A DNA stretch of 64,000 nt from a virus. The stretch is from positions 27,287-91,286 of the IMG/VR virus record IMGVR_UViG_3300032246_001892, one strand, 5' to 3'. A program made the position numbers and the translations under genes. Below are positions 1 to 64,000 of this stretch, in pieces. Below the pieces are notes generated by a model. It was not told the origin of the DNA. It did no database searches and saw nothing but the letters and a program-made list of their open reading frames with translations. Every line of letters begins with the position of its first letter. Positions within the stretch are counted from its first letter, which is position 1.

Positions 1-3
1 CCT

Positions 4-273
4 ATGAGGTCTATGAATAGAAAGCATTTAAATCAAGTTCCTTATTCGAAGGGTCAACAAGCCAATGACCCAATGGTAGATAGAATTGTAAAGAATAATA
101 AGTTTGGCAAGTGGCCTAATGTTGGTACATCTACAGGTTTAAGGTTAGCTAAAACATATCATATAACCCATACACCTGATAAAGCCTATTCAAAATCTCT
201 TAATAGAACTGGTATAACTTTAAGTTACAATCCTCAGACTAAGAAATTTAGTTTAGAGAGGTTAAAAAAATAA
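4..273 (+). CDS. hypothetical protein (may be 5'-truncated by the window edge)
   Basis: 89-aa ORF ending 1 nt before the neck gene; no recognisable motif. Confidence 0.5.
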   Translation: MRSMNRKHLNQVPYSKGQQANDPMVDRIVKNNKFGKWPNVGTSTGLRLAKTYHITHTPDKAYSKSLNRTGITLSYNPQTKKFSLERLKK

Positions 274-274
274 T

Positions 275-904
275 ATGGAAACTTTAAGATTTTTAAATAA
301 ACAAGTCAATCTAAACGAAAGACAAAATTTTAATGGTTGGTGGAAAGAACAAATTAGTATTAATGGACAAGAAATTGCTTATTATGCAAATACTACAACA
401 TTATCTGGTTCAAGTTTTCTTTACGGTGAAGATACGGGAGCAGGTTTTCAATCACCACAGAATTTAATTGTATTATTAAATCTTAATAATGAATCTATAT
501 TGCTATCTAAATTTGGTATTATAGCAGATAGCGATCTTTCAGGTGTTATACACTATGAACATTATACAGAGGTCTATGGATTATCATCTGAGCCAAAAGC
601 CGGTGATGTTATGTCTTTAACAGAATTTGGTTCAGACCGTTTAAATTATCCTCGCAGAGGTCCTAATAGCTTTCAAATTACAGAAGTCATTGATGAATTT
701 CAAGGCAATCCTTTAGGAGGTCACTATGTCTGGTTTTTCAAGGCTAAGAGATATGATTATAGCTTTGAGACTAATGGACCAGGTGCTGGTGTCGGTAATA
801 CTGCTCTAGATGATAATGCAGCTGCCGATGCCGCTGGTATTAAAAACTTTGATTATCTTTTAGACAATCCTTGTAGTGATACCAGCGTATACGGCGGTTA
901 TTAA
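275..904 (+). CDS. neck/head-closure protein (T4 gp14-like)
   Basis: Motifs LSKFGI, EPKAGD, FQITEV and FKAKRYDYSFE resemble gp14-family proteins; structural context. Confidence 0.65.
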   Translation: METLRFLNKQVNLNERQNFNGWWKEQISINGQEIAYYANTTTLSGSSFLYGEDTGAGFQSPQNLIVLLNLNNESILLSKFGIIADSDLSGVIHYEHYTEVYGLSSEPKAGDVMSLTEFGSDRLNYPRRGPNSFQITEVIDEFQGNPLGGHYVWFFKAKRYDYSFETNGPGAGVGNTALDDNAAADAAGIKNFDYLLDNPCSDTSVYGGY

Positions 905-1242
905 CCAATAACCTCAGCGTAAGATTCGTCTAAACTTTTAGCAGTATCTTCTGAATAACATACTTTAATTCTATACTGTTCTTCAAGAATTTTCATTAGA
1001 ATAATGTTCTCAGTAGACTCCATATATTTGTGAATAGCTAGAGGTTTAAACTCAACCTTCTCGATAGGTATTCCTCTCTCTTCTGCTTTATCAGCAATAA
1101 TATTAACTGCTTCATAAAGAGCAATCCAACGGGATAGAGTAGAAGCATCTTGATGAGTCTTATCCCACCAAGCCAATGGGCTTTGCATAGGTCCTAGATC
1201 AGAGGTAGGGTTCTTTTCTTTTTTACGTGTTTGTGTTGTCAT
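901..1242 (-). CDS. hypothetical protein
   Basis: 113-aa ORF in a tightly packed minus-strand run. Confidence 0.6.
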   Translation of the reverse strand: MTTQTRKKEKNPTSDLGPMQSPLAWWDKTHQDASTLSRWIALYEAVNIIADKAEERGIPIEKVEFKPLAIHKYMESTENIILMKILEEQYRIKVCYSEDTAKSLDESYAEVIG

Positions 1243-1246
1243 ATTA

Positions 1247-1678
1247 TTATCCTTCGATGATTGCTGGAGGAGTGGGAAGAGAAGGTTCTGATACTGTAAT
1301 AGGATCTGTAACTCTTGCCACCGTGAAATTCATTGTAACTACATTTTTACCACTGCAATGATCACATAAAAATTCTATGCGTTCATTTTGATCTGGTATA
1401 AAGGTAATCACATTAGGCTTTTGACAGAATGCACATAATAGAATACTAGAGAGTTGTTCTAGCTTGTCCAACTCTTTAAGTTTGGTCTTCTGTGCAAAGT
1501 AACTGTTAATGACGTAAGCCAAGAATGTAAACAGTATATACTGCACACAAACCGCTAATGTAAATGCTACTAGGAAACTATTTCCTGCTAATTTGGATGT
1601 TAACCCGATAACAGACGAGATAAACAGGACTATTAAAGTGGACTTGATAAATGACAATGTATTTTTATTAATCTTCAT
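1247..1678 (-). CDS. membrane protein with C-terminal zinc ribbon
   Basis: Two hydrophobic N-terminal segments, then CAFC...CDHC. Confidence 0.6.
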   Translation of the reverse strand: MKINKNTLSFIKSTLIVLFISSVIGLTSKLAGNSFLVAFTLAVCVQYILFTFLAYVINSYFAQKTKLKELDKLEQLSSILLCAFCQKPNVITFIPDQNERIEFLCDHCSGKNVVTMNFTVARVTDPITVSEPSLPTPPAIIEG

Positions 1679-1720
1679 AAGGAAGATATTGTATCAAAAT
1701 ACAGGGAACGTCAAGTTAAA

Positions 1721-2164
1721 TTATCCTTCGCCTGGTGATTGTGGGGGTAGGGGTCCTGCTAAGTCTGCAACTGATAAAAGTTTTTCGCCTATAGTTTTAA
1801 TATACTCAAGAGTTTTTTGTGTTACTTGAGTAAGGTGTTCTATTTGAATTTTCTGATTTTTTGAAATAGAAGGATTTTGATCAACACATGTTTTCATCTT
1901 GTTATGTGCAGCTACGAGATAAACAAAACTATCTCTTATATCATCCGATACTGTTTGAAGAGGCCAGGGAAGATCCGCAGTCTGATATGGCTGCGGTTCT
2001 GACGGAGGATATACTGGAGGTGCATTATGCTGATAGGGAAAATTATACCCGTCCTTAGTACTGAATCCGACAAAGTCTTTACGAGGCTCTTCGCTAGTTG
2101 CTCCATAATGAGCATTATTCCAAATATCGCCTACTGCCTCGCTTAATACTTTGTCCAAATTCAT
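1721..2164 (-). CDS. hypothetical protein
   Basis: 147-aa ORF, 1-nt gap to upstream gene. Confidence 0.6.
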   Translation of the reverse strand: MNLDKVLSEAVGDIWNNAHYGATSEEPRKDFVGFSTKDGYNFPYQHNAPPVYPPSEPQPYQTADLPWPLQTVSDDIRDSFVYLVAAHNKMKTCVDQNPSISKNQKIQIEHLTQVTQKTLEYIKTIGEKLLSVADLAGPLPPQSPGEG

Positions 2165-2165
2165 A

Positions 2166-2348
2166 TTAAGAAGGTCTTCCTTGTCTTACAAGATTACCAC
2201 ATCGACCACATTGCCAACGGATTGTCTTTTCTACTTTCTTGGATCTAGGATCCATACTTTCTGCCACTCTCCCTTGTACATGTGCACCACAAAAGGTACA
2301 TGCTATAGGAGTATTTGACAGAGTTTGATATTCTGGTTTATTGTTCAT
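2166..2348 (-). CDS. small zinc-ribbon protein
   Basis: CTFC...CGRC in 60 aa; TAAGTA/TAAATA motif upstream. Confidence 0.6.
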   Translation of the reverse strand: MNNKPEYQTLSNTPIACTFCGAHVQGRVAESMDPRSKKVEKTIRWQCGRCGNLVRQGRPS

Positions 2349-2359
2349 ATTAGATATAT

Positions 2360-3193
2360 TTACTTAGTTTCGCTTGGTTTCCAAGTGTTTTGATCATGTT
2401 TATGTTGGTCTTGGATATATAATTCTTTAAACTTGTGTGTAATGAACTTACAAAGTTCTGAACGAACAATATCTTCTTCGCCTAATTCCATACAGAATAT
2501 ACCTTGAGCCTTTGCTTCATCATTATTAAAAAGATTGTACACCTTATCAAAACCAGACTTTCCAAAAGGAAGATCACTTTGTTCAGGGTCACCACAAAGG
2601 AATACTTTAGAAAATTCTCCAATACGACTCATAATAGTATGAATCTCTCTTTTGGAGAAATTTTGAATTTCATCTGCACATACAAACTTTGCAGAGAAGT
2701 GGAGACCTCTTGCGAAGTTGATAGGACAAATAGTTAATCTGTTATCCTTCTCTAATCTGTCAAGAGTGGGTTTTGATAACAACTCTGAAAATTTATCATG
2801 GAAGGGGGTGAGATATACACCAAACTTTTCTGCTATGTCACCTGACAGGAATCCTAGTTTTGAATCTGAAGATTCAACTGCTGATCTAACCAATACTAAA
2901 TCAGAAATTCTTCTCATATTGAGAAGTGTTAATCCACAATACATTGCTAAGGTAGTTTTAGAGGTTCCTGCCGGACCCTTTAAAAACAATACTTTAGTGC
3001 CTTTGTCCAAAAACAGTTTAATGATTTGTTTTTGTTTATCTGTCCAAGGTAAATCCTTAACAGATAAATCAAAGGATATTTTATCCCTTTGAAAAACATA
3101 AGGTGAATTGTCTTCCGACTTTTTAGGGTCAGAAATATTGTTAGTGGAAACAAGTGGTTTCACTTGTTTTTTAACGCGGGGTTTTTTTCCCAT
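2360..3193 (-). CDS. phoH: PhoH-family ATPase
   Basis: GPAGTSKT Walker A, LGFLSGD, FARG, DEIQN, SRIGE, GDPEQSD, DIVRS. Confidence 0.93.
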   Translation of the reverse strand: MGKKPRVKKQVKPLVSTNNISDPKKSEDNSPYVFQRDKISFDLSVKDLPWTDKQKQIIKLFLDKGTKVLFLKGPAGTSKTTLAMYCGLTLLNMRRISDLVLVRSAVESSDSKLGFLSGDIAEKFGVYLTPFHDKFSELLSKPTLDRLEKDNRLTICPINFARGLHFSAKFVCADEIQNFSKREIHTIMSRIGEFSKVFLCGDPEQSDLPFGKSGFDKVYNLFNNDEAKAQGIFCMELGEEDIVRSELCKFITHKFKELYIQDQHKHDQNTWKPSETK

Positions 3194-3205
3194 ATGTAAT
3201 TGTAT

Positions 3206-3613
3206 TTAGACTACTGCCCCTGGAACTGTTGTAGGAATTTTAGGTGCTGTAGCATTTTGTGTTGGAGTTGAAGGGGTTACTGTGCTAGCAGGTGTTTTTG
3301 GTTCTTCTGCTGCTGCCGTTTCTGGTTTCTGAATAGGTACTCCAGCTTTAATTAATAAATCCATAGCTTTGGATTTGGTATTATCATCAAGGTCTGCAAA
3401 TTTAGAAGGAGTTTTGTCATTTAATATATCTGCCATTTTAACTAAGATATCATGATTAGCACCTGATTGTGTTCCAATTTTATTAAGTGTTGTGTTTAAT
3501 ATTGATTGAACATTTGCTGGTGATGATTTAATAGCATTTTGTACTAGTGATAAAGCCGGATTGCTTACAGCAACTTCAGCCTCTTTTAATATTTGATCGA
3601 ACTTTGACATCAC
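3206..3613 (-). CDS. hypothetical protein with Pro/Thr-rich tail
   Basis: 135-aa ORF preceded by TAAATA motif. Confidence 0.55.
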   Translation of the reverse strand: MMSKFDQILKEAEVAVSNPALSLVQNAIKSSPANVQSILNTTLNKIGTQSGANHDILVKMADILNDKTPSKFADLDDNTKSKAMDLLIKAGVPIQKPETAAAEEPKTPASTVTPSTPTQNATAPKIPTTVPGAVV

Positions 3614-3673
3614 TATTATTTACTATAATTCTTGTGTTTTTCAAAAAAAATATTAAAACGTGCCAAACAAAGG

Positions 3674-3680
3674 ATAAATA
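3674..3680 (+). promoter_or_regulatory. T4-type late promoter-like element (ATAAATA)
   Basis: ggATAAATA 15 nt before the sheath ATG; same motif before other structural genes; gp55 encoded in window. Confidence 0.65.
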
Positions 3681-3695
3681 ATCACATAAAATTAT

Positions 3696-5900
3696 ATGTC
3701 TACTTTAACCTTAGCATCACCCGGTGTACAAATTAATGAAGTCGATCTGAGTCTTTTAGCCAAGACTTCAGGTCAAACAAACGTTTTCGTTACAGGATTC
3801 GCCGATAAGGGCCCTACAGATGAAATCGTCAACGTCGGAAGCATTTCAGAATATGAAGATGTTTTTGGAACCCCTACCAACGCAGCTGAAAGATATCTTT
3901 ATCAATCTGCCCGCCAGGTATTAACTCAATCAAACGGCAATCTGTTAGTAACAAGAATGCCTTACGGTTCCGGTTCAGGTGCAGGTTTCTCAAATACATA
4001 TAGTGCATTGGTATATGGCATATCAGCAAACGCAGCCAATTACTCAGATGCAACTTCATATACAATCTTAGAGCCACAATCCATTCTTCTTTCAGAGGAC
4101 CAATACACATCCTTATTATCAAATGATGTTACATGGAGCACAGGTTTCAATAGTGCTTCTGCTAATATCACAGACGCGTCTGGTATCGGAAGAGCTGGTT
4201 TAGTTGTTGTCAATCCTTCAAAACTTTCTGTTAATAATCTTTTCGAAGGATATTATATTGGTATAGCGGATAATTCAAATAATAACCCAGCAACTGATTT
4301 CAATGCCATAACAGGTATTAAATCAGCTAACACAGTAGTAAACGGTTCTTATCAAACATTTGCAACTGTTCCACAATCAAGACTCAACTTCAGCTTGACT
4401 CAAGCTTATTCAGCTGCTGGAACAAGTATCTCAGAGGTAGTGGAGAAATTCCCAACCTCATATGATTTCGGTTCAAGTTCATTCAATGATTGCCTTACCC
4501 TTACAGTATTCAAGATTCGTTCTTCTATATATGCACAGGACACAATCGTATTGGATTATGTAACACAAGAAGGTTATACAGGTTCATTGTATTCTCTCAG
4601 AACACAAAACAACCCAAGTGGTGGAGCACCTGTTACATTCAATTTAGATGCAGTAGCTAATCAACGTTCTAATAACGTAAAGGTTATCACAAACCCGTAC
4701 ATAGCCAATACAGGTAACTGGATTGGATCTAATGGTGTGCCTCTCAAGACTGTAAGAGTCTCTAATGCAGCCAAGAATCTTTATTCAGAGGGTGTTTATA
4801 TCTCTGATACAAATGACGCCGCTAAGGACGTTGGTAACGTTCCACAAAAATTACAACGCATTTTAAATAATGTTGATGTTCTTGATGTTTCGTTAGACGT
4901 TACAGCAGAAGCCGGTTTAGGAACAATATGGGCAAGTGCCAAGGCTCGTTGGTCAGATCCTGTATATGGAAATAGTTCAACCGGACAACCTTATGTGTAT
5001 GATGAATCTTACACAATAGATCTTACAGGTCTTAAGAATCAAAGTACAGGATCAAGCGATTCAGTAGCTCTTAATTATAATTCAGTAGCATCCCAATTCG
5101 TTGCGTTTGCAGAACAGACTCGTAAAGATCATGTATTCTTAGCTGATCCGTTAAAGGGTATCTTTGTATCTGGTAAAGACATAAAGGTGTCTAAGGGTAC
5201 TGGATATGTGTTCTCTTCAGATGTATATTGGACCATCAAGAATCTTTACGCTTCTTCGATCTCAAGTTACACTGCAGTTTACGGCAACTGGCTTAAGATT
5301 AATGATACAGCATCAAACTCACAAGTATGGGTACCTGCTTCTGGATGGGCTGCAGCAGTCTTTGCACAAAGTGCACAGACATCATTCCCATGGTCAGCAC
5401 CTGCTGGCTTCAACAGAGGGGCTCTTACAAACGTTCTTGATTTGGCTATTAACCCAACTCAAAAGCAAAGAGATCTTCTCTACAGAATAAACATTAACCC
5501 AATTGCCTTCTTCCCTGGTGATGGATATGTGATATATGGACAAAAGACACTCTTCACAAAGCCTTCAGCTTTTGATAGAATCAATGTTCGTAGACTTTTC
5601 CTAACATTAGAAAAGAGTACACAGTCTCTCTTAAAGTACTTCGTGTTTGAACCAAATTCATTCACAACAAGAACTCGATTGGTGAACTCCCTCACACCTA
5701 TCTTTAATCAAGCCAAAAACAATAACGGCTTATATGATTATAAGATTGTTTGCGATGAGAGAAACAATACACCAGATGTAATTGATGCAAATCAATTGAA
5801 GGTTTCAATTTATATCCAACCCGTAAGAACCTCAGAATTCATTTTAGCCGACTTCATTGCTACGCAAACAGGAGTCAACTTTAGTGAGTTGATTGGTTAA
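3696..5900 (+). CDS. gp18: tail sheath protein (T4 gp18-like)
   Basis: SPGVQINEVDLS N-terminus; PWSAPAGFNRG, INPI, GQKTL, SAFDRINVRRLF, YFVFEPN. Confidence 0.95.
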   Translation: MSTLTLASPGVQINEVDLSLLAKTSGQTNVFVTGFADKGPTDEIVNVGSISEYEDVFGTPTNAAERYLYQSARQVLTQSNGNLLVTRMPYGSGSGAGFSNTYSALVYGISANAANYSDATSYTILEPQSILLSEDQYTSLLSNDVTWSTGFNSASANITDASGIGRAGLVVVNPSKLSVNNLFEGYYIGIADNSNNNPATDFNAITGIKSANTVVNGSYQTFATVPQSRLNFSLTQAYSAAGTSISEVVEKFPTSYDFGSSSFNDCLTLTVFKIRSSIYAQDTIVLDYVTQEGYTGSLYSLRTQNNPSGGAPVTFNLDAVANQRSNNVKVITNPYIANTGNWIGSNGVPLKTVRVSNAAKNLYSEGVYISDTNDAAKDVGNVPQKLQRILNNVDVLDVSLDVTAEAGLGTIWASAKARWSDPVYGNSSTGQPYVYDESYTIDLTGLKNQSTGSSDSVALNYNSVASQFVAFAEQTRKDHVFLADPLKGIFVSGKDIKVSKGTGYVFSSDVYWTIKNLYASSISSYTAVYGNWLKINDTASNSQVWVPASGWAAAVFAQSAQTSFPWSAPAGFNRGALTNVLDLAINPTQKQRDLLYRININPIAFFPGDGYVIYGQKTLFTKPSAFDRINVRRLFLTLEKSTQSLLKYFVFEPNSFTTRTRLVNSLTPIFNQAKNNNGLYDYKIVCDERNNTPDVIDANQLKVSIYIQPVRTSEFILADFIATQTGVNFSELIG

Positions 5901-5907
5901 TACAAGG

Positions 5908-5914
5908 ATAAATA
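5908..5914 (+). promoter_or_regulatory. late promoter-like element (ATAAATA)
   Basis: ggATAAATAtagtatATG. Confidence 0.65.
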
Positions 5915-5920
5915 TAGTAT

Positions 5921-6463
5921 ATGCCCAACTTATTCCAAAACCAAGACATTAATAATTTCTATCAGAATGCGTTCAATAGAGATTTCGCAAGAACAAATCT
6001 ATTCAGAATTCTGAATATTAATTCTGGAGCAACAAACATTAACTTTGATGAATCAGATTTAGTTTATGTTACTTCAACAACCTTACCTCAGCGTGCCATT
6101 AACAATGTACAGGTTCCTTTCATGGGAATGCAGTTCAATGTTCCTGGTACAGCCAACTATCCTAATAGTGCTGGTTGGAATGTAACATTCAGAATGCCTC
6201 AGGATCTTGGAATTAGAGCTAAGCTTGAAGCCTGGTCAAGAGGCACATTTGATGACCAGACAAGTACTGGAGCATATGAAGTTAAGAATCTCGGTACTGT
6301 AACTTTAGCCCTTATGGGTAAGAATGGTAATCCATTATCAATCTACACATTGGTAGGTGCTTATTGTACAAATATCGGTGATTACGCATTAGATATCACA
6401 CAGGCCGGTGAGATTGTCACACAGCCTGCTACTATCGCTTACCAATTCTGGGTAAACGAATAA
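5921..6463 (+). CDS. gp19: tail tube protein (T4 gp19-like)
   Basis: Directly after sheath; ARTNLF, LP...VPFMG...PG, W-x-VTF, AYQFW; 180 aa. Confidence 0.88.
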   Translation: MPNLFQNQDINNFYQNAFNRDFARTNLFRILNINSGATNINFDESDLVYVTSTTLPQRAINNVQVPFMGMQFNVPGTANYPNSAGWNVTFRMPQDLGIRAKLEAWSRGTFDDQTSTGAYEVKNLGTVTLALMGKNGNPLSIYTLVGAYCTNIGDYALDITQAGEIVTQPATIAYQFWVNE

Positions 6464-6498
6464 TAGACAAACTTTGAGTATCTAGATAAATATTCTAT

Positions 6499-7200
6499 AT
6501 GGCATCAAGTCCCTATAGGTTTTATCTAGATATTTTAAGTAATTGGTCTTCAACTATTGCTCTTGAGAGTCAATGGTTCATGTATTTTAATCTAGACTCC
6601 GTCAATGCTTTAAAAGGAGATTTAGGTAGTGCTGTAAGAAATTATGATTCTGGTAATTCAGCAGCTTGGTCGATCGGAAGTAATATAGTTAGTCAATTAA
6701 CTAAGACAGAGTATCAACTCACAACAGAAAGTTTAATAGGTTGTGTATTCGCAAGACAGATTACTCTGCCAGGTGAAACTATAGGAACTTCTAACGAAGG
6801 TGTTGATTATGCAGGTTATTTAGGACCTGCAACATCCTCTAATAGAGACACTTATAAAAAACTTTCAATAGTCTTTACAGAAACAAATGCTTCGTTCATA
6901 GATTTAATTTTAAGACCCTGGTCTATATTGGTTGGATACAATGGTTTAATAGCGAGGCAACCTGGATCGCCTAAAAATGTAAAGTGTGATTACGCAGATA
7001 TAGTCTTTTTAGCCAAGACCGGAGCCAATAGTCCAATGGCTAAACGTAAAATATTTAGATTCTATAATATTGTGCCTTCTATAGTTCCTGGCATGTCACA
7101 AACATACGCATCAGAAGGTATGATATATGGAGCAGTTGATTTTGCTTATGACTATTACAGTGTATTAGAAGCTGATTCTCCCACATTCGCCAATCAATAA
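6499..7200 (+). CDS. tail-tube-fold baseplate protein (gp54-like tube initiator)
   Basis: ITLPGE, IVFTETN, VDFAYDYY tube-fold motifs; ATAAATA at 6486-6492. Confidence 0.6.
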   Translation: MASSPYRFYLDILSNWSSTIALESQWFMYFNLDSVNALKGDLGSAVRNYDSGNSAAWSIGSNIVSQLTKTEYQLTTESLIGCVFARQITLPGETIGTSNEGVDYAGYLGPATSSNRDTYKKLSIVFTETNASFIDLILRPWSILVGYNGLIARQPGSPKNVKCDYADIVFLAKTGANSPMAKRKIFRFYNIVPSIVPGMSQTYASEGMIYGAVDFAYDYYSVLEADSPTFANQ

Positions 7201-7235
7201 TTGATTTAATCGATTATTAAACTAATATATTAGTA

Positions 7236-8198
7236 ATGTCTTATTATCTACATAATGTAGAAATGCCTTTTTGTGGTAAAAATATTTGTTTTAGAGAAAT
7301 AAAATCTAAAGAACAATTAGCTCTTGCCAAGGCTAACTTTTCAATTCCATCTGAGAATGGTGAACCTAAATTATACACCTCTTTCTTAAAGAAGATAATT
7401 TTTGATTGTGTTGAGAATAAAGAAGATTTAAAAGATTTGAATCTTATAGAGTATATATTATTTGCCACTAAATTAAGAATGGTTTCTTTCGGTTCTAGTT
7501 TGGAATTACAACTCAATCAAGAAAATGAAGAAAACGGGATTAAGACAGCTAAAATAGTACTGGATTTAAATTTCTTTTTGAGGAATTTGTATGATGCTTC
7601 TTCTAATTTATTATCCCATCGTATAGAGATGGAAGGGATGAATATATTACTATCTTGGCCAGATCAAGCGTCTGAAAATTATTTTCTTGGTTTGGGTTCT
7701 ATTAAATCCATTACAGAGTCCCTACCTTATTTTATAAAGTCTATAAAAATAAAAGATAATATTATAGACTTATGGTCTTTCTCTTTTGAAGAAAGAGAAG
7801 ATATATTCAATAATTTACCAATTTCAATTAGAGTAAAGGTACAAACAGAGTTATTAAAAGCTCTAGAACACCAAGCATCGTGTGATTTATTTGGTGTTAA
7901 ACAATTATCTGATTATAGGTTTAGTTTTTTTAATAAGACCTATGTAGAGATTTTAAGACTTTTTTTCACCTTTGATTTAAAGAGTATATATAGGGAATAT
8001 TATGTTCTAGGTACTAAAAAAATGGATTTAAATTTTGTTGATGAAATGACGACTACGGAGAGAAAGGTTTATCTATCCTATGTAGAGGAAGAGAGGGCAA
8101 GTAGAGAAACTCCTAATAATCAAAGTAATAATATACCGATAGGTGGTAATACTTTAGAAAGTTTAGCTCGTGAATTTGGTGATTCTATGCCTAATTAA
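7236..8198 (+). CDS. baseplate hub assembly protein (gp26-like, with gp51-like C-terminus)
   Basis: FREIKSKEQ...KLRMVSFG; C-terminal VDEMTTTERKVYL. Confidence 0.5.
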   Translation: MSYYLHNVEMPFCGKNICFREIKSKEQLALAKANFSIPSENGEPKLYTSFLKKIIFDCVENKEDLKDLNLIEYILFATKLRMVSFGSSLELQLNQENEENGIKTAKIVLDLNFFLRNLYDASSNLLSHRIEMEGMNILLSWPDQASENYFLGLGSIKSITESLPYFIKSIKIKDNIIDLWSFSFEEREDIFNNLPISIRVKVQTELLKALEHQASCDLFGVKQLSDYRFSFFNKTYVEILRLFFTFDLKSIYREYYVLGTKKMDLNFVDEMTTTERKVYLSYVEEERASRETPNNQSNNIPIGGNTLESLAREFGDSMPN

Positions 8199-8203
8199 AT
8201 TAT

Positions 8204-9031
8204 ATGTCAGAAGATACTACAGAAGTTAATCCCCCAGCTTTATCATTTAAAGATGCTCTTAATGCATTGGATACGGTTTCGAAAGATTCATTTATCAGCG
8301 AGGTCTGGATACCTTCTTTGAATAGAAGTGTTACTGTTAAAGAAATTAATGCTAGACAACAAAAGAATTTGTTAGAAGCAGCTATAGATTCTTCAGTTTA
8401 TAAGACCACCTTTTCAAAAGCTTTTTATGATATAATAATATCCAATATTTCAGAGCCTAGAGAAGTATTGGATTCATTAACTATTGCAGACAAGATTGCC
8501 ATTGCAGTTGCATTAAGATCACAAATTTCTCCTACTATTAAAGTAGAGTTTGAAGACAGTGATATCACAGAAGATATCTCATTAAAAACCATTACAGATA
8601 AAATCAAGCATTATGTTACACCACCAGAGGAATCTTTTGAGGTAGTTAAAAATGGTGTTTCTATTTCTGTAAATGTCATTCTACCTACTATTCATTCTGA
8701 GGTTCAATTTGATACTTTCTTATTAAAGAATAAGAAAAAGACTGATGATACAGAAGAAGTTAAGACCATTATTACAGATGCTTTCTTAGGAGAGACATCA
8801 AAGTATATAAAGAATGTATCTATCGACGGGGGAGATTTAAATTATTCATCCTTTTCAATTCATCAAAAAATTCAGTTTGTAGAAAAATTACCAGCTGCAG
8901 TTATACAAAAGATTCTTGATATTGTCGCTAAATGGAAGAAAGAATTGGAAGCCGTAATAACAATAAAGGCTTCAACTGGTGATTATACAAAATTATTAGA
9001 AGTTGATAGTTTATTGTTTTTAACTAATTGA
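8204..9031 (+). CDS. baseplate hub assembly protein (gp26-like paralog)
   Basis: WIPSL...VKEINARQQK, LTIADK...LRSQI. Confidence 0.5.
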   Translation: MSEDTTEVNPPALSFKDALNALDTVSKDSFISEVWIPSLNRSVTVKEINARQQKNLLEAAIDSSVYKTTFSKAFYDIIISNISEPREVLDSLTIADKIAIAVALRSQISPTIKVEFEDSDITEDISLKTITDKIKHYVTPPEESFEVVKNGVSISVNVILPTIHSEVQFDTFLLKNKKKTDDTEEVKTIITDAFLGETSKYIKNVSIDGGDLNYSSFSIHQKIQFVEKLPAAVIQKILDIVAKWKKELEAVITIKASTGDYTKLLEVDSLLFLTN

Positions 9032-9066
9032 GGTTAGGTTTCGGCTATAGAGTCTAAGTATTCTAT

Positions 9067-11217
9067 ATGCCTCCTGATGCATTTAAAGAACTTTTAGCTA
9101 AATTAGAAGTAGCTGGTCCCATAAACTCTAAGGACTTTCTCAAAATCCTACTGGGTAACGACACTTCATCTCTTAATTTAAAAGATGAGATTAAAAGAAC
9201 TGTTTTAACTAAAGTAAAGGAAATAGTAGGTTCAACCTTTATTATAAAAGATGCTGCTGAAAATTCAGTCGAGCAAATTAAAACAGCTACGGATAATATA
9301 AAGAAAGCTGCAAAACAGTATGGTGTTGATCTTAAAAGAATTCAAACCAACATTCCTACAGTAGAAGTTAAATTACCTTCCACGCCATCTTCACAAGAAG
9401 AACCCAAACTTTACAAAACAAAACCAGATGAGATTAATTTAGGTGATGATACTATTCAAAAACTTGCTAAAATTGTAGGTTTATCAAATAAAGAATCAAA
9501 CTCCTTATTAAAAGGACTTAAGAAATCTATAGATGATGAGAATGAGCATTTAAGTGGATTGGACAAGTATCTATCGAGTAAATCTGGCGGTTTATTAGAG
9601 ACTCTCTACAGCTTCGGTTCTTTGCTTTTTAAAGGTGGATTGGCTTTATTAGCAGGGAGTACATTTGGTCCTATTATAACGAAGACCATTGATAATATTT
9701 TTGGTACTAATCTTACTGGGCTATTCTCACCATTTAGAGAATCTTTAGCAAAATGGCAAGGATGGATAGATGGATTTGGGAAATGGAGTACATTGCTTGG
9801 CTTAAAAATGATGGGAGCAGCTGCTTCCTTAACATCAAAACTCGCTGGTGGTGTGTTTGGATCCAAAGCAGCTAAGGCAGTTAAAGCCTCTACAACAATT
9901 GCAGCTAAGGCTGGTGGGGGTGTTGTATCACTTGCAGCTAAAGCAGTAGGATCAGCTGTTGCTAAAAAACTTTTACCTGCACCCAAAGCGTCTACTCCTA
10001 AAGCACCGGTGACTAAACCAGCTGTTAGAACTCTTCCTCTGCGTGATGCTAGAGGTCGATTCGTGAAGGCTGCTGCAAAAACTGCTACCAAAGCAGCACC
10101 CTCTCTTCCTAAGGTTATAGGAACTGTAGCCAAAGGAGCTGCTAAATTAGGTGGAAATCTTTTAGGTACTATTGGCAAGAGACTCCTTACTAAGATTCCA
10201 GGTATAGGTCTCCTCATCAGTGCTGGTATAGGTATTAAAAAATTAATAGATGGTGATATAGTGGGTGGTCTTTTAGACATAACATCTGGTATAGTGGGTT
10301 TAATACCATTTGCTGGTATACCTCTTTCCATTGCGATAGATCTTTTAAGTGCCAACATAACAGAAAAAGCAGAAGGTGATCCGAAACGAAAGGGCGCGGC
10401 TCTAGGCAATATGTTTGGTGGACTCATGTCTTGGATTAAAAATAAAATATTTGCTATACCAGGTGTAAAGGCTATAACTGCAATTGGATCTTCTATAATG
10501 AAAGGAGATTGGAAATCTTTCTTGAGTAATGTTTCCTTTTTAATCCCTTCTTTTGGATTCTTGTCTAATTTATTCAATGATGTTAAAGCAGGTATTACAC
10601 CCAAAGATAAACCTTTAACATTTAGTAATTTCTTTTCTAATATAGGAAAAATTCTAATGCAAACCGTTTTGAAGATGTTGCCAGAAAGTATTTTAGGAGT
10701 TAGTGTAAGAGCAAGAGCAGCCAAGCTTTTGGGAGTTGAAGGATTTGGAGAACCTACAGATGGCAAAACACCTCCAACCAAAGAACCTCCTCAAAACCAA
10801 CAAGAACAAAAACATTGGTGGAGCTGGGGTAAAAATAAAGATAAGCCGGCTGTTTCAGTATTGCCTCCAGCAGATGCAGCTGCTATCACAGCACTTTCAG
10901 CTTCTATAAATAGTTATGAGCAGGGTATAAATGCTGATAACGTACCTCAGACTCAACCGGTATTTCAAGATCCTGGTTTGAAATTAACTCAAGATTTACA
11001 GGCTCACTTAAGTTCTATGAAAGAGGTTATGTTTAATATGTCTAGTAATTTTAAAGACTTAAATCAAAATCTATCGTCACAGAGTGGGGGATCTTTAGTA
11101 AATATTAGCAATTCAAGTTCTAATCAGTCATCAGACTCTTATATAAGTGGATCAAGGGATCCTATATTTGATGCTCGTTCTGATTGGTGGAATATTACAA
11201 ATAGAAGAGGACAATAA
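9067..11217 (+). CDS. tape-measure / baseplate hub protein (gp29-like)
   Basis: 716 aa, Gly/Ala-rich amphipathic segments (KIPGIGLLI, GDIVGGLLD); position between hub and tube-cap genes. Confidence 0.6.
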   Translation: MPPDAFKELLAKLEVAGPINSKDFLKILLGNDTSSLNLKDEIKRTVLTKVKEIVGSTFIIKDAAENSVEQIKTATDNIKKAAKQYGVDLKRIQTNIPTVEVKLPSTPSSQEEPKLYKTKPDEINLGDDTIQKLAKIVGLSNKESNSLLKGLKKSIDDENEHLSGLDKYLSSKSGGLLETLYSFGSLLFKGGLALLAGSTFGPIITKTIDNIFGTNLTGLFSPFRESLAKWQGWIDGFGKWSTLLGLKMMGAAASLTSKLAGGVFGSKAAKAVKASTTIAAKAGGGVVSLAAKAVGSAVAKKLLPAPKASTPKAPVTKPAVRTLPLRDARGRFVKAAAKTATKAAPSLPKVIGTVAKGAAKLGGNLLGTIGKRLLTKIPGIGLLISAGIGIKKLIDGDIVGGLLDITSGIVGLIPFAGIPLSIAIDLLSANITEKAEGDPKRKGAALGNMFGGLMSWIKNKIFAIPGVKAITAIGSSIMKGDWKSFLSNVSFLIPSFGFLSNLFNDVKAGITPKDKPLTFSNFFSNIGKILMQTVLKMLPESILGVSVRARAAKLLGVEGFGEPTDGKTPPTKEPPQNQQEQKHWWSWGKNKDKPAVSVLPPADAAAITALSASINSYEQGINADNVPQTQPVFQDPGLKLTQDLQAHLSSMKEVMFNMSSNFKDLNQNLSSQSGGSLVNISNSSSNQSSDSYISGSRDPIFDARSDWWNITNRRGQ

Positions 11218-11219
11218 TA

Positions 11220-12209
11220 ATGGCTAAATTTAATTATTTTTATATCGACGAAGAAAGTACAGAAGTTAATAATCTGACTATAAAATACCCTATAGCAAGA
11301 CCTACAGGTAGTGGTACTGTGGATGTACATGGTACATTAAGATGGAAAAATTCTGGAAGTGTTGATGAAGTTCCTCGTTTGGTGTTGACAGAATATTCAT
11401 TAGATTATGGTGCTTGGACTTCTAATCTAGCTCGTTTATTAACTGGAGCAGCTCAATTGCAGCAAGGTCAATTAGATCCTTATCAAGCATTGTACACTGG
11501 GAATAAAACCGGTTTTTATTATTCATTACCATATCTAATAAGACCTGGAAGTTCGATAAGAGGTAATATATCCAATACTTGGTCGGATTCAACTCAGGGT
11601 ATAACCGATATGGCTAAAGGCATTTTAGGTGGGGGTTCGTCTAAAAAGGCATTTGATATGCTTACTGGAGCCGGTGATGTTCTTGGTAATGTATTAACAC
11701 CTGGATATGGGACAGAACCTGTGAAGTCTTTTGCTACTACTAGTGAAAATACAATAACAGTTTCGTTTCCTCTTTACAACACTGGATCCATTGAAGATGC
11801 TAATAATAATTTCAGCTTCGTAAGTTTATTAGCATTTCAAAATTTAAAAACCAGAACAACATTCTTATCGTATCTTCCTCCTAAAATATATACTGTCGAT
11901 GGTTTATCTGATGGAAGTGTTTATATGCCAGCTGCTATTATCAAAGAACTAAATATAGAATCTATCGGAACAACAAGATCAATAACAGATTTAGGAGGCA
12001 ATAGCAGTTCTGATGGTAGAACATTAATACCTGAAGCTTATAAAGTTACTATAGTATTTCAAGAATTATTACCTCAAAGTTCTAATATTATGTGGGGAGC
12101 TTTAGGCGGACAAAAGGTTAAAGTTATAGTACCTGGAATAAATCCCTATGCTGGATCGTCTGGATCAACAGCAAATGCTAATAATATAAATATATTGACA
12201 ACTGCATAA
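11220..12209 (+). CDS. baseplate tail-tube cap (gp48-like)
   Basis: ITVSFPLYNT, YLPPKIY, PAAIIKELNIE, IPEAYKVTIVFQEL. Confidence 0.55.
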   Translation: MAKFNYFYIDEESTEVNNLTIKYPIARPTGSGTVDVHGTLRWKNSGSVDEVPRLVLTEYSLDYGAWTSNLARLLTGAAQLQQGQLDPYQALYTGNKTGFYYSLPYLIRPGSSIRGNISNTWSDSTQGITDMAKGILGGGSSKKAFDMLTGAGDVLGNVLTPGYGTEPVKSFATTSENTITVSFPLYNTGSIEDANNNFSFVSLLAFQNLKTRTTFLSYLPPKIYTVDGLSDGSVYMPAAIIKELNIESIGTTRSITDLGGNSSSDGRTLIPEAYKVTIVFQELLPQSSNIMWGALGGQKVKVIVPGINPYAGSSGSTANANNINILTTA

Positions 12210-12210
12210 T

Positions 12211-12570
12211 ATGAATAGAAAAGACATATCAACTTTACCAAAATTATCCTTATACAGTTTTGAGAATTTTTTAAACGTATATACTGATGCAGATACAAAT
12301 TACAATTTTTATAATTTGCAAAGAGCTATTAACGTAGTCCCTACAAACAATGAATCAGTAGAAGATGAATATGTTGTTACCTACTCAGATACCTGGGTTT
12401 CTATTTCTTATAAACAATACAATACTTTAGATTTATGGTGGTTGATATGTAACTATAATCAAATAGAAAATCCAACCAAAATGCCTACACCCGGAACAGT
12501 TTTAAAATTATTAAAATCTAAATATGTAGGGACCATATTATCGGAATTACAAAAACAGATTAGTCGATAA
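12211..12570 (+). CDS. baseplate wedge protein (gp53-like, LysM-like)
   Basis: DTWVSISYKQYNTLDLWWLICNYNQIENP...PGTVLK. Confidence 0.75.
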   Translation: MNRKDISTLPKLSLYSFENFLNVYTDADTNYNFYNLQRAINVVPTNNESVEDEYVVTYSDTWVSISYKQYNTLDLWWLICNYNQIENPTKMPTPGTVLKLLKSKYVGTILSELQKQISR

Positions 12571-12970
12571 ATTTTTGGACGTCAAAAAAGAATCTCACCA
12601 TCATATGAGTTTCTGATATTTCTTTAATACTATAACAATAGATATCGTTGTCTATTTTAAAGTAAAAAGAATCTTGTATAATATCATTAAACATTTCATG
12701 CTCAAAATCTATTTCAGGATGATCATCTAGATATTCTTCTACTTCCTTATCAAAAATTTGCTCACTTCTACTTTCAAGCTTATCAATAGATTTTTTGAGC
12801 TTTAACCAAGTCCCTTCTTTGTCATTGTAATCCAGAAGGATTATGGGGTATCTACTTTTGTAGTTAAAAACCTTACTGTTTTTAGATAAAAACAAGTAAT
12901 CTTGGGGTATTTCTTCTAAAACCATGAGATAATCAGCAAGGTCATCCCTTTTCTTTTTTGATTTCACCAC
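12560..12970 (-). CDS. hypothetical protein
   Basis: 136-aa ORF, GTG start, divergent from terminase. Confidence 0.55.
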   Translation of the reverse strand: MVKSKKKRDDLADYLMVLEEIPQDYLFLSKNSKVFNYKSRYPIILLDYNDKEGTWLKLKKSIDKLESRSEQIFDKEVEEYLDDHPEIDFEHEMFNDIIQDSFYFKIDNDIYCYSIKEISETHMMVRFFFDVQKFID

Positions 12971-12980
12971 TAAATATTTA
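12971..12980. promoter_or_regulatory. palindromic bidirectional late promoter-like element TAAATATTTA
   Basis: Perfect 10-bp palindrome giving TAAATA on both strands in the 16-nt gap between divergent genes. Confidence 0.55.
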
Positions 12981-12986
12981 TTAATA

Positions 12987-14870
12987 ATGCCAAAATTACC
13001 TAGAGACGATGATGATTATGAGACAGATCTTGATTCTGTTCCCTTGGATGAGATAGAAAATGGTGACATTTTAGTAGATGGCAAATATTTTCAAGGCAAT
13101 GAAAATATATTAAGACAGAACGCCACATTTAAATGGTCTGATGATATGATAGCAGAGCTTAAACTCTGTGCTAAAAGTATTTTGCATTTTGCGGAACATC
13201 ATTTTTATATTACTACATTGGATGAAGGTAAGAAGAAAATAGAACTTTATAAATATCAAAAAAAATTGTTAAAGGCTTTTAAGTCTAATAGATTTAATAT
13301 AGTATTATCAAGTAGACAGTCAGGTAAAACAACTACTATTACTATATATGCTCTTTGGTTAGTCTGTTTCCAAGCGGATAAAAGAGTTACCATTATAGCA
13401 AATAAAGAATCTACAGCCAAAGAAGTATTTGCTAGAATACGAATGGCATATGAACAATTACCGGTTTATCTCAAACCTAGTATGAAGTCTTGGCGTAAGG
13501 ATGGATTTTTATTAGCAAATGACTCGGCTATCACCATCAGTACTACTTCTGCTGCAGGTCCTCGTGGTTCTTCCAGTAATCTTTTAATTATAGATGAGAT
13601 GGCACATTGTCCTACGGAATTGATGAAGGAATTATGGAAATCAGCTATTCCCATTATTTCATCTTCTAAGAAATCTCAGATAGTGGCAATTAGTACTCCT
13701 AATGGAACTGATAACAAATTCTATGATCTTTATGAAGAAGCTTTAAAGAAAAATAGTGAGTGGAATTTAGAGAGAGTTGATTGGAATGATGTGCCTGGGA
13801 GAGACGAGGCTTGGAGATTACAAACAATAGCTTCTTTAGGTTCAGTAGAAGATTTCGAACAAGAATTTGGTAATGCATTTATACTGCCTGGTAAAAGCGT
13901 TGTAGATCTTTCATATCTAGATGCACTGAAAGCACAATCAAAAGATCCTATATTGGTTAATGATAATGGTTTTTATAAAATATATGAATTACCAAAGCCT
14001 GGTGATTTATATATCATAGGAGTTGACGTAGGTGAGGGTATAGGAAGGTCTAATACCGTGGCTCAAATTTTAAATGTAACTAATTTACAAAATATAAAAC
14101 AAGCGGCGGTTTATGCAACTAACTCTATGTCACCGTTTCATTTCGGGACAAAATTGATGAGTGTATTGACTGACTGGGGTAGACCTCCTATTTTAATTGA
14201 GAATAATAATAATGGTCAACAGGTATTGGATGTATTATGCCAAACTCACCAATATGAAAATGTTGTATCTTATCAATTTGAAGGTAACAGTAAACATTAT
14301 AACACTGAAAAGAGATTAGGTATTCACAATCATACTAATACTAGATACAAAGGCATTGCTAATTTTAGATACTGGATTAATGGATTAAAAGTAGTAGGTT
14401 TGAGTGATATAGATACCATATTAGAACTTTATAATTTCGTTAGACTTCCTAATTTTACATATAGTAAAAGAAGTGATAAAGATTTAGATGATAGAATTTT
14501 TGGTTTGATTTGGGCTCTTTTTATATTAGATCCTTCTTTAGTAACAAGATATTTTGTCGTGTCTGAATTAGATGATCAGGGAAGACCTCTTAAAATACAG
14601 GCATTGTATGACAATTCTGATATCATTTCTAAAAGTCCTCTTCTTATAGGTGGCGAATATAGTTTAGATAAAAATAAGAGATCTTCTGCTTTACCTAGTT
14701 TAATGCCTACTAAAGAATATAATGGCAATGCAGCTTTTGCAGATGAAGCTAATGATTTATGGAGATGGCTTCATACTCAAGCTTATACTGAAAAGGATAA
14801 ATTCCGAAAAAACCCAGATGAAGAAGATAAGTCTTCTATAGAGGAATACAGACCCATAACACTTTTTTAA
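12987..14870 (+). CDS. gp17: terminase large subunit (T4 gp17-like)
   Basis: SRQSGKTT Walker A, LIIDE Walker B, ISTPNG, FEQEF, nuclease GVDVGEG and DLDD. Confidence 0.95.
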   Translation: MPKLPRDDDDYETDLDSVPLDEIENGDILVDGKYFQGNENILRQNATFKWSDDMIAELKLCAKSILHFAEHHFYITTLDEGKKKIELYKYQKKLLKAFKSNRFNIVLSSRQSGKTTTITIYALWLVCFQADKRVTIIANKESTAKEVFARIRMAYEQLPVYLKPSMKSWRKDGFLLANDSAITISTTSAAGPRGSSSNLLIIDEMAHCPTELMKELWKSAIPIISSSKKSQIVAISTPNGTDNKFYDLYEEALKKNSEWNLERVDWNDVPGRDEAWRLQTIASLGSVEDFEQEFGNAFILPGKSVVDLSYLDALKAQSKDPILVNDNGFYKIYELPKPGDLYIIGVDVGEGIGRSNTVAQILNVTNLQNIKQAAVYATNSMSPFHFGTKLMSVLTDWGRPPILIENNNNGQQVLDVLCQTHQYENVVSYQFEGNSKHYNTEKRLGIHNHTNTRYKGIANFRYWINGLKVVGLSDIDTILELYNFVRLPNFTYSKRSDKDLDDRIFGLIWALFILDPSLVTRYFVVSELDDQGRPLKIQALYDNSDIISKSPLLIGGEYSLDKNKRSSALPSLMPTKEYNGNAAFADEANDLWRWLHTQAYTEKDKFRKNPDEEDKSSIEEYRPITLF

Positions 14871-14873
14871 TAT

Positions 14874-15473
14874 ATGAACCAGACCGTTTTAAACAGAGCA
14901 CGCAGTGATAAATTTCTTTTGGTATTAGATTTGCCTGAAGCTTTAAAGAATTCACAAGATGCTGTGATGCAATCTAACTATAAACCAAAGCAAATACAAT
15001 TTACAGTATTTGGATCTCCTGTGCCAGAAATTTCTGTACCAGAGATTTCGGTTGCTTATGGTGGCCAATCAATGAAAGTTTCAAGTATGTCTCGTCCTTC
15101 ATATCCGCCTTTAGAAGTTAAATTCTTAGTAGATAATGGATATCAAAATTATTGGACTCTCTGGAAATGGTTAGATCTGTTTAACAATTCTAAGACCAGC
15201 TCGTCTGATTTAAATGCTAATGTTAATATGCATGGAGAAGATATCAGATTAACAAATTCATTAGAAAAATATATATCCAACTTTTCTCTTTTTGCTTTAG
15301 ATGAATATGATAAACAAATCATATCATTTAAATATAGTGATGTGTTCATTACTAAATTAAGTCCTATAAATTATTCATACCAAGATCCTTCTGAAATTAC
15401 CTGCAATGCAACTTTTGTTTATAATCAATTGCAGGTAGATCTTTTAAGAGATGTAAACGTATCTTCTTGTTAA
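14874..15473 (+). CDS. tail tube terminator/completion protein (gp3-like)
   Basis: PLEVKFLVDNGYQNYWTLWKW, tube-fold motifs. Confidence 0.65.
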   Translation: MNQTVLNRARSDKFLLVLDLPEALKNSQDAVMQSNYKPKQIQFTVFGSPVPEISVPEISVAYGGQSMKVSSMSRPSYPPLEVKFLVDNGYQNYWTLWKWLDLFNNSKTSSSDLNANVNMHGEDIRLTNSLEKYISNFSLFALDEYDKQIISFKYSDVFITKLSPINYSYQDPSEITCNATFVYNQLQVDLLRDVNVSSC

Positions 15474-15474
15474 T

Positions 15475-17088
15475 ATGTCTGAAGATTTAAAATATATACA
15501 TCAGATAAGAGACCAATATTACCATATAGAAATATGGTTATATAATCAAATAGAAGGCCAAGAGCCCTTTTTAGTTCCTTTCTTTTTTGTTAATTCATTA
15601 GCTATAGAAGAGACTTTAATGAATTGGCCTACTAAAGGATGGATAGTTTTAAAAAATGATTATGAGATGTTTGAAAGAGGTGCTTTAGCTACTATTAAAA
15701 ATAAAGAAGCTGATAGGCCTAAAGTGGATGCTCCTTATATTTTCAGATCAGATGGACGTAATAGAATTAGTATAAAGATATATCCAGTAAATAAAAAACC
15801 ATTAAAAGACAATGCTCGGGAGATAGCAGGTGATTTACCACCTGATCTTTGGGAAATGAATTATGACTTTGTGGTTTATGATATAGAAGATCTCCCTACA
15901 GAAGACCCTCAACGTAAATTGAGGAAATTATATTTTCAAGATGAACGTCTGCAGATCATGAGTGAAAGAAATTTAGAATGGTCTACTTCTTTATATGGTC
16001 CTAATAATGGCAACTCCTCAACAAAAGATATACAGAGGACTATGCCAGCTAATTTGGCACTGAAGTCTATAATAAGTGCAGCAGCATCAAAAGATTCAAA
16101 TCCTAATAATGCAGACATGAAAGTGGGGTATGATAGTTCAGGTTCTATAAAGGATCCAAATATTAAATTTGATAATTTTGGAGAATGGGATGAGGGCCCA
16201 TCGTCTATTATGACTAATGATTTAGGTACTAATATTTTATATACATCCCCAGCCAATTCTAACGCCTTACAGGATTTAAATTATGTTTATAATAATGCAG
16301 TAGGCAAAGACGGGTCACCTGTAATATTAGATTTTGGAAGATGGACGGAGGATAAGAAATGGCATTTAAGACCTTTATCTAGTTATTTTAAAAATGCAGA
16401 GGACAATCAAATAGAAAGACTTTTATTAGAAGATGGATTAGATGCTACTACTTCACCTCCATATATAGCTAGAGCTCCAGACGGTAATGGTTCAGATACA
16501 AAAAATTTCATATCGGGTATAGCATCAAGAATTAAAAAATATAAATTTGCACCAATGGTTTCATCTGATGATGCTCGTATAACTAATAGACCTGTATATA
16601 ACTACGATTTTAGTAAAGGTCAATTTAATTCGTATTTTAAAGGAAATAGAGCTGAAGATGTTTCTACTAAATTACAAGATTTGGCTAAGGAAGGTTTATA
16701 TGCGTATAACCAAAAAGACAGTCAACAGATTTTATTAAACATTAATAAAACCAAATCAACTGGTTTGATGACTACTAATTATTTTACTCCCCAGACATTC
16801 TTTCCCAAAAATAAAACATCTCTTAGTATGATTAAAGATGCTTTATTTTTAAATGAAGCATTATATTTTCAGGCTCCGGGTTTGACTTTTAGAACACCAG
16901 GTAAATTTATTTTCGTAGATAGAACTACATCTAGTGATCGCAACCCCTTTGACGATAGGTTCTTAGGCCAGTGGCTCATGACTAGAGTTGTGCATTTATT
17001 CACACAGGATAAATATCTCTGTGATGTAGTTGCAGTTAAGGTAGATTCCTTTTCAAAGCTATGGGATCACATGGATACAAAATATTAA
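15475..17088 (+). CDS. baseplate hub protein (gp27-like)
   Basis: LAIEE near N-terminus; C-terminal PGLTFRTPGKFI...GQWLMTRVVHLF. Confidence 0.55.
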   Translation: MSEDLKYIHQIRDQYYHIEIWLYNQIEGQEPFLVPFFFVNSLAIEETLMNWPTKGWIVLKNDYEMFERGALATIKNKEADRPKVDAPYIFRSDGRNRISIKIYPVNKKPLKDNAREIAGDLPPDLWEMNYDFVVYDIEDLPTEDPQRKLRKLYFQDERLQIMSERNLEWSTSLYGPNNGNSSTKDIQRTMPANLALKSIISAAASKDSNPNNADMKVGYDSSGSIKDPNIKFDNFGEWDEGPSSIMTNDLGTNILYTSPANSNALQDLNYVYNNAVGKDGSPVILDFGRWTEDKKWHLRPLSSYFKNAEDNQIERLLLEDGLDATTSPPYIARAPDGNGSDTKNFISGIASRIKKYKFAPMVSSDDARITNRPVYNYDFSKGQFNSYFKGNRAEDVSTKLQDLAKEGLYAYNQKDSQQILLNINKTKSTGLMTTNYFTPQTFFPKNKTSLSMIKDALFLNEALYFQAPGLTFRTPGKFIFVDRTTSSDRNPFDDRFLGQWLMTRVVHLFTQDKYLCDVVAVKVDSFSKLWDHMDTKY

Positions 17089-17089
17089 A

Positions 17090-17407
17090 ATGAATAGAGA
17101 TCAATTAAAAAATAGATTACAACAGACTCGTATTAATCAATTAGCTTCTTCAAATAAACAGCCTAATCAATTTCCATCCAAAATACAAATGGCAAAGAAT
17201 ATAGGTCAGAGTATTGTGAGAAACGTGACTAGTGTAGCAGCCGGAAACGGTCTCAAGATATCTGAAGAAGATGCTCAGTCTAGATTAGCCATCTGCCGCG
17301 GTTGTGATTTCTTTAATAAAGACCAAGAGAGATGTACCAAATGTGGGTGTTATATGGCTACTAAAACATATCTCAAGGCTGAAAAATGTCCTATTGGAAA
17401 GTGGTAG
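17090..17407 (+). CDS. small Cys-rich (putative Zn-binding) protein
   Basis: RLAICRGC...CTKCGC...KCPIGKW. Confidence 0.7.
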   Translation: MNRDQLKNRLQQTRINQLASSNKQPNQFPSKIQMAKNIGQSIVRNVTSVAAGNGLKISEEDAQSRLAICRGCDFFNKDQERCTKCGCYMATKTYLKAEKCPIGKW

Positions 17408-17984
17408 AGAAATATTTGTCTATTACTTCTATTGCCTTTTCTCTTATTAATTTTTCATAATTAATATTATCTTTAGTATAGACTACAACATCAGCCTCTC
17501 TTTTTATTATCTCATTATTAATTCTTTCGAATTCATTAGCAGGATTAAGTCCTTCTCTTTCTATATAAACTAATAATCCTTTCATTTCATTTTTTAACCA
17601 AAAAATTTCGTCTTTTGGATATTCTGTGTATCTCATATCTGTTATAATAGATATGTTATTGTTCCTGAATTCTTTATTACCTTGTAGATGCTCTATAAAA
17701 TAGCGTCCTTCTGTAGTGTTTCTCATTAATCTCCCGTACTCAACCATGATAGGTCTAAGCAAGGTTTTTTCATTATCATCTTGTGTATATAATGATATAT
17801 TAGTCTTGGATTGTATCAGGTCGTTTAAATCTTTACGTATATAATCACCTGCTATAGAAAATCTTTTAGCTGGTATGTGGTATTCTGTTTTAAAAACTTC
17901 TATTAAAGCCTTTCCTAAGGAATCTTTACCAGCTCTTGCATGCCCTGCTAAACCTATAGGAGGGTAAAATATGCTGTTAACCAT
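17391..17984 (-). CDS. deoxynucleoside monophosphate kinase (T4 gp1-like)
   Basis: IGLAGHARAGKDS P-loop, RPIMVEYG, IITDMRY. Confidence 0.75.
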   Translation of the reverse strand: MVNSIFYPPIGLAGHARAGKDSLGKALIEVFKTEYHIPAKRFSIAGDYIRKDLNDLIQSKTNISLYTQDDNEKTLLRPIMVEYGRLMRNTTEGRYFIEHLQGNKEFRNNNISIITDMRYTEYPKDEIFWLKNEMKGLLVYIEREGLNPANEFERINNEIIKREADVVVYTKDNINYEKLIREKAIEVIDKYFSTTFQ

Positions 17985-18005
17985 AAGTTATTATATTAGA
18001 TTAAT

Positions 18006-19313
18006 ATGTCACAAAATCCAGAACTTATTATAAAGAATTTAGAATTAGCTGCTAATTTGAGTGCTAAAACTAAGCCTTCAAACAGCGCAATCAAAGCTTT
18101 GGCTTCTGATAGCAATGAATATGCTGGTTTTTTAGCTATCTTCGCATATGGTCAAGATGCTATGTATCGTACATATAATTTAGTGCCTGGAAGAGCCTCC
18201 TATAAAATTACTCCAGAAGGTTATGGTAATTTAATGAGTAGGCTAGGGACCCTCAAATTGTTAGATCAATTAAAAACTCAGACACCTGCCGGGAAAAAGG
18301 GTGATTTGGTAATTCCAAATTATTTGGGTATTTCCAGTCGTATGGCACCACAAATGAATTTGAACCCAATGACCGGACCGGGAGTCAATACTCCTTGTCT
18401 AGGTGCAGATTTATTAAACAGTATCCATCCTGGAATGGTAGACGCAATAGAAAATACTTGTAATATAATTCGTACTAGATCCTATCTTTCATTACCTCCA
18501 GGAGCATTTGGTGGTCTACAATCTGTACTTTATCAAATACAAGGTGCGGTCAATTCTTTTATGCAAGCCCTTTATGATTTATATCAAGGAGTGATGTTAG
18601 TAATGCAACAATTTGCTCAAGTTATAAACGGTATTATGGCATCTATAAACCAATATGTTTACAATTTAATATCGAGCATCATACCTTTGGATTTGATTTG
18701 TGCTATACTCGGTGCTGCTCAGAGTTTATTAGATGATATAGCATTTTTTGCTTCTCTCTTTAATGGGTCGGATAGTCTTTTTAATACTATTAATTCTATA
18801 CAGACAGTTATAAACTATGCTTCTATAGGTTTAAATTATGCTTATAATCCCATCAGTCTTTTAACTTTGATTCCGGGAGTGGGTGATGTGATAAATTCAC
18901 TCTCAGATTTAACAGCAAATCCAGAAGCATTTTTAGGACAATTAATTTCTAATTTTGGATTTTCAGCCGGTGCTAATAATTCTGCATTACAAACAGCCAA
19001 TGCAATTCTCTTACATTATGGGTTGATGGGTCAATTAGGTCCTTTAGGTGGCATAATGTTACAGGCAGGAGTTGCTGGTAATAATAGTCAATGGTATAGA
19101 ACTTCAAATCCTGGCACTGGTGATTTTGGTATGGGGAGTGGAATAGTTCCTCCTAATCCAATGTATTTAAATCCTGATAATCCTCTAGCAGCACTGGATG
19201 TGAATTCTAATCCTTATTTCAAAGCTTTCAAAACTGATATTGGGGATTTTACGGCTGATGTAAGTAATTTAGCAAACCTTGCTAAAGATAGTGTAACTGA
19301 TTTAGTTAAATAA
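18006..19313 (+). CDS. putative virion structural protein
   Basis: 435-aa helical ORF immediately upstream of the gp5-like genes. Confidence 0.45.
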   Translation: MSQNPELIIKNLELAANLSAKTKPSNSAIKALASDSNEYAGFLAIFAYGQDAMYRTYNLVPGRASYKITPEGYGNLMSRLGTLKLLDQLKTQTPAGKKGDLVIPNYLGISSRMAPQMNLNPMTGPGVNTPCLGADLLNSIHPGMVDAIENTCNIIRTRSYLSLPPGAFGGLQSVLYQIQGAVNSFMQALYDLYQGVMLVMQQFAQVINGIMASINQYVYNLISSIIPLDLICAILGAAQSLLDDIAFFASLFNGSDSLFNTINSIQTVINYASIGLNYAYNPISLLTLIPGVGDVINSLSDLTANPEAFLGQLISNFGFSAGANNSALQTANAILLHYGLMGQLGPLGGIMLQAGVAGNNSQWYRTSNPGTGDFGMGSGIVPPNPMYLNPDNPLAALDVNSNPYFKAFKTDIGDFTADVSNLANLAKDSVTDLVK

Positions 19314-19316
19314 AAT

Positions 19317-20405
19317 ATGGAACCAATACACGGTATACATTTGGGGATGGTTGTAAGTGATGTAGCAGATCCAGAAGGAAGAAATAGAGTACAGGTTTAT
19401 GTTCCTTATTTGAGTAATACTTTATATACTGGTGTAAATCAAGAATTGAAAGATATGTCTTTCAAGAGTCCAGCAGATCTTAAAAAATTTGGTCTCTGGG
19501 ATAAACTTAAAAAAATACTCCCTTGGGCAGAAGCTGCAGCCCCTTGTTTTGGTGGTTCGAGTGGTATGTTTAATTCTTCGACTGGTGCTGGAGCAGTTAA
19601 TAGCGGATCTACGTTTAATGATGGTGGTAATGATGTTGACGTCACTAAAGAATTTCCTAGTAGTACTGCTAATATGGATCCATTAGGAAATACACAAACA
19701 GAATCAAAAAATGAATATTTTAGCAGTTCTTTTATAAATTTTGTAAAGGCTAAGGAAGGTTTTAGTGCTAAAGCTTATGGAGATAATACTCAAACTTCAA
19801 TAGGTTATGGTACAAGAGCTACGAGCCCCAATGAAGTTATAACAGAATCTGAAGCCGAAGCAAGGTTGGTCGCAGAATTATCTCAATCAGCATCAGAAAC
19901 TGATCGAAGATTATCTTCAAAGAATATACAATTAAACCAATATCAAAAAGAAGCTTTATATTCTTATACCTATAATAGAGGAGCTGGTGGATTAGATCAA
20001 CTTTTGAATAATTCTGGATCATCATGGGAGAGTATTTCTGCTAATATGCCTGTGTATTGGGGGAGTTATACACCTGCTCAGAGCGGATTAATAAATCGTA
20101 GAAATGACGAAGTTCAATATGCCAATAGTGGTGGCACATCTTTTAGTTCGCCAACCCAAACATCTTCAACCAAATTAGTAAGAATAGCAGATCGCTCTGC
20201 CGCTGATATTCAGGCTACTAATATAGGTACTCCTGGATCACCTTCTGGAGTATTTTCAACACCGTTACCTGGAGATAAAGTGTGGGTATTTTTCTTGGGC
20301 GGAGATATTCAAAGACCAGTTTACTTTGCTAAAGCAATTGAACCTGCTGATGCTTATGCTATGGCGGGTGAACCTCCTACTGGTGTTAACACCACTATTG
20401 CCTAA
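19317..20405 (+). CDS. gp5-like spike N-terminal OB-fold protein with inserted GH24 lysozyme
   Basis: DPEGRNRVQV...LPWA and GVFSTPLPGDKVWVFF...RPVYF flank KEGFSAKAYGDNTQTSIGYG...YNRG...GLINRRNDE. Confidence 0.8.
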   Translation: MEPIHGIHLGMVVSDVADPEGRNRVQVYVPYLSNTLYTGVNQELKDMSFKSPADLKKFGLWDKLKKILPWAEAAAPCFGGSSGMFNSSTGAGAVNSGSTFNDGGNDVDVTKEFPSSTANMDPLGNTQTESKNEYFSSSFINFVKAKEGFSAKAYGDNTQTSIGYGTRATSPNEVITESEAEARLVAELSQSASETDRRLSSKNIQLNQYQKEALYSYTYNRGAGGLDQLLNNSGSSWESISANMPVYWGSYTPAQSGLINRRNDEVQYANSGGTSFSSPTQTSSTKLVRIADRSAADIQATNIGTPGSPSGVFSTPLPGDKVWVFFLGGDIQRPVYFAKAIEPADAYAMAGEPPTGVNTTIA

Positions 20406-20412
20406 ATAAAAT

Positions 20413-22458
20413 ATGCCCGATCCGCTTCAAATTTCAAAAAACCAAGAAACCACAACGAATTCTATTAATTCTCGTTATAGTGGTATACAAATGGTTGACA
20501 GTAAAGTGGTCGATCCTAATGGTTCTCAAACCACAGATGATAGATCTTTTATTACTGGTCAGAATTCTTGGGGAACTCTTTGGAAGATGGTTAAAGGTAA
20601 TTTCTTGGTAAGAGCCTATAATAATATATCTCTTAATGCCAGTGGTGATGTTCATGTAACCGGTCACAATAAACAAGAAACTTTAACCGGAGATAAAGGT
20701 ATATACGTAAAAGGTAAAACCCAAAATCTCTCTGGAGAACAAGAAGATTCACATAAAGAGGCTTTATCAGAATATCAAACAGTTGTAAATGAAATTACAA
20801 AAAATTCTCATGATGCAATGCATAATACACAAGCAGAAAGAGTTGCTTGTCCTATTTGTGCACAAAAACATTTAGTAGATGATAAGAGTGATAATTGGGC
20901 AACCATTTTTGATTATCTTAATAAAATTTGTCCAGGTTATCTTGCAGGTCCTTTTCAAGCATTTAGGACTGTAATGAATAAGGTATATATACCTTTCTTA
21001 AGTCAAAAAAATACCATAGGCATGAATAGTGGTGAAGGATGTGGACCGGGTTGTGAAAATGGTATGCGTGAAGGATTATCTAATAAATTCCAAGCAAGTC
21101 AGAAGGCTGTTGAGAAAGGGTTTAAAGATAATGAAGATAAATTAAATAAAATATCAGAAAAATTAGGCAATCCTAGTCCTGTAGTACAAGGTCATAAAGA
21201 CAATGAAGTACAAATATATGGTCTTCCTGGGTCTGGTCAAGAAGTGAGTCCTTATGTACAAGTTAAAGGACAGTATAATACGATTCCTACACACTTCCTT
21301 GTTTCGCCTACTCAAAAGAATTCCTTAATTACAAAAACAAAAGGATCTTGCCCTAAGATTATATTTGTTCCTCCTACACAAATACCTACAGGGGCGTTGA
21401 TGTTTAATATTCAAAACAAATTTGATATTATTACTGGGGTAGGTGGCACTAATATTATTTCAACAGGGGAGATAGCTTTGAAAGGAGGATCAGCTCATAT
21501 TAATGGATCCCAAGGAGAAGCATCTATTACTTCTAACAATCTCACAACCATTGGAGGTAAAAATGTATTAATAACGGCAGATGATAGATCCGGAGATACT
21601 GGAGTCATGATACAATCAAAGCATACCTTTGTAGGAGGATCTTTAAATGTTACTGGTGATGTGGCACTTAAAGGCCATTTAACTACAGACGGTGCTCTTT
21701 CAGTTCCTTATATTATAGCACCTACACAAAGTGCAGAAACCACTTTAGCAGCTTCTTCTAAATACGCAACAGAGGGAGCTAATTGGGTTGGGGTTGGATT
21801 GGGTTTAAATACTACAAATTTTGTAAAAGATTTAGCAACTCAGTTTTTATTAAGACCTAGTTTTGCAATGACCGTGGATGGTATAACTAAAATAACCATG
21901 GAAACTTTTAATTTAATTATGATGGCTAGAACATTAGAATGGCCAGTACCAACCGGCATATTCTGGGGAGTTGGTGCAGGTTTCGGTGTTGTCGAAGTGC
22001 AAGGATTTGTTTGGAACTTTACACATAATCATACATTAGCCGGAAATAGTCACACTCATCAATTTGATCAGGTAAAGGGTAGCTATTATAAAACATTACA
22101 AGGTTGGGGTGGACAGAGAACTGCTGGTAGTCCAGCACCAACACCAGCACCGACACATGGAGATTATCCTTCACCAGGCCCTAATGCTAAGGGAGGTGGT
22201 TGTGGCGGTGGTGGTTTATATACCAAGGCACGTAACACGAAATATAATCTCGGGGATGGTGATCCTTTCAATGGTGGTAATTATGTGCCAGTTACTATTA
22301 ATAGAAATCCGGACGGTTCTTTAAACCCATCACCGTATTTTTCATGGACCGATACATACCCAGCACCTAAAATAACTCCTGGAGGTACAGATCCAAATAC
22401 TGGAAATATTATCCCAATTACAGACACTACAATACCCAGTGTTTCAGCTAATTGTTAA
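20413..22458 (+). CDS. gp5 C-terminal-like beta-helical central spike protein
   Basis: Beta-strand repeats (GSLNVTGDVALKGHLTTDG), HNH...HTH motifs; follows the OB-fold gene. Confidence 0.6.
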   Translation: MPDPLQISKNQETTTNSINSRYSGIQMVDSKVVDPNGSQTTDDRSFITGQNSWGTLWKMVKGNFLVRAYNNISLNASGDVHVTGHNKQETLTGDKGIYVKGKTQNLSGEQEDSHKEALSEYQTVVNEITKNSHDAMHNTQAERVACPICAQKHLVDDKSDNWATIFDYLNKICPGYLAGPFQAFRTVMNKVYIPFLSQKNTIGMNSGEGCGPGCENGMREGLSNKFQASQKAVEKGFKDNEDKLNKISEKLGNPSPVVQGHKDNEVQIYGLPGSGQEVSPYVQVKGQYNTIPTHFLVSPTQKNSLITKTKGSCPKIIFVPPTQIPTGALMFNIQNKFDIITGVGGTNIISTGEIALKGGSAHINGSQGEASITSNNLTTIGGKNVLITADDRSGDTGVMIQSKHTFVGGSLNVTGDVALKGHLTTDGALSVPYIIAPTQSAETTLAASSKYATEGANWVGVGLGLNTTNFVKDLATQFLLRPSFAMTVDGITKITMETFNLIMMARTLEWPVPTGIFWGVGAGFGVVEVQGFVWNFTHNHTLAGNSHTHQFDQVKGSYYKTLQGWGGQRTAGSPAPTPAPTHGDYPSPGPNAKGGGCGGGGLYTKARNTKYNLGDGDPFNGGNYVPVTINRNPDGSLNPSPYFSWTDTYPAPKITPGGTDPNTGNIIPITDTTIPSVSANC

Positions 22459-23174
22459 AGCTTGGTGTAATCAGGAAGAGGAGCTCCCATCATTTCAATA
22501 ATGGTTGGGAGGTCTGCTTCACTTTCACCTGGAGTCGTTCCTAATCTTGTATAAGGAGTAACTCCTAATTGAGATGCGATATAATTCATTTGATCGTAGT
22601 AGTAACGATAATATCTATTGCTTTGACCACTTTTTGTCAATTTAATGTACATCACCTTAATAAGTGACATATCTACTAAAGAAATAGTCCATCCTTTTAT
22701 CACTTCTCTTTGAAGAAATGCTACAAAATTATTAACATGGTTTTGTAAGGTGACTGCTGATAAATTTTGGATGAATGTAATAATTTCTTGTGGTTGTATT
22801 ACATTTAAATTGACATTAGATGAACAGTTTGTGGTGGTTTTAACAATAGGGTTTCCGTCGGTGTCACAAATATATTCGTTTATAATTTGACACCCACCAG
22901 CTGCTGCTACTTCCTCGTACAACTGTATTCTGGGAATAAATTCTGCATAAACTGCTGACAATACAATACCCAAAGACAATCTACCATCACCTACATCCAT
23001 GAAGTCCAAAGGATTTACGCCTAAATCATTGTTATCAACCTCGTTGTTTCTAATCCAAGGATCATACGAACCATCCCCTCCAAGTGCGTCCTGAGATAAA
23101 TCCGTAAAAAACGCCTGACTATTAAAATTTAATGGATTGGATGTTAGATAAGGAAAACTAGTGGATAACGACAT
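22455..23174 (-). CDS. hypothetical protein
   Basis: 239-aa ORF. Confidence 0.55.
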   Translation of the reverse strand: MSLSTSFPYLTSNPLNFNSQAFFTDLSQDALGGDGSYDPWIRNNEVDNNDLGVNPLDFMDVGDGRLSLGIVLSAVYAEFIPRIQLYEEVAAAGGCQIINEYICDTDGNPIVKTTTNCSSNVNLNVIQPQEIITFIQNLSAVTLQNHVNNFVAFLQREVIKGWTISLVDMSLIKVMYIKLTKSGQSNRYYRYYYDQMNYIASQLGVTPYTRLGTTPGESEADLPTIIEMMGAPLPDYTKL

Positions 23175-23182
23175 ATATCTAA

Positions 23183-23587
23183 TTAGTCTAAAAAGTTATT
23201 TTGCTGTTGCTGTTGTATAAAGATAGTTTTTAAGAACTCTAATATTGCGTCCTTGTCTTTTGGAGACTTGTAATGTTGTACTACAACTCTCTCACCATCG
23301 GTATTATATCCAAATAACATAAATGTATCTAGATATTCTGTAATAACATTTCTTAAGACTGTTAAGTCTCTTATTGCTATTTTAGTTTCAAATTCTGATT
23401 CTTTGGACCACTTGTCAAGACCTTTCTGCAACTCAGCGTTATTAATAGCATTAAACAGATTATTTTTAATTTCATCCAGAGATTTGGGGTTTTTATGTGT
23501 TTGCAGAGAGGCAGAAAGAGAAGGAACTACTGTTAAAGATAGTTCCTTCTTTTTTGTTTTTTTAGGCCTTTTTTTAGGCTCCGGCAT
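23183..23587 (-). CDS. hypothetical protein
   Basis: Likely start is ATG at 23587 (MPEPKK), overlapping the end of the upstream gene. Confidence 0.55.
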   Translation of the reverse strand: MPEPKKRPKKTKKKELSLTVVPSLSASLQTHKNPKSLDEIKNNLFNAINNAELQKGLDKWSKESEFETKIAIRDLTVLRNVITEYLDTFMLFGYNTDGERVVVQHYKSPKDKDAILEFLKTIFIQQQQQNNFLD

Positions 23588-23897
23588 AGGTCGAAGCCTT
23601 ATTATTGATACCAAATTTCACCAGGTATTCAACAATGACTTCAATTGAGCTGGTCCTAATCTTGAAATGATCTGGAATAAACTGACCTCCATCATGCATT
23701 TCAAAATACTCTTCACCAATATCATTATGATTATTAAAACAAGTAATGAAGATGGTTGCTACTTGTGGATCTACAATAACCGTCCAAGAACGAGGATCCT
23801 GGAAACCATAGTCGCTAAAAAGCTTATCGGCTACGTATCCACTATCTCTCAGTCGCTTGATAAAGTAACTGCATGTTGTTATTTTGTTCTTTGCCAT
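23574..23897 (-). CDS. hypothetical protein
   Basis: 107-aa ORF preceded by TAAATA. Confidence 0.6.
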   Translation of the reverse strand: MAKNKITTCSYFIKRLRDSGYVADKLFSDYGFQDPRSWTVIVDPQVATIFITCFNNHNDIGEEYFEMHDGGQFIPDHFKIRTSSIEVIVEYLVKFGINNKASTYAGA

Positions 23898-23920
23898 ATA
23901 TTTTATTTAATTAGTTGTGT

Positions 23921-24676
23921 TTATTTTACTAGAGCTGAAACAATATATTTCAACTCAACTTCATCATCTTCTTTATTTTGAAAGATGAAAACTTTATACT
24001 GATTATTAATTTTTACTTTAATATCAGTTTTGCACGAAGCAAGATTTTTAAAGATCTCTACGTTTACAGGAAGAGCTTCTGAGATATCTGAACCAATAAA
24101 TGAATCTGATATAACTAACGTCATATTATCAACATTCTGTAATGTTCGGTCATTGATCTCTGCATATACCTTTCCTTCTTTGGTAAAGAAGTAGATCTTA
24201 GTAAGATCTGAAGCAAACGCATAACCTGCCATGATCTGTTTGATTTTACTTGTGCTTAAAACAAATTCTGTATCAAACTTAATCTGTGAAAATTTATTAA
24301 GATTTACAGGTGTTTCTCTAATAACACTGTCATCAACTAAATGGTATTTGAAGAAAGTCTTTTCATTATCTGGAGACTTAACTTCACACTTAATACTATT
24401 GATATTGTACTCTATAGAGAACTCTCCATCATCTCCTAGACATTCCAGTCCAGATAGTAATTTCTTTATACTAATGAGATTTAGTCTTACTGCTTCATTC
24501 AAAGTGAATGGAAGCGTAGTTTTAGCGTAAAGAATCACGGTATTATCCGGAGACGAACAGACAGAATACAAATCATTCTTGTCTGCTTTTAACACACAAC
24601 TCTCAGTAAGCCTATTTACAGGCTTGAGTAACTTCTCTAAGAAGCTCTTAGGAAGCGGTATATGAATGGCTGACAC
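23921..24676 (-). CDS. gp45: sliding clamp (T4 gp45-like)
   Basis: 251 aa, two-domain beta/alpha pattern, KYHLVD, C-terminal LKYIVSAL; replication context. Confidence 0.65.
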   Translation of the reverse strand: MSAIHIPLPKSFLEKLLKPVNRLTESCVLKADKNDLYSVCSSPDNTVILYAKTTLPFTLNEAVRLNLISIKKLLSGLECLGDDGEFSIEYNINSIKCEVKSPDNEKTFFKYHLVDDSVIRETPVNLNKFSQIKFDTEFVLSTSKIKQIMAGYAFASDLTKIYFFTKEGKVYAEINDRTLQNVDNMTLVISDSFIGSDISEALPVNVEIFKNLASCKTDIKVKINNQYKVFIFQNKEDDEVELKYIVSALVK

Positions 24677-24689
24677 TTAAATTAATAGG

Positions 24690-25175
24690 TTAATTGGTTT
24701 TATTTTTTTCATTAAAGGTATTAAATACCTTGCCGAGCATTCCGGCCATCTTAGTTAGAGTAGCATTCATCCTTTCTAACTGAGATCTAATTGCTTGAAT
24801 ATCTTCATTGGTAGCTGCTACAGTCGGTTGAGGAGCTGCATTCTGTACTAATGGAGTTACGTTGGGTTGATTCGGTAATGATACTGGAGGAGGCATTGGA
24901 ATCATCTGAGCTCCAATGGATGTATCAGGTACTTGCTCTAAGGCTAGCCTCTCTACATCTTCATAAGCCTTTAACATAGCCGGTGACACTCCTGTGGTCA
25001 CCGGCTGGTTAAAGTTGGCTGGTTGGCCTACAATAGAAGCAACAAACTTATTCATGTCGATTTTATTAGCAGGGTTATTACTTCTCTCCATAGTCATATT
25101 ATCTACTCCGTGAAGATGGGTTCCTACCATTCTGGCTAACATAGCCGCTTCGTATGCTTGTTGCTTCTGGTCCAT
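24690..25175 (-). CDS. hypothetical protein
   Basis: 161 aa, Pro-rich linker and C-terminal coiled coil. Confidence 0.55.
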   Translation of the reverse strand: MDQKQQAYEAAMLARMVGTHLHGVDNMTMERSNNPANKIDMNKFVASIVGQPANFNQPVTTGVSPAMLKAYEDVERLALEQVPDTSIGAQMIPMPPPVSLPNQPNVTPLVQNAAPQPTVAATNEDIQAIRSQLERMNATLTKMAGMLGKVFNTFNEKNKTN

Positions 25176-25179
25176 ATTT

Positions 25180-26025
25180 TTACCTCAGGTCTCTACCTGC
25201 GTTGATTACACTGACTGCAATAGAGGAATGGATACTCTCGAAGTGATTAACAATTACGAGGTAATCATTAATACGACCATCAAGATCAGTATCTAACTCT
25301 ACTGCAACCTTACGGACCATATCTTCGACGAAGACTGGATTCTCATACATAAGCTCTGTCTGATAAGCCTCATCAACACGCTTAAGGGCGTTAACGATAG
25401 GTGCTGAGCAACTACGCTCAACTGCACCAATAAGCTCCTCAAACCAATATACATCCTTACCGTCAACACCTGTGTGGTTGAGTTCAACGGTAACGTCTGC
25501 ATAAGACTGCTGATTATGAGCTCCATAATCACTGATCTCCTTAGAGCAGGGGCAGAGGGAAGCGTAAAGAACATTAGCGTGGAGATAGAACTTCTTCTCT
25601 CCGTTAATGAGTCTACCCTCAAATGAACCTTGATAATCCATATGAGACTTGACCTTAGAGACTGGTGCCTCCTTGATCATGAAGTAATCAAACTTGATCT
25701 TAATGTAAGCGTTCTGAGACTTCAGACGATTCTTACACTCATCAAGGAGAAGATCCATAACCTGATCAATACGATGGGTCTTGTTAGCAAGAACCTCTTC
25801 AACCAGGATACGATAGCGACTCATGTTTGTACCCTTAACCTCTGGAGTGAGATCGGTATACATACTAATGATTGCTTTAGTAGGGTTAATGGTTCCATCT
25901 TGTCTAATAATTTCCATAGGAACTACGATATTCCTAGAACCAACTTTAGGAATATACTTCTTAGGGAAACCATCCAGCGTATTTTGAATGTCTGGAATGT
26001 CGTCGTTTGTTTTTACTCTTGGCAT
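25180..26025 (-). CDS. folE2: GTP cyclohydrolase IB (FolE2)
   Basis: PDIQ, KGTNMSR, LCPCSKEIS, GAHNQ, LKRVDE, ENPVFVEDMVR, FESIH; start reassigned to ATG 26025 (MPRVK). Confidence 0.92.
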   Translation of the reverse strand: MPRVKTNDDIPDIQNTLDGFPKKYIPKVGSRNIVVPMEIIRQDGTINPTKAIISMYTDLTPEVKGTNMSRYRILVEEVLANKTHRIDQVMDLLLDECKNRLKSQNAYIKIKFDYFMIKEAPVSKVKSHMDYQGSFEGRLINGEKKFYLHANVLYASLCPCSKEISDYGAHNQQSYADVTVELNHTGVDGKDVYWFEELIGAVERSCSAPIVNALKRVDEAYQTELMYENPVFVEDMVRKVAVELDTDLDGRINDYLVIVNHFESIHSSIAVSVINAGRDLR

Positions 26026-26047
26026 ATATTTGTTTGTTTGTTGTTTA
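26026..26047 (-). repeat. (AAAC)n-like low-structure leader of folE2
   Basis: Minus strand reads aaacaacaaacaaacaaatatATG. Confidence 0.6.
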
Positions 26048-26053
26048 ATTGAA

Positions 26054-26920
26054 TTAAAGATCCTTGAGAATATCTTGGATACGGTCATTTTGATCTGAAA
26101 GAACATCGTTATTATCATCTACAACTGTAGAAGATGCAACCGACTTTGTTGTAGTAGGAACAATATATTCCTCTTCAACTTCTAATACAGAAGCTACAGA
26201 AGCTGCTGGTGCTTCTTCCTCACCAAGGAAGTGAACCTTAAGCATCTTGTTAATGTCTTCTGTAGTCTTATGCTCAAAGATAGAATCAAGAGGCTTGAAA
26301 GACTTATAAATCTCTTCAAGATCCGTTGCACCTTCAAGAGGAGAAGCAGAAATGAACTTGGAAGAAACATATGTAGGATATCCACCCTCATTTGCCTCTA
26401 CCTTGATACGGAGATTACAACCCTTCTCTGAGAGATCAAAGATCCTAGATCCGAATTCATCTGCATCATCACCGCTAATAGCATCTGTAATGACTTTATT
26501 AAGCTGCTTACCAAAACGAAGAATCTTGGTCTGACCCTGATTGTCAGGGTTAGTTGGATCCTTAATAACGTAAACATTGGCTAACCAATTTTCATTACGC
26601 TTGATTGGAGCAATGCGCTTAATCTCACCCTCATTATTGGTACGATAAATCTTGGAGCGATACTCATCAATAGGGCAACGTTCGCCATATGTCGTAGGAC
26701 ACAAGACTGAAACAAGTTGATTAGTGACAACACTCTTCCAGAGATGATGGAAGTAGTGAAAGAGCGTACGCTCTGGTGCTTCAATGTTAGGAATCAGGCG
26801 TACCAAATAGGTATTACCAATCTCCAGTTTCATAAAGTCTCTGAATCCGCTCTCTGCGGTAGAAGACTTCTTATTAAGAGCCTCTTTAATAGACTCGAAT
26901 AGGTTGTTGTTGTATTTCAT
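26054..26920 (-). CDS. gp32: single-stranded DNA-binding protein (T4 gp32-like)
   Basis: YLVRLIP, H...CPTTYGERCPI, NVYVIKDP, IFDL..GCNLRIK, YPTY, acidic tail ending DILKDL. Confidence 0.9.
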   Translation of the reverse strand: MKYNNNLFESIKEALNKKSSTAESGFRDFMKLEIGNTYLVRLIPNIEAPERTLFHYFHHLWKSVVTNQLVSVLCPTTYGERCPIDEYRSKIYRTNNEGEIKRIAPIKRNENWLANVYVIKDPTNPDNQGQTKILRFGKQLNKVITDAISGDDADEFGSRIFDLSEKGCNLRIKVEANEGGYPTYVSSKFISASPLEGATDLEEIYKSFKPLDSIFEHKTTEDINKMLKVHFLGEEEAPAASVASVLEVEEEYIVPTTTKSVASSTVVDDNNDVLSDQNDRIQDILKDL

Positions 26921-26948
26921 ATGTTGTTTGTTTTGTTTTTGTTTGTTT
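26921..26948 (-). repeat. (AAAC)n-like low-structure leader of gp32
   Basis: Minus strand reads aaacaaacaaaaacaaaacaaacaacatATG. Confidence 0.6.
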
Positions 26949-26957
26949 AATATTATA

Positions 26958-27614
26958 TTAAGATGAAACCCTTTTCAACTCTTCTATAATAAAATTCTTA
27001 ATTTTGTTTGTAGCCTCTTTAGTAAAGGCTTTTGTTTTTGGTGAATTGTGATATCTGGTTTTGTAAGCATTTAAATTATCTGTTAAATTAGGAGCCCATA
27101 AAGCCTGTTCATCTTCGCTTAAATTATAAACACTAGATAGATCACCAAGCTCCATTATACTATAAGGACTTATATTATGCTCCCTATAATGTTGAGTCCA
27201 AGCTGGCATTCTACCAATTTTAAAATTTAAGTATTGATTCAGAGTTATTTTATTCCTGAGACAGAAAAGAGCAACGAAGCGTAAACTATCTTTAATCTTG
27301 TCTAATTGTTTATCCGGAGACTGACTCTCTAATTGTTGTTGATAGAGGCTATAAGTTCTAATTGCTGCACGAGTGATGAAAAATTTAAGTGGAGGGCACT
27401 TTTCATCTGGGTGTAATCCACGAGGAGCACCGAAGAATTCATCCCATTTAATATGAGAAAATTTAGCAAAGAAATTACTCAGTCTCTTGAGCAAGACTAC
27501 ATTTTCAGGAGTAATATCTGAAAAATCTTTTCTAGGTTGATAAGGCAACCCATTACGGAAATGTTTAAGAAAGCAATTATATATATCTTGCTCTACTTTA
27601 TTCAATTGATTCAA
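26958..27614 (-). CDS. possible helicase loader (gp59-like)
   Basis: 218 aa, directly upstream of gp32 as T4 gene 59 is; only weak N-terminal resemblance. Confidence 0.4.
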   Translation of the reverse strand: MNQLNKVEQDIYNCFLKHFRNGLPYQPRKDFSDITPENVVLLKRLSNFFAKFSHIKWDEFFGAPRGLHPDEKCPPLKFFITRAAIRTYSLYQQQLESQSPDKQLDKIKDSLRFVALFCLRNKITLNQYLNFKIGRMPAWTQHYREHNISPYSIMELGDLSSVYNLSEDEQALWAPNLTDNLNAYKTRYHNSPKTKAFTKEATNKIKNFIIEELKRVSS

Positions 27615-27918
27615 TTTGTTTGGATTTTGGCTTGTTTAGTTTTGATCGGAAAATCTTTTTATAAATATTAGGAGTACTTCCTAAATAGGCACGCATAATA
27701 TTTTGTAAACTATAGTCTCCGAGTATTTCAAAATATAATTTTTGCGTTCTTTTGTCTTCTATAAGGAATTTAAGAAAATTTAAATAATTGAATTTCTTGC
27801 CTCGTGCAATGCATACGAAAGAAGCAAACTTCATAGTAATGTCTTCAAATTCTGAAAGATCAAATACATCTGAAGGGTTTACATTTTCGTCTATCTGTTG
27901 TGAAGATGTGATAATCAT
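27598..27918 (-). CDS. hypothetical protein
   Basis: 106-aa ORF overlapping both neighbours. Confidence 0.55.
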   Translation of the reverse strand: MIITSSQQIDENVNPSDVFDLSEFEDITMKFASFVCIARGKKFNYLNFLKFLIEDKRTQKLYFEILGDYSLQNIMRAYLGSTPNIYKKIFRSKLNKPKSKQIESIE

Positions 27919-28805
27919 AGTGGTTTTAAATTCTTAGTAACTTCCATAAAGAGAGGTGTTATTTTACCTCCAGCGGCATATTCATGGCCACCACCTTCAC
28001 ATAATCTTTCTGCAAAAGCCCCTACATCAATAGGGTCGGTTTTAGTACATTGTCTTATAGATACCTTTTCGTTTTTGGTATTTATAAAAAAGAAAATATC
28101 TGGTGCATATTTTTGAATTAGAATATCCATTACCTGTGGTACTATTCTTTCAACCATACCTGCATATACTTTCTTCTGCTTTCCTCCTATGGTAAGTTCT
28201 CCATAAAAAAGAGGTATTTTTTCAGCTTCTATTGAAGCTTCTCTCTTTATAAAATCTATGGCTCTCCTTTGTTCAGGAGTTATTTTTTTAAATCCTTTAC
28301 TATAATCTTTAATAAATTCTGAGAACTTATTACGATATTGAGACCAAAATAAAATGTTTAAATCGTAAGAATCTGGAATTTGTAATTTATAAGAATCAAA
28401 ATCATCAGCCAAGGCTATTAACATTTTTTGTTCTTGTGTTAATTCTGGAGAGGAGTCAGCAAATAATTTCCTTACTAAAAGAGAATTTGAAGAATATTCC
28501 TTACACAACACTTTAGATTTATTAAATCTATTAACAAAATTTAATGATGTTTTGTGATGATCTATAATAGTAATATTACTTTCATTTAAAAAAGGTAAAA
28601 ATTCTTCTCTTAAAGCAATATCTAAAACAAAGGTAGTTGGCTTATTATGAGTATTAGAAATATTATCTCTAATTTTATCTACTACTTCTAAATTATTGAC
28701 CGGAAAATAATGGAAAGTATCATCAGGTCTTGACCACATTAATGTCAAAAGGCTTACAGCTCCATCTAAATCATTATGAGTAAATACGTGATAGCATTTT
28801 GACAT
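27915..28805 (-). CDS. DHH/DHHA1 family phosphoesterase
   Basis: THNDLDG, LDIA, IDHH, SIR, GGGHEYAAG. Confidence 0.88.
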   Translation of the reverse strand: MSKCYHVFTHNDLDGAVSLLTLMWSRPDDTFHYFPVNNLEVVDKIRDNISNTHNKPTTFVLDIALREEFLPFLNESNITIIDHHKTSLNFVNRFNKSKVLCKEYSSNSLLVRKLFADSSPELTQEQKMLIALADDFDSYKLQIPDSYDLNILFWSQYRNKFSEFIKDYSKGFKKITPEQRRAIDFIKREASIEAEKIPLFYGELTIGGKQKKVYAGMVERIVPQVMDILIQKYAPDIFFFINTKNEKVSIRQCTKTDPIDVGAFAERLCEGGGHEYAAGGKITPLFMEVTKNLKPL

Positions 28806-28835
28806 ATCTACTATTTAATATGAGGTTATTAACTT

Positions 28836-30224
28836 TCACCCCTCATCGTCTAAATTTTCTATAAGATTAAGAGTATCAGCGATACTTTGAATACCTGATG
28901 TTGCTGATCCTGGTATATTTCTCCTAGAAGAATTAAATGATTGTGACACACTATCCGGATCACTAAGGATTAATGTAGGATAATCAATTTCTAATACGGT
29001 ATGACATTCCCTCGGACCAAAACGATTTTTAGTAATACCAAGATGAATAATGCCCAATTCAAAATCCTCTTCTTCCGTCCAAATAGAGAATTGTGCATCT
29101 GCTGTATGAGCTAGTCCCATAGATTCTGACATGGTCTCTAATCCAGGGTTTGATTCTCCATAGGCAGATCTATTAGTCTGAGTCGCAGAAATTACCGGAC
29201 ATTCAAACCAATAAGACATGGCTCTAATTATTTCTGTAATCTTTTTAATAGACTCATAAGAGTTATGTCCCTTTTCTGGAGGTGCTACTAGATTTAAGTA
29301 ATCTAATACAATAGCATCTGGCTTAATACCTTTCTTAACCAATCTTTCAATATAGGTTTTAATTTGTATTGGAGTAACACTTTGAGGAGGAAATTCTTTA
29401 ATAATAAGCTTGGCATCTTGATGTTTTAATTTATATGCATTTAATGAATCCTTAAGAGGTTCAATCTGCATAGGTAAATCATTCATAGCAATGCGAGACA
29501 ATTGAGAACTAATACGTTTTGCGTATACTTGCTCTGCCATCTCCAAAGTAATAAGGACAACGGTTTTATTCTGACTAAGAATATTCGTAGCGATGTTCCC
29601 TAAGAATATAGACTTACCTACGTTCGTGACTCCATAGAACACATAAAGAGCTCTACCTTCTGCCATGAAACCGCCACCAATTTTATCATCTAACCATTTC
29701 CATCCCGAAGGAATGGTTTTAAATACCTTCTGTAAATCCTCACAATGAGAGTCTACACTTTCTAAATAATCTAAACCGTAACTTTCAACTAAAGATATAC
29801 CACAAGCCTTTTCAAAATCTTCTAATATTTTAGTAGAATCTATTTGACCGGATTGTACATCTATAGAGGTTTTAAGAACTGTATTATATACAGCTTTTTC
29901 TTTGAGAAATCTTTCAGTATTCTTTAATAAGACTTCTTTGTCATAGGTTTTATCAATGCTACTAAAGCTCAAAGCAACATCTCTAAGAGCATCTCTTTTT
30001 TCTGGTTCAACTAAATGAACCTTAAGCTCTGTAACATTAGGTACTTTATTATACGTTTCGTAATAACTACTCAGTGCTTCAAACACTACCTTAATATTCT
30101 TGTCCTGGAAATAAGAAGGTTTTGCATGTTCTATGATACTTTCCAAATATATTGGATCCATCAAAGAATTGTAAATAACAATCTTTTCAAAAAGACTTAA
30201 ATCTAAAGGTAGTGTTTTACTCAC
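28836..30224 (-). CDS. gp41: replicative DnaB-like helicase (T4 gp41-like)
   Basis: GVTNVGKS, ITLEMAE, IIKEFPP, LDYLNL, SATQTNR, SESMGL, KNRFG; GTG start. Confidence 0.93.
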   Translation of the reverse strand: MSKTLPLDLSLFEKIVIYNSLMDPIYLESIIEHAKPSYFQDKNIKVVFEALSSYYETYNKVPNVTELKVHLVEPEKRDALRDVALSFSSIDKTYDKEVLLKNTERFLKEKAVYNTVLKTSIDVQSGQIDSTKILEDFEKACGISLVESYGLDYLESVDSHCEDLQKVFKTIPSGWKWLDDKIGGGFMAEGRALYVFYGVTNVGKSIFLGNIATNILSQNKTVVLITLEMAEQVYAKRISSQLSRIAMNDLPMQIEPLKDSLNAYKLKHQDAKLIIKEFPPQSVTPIQIKTYIERLVKKGIKPDAIVLDYLNLVAPPEKGHNSYESIKKITEIIRAMSYWFECPVISATQTNRSAYGESNPGLETMSESMGLAHTADAQFSIWTEEEDFELGIIHLGITKNRFGPRECHTVLEIDYPTLILSDPDSVSQSFNSSRRNIPGSATSGIQSIADTLNLIENLDDEG

Positions 30225-30230
30225 TCAGTT

Positions 30231-30258
30231 ATAATAGTTAAAAGAAACAATAAAGCAA
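30231..30258 (-). promoter_or_regulatory. sigma70-like promoter of gp41
   Basis: TTGCTT-N16-TATTAT, 6 nt before the GTG. Confidence 0.5.
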
Positions 30259-30260
30259 TC

Positions 30261-30446
30261 TTATTTTGATCCCCAACTAGTCCCATTAAAGAGACCAGAA
30301 AACCCAGTTGTAGGTGTATTACCTATAGCAGCGGCACTCGGAGGCTGAGGATTAATAATTCTTGCAATTTCTTGTATTTCTACATCGTCTTGTAATCTAC
30401 TGGCTGGTAGATGGTTTAATATATCTTTTAATTGTTGATATGTCAT
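30261..30446 (-). CDS. hypothetical protein
   Basis: 61-aa ORF filling the queD-gp41 gap. Confidence 0.45.
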   Translation of the reverse strand: MTYQQLKDILNHLPASRLQDDVEIQEIARIINPQPPSAAAIGNTPTTGFSGLFNGTSWGSK

Positions 30447-30449
30447 AAA

Positions 30450-30950
30450 TTATACTCCTTGTCTTTTGGGCTGAGATGGACTTCCGTAACTAACAGAATG
30501 AACTGATACTGGTTTAGATTTTTCAAAAAGAGCAGAATTATTTTCATGTTCAAAAACTTCTACTTTCTCCACCCAACATCTATCACCCGTTGTCGTTCTA
30601 ATATAATCATTCATCTGATTGAAGCACCATTCTGCGGTTTTTTCAATACCAACAGACTCCATGATTCTGAGTTGGCATCCTCTTTGATTGTTAAGTTCTT
30701 GCCAAAATGGAAGTAAAGGATCGTCCTGTGCCACACAAAGAGTGTGATCAAATTGATCATTTAGAATTTTTTTAATTTCTTTAAGACCTCCAAAATCAAC
30801 CACCCAATTCTTTTCATCTAAGGTATTGGCACCAAACCAGAACTTTGCTCTGAGTTGGTAACCATGAATAAATTGACAATGGCTATGGACTGCCCTCCAT
30901 TGACGGAAGGCACAAGATCCTAATTCTATAATTTTGGTAGATGTATACAT
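30450..30950 (-). CDS. queD: 6-carboxy-5,6,7,8-tetrahydropterin synthase (QueD/PTPS family)
   Basis: SHCQFIHGY, WVVDFGGLK, FDHT, VEVFEHENNSA; start reassigned to 30950 (MYTST). Confidence 0.88.
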   Translation of the reverse strand: MYTSTKIIELGSCAFRQWRAVHSHCQFIHGYQLRAKFWFGANTLDEKNWVVDFGGLKEIKKILNDQFDHTLCVAQDDPLLPFWQELNNQRGCQLRIMESVGIEKTAEWCFNQMNDYIRTTTGDRCWVEKVEVFEHENNSALFEKSKPVSVHSVSYGSPSQPKRQGV

Positions 30951-30951
30951 T

Positions 30952-32145
30952 TTATTCTTCCTCCGTTTCAGAATATAAAACATTATCAACTGGTGTTAAT
31001 GTCTCTGAGATTGTGTCTTCAGAGTCTGTATCTTCAACAGTCAAAGAATCATTATTAAAACAAAGCTTTGTTCGTAATTTCTCTTCTAATGCTGGTAGAA
31101 TTTTATCCCAAACTTTAACATCGGTTTTCCAATCTTTAAAGAATCCTAACATTTCTCCATTGAACGTATGACGATGACCTTGTTTTTCTACAACACCGTA
31201 ACCTTCACACATCTCGAGTAATCCTGAATATCTATTGAGACCGGTCCTAAAGTTTAGATACATCTCTGTCTCTAAATAAGGTGGCACAAATCGATTCTTA
31301 GTTGTAAAGGCTCTAAGGGTCAAACCATTAATGTCTTTGGATAAAGGAGTAACATCTGTATTGGAATCTTTATTCTTACTATCACTTGATCTTTCAGCTT
31401 TCTTAGCCATCTGAACAATAACGGATGCCATATAAAGAGGTCCGGATCCACCAGCCTGCTTCTTAATTGCTGAAGGATGCATCTGCGATGGATCTTCGTA
31501 TATATGATTAGTAAATACTACTGGGCAATTAGCTTTGGCTGCTGAATGAGTAATTGCTCTCATCATACTCTTAAGAGCTTTTGCCCTATTACCCATATCT
31601 GGAGTATCACTTCCTTCATCTATCTTCTTCTTTTCTTGTGTAGTAATAAGATTACCAAGAGAATCAATAACGATAAGAACCTTGCCGTGTAATTTCTTCT
31701 CAACAACGTTTTCTAAAAACTTGACGATTTGATTTCTACATCCTTCGGTAATTTCTGTAGGTATGTGTTTAATCTTAGAAGGATCACATCCAAGTCTTGA
31801 TGCAGTACTTTCATCCAAAGCTCCCTCTGTATCAAAATATGCAATATGCATACCTTTCTTTTGTGCATTGGCCATGACCTTATTGCACATAAGAGTCTTA
31901 CCACAAGATTCTGGTCCAATGAATCCCGTAAGTCTACCCATAGGGATTCCTCCATATATAGAACCTGAGATAATAGCATTAAGAGCCATTGAACCGGTAT
32001 CAATCCATTCCTTAACTGTAGATAAACTATTCTTATCTAAATAAGATGCCTCAGGATTAAGATCCTCTAAAACCTTAAAAGCATCTTCAATGCTTCCACT
32101 ACTTGTTTCTTCTACGTCTGCTTCGTTTTTCTTTTTGTATGCCAT
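30952..32145 (-). CDS. uvsX: RecA-like recombinase (UvsX)
   Basis: IDTGSMALN, GPESCGKT, FDTEGA, IDSLG, NH-x-Y, GGSG, KNRF; start reassigned to 32145 (MAYKK). Confidence 0.93.
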   Translation of the reverse strand: MAYKKKNEADVEETSSGSIEDAFKVLEDLNPEASYLDKNSLSTVKEWIDTGSMALNAIISGSIYGGIPMGRLTGFIGPESCGKTLMCNKVMANAQKKGMHIAYFDTEGALDESTASRLGCDPSKIKHIPTEITEGCRNQIVKFLENVVEKKLHGKVLIVIDSLGNLITTQEKKKIDEGSDTPDMGNRAKALKSMMRAITHSAAKANCPVVFTNHIYEDPSQMHPSAIKKQAGGSGPLYMASVIVQMAKKAERSSDSKNKDSNTDVTPLSKDINGLTLRAFTTKNRFVPPYLETEMYLNFRTGLNRYSGLLEMCEGYGVVEKQGHRHTFNGEMLGFFKDWKTDVKVWDKILPALEEKLRTKLCFNNDSLTVEDTDSEDTISETLTPVDNVLYSETEEE

Positions 32146-32162
32146 ATAATATATAATAACAA

Positions 32163-32197
32163 AAAACCTCAGAAAGTCAAAGACTTTCTGAGGTTTT
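32163..32197 (-). terminator. rho-independent terminator
   Basis: Perfect 16-bp inverted repeat aaaacctcagaaagtc-aaa-gactttctgaggtttt with a U-run on the minus strand, just downstream of ORF 32225..32617. Confidence 0.8.
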
Positions 32198-32224
32198 CCT
32201 GGTTTCTTTTTTTTTAACGATCGA

Positions 32225-32617
32225 TTACTCGTCAAAAAGATTCACGACACCACCTGTAGGTGCTCCTGATACACCACCGGCTGGAACAAAGAGGTTACTC
32301 TTGTTGAACATCTGGCTGTACTGAGCCTGAAGTCTGAAATCGATGGCATCGATGTCGGCCTCGGTGATGTTGTCCTTCTTGTAGAGGAATACCACGTCAC
32401 CAGTCTTATCAGGGAGAAACTCTCTGAAGAAGATAGGAAGGAGTTGAACAGACATTCTTCCGCTCTGATCCTGTGGCACTACGTTGAGGACAACTGGGTT
32501 CTTTAATGCAAGAACCTTGTCGGTTGTCTTTTCAAGAACCGTCTCGCCCAAAATGGTGCGACCTACGGTATCTAATATGGTTGTTAATGTTGTTGTTGTT
32601 GTTGTTTCTTCACTCAT
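32225..32617 (-). CDS. conserved-type small phage protein, possibly Sm-like fold
   Basis: GRTILGE...LKNPVVL pattern; own TTGAAT-N16-TATAAT promoter and terminator; C/G-ending codon bias. Confidence 0.6.
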   Translation of the reverse strand: MSEETTTTTTLTTILDTVGRTILGETVLEKTTDKVLALKNPVVLNVVPQDQSGRMSVQLLPIFFREFLPDKTGDVVFLYKKDNITEADIDAIDFRLQAQYSQMFNKSNLFVPAGGVSGAPTGGVVNLFDE

Positions 32618-32647
32618 GGGTTTTAATATTATACTTGTACTGAATTA

Positions 32648-33298
32648 TTATTCAAGAGGCAAATTCCAATTTAATGCTTCTGAAATATTTGGAAATGCAT
32701 CTATAAAAATATTTTTAATATCATTGGCAATTTCTCTATGCTCTTTTTGAGTATCTTCATTACATCTAAGATCTATATAATGTATCCAACTTCTCAAGGT
32801 GCCACTCATATACAAAGTTGTTTGAGTACAAAGAGGTAAAACCATTCTTGCACATTCTTTAGCAACTCCTTTAGATAAAAGCTTTTCATATAAAGAAGCA
32901 CCCTGGATAAGATGATTTTTAACAGCTTCTTTATCCTCACCTAAATCTAATAAATTCGTACTAGATTGTCTGTTCTTTTCAGACTGTTCTCTAATTTCAA
33001 ATGATTCAAAATTAGTAACACTACTATACCGTTGACTAAATTCTTGAAACGCAAAACTTCTATGTCTTAAAATTTGTGCTGCTATTGCACGAGATGTTTG
33101 GATCTCAACCGTTGCACTTACCATTTCTAATGGACTCCAGTGTTTATGTTTTATCAAATACTTTAACAGTTTAGGTGCTGTTTGAGTATTCATTTGATTA
33201 TCCGGATTGGATACTCTAGCACAATAACTAACAAAGTCTTCTGCTGATTCTAAACCTTCTATTAAAGGTTGAGTTATACCTACTAGTCTCACTTGCAT
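32648..33298 (-). CDS. thyX: flavin-dependent thymidylate synthase
   Basis: ARVS, HWSPLE, RHRSFAFQEFSQRY, ECARMVLP, TQKEHR. Confidence 0.95.
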   Translation of the reverse strand: MQVRLVGITQPLIEGLESAEDFVSYCARVSNPDNQMNTQTAPKLLKYLIKHKHWSPLEMVSATVEIQTSRAIAAQILRHRSFAFQEFSQRYSSVTNFESFEIREQSEKNRQSSTNLLDLGEDKEAVKNHLIQGASLYEKLLSKGVAKECARMVLPLCTQTTLYMSGTLRSWIHYIDLRCNEDTQKEHREIANDIKNIFIDAFPNISEALNWNLPLE

Positions 33299-34158
33299 AA
33301 AATATTCTCCTTGAAAAATAAAATGTTATTTTCAATACATGATAATTGTTCTTCGTTCACTTCTTCTTCAAATATATGAACCATTTTCTCTATAATTTTA
33401 TGTTCTAGATTAGAAGCTCTCTCATAATTCTTATTATTGAATCCCATTAATACTGGATGAGATGTATCTATGGTTTCTATGAAAGAATAAAGATCACCTG
33501 TATAATTTATAAATTCTGTTGGTAACCCACAACCTAGTAAATGGTGTGATTTTGTATAGTCTATAATACCGTCATCTATAAATCTCTTAAGAAGCTGAGG
33601 TCTAAAGGTAGCAAATGCTGTTGGTTTCCATACTTCTTTTAATTTCTTTTTATTTTTTAAAGGATTATCTGTAATTGCTTTATATATAGATTCTTCACAA
33701 TTCTCTAATGCTTGCTGCCAATAATAGTCATAACCAAAGCTAATTGCTATCTTATCAGCATATTGAGACATGAATAAATAGGAATCTTTTAATTCCTGGT
33801 AATTCTTTCCCTGAATAACTCCTATGCGTGTACCTCTTGCTGAATGAGTATCAAATTTACCTAGGAACTGTTCAAAACATTTAACATTAGCTTCATAATC
33901 TTGAAATACATCCGGAATTATATATTCATCTGGCTCTAATTGAAGAACCCAATTAAAAAATAAATCGTGATTATATGCTTCACCAAGCTCATAGAGACTA
34001 TTATCTAAAATAATTTTACGCCCCATCTTTTTAGACTCAAAGAAAAAGTCTCTATATTCTTTGCTTTCTTCAAGTAAATGAACTAAAGCATAGTCATAAT
34101 CCGTTAATTCACGGACTCTCTTCATTATTTTTAAAGGTGCTTCATGTGCTACTAACAT
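33289..34158 (-). CDS. dpdA: TGT-fold (DpdA-like) 7-deazaguanine transglycosylase
   Basis: IILDNS, IIPDV, IGVIQG, HHLLG, IDTS match TGT-barrel motifs; queD, queE and folE2 nearby. Confidence 0.6.
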   Translation of the reverse strand: MLVAHEAPLKIMKRVRELTDYDYALVHLLEESKEYRDFFFESKKMGRKIILDNSLYELGEAYNHDLFFNWVLQLEPDEYIIPDVFQDYEANVKCFEQFLGKFDTHSARGTRIGVIQGKNYQELKDSYLFMSQYADKIAISFGYDYYWQQALENCEESIYKAITDNPLKNKKKLKEVWKPTAFATFRPQLLKRFIDDGIIDYTKSHHLLGCGLPTEFINYTGDLYSFIETIDTSHPVLMGFNNKNYERASNLEHKIIEKMVHIFEEEVNEEQLSCIENNILFFKENILCK

Positions 34159-34179
34159 ATCTTTGTTTATTATACTCCA

Positions 34180-36522
34180 TTAACTGAACAAATCAAATAA
34201 ATCTGTACATACTTCTGCACTCATTGAAGGCAGATTCCATCCAATACACTCATATACTCTTTGAATAGGTGGTGCTACTATTTTATCAAACATTAACTGA
34301 TGGTTAATTTTAATGAAATCATTAAGCTCTGGAGGATATTGATCTATAAAAGCCATTACTTTAAAATTGTAAGGGTTCTTAGAGGCATAAAAGTATTTCA
34401 TTTTCATACCGCTGGTAATAGATTCATATACATTATCTATATTATGCTTCTTGAGGAGCCCATTATAATGAATAGCAGCCTTGGCATGAATGGGTGTGCC
34501 TTTACCTATCTTACCAAAACTATCCACTTTAGCTTCTTGTTTCTCGATATCCGAAATCTTACTACGAATAGAGATATCTTCCGCCTTCATTTCTTTAAAA
34601 TTCTCATATGCATCTCTAAAGATTTCATTAGATCTCTTTTTATCTTCGACAAGCATTGCGGATTCGATTACATTTTTAATTAATTTCTTAACTGTATCGG
34701 AAATAGATGACCGTGCTACTTCAACTCCTACATACTTAAAAGGATCTTTTGGTGTATATCCTTCTTTATCTAATACGTGAAGTATATATCTCTTCTTTTC
34801 CATGAAGAGACCCACATCACATATAGTCTCCTGCTTAAAGACAAAACGTGCATCTGTAGATTTTAATTCATTTATAGCCCATACAATAATTTCTCTATTA
34901 AGATACTCATCAATTTCCTTGGCTACTTCTCTTGCCTCAGTAGATAGCTTGCCTTCCTTAATAAGATCTACATTCAAGTGTGATAAAATAGGTTGCATAG
35001 AAAAATAACAACTATCCGTATCACCATAAAGGTATATATTCTCCTTACCCACTTTACATCCCTTCTCAATTGCATATTTATAAACTATTTCTGCTGCTTG
35101 TTTAACAACCGCTTGGCCGGTGAGAGTAATACTAGCTGAGTGATCTATATCAAAAAGAGGAGAATACTTTTGTGCAAATACTCCGTAAATGGAATTCAAC
35201 ACGAGCTTATAAACATTCTGTAGAGTATCTAAATTAAGAATCTCTTCTTCAATTTTATCTCTTTCGGTTTTATCCTTTACCGAAGATACCATCTTCTCTC
35301 TTTTAATCATCTCATTCTTGGCTTCTACTCTCTCATTATAAAGACGATCAATGAGATTAGGAATGACTCCTTTAAATTTTTGAGTATAAAGAACATTGTA
35401 TTTGGATATCGAAAGGCTCTCCTTTTGGACCAGTCTATTGAATTTCTCTTCTGATAAAGTAACCGTTTTCTCATTAGCTAACTTTATAGTATATTCTCCA
35501 TCCTGACTATTGATAACTTTACCTATCTTAGTCTCTGGAGATATGTTCAAGGTGATAATGGTATTAGGATATAGACTGTTAGCATCATAACTAACAACTG
35601 CCTTGCTTAAACCTCTTTCTGGTTCATGAACGTATCCACCTACATACTCATCTCTCACTCCGTCATTCTTAAAGGTAGGTATTTTATATCCTTGAATAGC
35701 TGCTTGATGAGCCACTGCACCTGTAATCATGGATACCTTACCCATAGATTGTTCAAAAGGTATAAATCCTTTGTATGAAAGTGTGCGAATGAGTTTAATA
35801 AATTTGAGCTTCTCATCCAACTTTACAAGTATTCTTACGTCTTGAATATTGTAATCTACAAATAACTCCCAATTATCAATTGATAATTGAGCCAGGTTTG
35901 CTCCTCCAGTATCTATTTTACCTTCTTTTAATTCGTATTCGCCAATGAAATTCAAAGCATAAGATTCTCTATCGCCTCTTGTAAAGGTTCTATAAACTTC
36001 CATGTAATCAATATTACTAACTCCTCTAATGTACCAACGATTGATCATCTTACCAAATTTATTCATAGCTACATTCTCTCTATAATAAAGGGAATTAACT
36101 GGTGATAATCTTGCAGCATCTTCTTCACCAAATAAATTATGAAGTCTATTCATAATGTAAGGAATATCAAATCCTTCGCCGTTCCATGTACTAAGAATAT
36201 CGGGAGGCTCCTTCTCCCAGAAAGAAAGAAATGCCTGAAGCATGTCTGTTTCTTTCGGATGACAGAAATATGTTACATTACTATCTTTAGGTGTATAAGG
36301 TTTCTGACCCCATGAATAATATTTCTCCTCAATAGTATCATAAATGGTAATGAGATTGATAGGGTAGTCTGCCTTTTCAGGTTCAGGAAAAGAACTGTCA
36401 TTTGCATAACAGGAATCTTTATATTCTACCCATTTTTTCTTTTTTTCGTCCCATACTTCGTAATCATCTCTCAAGGACTTATTATTCCTAATATCCCCCA
36501 ATGTTATAATTTGTTCTTCCAT
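34180..36522 (-). CDS. gp43: family B DNA polymerase, C-terminal fragment (ExoII/III and polymerase domains) with 38-aa foreign leader
   Basis: WNGEGFDIPY, YNIQD, YDANSLYP, KLVLNSIYG, YGDTDS, KKRY; no ExoI motif. Confidence 0.93.
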   Translation of the reverse strand: MEEQIITLGDIRNNKSLRDDYEVWDEKKKKWVEYKDSCYANDSSFPEPEKADYPINLITIYDTIEEKYYSWGQKPYTPKDSNVTYFCHPKETDMLQAFLSFWEKEPPDILSTWNGEGFDIPYIMNRLHNLFGEEDAARLSPVNSLYYRENVAMNKFGKMINRWYIRGVSNIDYMEVYRTFTRGDRESYALNFIGEYELKEGKIDTGGANLAQLSIDNWELFVDYNIQDVRILVKLDEKLKFIKLIRTLSYKGFIPFEQSMGKVSMITGAVAHQAAIQGYKIPTFKNDGVRDEYVGGYVHEPERGLSKAVVSYDANSLYPNTIITLNISPETKIGKVINSQDGEYTIKLANEKTVTLSEEKFNRLVQKESLSISKYNVLYTQKFKGVIPNLIDRLYNERVEAKNEMIKREKMVSSVKDKTERDKIEEEILNLDTLQNVYKLVLNSIYGVFAQKYSPLFDIDHSASITLTGQAVVKQAAEIVYKYAIEKGCKVGKENIYLYGDTDSCYFSMQPILSHLNVDLIKEGKLSTEAREVAKEIDEYLNREIIVWAINELKSTDARFVFKQETICDVGLFMEKKRYILHVLDKEGYTPKDPFKYVGVEVARSSISDTVKKLIKNVIESAMLVEDKKRSNEIFRDAYENFKEMKAEDISIRSKISDIEKQEAKVDSFGKIGKGTPIHAKAAIHYNGLLKKHNIDNVYESITSGMKMKYFYASKNPYNFKVMAFIDQYPPELNDFIKINHQLMFDKIVAPPIQRVYECIGWNLPSMSAEVCTDLFDLFS

Positions 36523-37313
36523 GTTTCTCTTAAATTTTTAAAACGGTTCCAAACATAATGTGATTTACTTTTTATATATTCTTCAAAAGCTTTATCAGAC
36601 ATTGAAGCAAGTCTTTTGCCTGTTATCTCATTCTGATTGGTTTTCTTTCCTTTTTTGGAAAGAGATATTTTCTTTCCTCTCATTATATGATCAACATTAG
36701 AGTTATGCAAACTTTTCTTCAATCTTTCTTTTTTTTCATTATCAGACAATTTTTCAATTCTTTCTTTTGCTATAGTACTTAATTTTCCTTTTACTTGAGA
36801 CGTAAATCCTTTTTTTGTTGTGGTGTGATCCCAATGATTATATAAATATTTGTATCTTTTATCCTTCACTTTATCACCACACCCACATTTACAAAGAGGA
36901 AGAGATTCATATTTAAGCCTTTTTAAAATTAAAGAACGTTTAAGGTGTGATTTTTTTACTTTATTCCTTATTTCTGGATTTTTCATTGGATGATTTTCTG
37001 AAAAATATCTTCTTGCCAAATCATATTCTTTGGATTTATAAAATCTCTTTTGATTTATACCATTCGCACACATTTGATTAAATGCTGATGATAATTTACA
37101 TTTAATAGCTTGAGAAGCATTACCATGTATTTTGCATAGTAATCTGTGTACTATAAAATGTTCCCTAGCAGTTAATATAGTAATATTAGAAATGGAGCTA
37201 TTACCACCCATACATTTAGGTGTTATGTGATGCTTTTCATAGTAAACACCCTTTATTTTTTCTCTTTGCTGGCCTCTTGTACATAATTTTTGATATAGAA
37301 GGGTATAATTCAT
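36504..37313 (-). CDS. HNH homing endonuclease (MobE-like)
   Basis: EKHHITPKCMGG...LTAREHFIVH, NHPMKNP, CKCGCG. Confidence 0.88.
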   Translation of the reverse strand: MNYTLLYQKLCTRGQQREKIKGVYYEKHHITPKCMGGNSSISNITILTAREHFIVHRLLCKIHGNASQAIKCKLSSAFNQMCANGINQKRFYKSKEYDLARRYFSENHPMKNPEIRNKVKKSHLKRSLILKRLKYESLPLCKCGCGDKVKDKRYKYLYNHWDHTTTKKGFTSQVKGKLSTIAKERIEKLSDNEKKERLKKSLHNSNVDHIMRGKKISLSKKGKKTNQNEITGKRLASMSDKAFEEYIKSKSHYVWNRFKNLRETWKNKL

Positions 37314-37318
37314 ATTAA

Positions 37319-37326
37319 TATTTATA
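37319..37326 (-). promoter_or_regulatory. T4 late promoter consensus TATAAATA for the HNH gene
   Basis: Exact TATAAATA 5 nt before the ATG at 37313. Confidence 0.7.
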
Positions 37327-37351
37327 CCTCTCTATGTCCAAAATATTTGTG

Positions 37352-37753
37352 TTATGATTTTTTTCTTATTTTAATTTTAAAATCATCCCTAAAATTATGA
37401 ATGTCTGTTTCAATGTCCAAGAAATATACTTTAAGAGGGAAGTTACCAAAATCTAATTTATTAACTTCATCTTTATATCTATTAAGAAGGAAATCTTGTT
37501 CACAACTTAGATTATTAAACAATCTTTTGATAGGAGTCTCATTGACAAATTTACTCCTATCAAATTGATTACGGAATCTTACCTTCTTTAAAGGTGTATT
37601 AAAGATGGAAGTAGCATCATTTGCTGATGCTGACTCTATATAAAGATGCGGCTCGTAATCTTCTACGAGCTTAATACGTTTACCGTTTTCATCCCAGGTC
37701 CATAGATGGACTACCTGTTGTCTTCCATCATAAAAAATATTTCTCCATGCCAT
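37352..37753 (-). CDS. gp43: family B DNA polymerase, N-terminal fragment (to ExoI) with 17-aa foreign tail
   Basis: YEPHLYIES N-domain motif; ends VYFLDIET then DIHNFRDDFKIKIRKKS*. Confidence 0.88.
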   Translation of the reverse strand: MAWRNIFYDGRQQVVHLWTWDENGKRIKLVEDYEPHLYIESASANDATSIFNTPLKKVRFRNQFDRSKFVNETPIKRLFNNLSCEQDFLLNRYKDEVNKLDFGNFPLKVYFLDIETDIHNFRDDFKIKIRKKS

Positions 37754-37762
37754 ATTAAGATA

Positions 37763-38299
37763 TTATACTACCTTAATACCATTTTCAATAAATTCTTTCA
37801 CTTCATCATCAATGATCGGATTACCTTCATGAAGGATATCGGAAACAATCTTATATAAATCAAAAACTTTACGCTCAAAGAAATTTGTAGCTTTCTCAAA
37901 TCCAAGAGTATCAATCCAGCAATTCATTTGTGGATATTGTGGAGCTGCATGAAAGATACACCCATTATGAAAATTACCAATCCAGCAAAGAAGAAAGATG
38001 GCTCCTTTAAGCTCTTTATCTTTAACCATATATTCAAAGAATACAGCCCTTTCCTCCGGAGCCTTACCCACATAACGATTTAATTTAGTAATATATTCTC
38101 CATCTAAAAAGATAATAGAACGACCTTTAGATGTGGTATGATCCTTTAATGCTTTAACATTATTATCATTCATATACACCTTACGCAAAGTAGGCCATTT
38201 TACATTTACACCCCTTGTAGAGAAGAATGGCGACTGCGGTAAAGGCTGTCGATTCATGGATACTTTTTTATTTTGACGAAGGTCTAATGCATTACTCAT
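37763..38299 (-). CDS. hypothetical protein
   Basis: 178-aa ORF with TTGGGT-N17-TACTAT upstream. Confidence 0.55.
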   Translation of the reverse strand: MSNALDLRQNKKVSMNRQPLPQSPFFSTRGVNVKWPTLRKVYMNDNNVKALKDHTTSKGRSIIFLDGEYITKLNRYVGKAPEERAVFFEYMVKDKELKGAIFLLCWIGNFHNGCIFHAAPQYPQMNCWIDTLGFEKATNFFERKVFDLYKIVSDILHEGNPIIDDEVKEFIENGIKVV

Positions 38300-38370
38300 A
38301 CATTAATAGTATGATATAATAAGAGGAAACCCAAGGAAATAAAAGGCTTCATAGTCGGATAAGTAGTTCT

Positions 38371-39267
38371 ATGAATAACATTTTTAATGATACTAAATAT
38401 ACTAAATGGTACTTTGATTTAATAAATCAAAGAAAGCAAAAACCCTTGCAAGGTAATATATACACAGAAACACATCATATTTTACCACGTAAATTAGGCG
38501 GTGGAGATAATTTTGAAAATTTAATAAAATTAACGGCAAGAGAACATTTTATAACTCATTTATTATTAACAAAAATGACAAATGGAATTAATAAAAAATA
38601 TATGTTTCATGCTTTAAATTTAATGGCATATACAAGGAATTTAAAAATAAATTCAAAAACATATTCTTATATTAAAGAAAACTATTCAAAAGAAAATAAA
38701 GGTAATAAAAATATAATGTTTGGTAAAAAAGGATTAAATCTCCCTGCATATGGTTATAAACACACAAAAGAACATAAAAAATATATTTCAAATAAACTTA
38801 AAGGTCGTAAACACAGTAAAGAAGCAAAAGAGAAAATGACTAGAGCGGCTATGAATAGAAAAATAACTGAACAAACTAAAGAAAAAATTTCAAAAGCTAA
38901 TAGTGGAATTAATAATCCTATGTATGACAAAAAACATACATTAGAAACTAAACATAAAATGAAAAAAAATCATGCTAATTTTGAAGGAATTAATAATCCT
39001 ATGTTTGGAAAATCATATTGGAAAGGAAAACAACATTGTAACGATACTATTTTAAAATGTAAACTTAAAGGTTACAAGTTATCTCACATATATGATGTTT
39101 ACTCTAATGAAGATATATTTTTTTACGGAAATTTATGTGATTTTTGTGCTTCCTTAAATTGTAGAGCTGGGGTATTACAGCGTACTTTAAAAACTCAAAA
39201 ACCAATAACTAGAGGCCCTTTAAAAAATTTAATATTAAAGGGTTATTATCCTTTGATCGGGGTTTAA
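38371..39267 (+). CDS. HNH homing endonuclease with NUMOD3-like repeats
   Basis: ETHHILPRKLGG...LTAREHFITH; repeats KHTKEHK, KHSKEAK, NPMYDKKHTLETK, NPMFGK; ATAAGTA upstream. Confidence 0.88.
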   Translation: MNNIFNDTKYTKWYFDLINQRKQKPLQGNIYTETHHILPRKLGGGDNFENLIKLTAREHFITHLLLTKMTNGINKKYMFHALNLMAYTRNLKINSKTYSYIKENYSKENKGNKNIMFGKKGLNLPAYGYKHTKEHKKYISNKLKGRKHSKEAKEKMTRAAMNRKITEQTKEKISKANSGINNPMYDKKHTLETKHKMKKNHANFEGINNPMFGKSYWKGKQHCNDTILKCKLKGYKLSHIYDVYSNEDIFFYGNLCDFCASLNCRAGVLQRTLKTQKPITRGPLKNLILKGYYPLIGV

Positions 39268-40551
39268 GTCTATTAAACCCGAATTACTAGCATTTCTTTC
39301 TTTTGAACCCCATTCTGTAAAGTATAAATCATAATATTTTTGTATATGGTCTTCTAACCACAACCCTTCTGCAAACTTTCTACTCTTAGCAGATAAATTC
39401 ATATACCTATCAAAGTCTGAAGTTATATATTCTAATTTATTAATAAGATCCCCACCAGTTTTGAATGGGTTATCTGCTCCTTCATAGGTGCAAATGTCTT
39501 GATAGGTTCCAGGCATACCAAAAGCCCCTGCTTCAACCATCTTGATATTACTCTTAGAACGGTTGAATACATTGTCCTGTAGAGGAGCAAATGCTACGTT
39601 ACAGTTAGTATCGTATATTCCTTGAGGGAAATCTGGTAATGCAGACCAATCTATGTATTCCATTTCACCGTTATCTATATAAGGTTTAACAGCTAAAGGA
39701 TAACATCCCTTCCAAACAAATTTAAATTTCTTACGAGCCTTGATAATATCCTGCACTACGTGCGCAAAATCATCATTCATTCCAGTTCTATTAGCAACAT
39801 CGATATGTGTGCCTGATCCTGCATAAAGAACTCTTGGACGCTTTTTATGCTTATCATAAAGTTCTTCGACCCTATTTTTATTATAAAACCGATCTAACCA
39901 GAATTTAGGAGGGTAGTTAGGAATAACTGTAACATTTTTATTACCAGTCTTGTTAATATAGTAATCCTTCATGTATTGACAAGTAACCGTCACCTCATCC
40001 ATGGAGCTCATTATATCTAGAATACTCTTTACGATGTTTTCATCTACGAATGCATCCTTACAGCGGTTATAATCTGGGATATCATCCTTGAATACAATGT
40101 CATCAACCTCATAAAGAAGTCGGAATCCCATATCTTTCTTAACCTTTGTAAGTTCTTTTACAAAAGCATTCTGAATGGGTGTAGCCTGGCGCTGTAAACG
40201 AATTGCTTTTAGGTTTTGGTAAAACCTAATATCCATTACCATTGCAGTTAATCCTGAAATACAAGCTTTTTGATATTGATTAAGAGCAAACTCTGGCCAA
40301 ATCATTCTCCAAAAACCACAACCTCCATAATCTGCATAATAATTTAAGGCTCGTGGTAAAGACGCTTCAGCCATCTCAACGGGAGGAGGCTGAGGAACAC
40401 TAATGGGATTAGATGCTACGTATGAATATTGAGGAACTCCAGCAGGGATTCCAGCTGGGGCTAAAGGCAATCCAGAATTAAGGGCTTTGTATTCATATAC
40501 AATTCTATTGGAGTCTGCCGTTGAGGGAGTATCTTTGATTTTTAAAGCCAT
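39235..40551 (-). CDS. GT-B fold glycosyltransferase
   Basis: GCGFWRMIWP, YEVDD, VIPN, APLQDNVFNRSKSNIKMVEAG. Confidence 0.8.
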   Translation of the reverse strand: MALKIKDTPSTADSNRIVYEYKALNSGLPLAPAGIPAGVPQYSYVASNPISVPQPPPVEMAEASLPRALNYYADYGGCGFWRMIWPEFALNQYQKACISGLTAMVMDIRFYQNLKAIRLQRQATPIQNAFVKELTKVKKDMGFRLLYEVDDIVFKDDIPDYNRCKDAFVDENIVKSILDIMSSMDEVTVTCQYMKDYYINKTGNKNVTVIPNYPPKFWLDRFYNKNRVEELYDKHKKRPRVLYAGSGTHIDVANRTGMNDDFAHVVQDIIKARKKFKFVWKGCYPLAVKPYIDNGEMEYIDWSALPDFPQGIYDTNCNVAFAPLQDNVFNRSKSNIKMVEAGAFGMPGTYQDICTYEGADNPFKTGGDLINKLEYITSDFDRYMNLSAKSRKFAEGLWLEDHIQKYYDLYFTEWGSKERNASNSGLIDLNPDQRIITL

Positions 40552-40583
40552 ATAACAATTTACAAAACTAAATCAAAAGTCAA

Positions 40584-41348
40584 TCAGACCCTTAAGGCTT
40601 TATTCCAAATCACAAGCTGTAATCTAGGACTAAAATTGACGTGTAATGCTTTAGCATACTCCGCAACCGCTGCTGATCTCTCTGTGTGTTCTGATCTCGA
40701 ACCACAGCAAGGCATAAACCAAATTCTATTAAGAGGTATATTGATACCAGCTTCATCCTTTACATATTTTCTCCAAATCTCTTCTATATCTTTATCAGAG
40801 TTAATGACAAATTTAAATCCAGAATTATATTTCACATGCCATTTAAGAATCTCTGGCTTATAGGTCTTCTCCTCAGGATCACCATTTGTAGTAAGCTTAG
40901 GAGAGGTTGTAAATGTTGCTCCCAACGAAATCCAATCTTCACTAGGTTTCAAAGTAGCATTGGTTTCAAAATCAATAATAGGAATGAATTTATACTTGTC
41001 AGAGAATGCTTTGACAAATTTAAGAAGCTGCTTCTCTTGAATAAGAGGTTCACCTCCTGTAAGCTTAAGAATAGCATTGTTTTTAAGATGTTCGATATAG
41101 TTATTATCTTCCATAAGCTGAAAGATCTGATTGAAAGTCATCTTATTCTTTACAGACCAAGAGACAAAAGAATCACATCCATTAGGAGAGTCTACTGAAG
41201 CAAATCCTATACAGGTTAAATTACACATAGACATTCTCATGAATACAGAAGGCTTACCAATATATTCTCCCTCACCTTCTATGGTGTAGAATACTTTGTC
41301 ATCTGAAAGGAATAAGGTTTCTGTATTTGAATCTATTTTGGTTGTCAT
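40584..41348 (-). CDS. queE: 7-carboxy-7-deazaguanine synthase (radical SAM)
   Basis: FYTIEGEG...G.PSVFMR..CNLTC...CDS, LTGGEP, ETNAT, TSPKL, FSPRLQ. Confidence 0.88.
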   Translation of the reverse strand: MTTKIDSNTETLFLSDDKVFYTIEGEGEYIGKPSVFMRMSMCNLTCIGFASVDSPNGCDSFVSWSVKNKMTFNQIFQLMEDNNYIEHLKNNAILKLTGGEPLIQEKQLLKFVKAFSDKYKFIPIIDFETNATLKPSEDWISLGATFTTSPKLTTNGDPEEKTYKPEILKWHVKYNSGFKFVINSDKDIEEIWRKYVKDEAGINIPLNRIWFMPCCGSRSEHTERSAAVAEYAKALHVNFSPRLQLVIWNKALRV

Positions 41349-41354
41349 TGTTAT

Positions 41355-41383
41355 ATTTTATATTAATGTTGTGTATAAATCAA
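41355..41383 (-). promoter_or_regulatory. sigma70-like promoter of queE
   Basis: TTGATT-N17-TAAAAT, 6 nt before the ATG. Confidence 0.6.
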
Positions 41384-41433
41384 CCTAACATTATTTGTGT
41401 TTTGCGGAGGGGAGCGAGATAAATATTGATATC

Positions 41434-42087
41434 ATGGAAAAACTAACAAGCAATATGAAAGAATATCAAAGAAATTGGCGAAATAAAAATAGAGATAAAC
41501 TTAAAAGCAAAAAAGCCGCTTATCATATTGAAAACAAAGAACAAATTAATGCATATCATAGGAAAAAACATGAAGAAAATAAAGAAAAAGAAAATTTAAG
41601 AAGGAGAAAATATTATCAAAAGAATAAAGAAAAATGTTTAAAACATATTAAAGTATATAGTTTAAATAATAAAGAACATCTTAAATTAAAACAAAAAGAA
41701 TATTATATTAAAAATAAGGAGAAAATTGTAACCAGGTGTACAAAATACCAGAATAAAAAATATAAAACTGATAAATCTTATCGCATTAGTCAGTTATTAA
41801 GAGGGAGGATAGCCAGCGCTTTAAGAAGTACCAATACAAGAAAGTTTAATAAAAGTATGCAATTATTGGGATGTTCTCTTGAAGAATTTAAAAATCATTT
41901 AGAGTCTCAATTTAAAGGAGAAATGAATTGGAACAATCAAGGATATTATGGTTGGCATATAGATCATATAATTCCATGTTCTTCATTTAATTTAACTAAA
42001 AAAGAAGATCAAAAAAAATGTTTTCATTATACAAATCTTCAACCTTTATGGTGGACTGAAAATTTACAAAAGAGTGATAATTTATAA
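41434..42087 (+). CDS. HNH endonuclease with basic repeat N-terminus
   Basis: LLGCS, WHIDHIIPCSSF, CFHYTNLQPLW..ENLQKS; start reassigned to ATG 41434 after ATAAATA. Confidence 0.85.
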   Translation: MEKLTSNMKEYQRNWRNKNRDKLKSKKAAYHIENKEQINAYHRKKHEENKEKENLRRRKYYQKNKEKCLKHIKVYSLNNKEHLKLKQKEYYIKNKEKIVTRCTKYQNKKYKTDKSYRISQLLRGRIASALRSTNTRKFNKSMQLLGCSLEEFKNHLESQFKGEMNWNNQGYYGWHIDHIIPCSSFNLTKKEDQKKCFHYTNLQPLWWTENLQKSDNL

Positions 42088-43896
42088 TTTTTTAATATTT
42101 GTAACTCCTTTATTTTTTTCTAAAAATATACAGTTATCTATGTTTGAATTTTTATATATATGAGTGTTATGACTTACAATATATATTGATTCATTATATT
42201 CTGAAACTCTATCCCTTAAAATTTCAAGAACTTTTTCTATACCTTTTTCATCTACAGCCGAATCAAATAATTCATCATACATACTCAAAGAAAAGGATGA
42301 ACCTGTTTGTATTCTTAATAAATCTTGAAACATGAAGAGGACTGCTAAATTTATTCTTAAACGTTCACCACCACTAAAATTAAAATAGGAACACTCTTTC
42401 CCTGAATCATTATATATGACTTCCTCAAACATTTCATTGAATTCACATTTACAAGGAGCTTCAAGGGTTTGCAAATAATAGTTCAATCTCGAATTGAGAA
42501 GACTTAACATTTTTTTAATAATATAGGTTTTCACACCTTCTTCAGATACCACAAATTTTGCAGAATCTAAAATTGTCATTCTTTTCTGAATGTCTTCTAT
42601 TTTAGATTCTGATTCCTTTATTTCATCTTCAATACCTTTTATTAAATCCAATACACCATCTTTTTCATTTCTTAAATCTTTTATCTCTTGAGAAATTTCT
42701 TCATTCCTTACTGAAAGCTGACTCAATTCTTGAGCTGATAAGTTTAAGTTATTTTTTTCTTTTTCTGCATTTTTGATTTTTTGTTTAGTAAGAGATATAG
42801 CATTATTAATTTTAGATTCTTTATCTGTATAATCTTTCAAATTCTGAGATAATGGTCCTATCTTCTCATTTAGTGGATTCAAACTTAAATCAATGTCTTT
42901 TAGACTCTCCTCTAAATTAAGACTTTCATCATATTTTCGTTTGCAAGTGGGACAAGATATTCCTTTTTGTAAATTAATTTTTTGTTTCTCTAATTGATTA
43001 ATCTCATATCTAGTCTGTAATACTTCACTATTAGTATTGAACATTAATTCTTTAACCTTTTTTAAACCTTCTTCAAGAGCATTTAAATCTTTTTCTTTAG
43101 TGGAGATATCAGAATTTATATTCTCAATTTTAACTTCCAATAAATCGCCACCCAAAGTATCTTTGATTTTTTGAAGATTATTTTCAATCTTTTCCTTTAA
43201 AAGAAGAATCTTAGTTTTTTTATTCTCTTCATTCTTTTCAATTTGATTCTCATAAAGTTTTAAATTCCTTTGCTGATCAATGAATTTAGAGGCTGTTAGG
43301 TCATTATCCTTTTTGACTTCATTATAATCCGCTCTTGCTTGAAGCAACATTTGACCAAATATTCCAAGGTTTAAAATACCTTCAACAAATTTTCTTTTAT
43401 CAATCTTCTTCTGAGCCATAAAAGGGGTTGTGTTATTTGCTGTCATAATAACGGCATTTTGAAACACTTCCTCATTAGCTCCTATCAATTCTTTAATATA
43501 TTCATCTGTCTTTGGCATAGAAGACAATGACAGATCAATCTCTTTCTCGTCCGAGATAGTTTCAAGAATAACTTTACTAGGTTCAAGTGTTCTTGTTATT
43601 CTATAAAAAGTTTTATTAATACCGTCCTCTATATTGAAATGCAGTATTACTTCACATCCTTTTTTGACTTGATTATGAATGACCTTATCTTTTTTGATGT
43701 CTCTCATAGTTGAGCCGAACAAACACCAGAATAAAGATTCAACTATGGTACTTTTACCTACACCATTTCTCCCACCTTTATCTCGATTTTCCCCGGTTAT
43801 CAGATTTATACCAGAATTAAAGGTTAAATCTATCCCAGGATCTCCTACAGATAGGAAATTTTTAATAGATATATTTGAAAAATAGACTTTCTTCAC
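42082..43896 (-). CDS. gp46: recombination endonuclease ATPase subunit (gp46/SbcC/Rad50)
   Basis: KNFLSVG, NGVGKST, CPTC hook, FSGGE, YDELFD, IVSH. Confidence 0.93.
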   Translation of the reverse strand: MKKVYFSNISIKNFLSVGDPGIDLTFNSGINLITGENRDKGGRNGVGKSTIVESLFWCLFGSTMRDIKKDKVIHNQVKKGCEVILHFNIEDGINKTFYRITRTLEPSKVILETISDEKEIDLSLSSMPKTDEYIKELIGANEEVFQNAVIMTANNTTPFMAQKKIDKRKFVEGILNLGIFGQMLLQARADYNEVKKDNDLTASKFIDQQRNLKLYENQIEKNEENKKTKILLLKEKIENNLQKIKDTLGGDLLEVKIENINSDISTKEKDLNALEEGLKKVKELMFNTNSEVLQTRYEINQLEKQKINLQKGISCPTCKRKYDESLNLEESLKDIDLSLNPLNEKIGPLSQNLKDYTDKESKINNAISLTKQKIKNAEKEKNNLNLSAQELSQLSVRNEEISQEIKDLRNEKDGVLDLIKGIEDEIKESESKIEDIQKRMTILDSAKFVVSEEGVKTYIIKKMLSLLNSRLNYYLQTLEAPCKCEFNEMFEEVIYNDSGKECSYFNFSGGERLRINLAVLFMFQDLLRIQTGSSFSLSMYDELFDSAVDEKGIEKVLEILRDRVSEYNESIYIVSHNTHIYKNSNIDNCIFLEKNKGVTNIKKL

Positions 43897-43931
43897 CCTT
43901 TAATTTTAAAGGGTTTCAATACTAAATCAAG

Positions 43932-44720
43932 CTATATATAAAATTTTATATTATCAAACCAATTACCGGTTGTTATATTGAACAAATCCTTTTTGAATTT
44001 ATAAGCCATTGCATAGATTGCTTGATCATCATTGCAAGCATTGGCTTTTAAAAATTCTTCTATTATAAAAAAACATATATTTTTAAACTCTAATAGAGGT
44101 TTACTTCTTCCTGCAAACATAGAACCGGTTATACTAACTCTCGGATCCGTATATGTTTTTAATCCTATTTCTTTTTCATTACAAAGAGATAAAAAATGTA
44201 CTTTATTATCATCAAGTATCTTTATCTTTTCGTTATCTGGGTATATTTTACCTAATAGCTCTGCTGGGAAATTATTATGACTATATCCAGCATCTATCCA
44301 CATGAAATAATCTGAATTAAAATAATTCTGTTCAATTACTTCAGATACAAAACTTACTTTATTAAAATTAATTGCATTGTATTCTGGATATAATGATTCT
44401 GGTGTATGACTCTCTATTAGTCGTTGCTTAAAATCCTGGCTTCCCATTACTTGTCTCATTACCGGCAAGTACTTTTTGATTACTTCTAATTCTTCAAATT
44501 TTTTTACTATGATTTTGGTTTTTGAAAGCTCTGGGTCTATATGTTTTCTTATATCTTCAACGGTCTTTAAATCTCTTTCATCTATATAAATGACAAAATT
44601 TGCATTTAAGGACAATATATTTTTAAAATATGAGAGATATTCTTCATGAGATCTTTTAAAGATATTATTCCACTCACCTCTTCCTATATCAAATAAAGCT
44701 GTAACTAATGTAGTGCTCAT
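43932..44720 (-). CDS. HtrL/WlaTC-like glycosyltransferase
   Basis: TTLVTALFDIGR, WIDAG, GSMFAG, DDQ. Confidence 0.7.
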   Translation of the reverse strand: MSTTLVTALFDIGRGEWNNIFKRSHEEYLSYFKNILSLNANFVIYIDERDLKTVEDIRKHIDPELSKTKIIVKKFEELEVIKKYLPVMRQVMGSQDFKQRLIESHTPESLYPEYNAINFNKVSFVSEVIEQNYFNSDYFMWIDAGYSHNNFPAELLGKIYPDNEKIKILDDNKVHFLSLCNEKEIGLKTYTDPRVSITGSMFAGRSKPLLEFKNICFFIIEEFLKANACNDDQAIYAMAYKFKKDLFNITTGNWFDNIKFYI

Positions 44721-45448
44721 TTATAATATTTTTTATAATGATGAAGTATATCATAGTCTTCTTTCAAATGCAAATATTCATAAGAAGATGGATTTCTAAA
44801 TTCGTAAAGTCTCGAATTGACAGAATTTATTTTACCGCAGTAAAGATATAATAAATTTAAAGAATAATCCGGCCACCCAATAATAGATTGTACTTTATTT
44901 TGTATAAAATCAAAATGATTATTATAGAAATGCAAAAAATCTTCATAATTCTGAATAAAGGTTTTTGTATTAAAAATACAACCTCCACCAGCCGCATACC
45001 AATTGTTGAGTATATTGTCACAGTTTAAAAGATTCATGACATATGGATGTATTATATTGCCTTTATCTCCATTGTAAAATGTATCAGATTGCTGTGTTGC
45101 TAACATTTCATCTTCCACTCTAAAAGATATATCATTTATAATATGTACATCATCTTCCATTAATATAAGATGACTGCTGTTGCTTAATGTGCAAGCATTA
45201 TATATCCGTTTAAGATATTCTGTAATACCATCTTTATTATAACCAAAGTGGTTATTGGGATATCCTAATCTTATATCCGAATGAATGTAAGCACAATTAT
45301 ATTTCAATGCTAAATCATTATGATCTGCACCTCCATCACCTATTAAAATATAATAATTGTCGGGATAGTAATTTCGAAAACTCTTTATTGCTTCTTCTGT
45401 AGCTTGTTTATTATCATAAACAAAGTGTATAGCACCTAATCTTTTCAT
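44717..45448 (-). CDS. GT-A fold glycosyltransferase
   Basis: IGDGG, ILMEDDV, GGG, WPD. Confidence 0.65.
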   Translation of the reverse strand: MKRLGAIHFVYDNKQATEEAIKSFRNYYPDNYYILIGDGGADHNDLALKYNCAYIHSDIRLGYPNNHFGYNKDGITEYLKRIYNACTLSNSSHLILMEDDVHIINDISFRVEDEMLATQQSDTFYNGDKGNIIHPYVMNLLNCDNILNNWYAAGGGCIFNTKTFIQNYEDFLHFYNNHFDFIQNKVQSIIGWPDYSLNLLYLYCGKINSVNSRLYEFRNPSSYEYLHLKEDYDILHHYKKYYK

Positions 45449-45450
45449 CT

Positions 45451-46176
45451 TTAAAAGGAATCATTATATAGTACTTTAGCATGAAGACTGTTAGTATCAT
45501 TAACGTAATTGTTGGACAGGTGATATACTTTACACCCTTCATGAGGCAAATTATTAATTTCTGGTATTAATGCTCGATGGTTATTAATAAATCCTCTTGC
45601 TGCTTCTTCTCTCATAATATCACTATAAGAAGAATTTAAAAAATTGGGTGTCTCTATAAATTTTTTAAAATAATCTTTATCGTATAACCAGAATCCCCAA
45701 TATTTTCTATCAAATACAATATATCGATCTTCTTTGATAGTAACTCTTCCTCTATTTTTTTCTCCTGCTAGTAAGTCTGTTACATACTCTGAACCATTAT
45801 TAGTTTCTATACGAAGATATCCGAGATCAAAATTATTATCTTTTAAATATCTAAAATATTGATTCCAATACAAAAAATTATTGTCTGTAAATAATATATC
45901 ATCTTCCAAATACATAAAAGCATCATAAAGATCAGCTTGAGATTTTACTAAATTTCGATGTAAGTGAGATAAGGTATACGGATGTTTGTTTTCCAGGTCA
46001 TGGAAAACAACTTTAGCCTCTTCCAATTCAAAATATTGATTGGAATGTACAAATACGTCTTTATTTTTTATACTGGCTATATCATTAATACTTTTTACTA
46101 CTTTATTTAAAGTGGCAATTCTTTCTTCTTTATAAAAGAAGCTTATGTGACAGCTTAATGAATCCAGTATATACAT
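45451..46176 (-). CDS. GT-A fold glycosyltransferase-like protein
   Basis: YDAFMYLEDDI, YWGFWL, VYHLSNNY. Confidence 0.6.
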   Translation of the reverse strand: MYILDSLSCHISFFYKEERIATLNKVVKSINDIASIKNKDVFVHSNQYFELEEAKVVFHDLENKHPYTLSHLHRNLVKSQADLYDAFMYLEDDILFTDNNFLYWNQYFRYLKDNNFDLGYLRIETNNGSEYVTDLLAGEKNRGRVTIKEDRYIVFDRKYWGFWLYDKDYFKKFIETPNFLNSSYSDIMREEAARGFINNHRALIPEINNLPHEGCKVYHLSNNYVNDTNSLHAKVLYNDSF

Positions 46177-47597
46177 TATACTCTTTGCAAGACAGTGAGA
46201 CCGTTGTTATTAGTATAGGTCTCTTTTTCTTTCCATTCTGGATGATCTTTTAGAAATTCTGATATAGCTGGACACAACCCTGGACCATTACCAAATTCAT
46301 CTCTATTTCCAAATGAGATAGTATCATGGAAAATAATATACTTGTTTGCTTTAGAGGATTGAATTTTTAATTCTTCTTTAAGCATTGCATAATCATGTAA
46401 AGTATCAATGAACAATAAATCACATTCTGGTAATTCTACCTCACGGCTATCACCGAGGATAAACTTAAAATCTATATTATCTGTTTCAGCTGCCTTTAAT
46501 ATGACATTAAAATCTATACCTCTTTCTGAAGGGTGTAAAATATCTACAGTAATAAAGGTTTTTGGTTTACCGGCAATAAATGCCCATGTAGAAACAGTTT
46601 GACCTGTTCCTAATTCAACTATCGTGTTACATTCTTCAGCATATCTTTTTAAAGTAGGAAGATGTTCATTAATATCTGAGGGATTTGATGTTAATTGATC
46701 AAATTTTTCTTGTGTGTTCATATTTTTTTTCTCTATAAAATTATAAATTAGATCTTTATAAAAATCAATGGGATAATTTAGGTAGGATTGTATAACAAAA
46801 AAATGATTTCTTTTTTCGTCTAAAGATTTCTGGATTCTATTTCTAAAATCATCTTTATTTAAAGAAGGTTCTAGAATGTTAATATCTTTATAAGGATCCC
46901 AAAGTTTATTTCCTTCCGTGGTATAATATTTATTGTTTCCAGATTTTAATAAAGAAATCCAATAACTACAAAATTCCGTTGCATTAAAATTTTCAAAACA
47001 TAATTCCCATTCTTTCGTGTTATGAATTTTTTTAATAGTTTTTACTAGATCTCCTACGTAATCTCTCTTTAAGAGTTGTGGGGTCACACCCATATTATGA
47101 GGGGAATTTTTAATATCATTTAAATCATATTGGAGTAATTCACATGATCTTTCCCACCACACAGTGTTCGTGCTGAACGTTGAGCTATTATCTGGCCAAC
47201 CTTCATATGAATATATTACTTTTCCTTCATTAAAAAAATCTTTATATGATAATGGTTTAATTAAAAATAAATCATCATCTAGTACGAGATAGTATTCTGT
47301 ATCTACAAAACGAGCTGCAGATATTTTTATAATTTGCTGTTTATACCATCCCCTACAATTTATAACGCTTTCTGGTAAGAAACTTTCTTCAGATATTACT
47401 ATTATATTTAAATCATAATTGCTCGTCTTGTCTTTTATAGATTCAACGTAATCAGATTTACATACGATAATAAATTTAGATATCTCTTCTTTGTTGAGAA
47501 AAGAATTGTAAAGGGAAAAATTTAGATCACAAAAAATATCAAAATTCTCTTTAGGAAAAACTGGCAATACTATGCAATATTTTCCTTCCTTCGTCAT
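46176..47597 (-). CDS. fusion: glycosyltransferase-like domain + class I SAM methyltransferase
   Basis: N-domain GWYKQQIIK, VLDDD; C-domain SDINEHL, VELG, LFIDTLH, IIFHDT, NNNGL. Confidence 0.72.
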   Translation of the reverse strand: MTKEGKYCIVLPVFPKENFDIFCDLNFSLYNSFLNKEEISKFIIVCKSDYVESIKDKTSNYDLNIIVISEESFLPESVINCRGWYKQQIIKISAARFVDTEYYLVLDDDLFLIKPLSYKDFFNEGKVIYSYEGWPDNSSTFSTNTVWWERSCELLQYDLNDIKNSPHNMGVTPQLLKRDYVGDLVKTIKKIHNTKEWELCFENFNATEFCSYWISLLKSGNNKYYTTEGNKLWDPYKDINILEPSLNKDDFRNRIQKSLDEKRNHFFVIQSYLNYPIDFYKDLIYNFIEKKNMNTQEKFDQLTSNPSDINEHLPTLKRYAEECNTIVELGTGQTVSTWAFIAGKPKTFITVDILHPSERGIDFNVILKAAETDNIDFKFILGDSREVELPECDLLFIDTLHDYAMLKEELKIQSSKANKYIIFHDTISFGNRDEFGNGPGLCPAISEFLKDHPEWKEKETYTNNNGLTVLQRV

Positions 47598-47601
47598 ATT
47601 G

Positions 47602-48216
47602 TTAAATTCTTTTAAGAACTATATCTTGACCATATATATTAGCATCGACTTTATACCACTTTTTAAGAGGACTATTGTCTATATTAAAATCATTATTATT
47701 TTCAAAGCAAATAACGTCTATTATATATTCATCATAATCTATAGATTCTATAATATTAATTTCATTTCCTTCAGTATCTACTGATAAAAAATTAATATTT
47801 TTACAAGGAGCTATATCTGCAAACTTTTTATTCTCTACAAGAAGTTTTTCACGATTACAATTATATTCTTCACATTCTTTTAAAATTCTTTGCTTATGTG
47901 TTTCGGTATAGTTTTCTACTATACCGCTTAACATTTCTGCATAACCATCTATTTTACAAAATTCTAATTCTTTTGCGTCTGAATCAGATATAACACAATT
48001 ATAGTTCTTAGAGCTGCGATTGTTTTCAAGATCTAAAAATCTATCTTTAATGGGCTCAACGCACACTCCTGTCCATCCAAGCTTATCAAAGAAGAGTGTA
48101 TTACTTGCAGATACACCATCATGTGCACCTATATCTACATAAACACCATCTGTAATTCCTTGAAAGAATTTATTGTGTACGTATTCGTCTTGTTTTAATT
48201 GTCCGTAGTATTCCAT
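47602..48216 (-). CDS. FkbM-family methyltransferase
   Basis: YVDIGAHDG..SNT, GWTGVCVEP, FLSVDTEG. Confidence 0.85.
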   Translation of the reverse strand: MEYYGQLKQDEYVHNKFFQGITDGVYVDIGAHDGVSASNTLFFDKLGWTGVCVEPIKDRFLDLENNRSSKNYNCVISDSDAKELEFCKIDGYAEMLSGIVENYTETHKQRILKECEEYNCNREKLLVENKKFADIAPCKNINFLSVDTEGNEINIIESIDYDEYIIDVICFENNNDFNIDNSPLKKWYKVDANIYGQDIVLKRI

Positions 48217-48218
48217 AT

Positions 48219-49526
48219 TTAAATTTGTGTATTGTTATAAACGCTATTGGCTCCTGTTTGAAGACATGTTGTATGAGCTTCGCTGTGAATATAAGCATGA
48301 AGAATTTTATCTATGAAGTGTTCTGTTTTGGCTTCTTCCCACATCTGGGAAACCCATCCAGCGTCTTCACATATATTATTACTTGGTACTCTATATTTCT
48401 GCGCTAATTTTCTATTCCATGCACATACATGAAATGGTTTGCGTTTAAAAATTGTTCCTGGTTCATAAGATTCATTTTCATTTTGTAACCCAAATACTAC
48501 TAATGATCTAGGATAGTTTTCTATAAAACAACTCTGCTTAAAGGTGATAACATCAACATCTGGCTTTGCTTTAATAGCGTTTGTTAATTCTTTAACATAA
48601 TCATCTGATATATCATCATCGTCATCCACGAATGCAACGAATTGACCCATGGCTGATTGAATTAAATTATCTCTTTTTCTACCAACAGTTCGGATTTTAT
48701 TGTCTATCAATATTAAATGTTCAACCCTCTTATCTAAATTGTTTTCTTGTATTTGTTTTTCTATTTTTTCTATCAATTTAGTTAATGACCCATTAACTCT
48801 AGAAGGTACACTAGGGGTTAATATAGAAAGATACGGGAGTATATCACCCAAACCAAAATTATTCTTTTGTCTCTTTATATAAATTTCTTTATCAATATTG
48901 AAAAAGGATTCATTACGAACATATAATTCATCATATCCAGTTTTTTGATATGCAGGATGAGCGTGTTCTATAATAATTTTTTCTGATTTATAAACCTTGC
49001 CTAAAAATATAGATACATCTGTGAATTCATTATCACACCACAAACTAATATATTCTGGATTGTATATGTAACTAAATCTATCATAATATTTTCTGCCTAA
49101 TATGCATAAAGTGTTAATATTATTCTGCCCTCCATCATTATACCACAAAACACCATCCATGTTTCTGTGGTAAAACCACATATCATTTCTTATAATCTCA
49201 TCATATCCATCTACCACAGGTATCATATCGTCTGATGCTAGTAGTAATATGTCCCATCCATATATATTCTCGAGATCAGCATTGATGGCTTGGATCTTTG
49301 TTTTACTTTGGCCAAAGAAATATAGTAGTTTGGTCTTCTTTTTAAATTCTTCAAGTTTACTAATAACCTCTGGGTTATTCATAGTTATATCATCTTCGTC
49401 ACAACTAATAACAAAACCTATACAGTCTTTATTAGATGCTTTGTTGTAATATAAATCTAAGACCTGAAAGAATTTATCGGGTCTTCCTCTAGTGGGAAAT
49501 TTAATTAAAATTTTTAATGGGTTCAT
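48219..49526 (-). CDS. tandem GT-A glycosyltransferase (two domains)
   Basis: KFPTRGRP...ASDDM...WCDNE, then LSILTP...GRKRD...AFVDDDD. Confidence 0.75.
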   Translation of the reverse strand: MNPLKILIKFPTRGRPDKFFQVLDLYYNKASNKDCIGFVISCDEDDITMNNPEVISKLEEFKKKTKLLYFFGQSKTKIQAINADLENIYGWDILLLASDDMIPVVDGYDEIIRNDMWFYHRNMDGVLWYNDGGQNNINTLCILGRKYYDRFSYIYNPEYISLWCDNEFTDVSIFLGKVYKSEKIIIEHAHPAYQKTGYDELYVRNESFFNIDKEIYIKRQKNNFGLGDILPYLSILTPSVPSRVNGSLTKLIEKIEKQIQENNLDKRVEHLILIDNKIRTVGRKRDNLIQSAMGQFVAFVDDDDDISDDYVKELTNAIKAKPDVDVITFKQSCFIENYPRSLVVFGLQNENESYEPGTIFKRKPFHVCAWNRKLAQKYRVPSNNICEDAGWVSQMWEEAKTEHFIDKILHAYIHSEAHTTCLQTGANSVYNNTQI

Positions 49527-49527
49527 A

Positions 49528-50523
49528 TTATGCTAAAAATACCTTATCGAATTTTTCTATAACTGCCTGAGGATTGTAATCTCTATAAGAGTTGTAATCT
49601 TTACTATCATCAGGTACAAAGTTTAAAAATATATCTAACAGATCTTTTTGATTATTATAATATATAGCATCATTTTGAAGAATGTCCATATATCCTTTAC
49701 CTATAGAATTGTTCCATGTTAATATAGGTTTATTTAAAAAACAGAATTCTGCAACAGCCAATCCAAAGGTTTCGCCGTGATTGCGAGCATGTATCATAGC
49801 ATCCGTTGCCGCTATATATCTATATTTTTCTTTTAAGTCTAAAATGGGGTCAATATATATAATCCTTTCATGGTGTAAGAAAGGTTTGGTACATATCATA
49901 ATAAAATATAAATCCTTTCTCTTATCTAAAGCTTCTTTTATTGCTTCAAAAACGAATGGTATATCAAAATCTGTATAACCTCCAATACGACCATATACAA
50001 AAGCATCAGAAGGTATATTTAAATATTCTCTTATCTCTTTTCTACATTGATCTTTATCTATAGAAGGTGCATTTACCATGTGAGGTACAAACGGTACTTC
50101 CCCATTAGAACAAGAATCTGAAAGCCATTTAGAAACGAACGCAAACCTATCTCCGTGAATATTATTTCTAGGTTGTGGAAATACTGAATGAATTAAATTT
50201 TTCGCATGATTTGAATGGAATCCTCCAGGTTCTCCAGATTTTATATGATATACACCATCTATATTATTTTTTATAATAAAATTTTCTATCTCTTCATGAT
50301 TATTATATTCAAGCACTGGAAACCTTTTACTTGCTGATTCTATTGTAGTATCTACAATATTTTTATAATAGGGTTGATCCCAAGGAGATAATGATATTCT
50401 ACCACCAAAGGTTAAGAATGATTTATTACCTAATAATTTTTCATTAAAAAGAGCATAATCTAGCAAAGCTCTTGTGGTGCCTTGCATAGAAAATTTATTT
50501 TCTAGAAAAAGTATATTTCTCAT
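49528..50523 (-). CDS. GT-B (GT4-like) glycosyltransferase
   Basis: GTTRALLDYA, FVSKWL, GRIGG, HARNHGETFGLAVAEF. Confidence 0.78.
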   Translation of the reverse strand: MRNILFLENKFSMQGTTRALLDYALFNEKLLGNKSFLTFGGRISLSPWDQPYYKNIVDTTIESASKRFPVLEYNNHEEIENFIIKNNIDGVYHIKSGEPGGFHSNHAKNLIHSVFPQPRNNIHGDRFAFVSKWLSDSCSNGEVPFVPHMVNAPSIDKDQCRKEIREYLNIPSDAFVYGRIGGYTDFDIPFVFEAIKEALDKRKDLYFIMICTKPFLHHERIIYIDPILDLKEKYRYIAATDAMIHARNHGETFGLAVAEFCFLNKPILTWNNSIGKGYMDILQNDAIYYNNQKDLLDIFLNFVPDDSKDYNSYRDYNPQAVIEKFDKVFLA

Positions 50524-50526
50524 ATT

Positions 50527-51078
50527 TTATATTTTAATGGAAGGATAGTAATAATACAACATCCCTTGAATGAAAACTTCTGTTTTTAATAGTGGTAATA
50601 TTTTCACAGAAAATTCCATATCCTCACCGGTTGATAAATCTTCAAAGCCTACAGACAGTGCTAACTCTTTTCTAATAGGGTTGAGATGATTAGGGCATCT
50701 GTAATAGATACCATCTTTTTCATACCAATCTCTATATCTTATAGAATGCATAAATTTTTTAGGCATTTGATTCTTAGCTATTATTTGTCCTTCTATACCA
50801 CAACAGTCTGGATCATTATAATTGAGAGCTGTAAGGATTTTAAAAATATAATCGCCAGATACTATATCGTCGTCATCAACAAAGACTACATATTGGCCAT
50901 TAGCAGCCTTTAATAATTCATTTCTTTTACAACCAATAGTTTTTTCTCCATTATCTATATTAGCTAACATCTCAACCTGATTTGTATTAAAAATTTGTTT
51001 CTTTAAAATATTCTCAAGACGGTTAAAGACTCTAGATCTATTTTTTAAAGAACACGTTAGAACTGATAATAATTTCAT
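50527..51078 (-). CDS. GT2-like glycosyltransferase
   Basis: IGCKRNELL..A.GQYVVFVDDDD, GED. Confidence 0.78.
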   Translation of the reverse strand: MKLLSVLTCSLKNRSRVFNRLENILKKQIFNTNQVEMLANIDNGEKTIGCKRNELLKAANGQYVVFVDDDDIVSGDYIFKILTALNYNDPDCCGIEGQIIAKNQMPKKFMHSIRYRDWYEKDGIYYRCPNHLNPIRKELALSVGFEDLSTGEDMEFSVKILPLLKTEVFIQGMLYYYYPSIKI

Positions 51079-52550
51079 AAAAAGGAAACCTTATAATGTG
51101 ACACATTACCCTCTATGTTTTCGTTTGTAGTAGTAACATAAGGAATTGAATTCAACCCATCTTTCTTATGATAATTTTTACCTAATTTACCCTCTGAGTA
51201 AGATCTGAATCTATCACCATTTTTAAGATGTAATTCATTTTCTACAGGGTCAGATAATCTATGTACATGAGGAATACTAAAAAACTTTCCGAAAGGATGT
51301 TTATAAGGGATAAGCTTTTCTTTCATACATCTTTCATATAGATCATCATCTTCTTTCCCCCATCCTACAAATTCATTACTATATCCATTAACCCTTTTAT
51401 AATGTTCTCTTGTAAAGAGAATAACGCCACCCATGATTTTATCTGGAATATTAATATAATTGAATTGGCTACAATGACTACTCATATGAGTAGGGTTCGT
51501 GGGATAACTATAATCTGCAATTTCTGGAATTAAATCTACATCATGAAAACATACATAATCTCCAGTACATTTCGTGAAACCAATATTATTTAATAATCCC
51601 TTATTAAAGGGATCCTTATTATCTTGTTCCATAATAATAATCTCAAAGTCTGATACTTGCTTAGAAACATAGTTTTGAAGAGAAGGAACTATGTTTTTAA
51701 GTGCGTTACCTCGATCTCTATAAGGAATTACTATAGATAGTTTCTTGCCTTCATTTACTAATTTCTTTCTACTATAATTGTTTTGCAATTTTATTAATTC
51801 TGATTGCAAATTTATTTCCCCTTTATCAGTTATGGAATTTGTAAAATGTCCCCATTTCTTAATAAAATACTGAGCTGACTTATCCCAATTATTTTGATAA
51901 TTCTCTTTATTGGTAATGGAGGAATTTTCATTACTCCCATTTATATCCGTCAAATATTTTTCACTATTTAACAAGTCTGGAAAATACCAGAAAGGAGGTG
52001 CTACTTTATTATTAATTAAATTATATGCAAAGTCTATATGCTCGAAAGCATTCGTATAATTCTCATCAAAATAACCTAATTTTTTAATGAGATTTGCATT
52101 TATATACATGAAAGCACCTTGAGGGTTGTGATAAAACCCAATCTGCACGCCATCTGGCTGTGTTAAAGAATACTTTAAATTTTTGCCATTATCTGCTATC
52201 TTCTCAAAACAAAGATGATGTATACCAGTTGATTGAGCTGCTTTTATATAATGTTGAAACACCTTTGGATCTTTGATGAGTATATCATCTTCTATAATAA
52301 AAATATGTTCATAACCCCTATCTACAAGATCTTTGATAAGGATGTTTTTACTTTTGGATACACCCAATTGCTTATTATTAGTTATAACATTATCACCATC
52401 GATCGAGTTTACATAACTATTATCACCATCATTAACAATGGTTAGAAATCCTATTTCATTCCTAGGAATATTTTTGAGTACCTGGGAATAATATTCTGGC
52501 CTGTTATAGGTTACCAACCCAACTCCTATTTCTGATGATGGTCTTTCCAT
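51075..52550 (-). CDS. fusion: GT2-like + GT7 (beta-1,4-galactosyltransferase-like) domains
   Basis: N: GLVTYNR, IEDDI, GYFDE; C: IVIPYRDR, FNKGLLNNIG, FHDVD, GWGKEDDD. Confidence 0.8.
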   Translation of the reverse strand: MERPSSEIGVGLVTYNRPEYYSQVLKNIPRNEIGFLTIVNDGDNSYVNSIDGDNVITNNKQLGVSKSKNILIKDLVDRGYEHIFIIEDDILIKDPKVFQHYIKAAQSTGIHHLCFEKIADNGKNLKYSLTQPDGVQIGFYHNPQGAFMYINANLIKKLGYFDENYTNAFEHIDFAYNLINNKVAPPFWYFPDLLNSEKYLTDINGSNENSSITNKENYQNNWDKSAQYFIKKWGHFTNSITDKGEINLQSELIKLQNNYSRKKLVNEGKKLSIVIPYRDRGNALKNIVPSLQNYVSKQVSDFEIIIMEQDNKDPFNKGLLNNIGFTKCTGDYVCFHDVDLIPEIADYSYPTNPTHMSSHCSQFNYINIPDKIMGGVILFTREHYKRVNGYSNEFVGWGKEDDDLYERCMKEKLIPYKHPFGKFFSIPHVHRLSDPVENELHLKNGDRFRSYSEGKLGKNYHKKDGLNSIPYVTTTNENIEGNVSHYKVSFL

Positions 52551-53371
52551 ATTTGTTTTAAATTTGATAATGTATCTTCTTCAGAATAATATTTTTCAGA
52601 AGGCCCTGCACCTGGTACTACTGAAAAATTATTTTTTTCTATGAAATATTCAAGCCCCTTTCTAAAGGTTTCCATAAAATCTGCTTCTGATCTTATTTTG
52701 CTATTTTTATGATCGGGTAATATATCTGAAATGTATTTGTTAGATCCATGAACATCAGCAAACCATCTGAAGGGTGGATGAAAACCATTTTTTATTATTT
52801 GATATGTATGATCAACATGCTCAAGGGCATTATAAAAATTTTCATCCATGATACCAACTGATGAAAGAGTATCTATATGATAATAGCTCAAGGCACCTAA
52901 AACATTCGGATAAAGGTCAATCATTACATTATCCTTATAATTGACTGTCTTTCTAATTGTAGGATTTCCATTACTATCCAAATTATGGTTGCCGTGTAAA
53001 GCATAATTGAAATGCTTGATACCAGATACTTGAGATGCATTAATATAAAAATCAAACACATCTTGATTCTTTATTTCTATGTCGTCCTCCATTAAAAATA
53101 TGTGTTCACATTCTGCATCTATCAAATAATCAAGTGCCATATTTTTAGCACATGCCACACCTTCTTTACCAGATGTTTTAATATAACCCACATTATCACC
53201 ACCCATTAATTGAGTGGCATCAGAATCTACTCCATCATCAACAACTACAAAAGATATGTTTTTATTATTTTTTACAGAATTATAACTCTTCTTAAAAAAA
53301 TCTTCTCTATCACAGGTGATAAGACCTACACCTATTTTACCTTTTACACTAGACAATGTTTTTTTTGGCAT
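52526..53371 (-). CDS. GT2-like glycosyltransferase
   Basis: GLITCDR, VVDDG, GVACAKN, FLMEDDI, EHVDH. Confidence 0.78.
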   Translation of the reverse strand: MPKKTLSSVKGKIGVGLITCDREDFFKKSYNSVKNNKNISFVVVDDGVDSDATQLMGGDNVGYIKTSGKEGVACAKNMALDYLIDAECEHIFLMEDDIEIKNQDVFDFYINASQVSGIKHFNYALHGNHNLDSNGNPTIRKTVNYKDNVMIDLYPNVLGALSYYHIDTLSSVGIMDENFYNALEHVDHTYQIIKNGFHPPFRWFADVHGSNKYISDILPDHKNSKIRSEADFMETFRKGLEYFIEKNNFSVVPGAGPSEKYYSEEDTLSNLKQIWKDHHQK

Positions 53372-54116
53372 AATTCTTTTGTATATTTTCCATACTCTTT
53401 AACAATTCATCCTGGGTAACACCTGCCGGATCATTTTGTCCTGGGAGATATTGATGAATATGCATAAAGAAACTATAAGATAACTGCACACTCCTATCCA
53501 AATCTGGTATGTCTTTATAACCTATCTTCTGAATAAGGGTATTTGATGTTGTTATTCCACCTTCAATTGTGGGGTGATAATGATTAGGAGGATATATACC
53601 CTTCTTTCTCATTTTTAAAATAAAATCTAACACATCTAAATTTTTAGTATTAGTAACTCGCTCATCAAAATAGCCGTTATTCTTCACTACTCCAGTGTAT
53701 AAGAACATAAAGGTATCATTTAATTCCGGGGTTAAATGAAGGGTAACATTATTTTCATCATCTTCTATGGGTACTGACTTGGATCCTGGGCCTAAAAGAA
53801 ACCAAGTTCCAAATGTTTCTGCCGTTTTAATAGTGTTATTAAAAATTTCTGGGTCTGTAATAGACACATTTGAATGTAATAAAAATAAAAATTTATAATC
53901 TTTGAATCTTAATTGGGATATTAACCAATTCCTTAGAGATGCAAACGGTACTTCTTTGTCGAATCTTTTAGTATTAGGAGTAACTTCTACTTTATTATTA
54001 GTATTTGACACTACAAATACATCGTCTTGTAGTTCTTTTGGTATAGAAGAATAACACTTCTGTATGTCTTCTGGGGAATATATGTCTAAAATGCCTATGC
54101 CTATTTTGTCTTTCAT
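53349..54116 (-). CDS. degenerate GT2-like paralog
   Basis: KIGIG, GYFDE, GIYPP align with the two downstream GTs; acidic EDD motif replaced by HSN. Confidence 0.55.
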   Translation of the reverse strand: MKDKIGIGILDIYSPEDIQKCYSSIPKELQDDVFVVSNTNNKVEVTPNTKRFDKEVPFASLRNWLISQLRFKDYKFLFLLHSNVSITDPEIFNNTIKTAETFGTWFLLGPGSKSVPIEDDENNVTLHLTPELNDTFMFLYTGVVKNNGYFDERVTNTKNLDVLDFILKMRKKGIYPPNHYHPTIEGGITTSNTLIQKIGYKDIPDLDRSVQLSYSFFMHIHQYLPGQNDPAGVTQDELLKSMENIQKNYAKKNIV

Positions 54117-55162
54117 GTTAATTTGGTGTAAAGTTGTGTTAGATAATTTATAATTTCTGCTTTGTGTTGCACCTCTAAGGTCTCAACGAAGTCTTCTATA
54201 CTTTTTTGAATGTCTACTGCACTATATTCATTCGTAGTATTCCCCTCTTCATAAGATTCACTTAATTTATAATCAACTCTGAAGAATTTCGGATTAAGAT
54301 TTTGTATTTTTGAAGATATTAATGATAGTTTTTCAGGAACAATACTCTTATCTATTACAAAACTCACCATATTATTAGGAACATTTTCTTTTAAGAAAGT
54401 AGAATCCTGTTCCCCGTTTAATAATTTTTCCAAATAAACTCTTATATGCTTTGGTGAAATAGTATTTTCAATAAATTCGATATCTTCCGACTCAATGTTT
54501 AATATATAGACACCTCTACTATCATCTACATCACCAAAATTTTGTTGATACGGGCTCCCTACATAAAGTATTTTGCCTTTATCATACTTTCTTAATTCTC
54601 TTTTATGGAAATGACCTGACAATACAAAAGGAGATTTATCTAAAAGAGACTCTGACTCGAATCCATGATCACATATCTTATAAGAGTTCATGTGAAAGGA
54701 TTTAATTTCAAAATGACCAAAGCATATATTGCTTTCTGGTATGTCTTTTACTTCGGTCCCCCAAGGAATTAAAGATACTTTCTTACCATTGGCATTTATT
54801 ATTAAAGGTTCTTTGTCAATAATAATAATATTATCCCATCCATCAAGCATGGTAATGGAATTTACATCTGATCTATCCTTATAATAACAATCATGGTTAC
54901 CAGTAGATATAAAAATACGGAAATCTTTTAAGATACTAAAAAATTCTTTAGCAATGGTTAAGGTATTAACTGATATTTCATTTCTATTATGAAATATATC
55001 ACCTGGTATGATGATGTCATTTATACCTCTTGCTGAATATACATCTTTAACCCATTCCGCAAAAGCTAAAACACTCTTATGCCATACAGAACTGTCTTGT
55101 CCTAGTCCTATATGTATATCAGAAAATACACCAACTTCCTTACTTTTTATATTATAAGTCAT
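54113..55162 (-). CDS. gp47: recombination endonuclease nuclease subunit (gp47/SbcD/Mre11)
   Basis: SDIHIG, GDIFH, GNHD, GHFE, SGHFH, YVGSP. Confidence 0.93.
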   Translation of the reverse strand: MTYNIKSKEVGVFSDIHIGLGQDSSVWHKSVLAFAEWVKDVYSARGINDIIIPGDIFHNRNEISVNTLTIAKEFFSILKDFRIFISTGNHDCYYKDRSDVNSITMLDGWDNIIIIDKEPLIINANGKKVSLIPWGTEVKDIPESNICFGHFEIKSFHMNSYKICDHGFESESLLDKSPFVLSGHFHKRELRKYDKGKILYVGSPYQQNFGDVDDSRGVYILNIESEDIEFIENTISPKHIRVYLEKLLNGEQDSTFLKENVPNNMVSFVIDKSIVPEKLSLISSKIQNLNPKFFRVDYKLSESYEEGNTTNEYSAVDIQKSIEDFVETLEVQHKAEIINYLTQLYTKLT

Positions 55163-55872
55163 TATTCTCTACTATTGCGTTCTCTCATAATCTTCAATTG
55201 ATTATTACGAACTAGATTGTTATAGTTTTCTGACATCATCATTAATTCATTCTGATATTTTTCATGAGTATCTCTCATGTGTTTTTCTTTCTTGATTCTA
55301 TTTCTGAAAGCATTAAAAGCAATGCGAGTAAAATAGGAAAAGGGATTGGTTCCTTTTACTCTATCATACTTTTTAGTCATTAAAGCTTTAAACATTCTTA
55401 TGATACCATCACCCACCATTTCTTCTCTGTAGGTATAATTGATAAAATTGGGTGCATAACTAAGCTTATGAGAAATCTTACTAACCATCTGAGCCAAATC
55501 ATCAGACATGTGACCTGAATCATAATATTTTACAATTTCATCATCAAAGTGTTTAGGGTCAACGTAAAACTTTTCTTTATCGGCTGGTTTCTTACCTCTT
55601 TTCTTTTTTACAGGTTCTGTGGGTATTACCTCTTCTTCTACCACTACTACCTTTTTATCTTCGATGTCTTCAAGTCCTTCTAGATCTTCCTCTAATTCAT
55701 CAGACTCTAAATCTTCTTCTTCAGTTTCAGGGTAGTCTAAATCTTCTTCAAGATCATCATCATCATCTGGTTCTAGATCAATACCTAAATTCTCAGCTTC
55801 TTCTTCTGAGTATGTGATAAAATCATCATTGGATAATTTCTTGTTACGATAATTCTTTTTCCGTGTAGTCAT
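55162..55872 (-). CDS. gp55: late-transcription sigma factor (T4 gp55-like) with acidic N-terminal extension
   Basis: FYVD, LSYAPNFINYTYREEMVGDG, NPFSYFTRIAFNAF. Confidence 0.9.
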   Translation of the reverse strand: MTTRKKNYRNKKLSNDDFITYSEEEAENLGIDLEPDDDDDLEEDLDYPETEEEDLESDELEEDLEGLEDIEDKKVVVVEEEVIPTEPVKKKRGKKPADKEKFYVDPKHFDDEIVKYYDSGHMSDDLAQMVSKISHKLSYAPNFINYTYREEMVGDGIIRMFKALMTKKYDRVKGTNPFSYFTRIAFNAFRNRIKKEKHMRDTHEKYQNELMMMSENYNNLVRNNQLKIMRERNSRE

Positions 55873-57268
55873 ATTTTTCTAAATTGTAAAGTTTCTTACG
55901 TTCCGATAAGTGTATTTTACCATACTTTGTATTATCTGCAATGTCAAATATAGTAGCCATCTTTTTGGTAGGATGGAGACGTAAAGCTCTTCCTATCGAT
56001 TGCATTATTTTTATCTTAGCTTTTCCGGCTGAAGCAAAGACAATGTTATGGAGATTAGGTATATTGATACCAGTACTAAAAATTTTAGATACAGCTACTA
56101 TAATAACATCACTTCGATTCTCCATGAATGCTCTTATCTGTTCTCTTTCGATAATTTCTGTAGCCCCTCTTATAAAGTATATAGGCCTTTGTTCCCCACA
56201 GATGGATTTTAACTTGGATTCAATTTGAATCCCATGTTCAATTCTATCCACCATAATAAGGGTATTTCGATTTAGCTTATTTGCTAAATTAGATATTATC
56301 TGATTGCGCCTATCATGATGCATTAAAAATTCTAATTCTTGTTGATAAGCCAAAGCTGGGGTCTCACTGCTAACCTGTATGAAGGGTAATATATCATGTT
56401 TAATGTTTAAAATTATTACCTTAAAATTGGATACGAAATTTCGTTTCTTCAGATCATCTGTTTTTTGTTCATATGTAATGGGTCCTATCTTACCTATAAT
56501 ATTCCATTGATCTATTTCAGTGGAAGGCATTGTACCAGTAAATCCAAATTTAAAAGGTGTTTCTATAAAATTTAAAACTTTATTAAGCTGGTTTCCTTTT
56601 CTTAAACCGTGTACTTCATCCATTAACAATACATCTACTTCTGATAATTTTGAAAGATCGGTACTTTCACTTAATAATATTTGTGTACCCGCAACTATCA
56701 CAGTAGCATTTGGATCAGGTTTATTATTACCAGACCATTTAGTTACATTTGTTAATCCATAAGAAAGAAAATCATTAGCTGTCTGCTCTACAAGCTGTAA
56801 GGTTGGTACCGTTACTAGAACCAAAGCGTCTGGCTTGTTAAGGTTATGTCTAATACTTTCTATTAGAGTGGCACATATTAAGGTTTTACCACCTGCTGTA
56901 GGTATTAATGTTACACCTCTTCCTTGAGATAAGGCTGGCATTATAGCATTCTCTTGATAATCCCTCAATTGAAGATTAAGAGTTTTGATTACAGGTTCTT
57001 TAAAACCTGGATTGAATAATTTTTTAATTAAATCATCATATGTGTATTCAAAACGATTTAATTCTACATATTTTAATATGTCACCGAATAATCCTATATC
57101 GAATTTACCTGAAGGTGTTATACAATATAATCTAGGTTGTATATAAGGTACATTTCTTCTATATGCTGGATTAGCTGTAGAAAAATGTTCTCTAATTAAA
57201 GCAATATTCTTAAGATCCCCACCTATCTGAATTTGTTTATTTTTAGATGTTAGGGTAAAAGTGATCAT
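55844..57268 (-). CDS. uvsW: SF2 DNA helicase (UvsW)
   Basis: LRDYQ, PTAGGKT, DEVH, GFTGT, FSTGINIPNL, QSIGRALR. Confidence 0.92.
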   Translation of the reverse strand: MITFTLTSKNKQIQIGGDLKNIALIREHFSTANPAYRRNVPYIQPRLYCITPSGKFDIGLFGDILKYVELNRFEYTYDDLIKKLFNPGFKEPVIKTLNLQLRDYQENAIMPALSQGRGVTLIPTAGGKTLICATLIESIRHNLNKPDALVLVTVPTLQLVEQTANDFLSYGLTNVTKWSGNNKPDPNATVIVAGTQILLSESTDLSKLSEVDVLLMDEVHGLRKGNQLNKVLNFIETPFKFGFTGTMPSTEIDQWNIIGKIGPITYEQKTDDLKKRNFVSNFKVIILNIKHDILPFIQVSSETPALAYQQELEFLMHHDRRNQIISNLANKLNRNTLIMVDRIEHGIQIESKLKSICGEQRPIYFIRGATEIIEREQIRAFMENRSDVIIVAVSKIFSTGINIPNLHNIVFASAGKAKIKIMQSIGRALRLHPTKKMATIFDIADNTKYGKIHLSERKKLYNLEKYDYTEKELS

Positions 57269-57663
57269 GTAGTTTCTAACTTATTGATCTCAATAATATT
57301 TTTAAGATCATAAGTCATACTCCTAAAAATAGTTTCCACCTTTTCGAGATATGTAATAACTAATTCTGTATTCTCTATTTCTTCTTCTATCTTTGCCATT
57401 GCTTCTGACTCTTCTATTTTTTTATCAAGAGAAGTCTTTGGGAGTCCTGGGGGCATACCCTGTGCTGTTAAGGTAGATACTACAGCAGCTCTTACCACTT
57501 TCTTTTTTCTCTTAAGGTTATTAAGATATCTTTTTTGTTCTATAAGACGGGCTACCCATTTATGTTTAATAGCGGGTAATTGTAATTGTTTTTCTAAAAG
57601 ATTAAGTTCATCAACCTTGGTGTCGGTTTCTAACTCTTTTTTGATTTCTTCTATTATAACCAT
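57265..57663 (-). CDS. uvsY: recombination mediator (UvsY)
   Basis: 132 aa helical, KHKW, YLEK...YDLKNII; adjacent to uvsW. Confidence 0.75.
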   Translation of the reverse strand: MVIIEEIKKELETDTKVDELNLLEKQLQLPAIKHKWVARLIEQKRYLNNLKRKKKVVRAAVVSTLTAQGMPPGLPKTSLDKKIEESEAMAKIEEEIENTELVITYLEKVETIFRSMTYDLKNIIEINKLETT

Positions 57664-57685
57664 AAATATAACTAAATTATAATAT

Positions 57686-57940
57686 ATGTCAAGTAAATTT
57701 CAACGATTAATATCCCACATTATGGAGAATATGAATGCAGCTGGTACAGGAGGTGCTCTTGGTACCCCATCAACTCCTATCTATAATCCTGATAATCCAG
57801 TCAGTGGTGATACATACGCACCTAATAATGCTATGAATCTTTTTGGAGCTCCTCCTAAAAGGGGTAAGAAAGGTAAAAAAGGTAAAAAGAAACCTTTAGT
57901 TTTTAAAAGAAAATTTCCAGAAAAGATTTTTACTAGATAA
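57686..57940 (+). CDS. hypothetical protein with basic C-terminus
   Basis: 84-aa ORF, ATAAATA upstream. Confidence 0.55.
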   Translation: MSSKFQRLISHIMENMNAAGTGGALGTPSTPIYNPDNPVSGDTYAPNNAMNLFGAPPKRGKKGKKGKKKPLVFKRKFPEKIFTR

Positions 57941-57941
57941 A

Positions 57942-58358
57942 ATGGATACAGGACATTGGATATTATCTGAAGGAGTTAGTATTAATGAAGATACTTTCGG
58001 TTTTATATATATTATAACTAATAATGTAACTGGGAAAAAGTATATTGGCAAGAAGCAATGCATTTCTCGTTTTAAACGTAAACCATTAAAGGGTAAAAAA
58101 AATAAAAGAATAGATTATAAAGAATCAGATTGGAAAACATATACCAGCTCATCTAATGAATTGAATGGTGATATTATCAAATATGGTAAAGACAAATTCA
58201 CTTTTGTAATATTAAGAGCCAGTGGATCTAAGTGGGAAAATGCTTATTATGAAATAAAAGAGCAGATAGAACACAATGTTTTATTGAGGGAAGATTATTA
58301 TAACGGGATAATAAATGTAAGGTTATGTAAAAAACCTAAATCTTTAATAGTTGATTAA
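57942..58358 (+). CDS. GIY-YIG family nuclease-like protein
   Basis: GFIYIITN...KKYIGKK, ESDWKTYTSS, YYNGII. Confidence 0.8.
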   Translation: MDTGHWILSEGVSINEDTFGFIYIITNNVTGKKYIGKKQCISRFKRKPLKGKKNKRIDYKESDWKTYTSSSNELNGDIIKYGKDKFTFVILRASGSKWENAYYEIKEQIEHNVLLREDYYNGIINVRLCKKPKSLIVD

Positions 58359-59340
58359 AAGCATTTTTAATATCTTTAGTATATTTATTTTTATATGCCA
58401 AGCTATAACATTTATGTTTTTGAAAATCTGTATACGTAATACAATTTTGTAGTACAAAATTAATAAAAGTGTTTTTTGACATATATCTATAATCCCTTCT
58501 TTTAACAGGTTCTAAAAGATGTAAAATTTTATTACGTGTTAAATATTGCCATATTTTATTATATTTTTTTCTTATTTCCGAATAGTCTGTACAATTATTA
58601 ATAATATAATTGATGTCTTCTTCTCCGAATAAATTTTTACTCAAAGTTTCATCATCTAATATAATTTTATTCAAATCTTCTTCTTTAATATTAAGTTTAG
58701 TTATATTATTAATATTATTTAAATGATTTTTAAATTGTTTTTTAATATCTAAAATAGTGTCTTGTTGGTTTTTATAAAAATTTAAAGAAGGTTCTTGTAT
58801 GGTTATTAAATATATACCCAATTTTTCACATTCAACTTTCTTTGAAATATCTAATTCTTTGTTATTATAATGCCAATAATATCCATTATATTCACAAGCT
58901 ATTTTAAATGTATCAAAATATATATCCAATTCCTTTCTATTCTTAAGAATTTTTCTACAGTTATATAAACATTTTTCATGTAATATATTTTCTAATATTT
59001 CTTTACACATCATCTGGTGTGAGGAAAACTTTTGGGGTATAAATTTTTTTTTATATTTTTGTAAATTACAATTTAAATACCAATTAAAATGTGGATGTTT
59101 TTTTCTAAATTCATTTATAGATTTGCTATTATTAATAGCCTTGTCAAACTCTCTTTTAAAATTTTTTTGTGTATTTTCCTTTACTATTTTTAAACATTTG
59201 TCTTTTAAACCTCTTCTTTTTATGGTTTTAAATAAAGTACTTTTATAAAAATCTTTAGGAGATGAAAATTTATTACAAATATCTATTAATTGATCTTCTG
59301 TATATTTTGGTGTGGTATATTGATTATAATATTTGTTCAT
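58336..59340 (-). CDS. PD-(D/E)XK-type (Vsr-like) putative homing endonuclease
   Basis: ELDIYF...IACEYNGYYWH...K...C...GIYLITI; start reassigned to 59340 (MNKYY) after ATAAGTA; very A-rich. Confidence 0.75.
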   Translation of the reverse strand: MNKYYNQYTTPKYTEDQLIDICNKFSSPKDFYKSTLFKTIKRRGLKDKCLKIVKENTQKNFKREFDKAINNSKSINEFRKKHPHFNWYLNCNLQKYKKKFIPQKFSSHQMMCKEILENILHEKCLYNCRKILKNRKELDIYFDTFKIACEYNGYYWHYNNKELDISKKVECEKLGIYLITIQEPSLNFYKNQQDTILDIKKQFKNHLNNINNITKLNIKEEDLNKIILDDETLSKNLFGEEDINYIINNCTDYSEIRKKYNKIWQYLTRNKILHLLEPVKRRDYRYMSKNTFINFVLQNCITYTDFQKHKCYSLAYKNKYTKDIKNAFNQLLKI

Positions 59341-59372
59341 ATTAATACTTATTATAATGATATCCCAAAAAC

Positions 59373-59429
59373 CGTATTGGTACCCCACCAAAAGAAATCA
59401 AATCAAAATTCCTATTGGAGGTTAAGTAG
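59373..59429 (+). pseudogene. probable stranded original 3' end of the GIY-YIG gene (RIGTPPKEIKSKFLLEVK*)
   Basis: Start-less open frame that continues naturally from ...YYNGIINV across the inserted endonuclease. Confidence 0.5.
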
Positions 59430-59435
59430 TAGATA

Positions 59436-59993
59436 ATGGCTAACTCTCAATGCATTTATTGTGGCTCTTCGACCTATGGAAGACCTTGTATTTTTTCTCC
59501 TACTAGTACTCACGTTCATATGGATGAGCCGGGTAAATGTATATACTGCGGTTCGACCTATCAAGGTAGTGGATGTACCTTTAATCCTTACGGTAAGGTT
59601 CATGTAAGGGGTCCAGAATATCTTAATAGAGCTGCAGTTAAAACTGAGAAAGCCATAGTTTTAAACTATCTATTAAATAAATTTAAAACCAAGGTTATTA
59701 ATGAGTCTTATGTTTCTCCATTAGATAGATTTTATAAGAGAATAACTAATATAGTTTTAAATGTAGCAGAACCTTTATTAGAAGCTCTGTCTCTGAATAA
59801 CAATTCAGCTTACACCAAATTATCCAAGACTCAGCTTATCAAAGCAGTCGAATATAGACAAAAATTTAAAAAACATCTTTCAGAAATGTCAAAAACTATG
59901 ACCGAGGCTAGTTTAGAATTGCCCCCGGAAATAGTGGAAGAATATCTCATCGAGGCTATAATAGATAGTCAAGATGACATCTCTAAAGATTAA
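59436..59993 (+). CDS. protein with tandem Cys/His repeats
   Basis: CIYCGSSTYGRPC...HVH and CIYCGSTYQGSGC...H. Confidence 0.65.
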   Translation: MANSQCIYCGSSTYGRPCIFSPTSTHVHMDEPGKCIYCGSTYQGSGCTFNPYGKVHVRGPEYLNRAAVKTEKAIVLNYLLNKFKTKVINESYVSPLDRFYKRITNIVLNVAEPLLEALSLNNNSAYTKLSKTQLIKAVEYRQKFKKHLSEMSKTMTEASLELPPEIVEEYLIEAIIDSQDDISKD

Positions 59994-60453
59994 AAAATAC
60001 TTGGTGTATTACATGCACCAAAGAGTTATTGTCTTTCCTATTCACGAATATCAGGAGATATTAGTTAATAAAATCGTTAAAAATTTCTTAGAGTGGGATT
60101 TGTTAAATGGTAAACTCATTACCTGTAAAGAAAAATATTTTAAATATTTTCTAGAAAAGGAAATTGACTCAATTTTGGATTCTTTTAGATTCATTTTTTC
60201 CGATCTAAATGTAAAGATATTAACAGTTTATAACAATAAAGAATTGTCGGATGATAGCAAACATTGGTTTGAAGATTATACTAAATTTAACAAAATTTTA
60301 ATCAAAAATTTAAAACAAAAGACAAAATATTTTAAAACAGTCAATAAAGATAACTTGTTGTTTATCAATGCTGAAGGAGAATATAAGGGTATAAAAATAG
60401 GAAATCCGTCTGGTGCTGAAATAGAATTTTTACAAAAGGCTCTTGCAAAATAA
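59974..60453 (+). CDS. hypothetical protein
   Basis: 159-aa ORF overlapping the upstream gene. Confidence 0.5.
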   Translation: MTSLKIKKYLVYYMHQRVIVFPIHEYQEILVNKIVKNFLEWDLLNGKLITCKEKYFKYFLEKEIDSILDSFRFIFSDLNVKILTVYNNKELSDDSKHWFEDYTKFNKILIKNLKQKTKYFKTVNKDNLLFINAEGEYKGIKIGNPSGAEIEFLQKALAK

Positions 60454-60541
60454 AATGCACCCTATAATTAGAAATAGGAAGCCTCGGAAAATTTATATAA
60501 AATTACCCATACATAAAATAAAAACATAAGTATATAAAATT

Positions 60542-61036
60542 ATGTATTATCCTAATAATAATCTTAGCAATGAAATTACACCACAAGAAGGTGTATTTCT
60601 AATAGAAGCCAAACCTTATATAAGAAATGTAAATCCCTACATAATTAAATTAAACCCACCTCAACTATCTTCTATAGGGTTACCTCAGATTACCACATAT
60701 GGTAAAAACTTTTTTACTTTAAATAATTTATATATTAGTGCATCTAATCCTAATATGATAGACGGAATAACATTATATAACCCATTTTCAGCAGACCCAA
60801 TTAATCCACCTTTCGAAGCAGTATCTATTTCTTCATTTTCTCAAACGGATAATATTATATCATTTTCATTACCAGAAATTAAAGAAAGTGGGTTTTTAGA
60901 TATTATTATCCAAAATGAGGCTGGATACGGATTATTATCAAGAGATAGTTATAAAAACAATCTTAGTTCTTACGATGGATTTATAGATTTACAACTACCT
61001 TGTATATCAGGTATACAAATTATCCCAGTTGATTAA
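60542..61036 (+). CDS. hypothetical, possibly structural beta-sandwich protein
   Basis: 164 aa; ATAAGTA upstream; DIIIQNEAGY. Confidence 0.5.
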   Translation: MYYPNNNLSNEITPQEGVFLIEAKPYIRNVNPYIIKLNPPQLSSIGLPQITTYGKNFFTLNNLYISASNPNMIDGITLYNPFSADPINPPFEAVSISSFSQTDNIISFSLPEIKESGFLDIIIQNEAGYGLLSRDSYKNNLSSYDGFIDLQLPCISGIQIIPVD

Positions 61037-61056
61037 AAATCTAAAGACATTATAAT
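61029..61056 (+). promoter_or_regulatory. sigma70-like promoter
   Basis: TTGATT-N16-TATAAT, 6 nt before the ATG at 61063. Confidence 0.55.
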
Positions 61057-61062
61057 GTCTTA

Positions 61063-62004
61063 ATGAGTGACAAGTATGCTATTTTTCATATAGATGGTGG
61101 ATGTGGTAAAAATATAGCTGCAACAGCAGTATGTAAATCAATTAAAGCTTCATACCCCGATCATAAGTTGATTGTAGTGACGGCATGGCCTGAAGTGTTT
61201 ATACATAATCCTCTAGTTCATAGAGTGTATAAATTCGGGAATATACCTTATTTCTATGATGATTATATTCATAATAGAGAATCAGTAATTCTTAGGTCAG
61301 AACCTTACCATAGTGGAGATCTTCTCTATAGGAAGAAGTCTCTTACCGAGATATGGTGTGATGTCTTTAACATACCCTGTGTTAACAAGAAACCGGAAAT
61401 TTATTTAACCGAAAGAGAACTCATTTTTTCACAAAAAAAACTCCAAAAAGACGGACCCATACTTTTAATCCAATCTTCAGGAGGGGCAGAACAACAAGGA
61501 CATCCATATTCTTGGTCAAGAGATTTACCTCCATCATTTGCTCAGGATATTGTAAATGAAGTTAAAGATAAATTTTCCAAAATTCTTCATATTCGTAGAG
61601 AAGCCCAACCAGCAATAGAAGGCACAATTCAAGTAACGGATAATTTCAGAGATTTATTTTGTTATATATTACTTTCTGATAAATTTTTAGGTATTGATTC
61701 TTTTATGCAACATGCATGTGCGGCTTTTAACAAAAAGGCTACAGTAGGATGGATCTCAAATTCTCCTATAGTTTTTGGTCACGATATACATGACAATATT
61801 ATAGCAACCGGTGTTGAATCTTTTAGACACAGAATAGATAGTTATCTTGAAGAAGAAGACTGGACCGGAGGTAGATTCCATGAATGTCCTTATGATAATA
61901 TTGGTACTTTGTTTAATAAGAATCAATTTATAGAATCTATCCTAGGATCTAAATCAGATCTCGCTTTTGAAATTGCTGATCAACCAACAATTAACTTTAA
62001 CTAA
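61063..62004 (+). CDS. GT9-like (heptosyltransferase-family) glycosyltransferase
   Basis: GGCGKNIAAT, FIHNP, FLGIDSFMQHACAA. Confidence 0.7.
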   Translation: MSDKYAIFHIDGGCGKNIAATAVCKSIKASYPDHKLIVVTAWPEVFIHNPLVHRVYKFGNIPYFYDDYIHNRESVILRSEPYHSGDLLYRKKSLTEIWCDVFNIPCVNKKPEIYLTERELIFSQKKLQKDGPILLIQSSGGAEQQGHPYSWSRDLPPSFAQDIVNEVKDKFSKILHIRREAQPAIEGTIQVTDNFRDLFCYILLSDKFLGIDSFMQHACAAFNKKATVGWISNSPIVFGHDIHDNIIATGVESFRHRIDSYLEEEDWTGGRFHECPYDNIGTLFNKNQFIESILGSKSDLAFEIADQPTINFN

Positions 62005-62005
62005 G

Positions 62006-62827
62006 ATGAAAAACATATTTTTTAACTCTTCCATGCCTCGTAGTATGAGTACATTATTTCAATGTATCCTCAATCAACATTCTGAAATTCAGGCCACTCA
62101 GACGGATCCAGTTCTAGAGTACCTTTACGGTGCAAGAATGAACTATACAAATACTCCAGAGGTCAAATCAATGGATAAGGACCTAGCTTTAAACACATGG
62201 AGAGGCTTTTGTCTTGGCGGGCTTAATGGATATGCCAATGCATATACAGATAAACCAAATCTTTGCATTAAAACTAGGGGTGCAACTATACATTATAAAT
62301 GGTTTGAAAGTTTTATGCCTTACAAACCTAAAATGATTTGTATGGTTAGAAATTTAAAAAGCATATTTGCTTCAATGGAGAAGCTCTACAGAAATAACCA
62401 AGAAAATCACCAAGATATTCAAAATCATGCGGAAATGAAAGGTACAAGTACCGCTAAACGTATTGATGCTTGGGTTATGGGCCCTCCGGTAGGGCTTGCC
62501 TTGGAAAGACTACAGCAATGTTTTCTTGAAGGCATTAATAAAGATGTGCTCTATATAAGAGCCGAAGATCTTACTTCCTATCCAGAAAGAGAAATGAATA
62601 AGGTGTATGAATATTTAAATTTAGAAAAATATATTCACGATTTCAATAATGTAGAACAGACCATACAAGAAGATGATTCAGTGTATGGTTTAACAAAAGA
62701 TCTCCACACTATTAAGAAAACAGTACAACCACTTACACCGGATTATAATACAGTATTAGGAAAGCAAGTTTGTGATTGGATTGACCATAATTTTGCTTGG
62801 TATCAGCAAGGATTTGGTTACATTTAA
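62006..62827 (+). CDS. sulfotransferase-family protein
   Basis: SSMPRSMSTL..ILNQH (PAPS loop), KMICMVRN...S, IRAEDL..P; start reassigned to 62006 (MKNIFF). Confidence 0.78.
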   Translation: MKNIFFNSSMPRSMSTLFQCILNQHSEIQATQTDPVLEYLYGARMNYTNTPEVKSMDKDLALNTWRGFCLGGLNGYANAYTDKPNLCIKTRGATIHYKWFESFMPYKPKMICMVRNLKSIFASMEKLYRNNQENHQDIQNHAEMKGTSTAKRIDAWVMGPPVGLALERLQQCFLEGINKDVLYIRAEDLTSYPEREMNKVYEYLNLEKYIHDFNNVEQTIQEDDSVYGLTKDLHTIKKTVQPLTPDYNTVLGKQVCDWIDHNFAWYQQGFGYI

Positions 62828-63138
62828 ATAACAATATTTTTATCCATTATTTCCCATAAACAAGTTTCTTCGTTTAAAATAAACTCATCAGAAGGCTTTG
62901 GCGGAATAAAAGCGTCTAAATTGCCGTCATAGCAATATCCTAAACCTGCATAATTTTTCCTCAATGGTAACTGATCACTAGGTGTATTAGTTACAGGATC
63001 ATAATGAATACCGCCTCGTGTATTATAAGATGTTTGTATCCAATTAGATGAATCTTGTAATGTATCGATAAAATCTTGTTCAGCTACTATGACCTGATCA
63101 ACTATATTTTCGTTATTAATGTGTGCGAAATGTGCCAT
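62824..63138 (-). CDS. small virion/fibre-associated protein
   Basis: MAHFA...WIQTSYN...RKNYAG.GY.YD...DAFIPPKP...LNEETCLW; start reassigned to 63138. Confidence 0.65.
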   Translation of the reverse strand: MAHFAHINNENIVDQVIVAEQDFIDTLQDSSNWIQTSYNTRGGIHYDPVTNTPSDQLPLRKNYAGLGYCYDGNLDAFIPPKPSDEFILNEETCLWEIMDKNIVI

Positions 63139-63142
63139 AATT

Positions 63143-64000
63143 TTATATAAACGTAAAAGTTCCAGAGCTTGTAAAAGTATGAATCCAATAATTAGAGGAG
63201 GGGTTTGTAATAGTTCCGCCATTTGCTAACCGCGTTAGGTTATTATATGTTATAATAATAACACCTGATCCTCCAGCTGCTGCCATACCGCCATTAGTAC
63301 CTACATCATAGTCTAAATAACTACTACCTCCACCACCACCTCCAGTAGCAGATAATCCCGCAACGGCTGGTGTTGCGGGATCTGGATAATTTGCAATTCC
63401 AGAAGCACCACCTCCTCCTAAACCGCCTTGTGCATTTCCTTGATTGTCACTCTGAAGACCACCCCCTCCACCTCCAGCTATCCAATAATTTCCTGCTGAT
63501 AGTTGACCAATTGTAGAGTTTAAAATTGGGTTTATAATGCCGTTACCGCCTCTTCCTGAGTTATTGTCATAACCGCCAGTAGCTCCTTGCTCACCAGCCC
63601 CCCCTCCTCCACCACAGGCTATATAAGGAGTATAACTTCCAAATCCTGCGGCATTACCGCCACCAATATTTCCATATAATATTCCACCCTTTCCAGATAA
63701 AACAGAGCCACCAGTAGATAAATTTATATAATATGGAGGGGTTGATACCCTTCCATAAGCCCCTCCACCAGAACCACCACTACCACCTAAAGTTGTGGTA
63801 TTGTTTGTGTAAAACCCGCCTGATCCTCCTCCATAAGCAAGTATAGGTATAAAAGAATTACCTATTTTTATAGAAGAGCTTGCTCCGTTGGAATTTACAG
63901 CCCCACCTGCCCCTACTATAATTTGAATGATATCTTTCTTAAGACACTGAAAACTGCCAACTACAATTCCGCCAGCACCTCCACCACCACCACCGCTCTC
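63143..64000 (-). CDS. glycine-rich virion/tail-fibre protein, C-terminal part (runs off the window; absent from ORF track)
   Basis: Open frame from 64000: ESGGGGGGAGGIV...GSGVIII...IHTFTSSGTFTFI* with stop at 63143-63145. Confidence 0.75.
   Translation of the reverse strand, partial: ESGGGGGGAGGIVVGSFQCLKKDIIQIIVGAGGAVNSNGASSSIKIGNSFIPILAYGGGSGGFYTNNTTTLGGSGGSGGGAYGRVSTPPYYINLSTGGSVLSGKGGILYGNIGGGNAAGFGSYTPYIACGGGGGAGEQGATGGYDNNSGRGGNGIINPILNSTIGQLSAGNYWIAGGGGGGLQSDNQGNAQGGLGGGGASGIANYPDPATPAVAGLSATGGGGGGSSYLDYDVGTNGGMAAAGGSGVIIITYNNLTRLANGGTITNPSSNYWIHTFTSSGTFTFI

Follow-up and report, generated by a model that had tools for sequence, protein, structure and literature searches.

The window, a stretch of 64,000 nucleotides from a virus record, carries on its minus strand a gene for a T4-type family B DNA polymerase (PolB) that is broken directly after the ExoI motif, DIET. 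Three open reading frames (ORFs) make up the locus: an N-fragment, a gene for an HNH endonuclease, and a C-fragment (Table 1). The 3' end and stop of the HNH gene overlap the first 19 nt of the C-fragment. This layout of fragments, promoter, HNH ORF and overlap is the one described in an earlier, sequence-only reading of the same DNA. When 37405..36409 (997 nt) are taken out, the reading frame runs as DIET-YANDSSFPEP. ExoI (DIE) is encoded on the N-fragment, and ExoII (WNGEGFDIPY) and ExoIII (YNIQD) are encoded on the C-fragment. Pfam matches in the C-fragment are DNA_pol_B_exo1 (residues 49-191) and DNA_pol_B (residues 268-759), and together the motifs and domains confirm that ExoI is on a different polypeptide from ExoII and ExoIII, as that reading had stated. 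Pfam has no family in the N-fragment and none in the leader of the C-fragment. The polymerase has the exonuclease and polymerase domains and the RB69/T4 gp43 fold of the T4-type family B (gp43) enzymes. It is the sole PolB on the phage record, which is only about 42% complete, and a second polymerase may lie in the remainder of the genome. No minus-strand terminator was found within the cassette.

Table 1. Features of the interrupted polB locus, with positions in the window.
Feature	Position	Strand	Description
PolB N-fragment, whole	37753..37352	-	133 aa; ends in ...YFLDIET followed by DIHNFRDDFKIKIRKKS and the stop
PolB N-fragment, native part (residues 1-116)	37406..37753	-	N-terminal domain and exonuclease strand beta1 with ExoI D-I-E-T
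Basic tail DIHNFRDDFKIKIRKKS	37352..37405	-	17 aa and stop; supplies strand one of the insertion module
Second, degenerate copy of the uninterrupted target, ATATTTTGGACATAGAGAGGTAT	37324..37346	-	reads ILDIER-Y and extends as far as the late promoter; putative operator of the HNH protein
T4-type late-promoter box TATAAATA	37319..37326	-	5 nt upstream of the HNH ATG; read from sequence
Free-standing MobE-family HNH homing endonuclease gene	36504..37313	-	269 aa
Acidic leader of the C-fragment (MEEQIITLGDIRNN...DDYEVWDEKKKKWVEYKDSC)	36409..36522	-	38 aa; remainder of the insertion module
PolB C-fragment, whole	36522..34180	-	780 aa; 38-aa leader, then YANDSSFPEP
PolB C-fragment, native part	34180..36408	-	remaining exonuclease domain, with ExoII and ExoIII, plus palm, fingers and thumb
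Strongly diverged tract just 3' of the insertion	36274..36408	-	about 45 codons; probable co-conversion tract

The middle ORF matches the homing endonuclease family phrog_655 (E 1.9e-32), and over residues 1-106/139 it shares 37-46% identity with annotated mobE genes of T-even phages. It has the HNH motif EKHHITPKCMGGN...LTAREHFIVH. By these matches the protein belongs to the MobE family, and the ORFs bear out the claim that the polymerase gene has been fractured by a free-standing MobE-type HNH gene. Orthologues are present at the same polB site in other contigs, including one in locus L037 that is 53% identical over its full length. The dN/dS values of the HNH gene are 0.08-0.15 in close pairs. 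The late-promoter box TATAAATA is found at the same place in L037, L080, L085, L089 and L090. The adjoining copy ATATTTTGGACATAGAGAGGTAT was compared by local alignment with a virtual homing site, and 13 of 2000 shuffles scored as high. Homing-site copies are significant in 7 of 10 HNH-bearing loci, and the match in L090 covers 23 of 26 nt. By analogy with I-TevI, the endonuclease probably represses its own gene through the copy at the late promoter. In the description of I-TevI (Edgell et al. 2004, reviewed in PMC2988022), as in the window, the endonuclease gene has a late promoter overlapped by a sequence that resembles the uninterrupted homing site. I-TevI is, however, an intron-encoded GIY-YIG enzyme in that description, whereas the HNH gene of the window is free-standing and its operator is a candidate.

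The nearest uninterrupted relatives are 85-87% identical to the window PolB and read DIET-Y without extra residues. At the insertion point, 15 + 19 uninterrupted relatives have DIETYSP.EFP.PE, so both the tail and the leader are absent from them. The native sequence of the window has one residue more between Y and FP (YANDSSFP) than that of the relatives (YSPNEFP). Residues 1-116 of the N-fragment are 87% identical to uninterrupted relatives, and the native part of the C-fragment is 84% identical to L022. Compared with L022, dN/dS is 0.066 for the native part of the N-fragment and 0.063 for that of the C-fragment. Judged by these ratios, both fragments are under purifying selection. A pseudogene is ruled out by an omega of about 0.06 on both.

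Homologous peptides recur at the same site in at least 13 fetched loci from many independent contigs, so the split arrangement is not a product of chance. An exhaustive HMMER search gave 35 matches, 17 of which are split C-fragment clusters; when clustered at 50% identity, the family comprises 17 split and 12 contiguous clusters. Alignments A6, A7, A8, A9 and A10 were checked and used, and A4, A5 and A11 (mixed) were discarded, having misplaced tails on the acidic DYEVWDE strand. The tail is basic (pI 9.2-10.7) and the leader acidic (pI 4.05-5.05) in all 13 of 13 loci; the window values are 9.99 and 4.89. Among 12 N-fragments the tail core K[IV][KR][IV]RKK is near-invariant, and leader residues D20, E22, V23, D25, W31 and Y39 are invariant among 12 leaders. 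Codons for the tail Arg and Lys residues differ among loci. Between L075 and L086 the module has 17 synonymous and 2 non-synonymous changes (omega 0.01), and omega is 0.07 for both L081-L093 and L075-L037. These values (dN/dS 0.01-0.07) indicate that tail and leader are under strong purifying selection at the protein level.

The peptides are also found where the endonuclease gene is not intact. In L075 the HNH gene has been lost and only a 13-nt spacer separates the fragments, but the split and both peptides are retained; the final nine codons of the HNH gene can still be read, in another frame, across the spacer and the start of the C-fragment. L076 retains a 184-nt HNH remnant together with the split and both peptides. 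In L087 and 12 other PolB clusters the tail and leader are fused as one in-frame insertion of about 55 aa. The proposal that both peptides arrived with the insert thus holds for the lineage of the window, since its uninterrupted relatives lack them. It does not extend to the family: unsplit PolBs of other phages carry the contiguous segment, so tail and leader are two parts of a pre-existing module rather than sequences made by insertion. The sequence-only reading had named a native segment of this kind in uninterrupted homologues as evidence against itself, and the finding counts in part against it. BLAST searches of 50,697 phage records, with E up to 1 for the module, gave no relative of either the module or the N-fragment and no cultured phage with the module, and DNA similarity in these records is limited to short conserved stretches of polB and the HNH gene. 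A word-indexed protein search with the leader returned three proteins only. A search of the ESM Atlas yielded PolB-exonuclease clusters alone, all below 0.9.

AlphaFold predicts a confident fold for the contiguous insertion, and the module also folds on its own. The tail aligns to strand 127-131 of the folded contiguous module and the leader to the strand-helix-hairpin 135-162, which places the natural break of the predicted fold at the turn that links the tail strand to the first leader strand. In the model the module is flanked by beta1 (108-115) and beta2 (186-193); the break thus falls between adjacent beta-strands and separates catalytic residues. These features suggest that the HNH gene sits inside the coding sequence of a module housed in the beta1-beta2 hairpin of the proofreading domain, and that the polymerase would be expressed as two cistrons. 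Subunit A would comprise the N-terminal domain, the ExoI strand and the basic beta-strand tail; subunit B would comprise the acidic leader (a strand, a short helix and a beta-hairpin) and the rest of the enzyme. Pairing of the tail strand with the first leader strand would complete the small module, join the subunits non-covalently, and return the ExoI strand to the exonuclease sheet. Neither RNA splicing nor protein splicing would be involved. We consider it fairly probable that the product is such a two-subunit polymerase, held by fragment complementation through peptides that reassemble without splicing, and that module and endonuclease gene move together. The sequence-only reading had proposed a non-covalent clasp. 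This appears to be the best reading, given the conservation and opposite charge of the peptides, their dN/dS of 0.01-0.07, their survival after HNH loss, and the confidently predicted hairpin formed by the tail strand and the first leader strand.

The clasp is not new as a principle, having been shown for the NrdA protein of phage Aeh1 by Crona et al. (2011; PMC3045599). The nrdA-a/mobE/nrdA-b genes of Aeh1 are "genes in pieces" with tails derived from the insertion (Friedrich 2007; Crona et al. 2011, PMC3045599). The non-covalent rescue by these tails was shown by experiment and predicted to be general, but such tails were expected to vary between cases and to escape similarity searches (PMC3045599). 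In Aeh1, as in the window, a free-standing MobE-type HNH gene splits an essential gene that bears an active site between two adjacent beta-strands. The upstream product ends in a basic C-terminal tail, the downstream product begins with an acidic leader, and uninterrupted relatives have neither. The downstream fragment begins within the endonuclease ORF. Splicing is absent in Aeh1 and, judged from the sequence, probably absent in the window. The host gene differs, being PolB at ExoI in the window and NrdA in Aeh1. The Aeh1 tails are a single case without known relatives, whereas the window peptides belong to a conserved family whose fold is predicted with confidence, which persists after the endonuclease gene is lost and which also occurs unsplit. 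Function has been demonstrated for the Aeh1 tails; the window peptides are known from sequence and predicted fold. What is new in the polymerases is that the peptides form a widespread, reusable module.

The contiguous modules in unsplit PolBs mean that the module can exist for reasons unrelated to the split. The segment could be an ordinary lineage-specific insertion domain of PolB with its own function, for example in binding DNA or a partner, and the HNH gene could have landed in its permissive loop. The two halves would then be conserved for the function of the domain, and the fragments would assemble through the native interface of the N-terminal domain and exonuclease regardless of any pairing between the peptides. 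The 12 unsplit clusters and L087 fit such a domain, as does the ability of the module to fold on its own. In Aeh1 the tails are essential for activity yet unneeded for binding between the two fragments (PMC3045599). The N-terminal domain and beta1 strand of PolB natively contact the remainder of the enzyme over a large interface, and the PolB peptides could therefore likewise be dispensable for binding as such. Against an insertion domain, the module is entirely lacking from the PolBs that are 83-88% identical to that of the window and from relatives of L075/L086 and L037; it is thus dispensable for polymerase function in the clade of the window. In that clade it is seen only alongside the HNH gene or an HNH remnant. 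Furthermore, the invariant basic C-terminal end and the acidic start are better conserved in the split than in the contiguous forms, and the linker of the contiguous forms varies freely. We regard the insertion domain as unlikely, though it is the most credible of the alternatives.

The distribution of the split reading frames bears on the mobility that is part of the preferred two-subunit reading. When the PolB tree is built with the module left out, the split state requires 9 changes for 11 rows, in a sample whose deep module-bearing clades were found by module search and are hence biased towards carriers. The window PolB nests in this tree among alleles without the module (support 99). The diverged tract just 3' of the insertion is 55-66% identical to L022, compared with 85% overall, and is probably a co-conversion tract. 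FPEP is common to the window and the cassette-bearing alleles, and module-less members of the clade keep FPVPE. From these patterns the whole cassette looks mobile. The patchy distribution and the co-conversion-like tract suggest that the HNH enzyme presumably cuts module-less DIET|Y alleles, and that repair would copy in the tail, HNH gene and leader as one block. Later decay of the endonuclease gene may leave either a split gene or a contiguous module. A more specific proposal is that the module is portable cargo of MobE-type genes, an antidote by fragment complementation to the break at the ExoI hairpin that later persists as a split or fused scar, and that it may descend from the N-terminal lobe of an intein. 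This proposal is tentative and is rather less likely to hold than to fail.

A related alternative derives the peptides from a shrunken split intein, of which the N-terminal lobe of the Hint domain is left as a docking pair after loss of the catalytic parts. The "fractured genes" of Dassa et al. (2009; PMC2677866) have the same order of half, endonuclease gene and half as the window, and likewise have opposite charges on the interacting strands at the break. The halves in those genes are complete parts of a Hint domain with catalytic residues, and trans-splicing is expected of them (PMC2677866), whereas the window peptides lack such residues and over half of the fold. The likeness of the module to an intein is weak, and such an origin is improbable.

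Splicing of either kind is improbable on computational grounds. A group I intron carrying the HNH ORF could restore the frame from a 997-nt insert: HNH genes are known from introns of phage polymerase genes, the flanks outside the HNH gene (92 nt and about 114 nt) could in principle house a split intron core, and a 5' exon with a final C would allow the intron to end in G. However, an Rfam scan of 36200-37600 with E up to 10 yielded snoRNA, miRNA and CRISPR rows at chance level and no intron model, and the insert has 27.6% GC, no P7 or R/S elements, and a weak fold. The flanks evolve as protein-coding sequence (omega 0.01-0.07, with many synonymous changes), are in-frame coding sequence in the contiguous forms, and are retained in L075 with the 13-nt spacer only; an intron is very improbable. 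A working split intein that joins the fragments by trans-splicing shares the layout of the Dassa genes, and very short N-parts occur in some natural split inteins, but this possibility is negligible because DIE[TV] is followed by D, Y, E, N, H, A or V and never by a conserved Cys, Ser or Thr, no TxxH block or terminal His-Asn is present, the module ends in S-C (or C-R, S-E, S-K) followed by Tyr, the insert is not a multiple of three, and the peptides total 55 aa. The earlier remark that the peptides lack splicing residues is accordingly upheld. A contiguous intein is also ruled out by the length of the insert. A frameshift or ribosome hop joining the fragments is ruled out as well, since 829 nt with stops in all frames lie between them and the frame offset varies among loci.

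Polymerase genes of this type are broken elsewhere too. A further split in L087, located before motif B, may be of the type seen in gene 43 of Aeromonas phages. That gene 43 break is reportedly well downstream, within the polymerase half. Aeromonas phages 25 and 44RR are described as having gene 43 split into 43A and 43B, whose products co-purify and have polymerase activity (Petrov, Ratnayaka & Karam 2010, summarised in PMC2988022 and PMC2677866). As in the window, a T4-type PolB is thus encoded by two cistrons, which in phage 25 are separated by a homing endonuclease gene. The passages on 43A/43B in these accounts describe no conserved peptide pair, unlike the window. As described, the split there is a short untranslated intercistronic sequence, with a group I intron as well in phage 25, and the endonuclease is of the seg/GIY-YIG type rather than HNH.

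To our knowledge, NrdA of Aeh1 is the only case in which insertion of a homing endonuclease gene has been shown to supply peptides that rescue the gene it broke. Members of the peptide family described here come from dozens of uncultured T4-like phages and are split, split without the endonuclease gene, or fused. Because the family exists in these three states, and because the predicted fold places the break in a hairpin turn, the origin of such tails and the reassembly of a split enzyme become testable with natural controls. The arrangement would explain how endonuclease genes can settle in the catalytic core of a gene essential for replication. For annotation, polymerases in two pieces should not be labelled pseudogenes. 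The module may also serve as a small natural pair for protein splitting. If the module is indeed cargo and descended from an intein, it would be the first conserved, transferable family of "split-repair" peptides, and would link inteins with tail-assisted genes in pieces.

The window's split polB comprises three minus-strand ORFs, in exactly the arrangement that the sequence-only reading had given. The C-fragment start overlaps the 3' end of the HNH gene by 19 nt, and no minus-strand terminator was found within the cassette. Motif positions confirm the further claim that the exonuclease site is divided between two polypeptides, with ExoI on the N-fragment and ExoII (WNGEGFDIPY) and ExoIII (YNIQD) on the C-fragment. 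Pfam matches on the C-fragment are DNA_pol_B_exo1 (residues 49-191) and DNA_pol_B (268-759); a Pfam search of the N-fragment and leader returned no family. No further PolB lies on the 91-kb record (about 42% complete).

Features of the split polB in the window and of the module predicted by AlphaFold2 in L087, a locus with a contiguous module
Feature	Location	Strand	Description
PolB N-fragment	37753..37352	minus	133 aa; native through ...YFLDIET (residue 116), then DIHNFRDDFKIKIRKKS and stop
TATAAATA box	37326..37319	minus	5 nt upstream of HNH ATG
HNH ORF	37313..36504	minus	269 aa
PolB C-fragment	36522..34180	minus	780 aa; 38-aa leader, then YANDSSFPEP
beta1 bearing D-I-E	L087 108-115		predicted
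Tail strand IVKVR	L087 127-131		predicted
Tight turn KKT	L087 132-134		predicted
First leader strand	L087 135-139		predicted
Short helix	L087 140-145		predicted
Hairpin EVWD / EWVA	L087 151-154 and 159-162		predicted
Native beta2	L087 from 186		predicted

Uninterrupted relatives are numerous in IMG/VR (15 loci found via the N-fragment, 19 via the C-fragment) and read ...DIETYSP.EFP.PE..., without the 17-aa tail of the N-fragment or the 38-aa leader of the C-fragment. The closest, L001 and L022, are 85% identical to the window's PolB overall. Since both peptides are missing from these relatives, both arrived with the insert in this lineage, as had been claimed.

The same arrangement recurs in other phages. 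The closest relative of the HNH protein (53% identity, full length) lies at the same polB site in locus L037, where a 133-aa N-fragment ends ...SIKIRKKT and the leader is homologous to that of the window. Leader-alignment scans revealed more loci (L075-L081, L084-L086 and L088-L093), on viral and metagenome contigs. Clean alignments of each chain show K[IV][KR][IV]RKK, the core of the tail, to be near-invariant even between fragments with N-domains only 22-28% identical, and leader positions D20, E22, V23, D25, W31 and Y39 to be retained. All tails are basic (pI 9.2-10.7) and all leaders acidic (pI 4.05-5.05). Overlap between the HNH ORF and the start of the C-fragment is seen in 9 of 10 loci.

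In L087, sequences resembling the tail and the leader are fused in a single frame, DIEV...KKIVKVRKKT-EL-MMSLAEV...DDYEVWDESKKEWVAYNESKY...GFPEP. Searched exhaustively by HMMER with this region, 1.84 billion cluster representatives gave 35 matches: 17 split C-fragments starting with Met and leader, 12 PolBs with the contiguous module immediately after DIE[TV] (e.g., P0011, 908 aa; P0012, 1003 aa; P0020, 911 aa; P0029, 932 aa), 5 module-less PolB pieces and 1 spurious match. When split and contiguous modules are aligned jointly, split tails line up with the x[IV]K[IV]R strand of contiguous modules, leaders line up with the next stretch, E.x[IV][ST]L.EF...DYEVWDE...W...SCY, and the split point falls in the variable linker between them. 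By this alignment, tail and leader are the halves of one module that already exists in other phages. The interpretation given in the sequence-only reading is upheld in part. One outcome that it had named as refuting is partly borne out: the 12 contiguous PolB clusters and L087 carry the same ~55-aa segment in one frame, and the insertion did not create the module.

An AlphaFold2 model of L087 residues 1-350, built from the joint alignment, has a mean pLDDT of 91.8, with 85-97 in the module blocks. The turn predicted between the tail strand and the first leader strand makes the natural split point a likely beta-hairpin turn. Folded by itself, the module retains this topology (pLDDT 79.7). The window's tail strand (37355-37390, minus) and DYEVWDE strand (36445-36465, minus), which are opposite in charge, share [DN]D[FHY]-x-[IV]-x-[ID]-x-KK and are repeatedly stacked by MAFFT; the module may consist of two similar hairpin units.

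A PolB tree was calculated from 426 residues C-terminal to the module, leaving the module out. The split state requires 9 changes for 11 rows, at least 6 of them forced by well-supported branches, and clusters no better than labels shuffled at random, which gave equally low values in 187 of 500 cases. The window groups with module-less L001, L002 and L008 (support 99), L075 and L086 adjoin module-less L006 and L012, and L037 adjoins L017. Deeper split and contiguous forms pair as L088-P0035 (98), L076-P0023 (98), L080-P0011 and L090-P0010, in rows whose sampling is biased because they were found via the module search. In the ~45 residues directly 3' of the insertion, identity between the window and L022 is 55-66%, versus 85% overall; FPEP is common to the window and cassette-bearing alleles, and module-less clade members keep FPVPE. 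This tract looks like a co-conversion tract. Together, tree and tract point to transfer of tail, HNH gene and leader as a single block into module-less alleles.

The peptides are under constraint. Synonymous to non-synonymous changes in the module number 17 : 2 for L075-L086 (dN/dS 0.01), 17.5 : 9.5 for L081-L093 (0.07) and 17.5 : 13.5 for L075-L037 (0.07), and module dN/dS does not exceed that of the PolB core in the compared pairs. Tail Arg and Lys codons vary among loci, so the constraint acts on protein rather than RNA or DNA. Tail and leader persist beyond loss of the endonuclease gene: L075, with just 13 nt between fragments, and L076, with a 184-nt HNH remnant, retain the split and both peptides. 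In L075 the spacer and C-fragment start encode, in another frame, the final nine codons of an L037-type HNH.

Inteins make up 5 of 25 weak VIA rows (KlbA, PolII mini-intein, VidaL, NrdJ-1, Npu DnaE) and 5 of 17 weak Foldseek rows (NrdJ-1, NeqN/NeqC twice, VidaL, PolB16-OarG), always aligned over their first ~50-60 residues. KOW/SH3-like barrels score equally, and Foldseek gave the module no significant neighbor in PDB (E ≥ 5) or BFVD (E ≥ 0.55). The Hint resemblance is inconclusive, a lead rather than family membership. The splicing residues are missing, as had been noted, which speaks against a working intein: TxxH and the terminal His-Asn are absent, Tyr follows the module, and no fixed residue comes after DIE[TV] (D, Y, E, N, H, A and V all occur). 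The insert (37405..36409, 997 nt) cannot be a contiguous intein, because its length is not a multiple of three. The evidence is likewise against a group I intron: no Rfam intron model matched up to E = 10; the insert (27.6% GC) folds weakly and lacks P7 and R/S elements. Purifying selection on the window's two fragments (dN/dS 0.066 and 0.063 against L022) argues against a pseudogene.

The HNH protein matches phrog_655, and over its N-terminal half it shows 37-46% identity to annotated mobE genes adjoining nrdA in T-even phages. In 7 of 10 HNH-bearing loci, the spacer that separates the N-fragment stop from the HNH ATG has a significant copy of the locus's own uninterrupted target (DIE[TV]|Y), extending into the TATAAATA box. 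Shuffles scored as high in 13 of 2000 cases for the window and in 0 of 2000 each for L091 and L090 (23 of 26 nt identical). The I-TevI operator is a look-alike of the homing site that overlaps a late promoter (PMC2988022); the candidate copy at the HNH promoter box has the same layout, from which we infer that the HNH gene may repress itself. In the L090 spacer (1703-1761) an inverted repeat, ATATTGAAGTT ... AACTTCAATAT, flanks the TATAAATA box and could form a hairpin that controls expression of the HNH gene, a kind of regulation reported for Aeh1 mobE. A second free-standing MobE/phrog_655 gene (38371-39267, plus; 298 aa) lies amid minus-strand genes just upstream of polB, its product 38% identical to the polB-resident HNH across residues 3-112. 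Neighboring genes (30952-34158 and 39235-41348) encode a UvsX-like recombinase, a ThyX-type thymidylate synthase, a glycosyltransferase and a QueE-like radical SAM protein. Such a gene content fits a T4-like myovirus, and the QueE-like protein suggests 7-deazaguanine DNA modification.

Other interruptions were seen in these genes. The L087 PolB is split at a second place (3700-3760): the first ORF ends ...SGKLNEL and the second cistron, MNYDDMTLEEL...KILLNSLFG, begins adjacent, ahead of motif B. No endonuclease gene is present at this second break, which is possibly a 44RR-type 43A/43B split. The L076 C-fragment (4600-4700; likewise L077, L078 and L084) stops at 374 aa, ...VIYINTSK, so polB is interrupted again farther downstream. 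Intein-like (Hint) sequence occurs downstream in L091 (4300-4447), where the C-fragment terminates ...VTEDHSIMVDRDGYLIEVKPTDIL..., and in P0015 (residues ~880-1050), following DTDS and ending ...VHNS. Judging by L091 and P0015, several kinds of mobile element strike the same polymerases. The module-less, otherwise uninterrupted polB ORF of L025 (4001-6230; contig shared with L008) encodes 742 aa versus ~857 aa in relatives.

The closest precedent is Aeh1 nrdA-a/mobE/nrdA-b, where two tails, one basic (pI 10.4) and one acidic (pI 3.8), were gained with mobE and are essential for activity (Crona et al. 2011, PMC3045599). There too, NrdA is split between neighboring beta-strands and mobE overlaps nrdA-b (PMC3045599). 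Crona et al. proposed that such tails may be general and difficult to detect by similarity (PMC3045599). Split gp43 is known from Aeromonas phages 25 and 44RR, where the break holds either a seg/GIY-YIG gene or a spacer that is not translated (PMC2988022, PMC2677866). Our literature search found no publication on such a module family. New here are the split site, at ExoI, and the assignment of the peptides to one conserved, foldable and transferable module family, which occurs split, as a remnant and fused. Comparative and predicted structural evidence gives good support to a proposed clasp function, in which tail and leader would dock the PolB fragments non-covalently.
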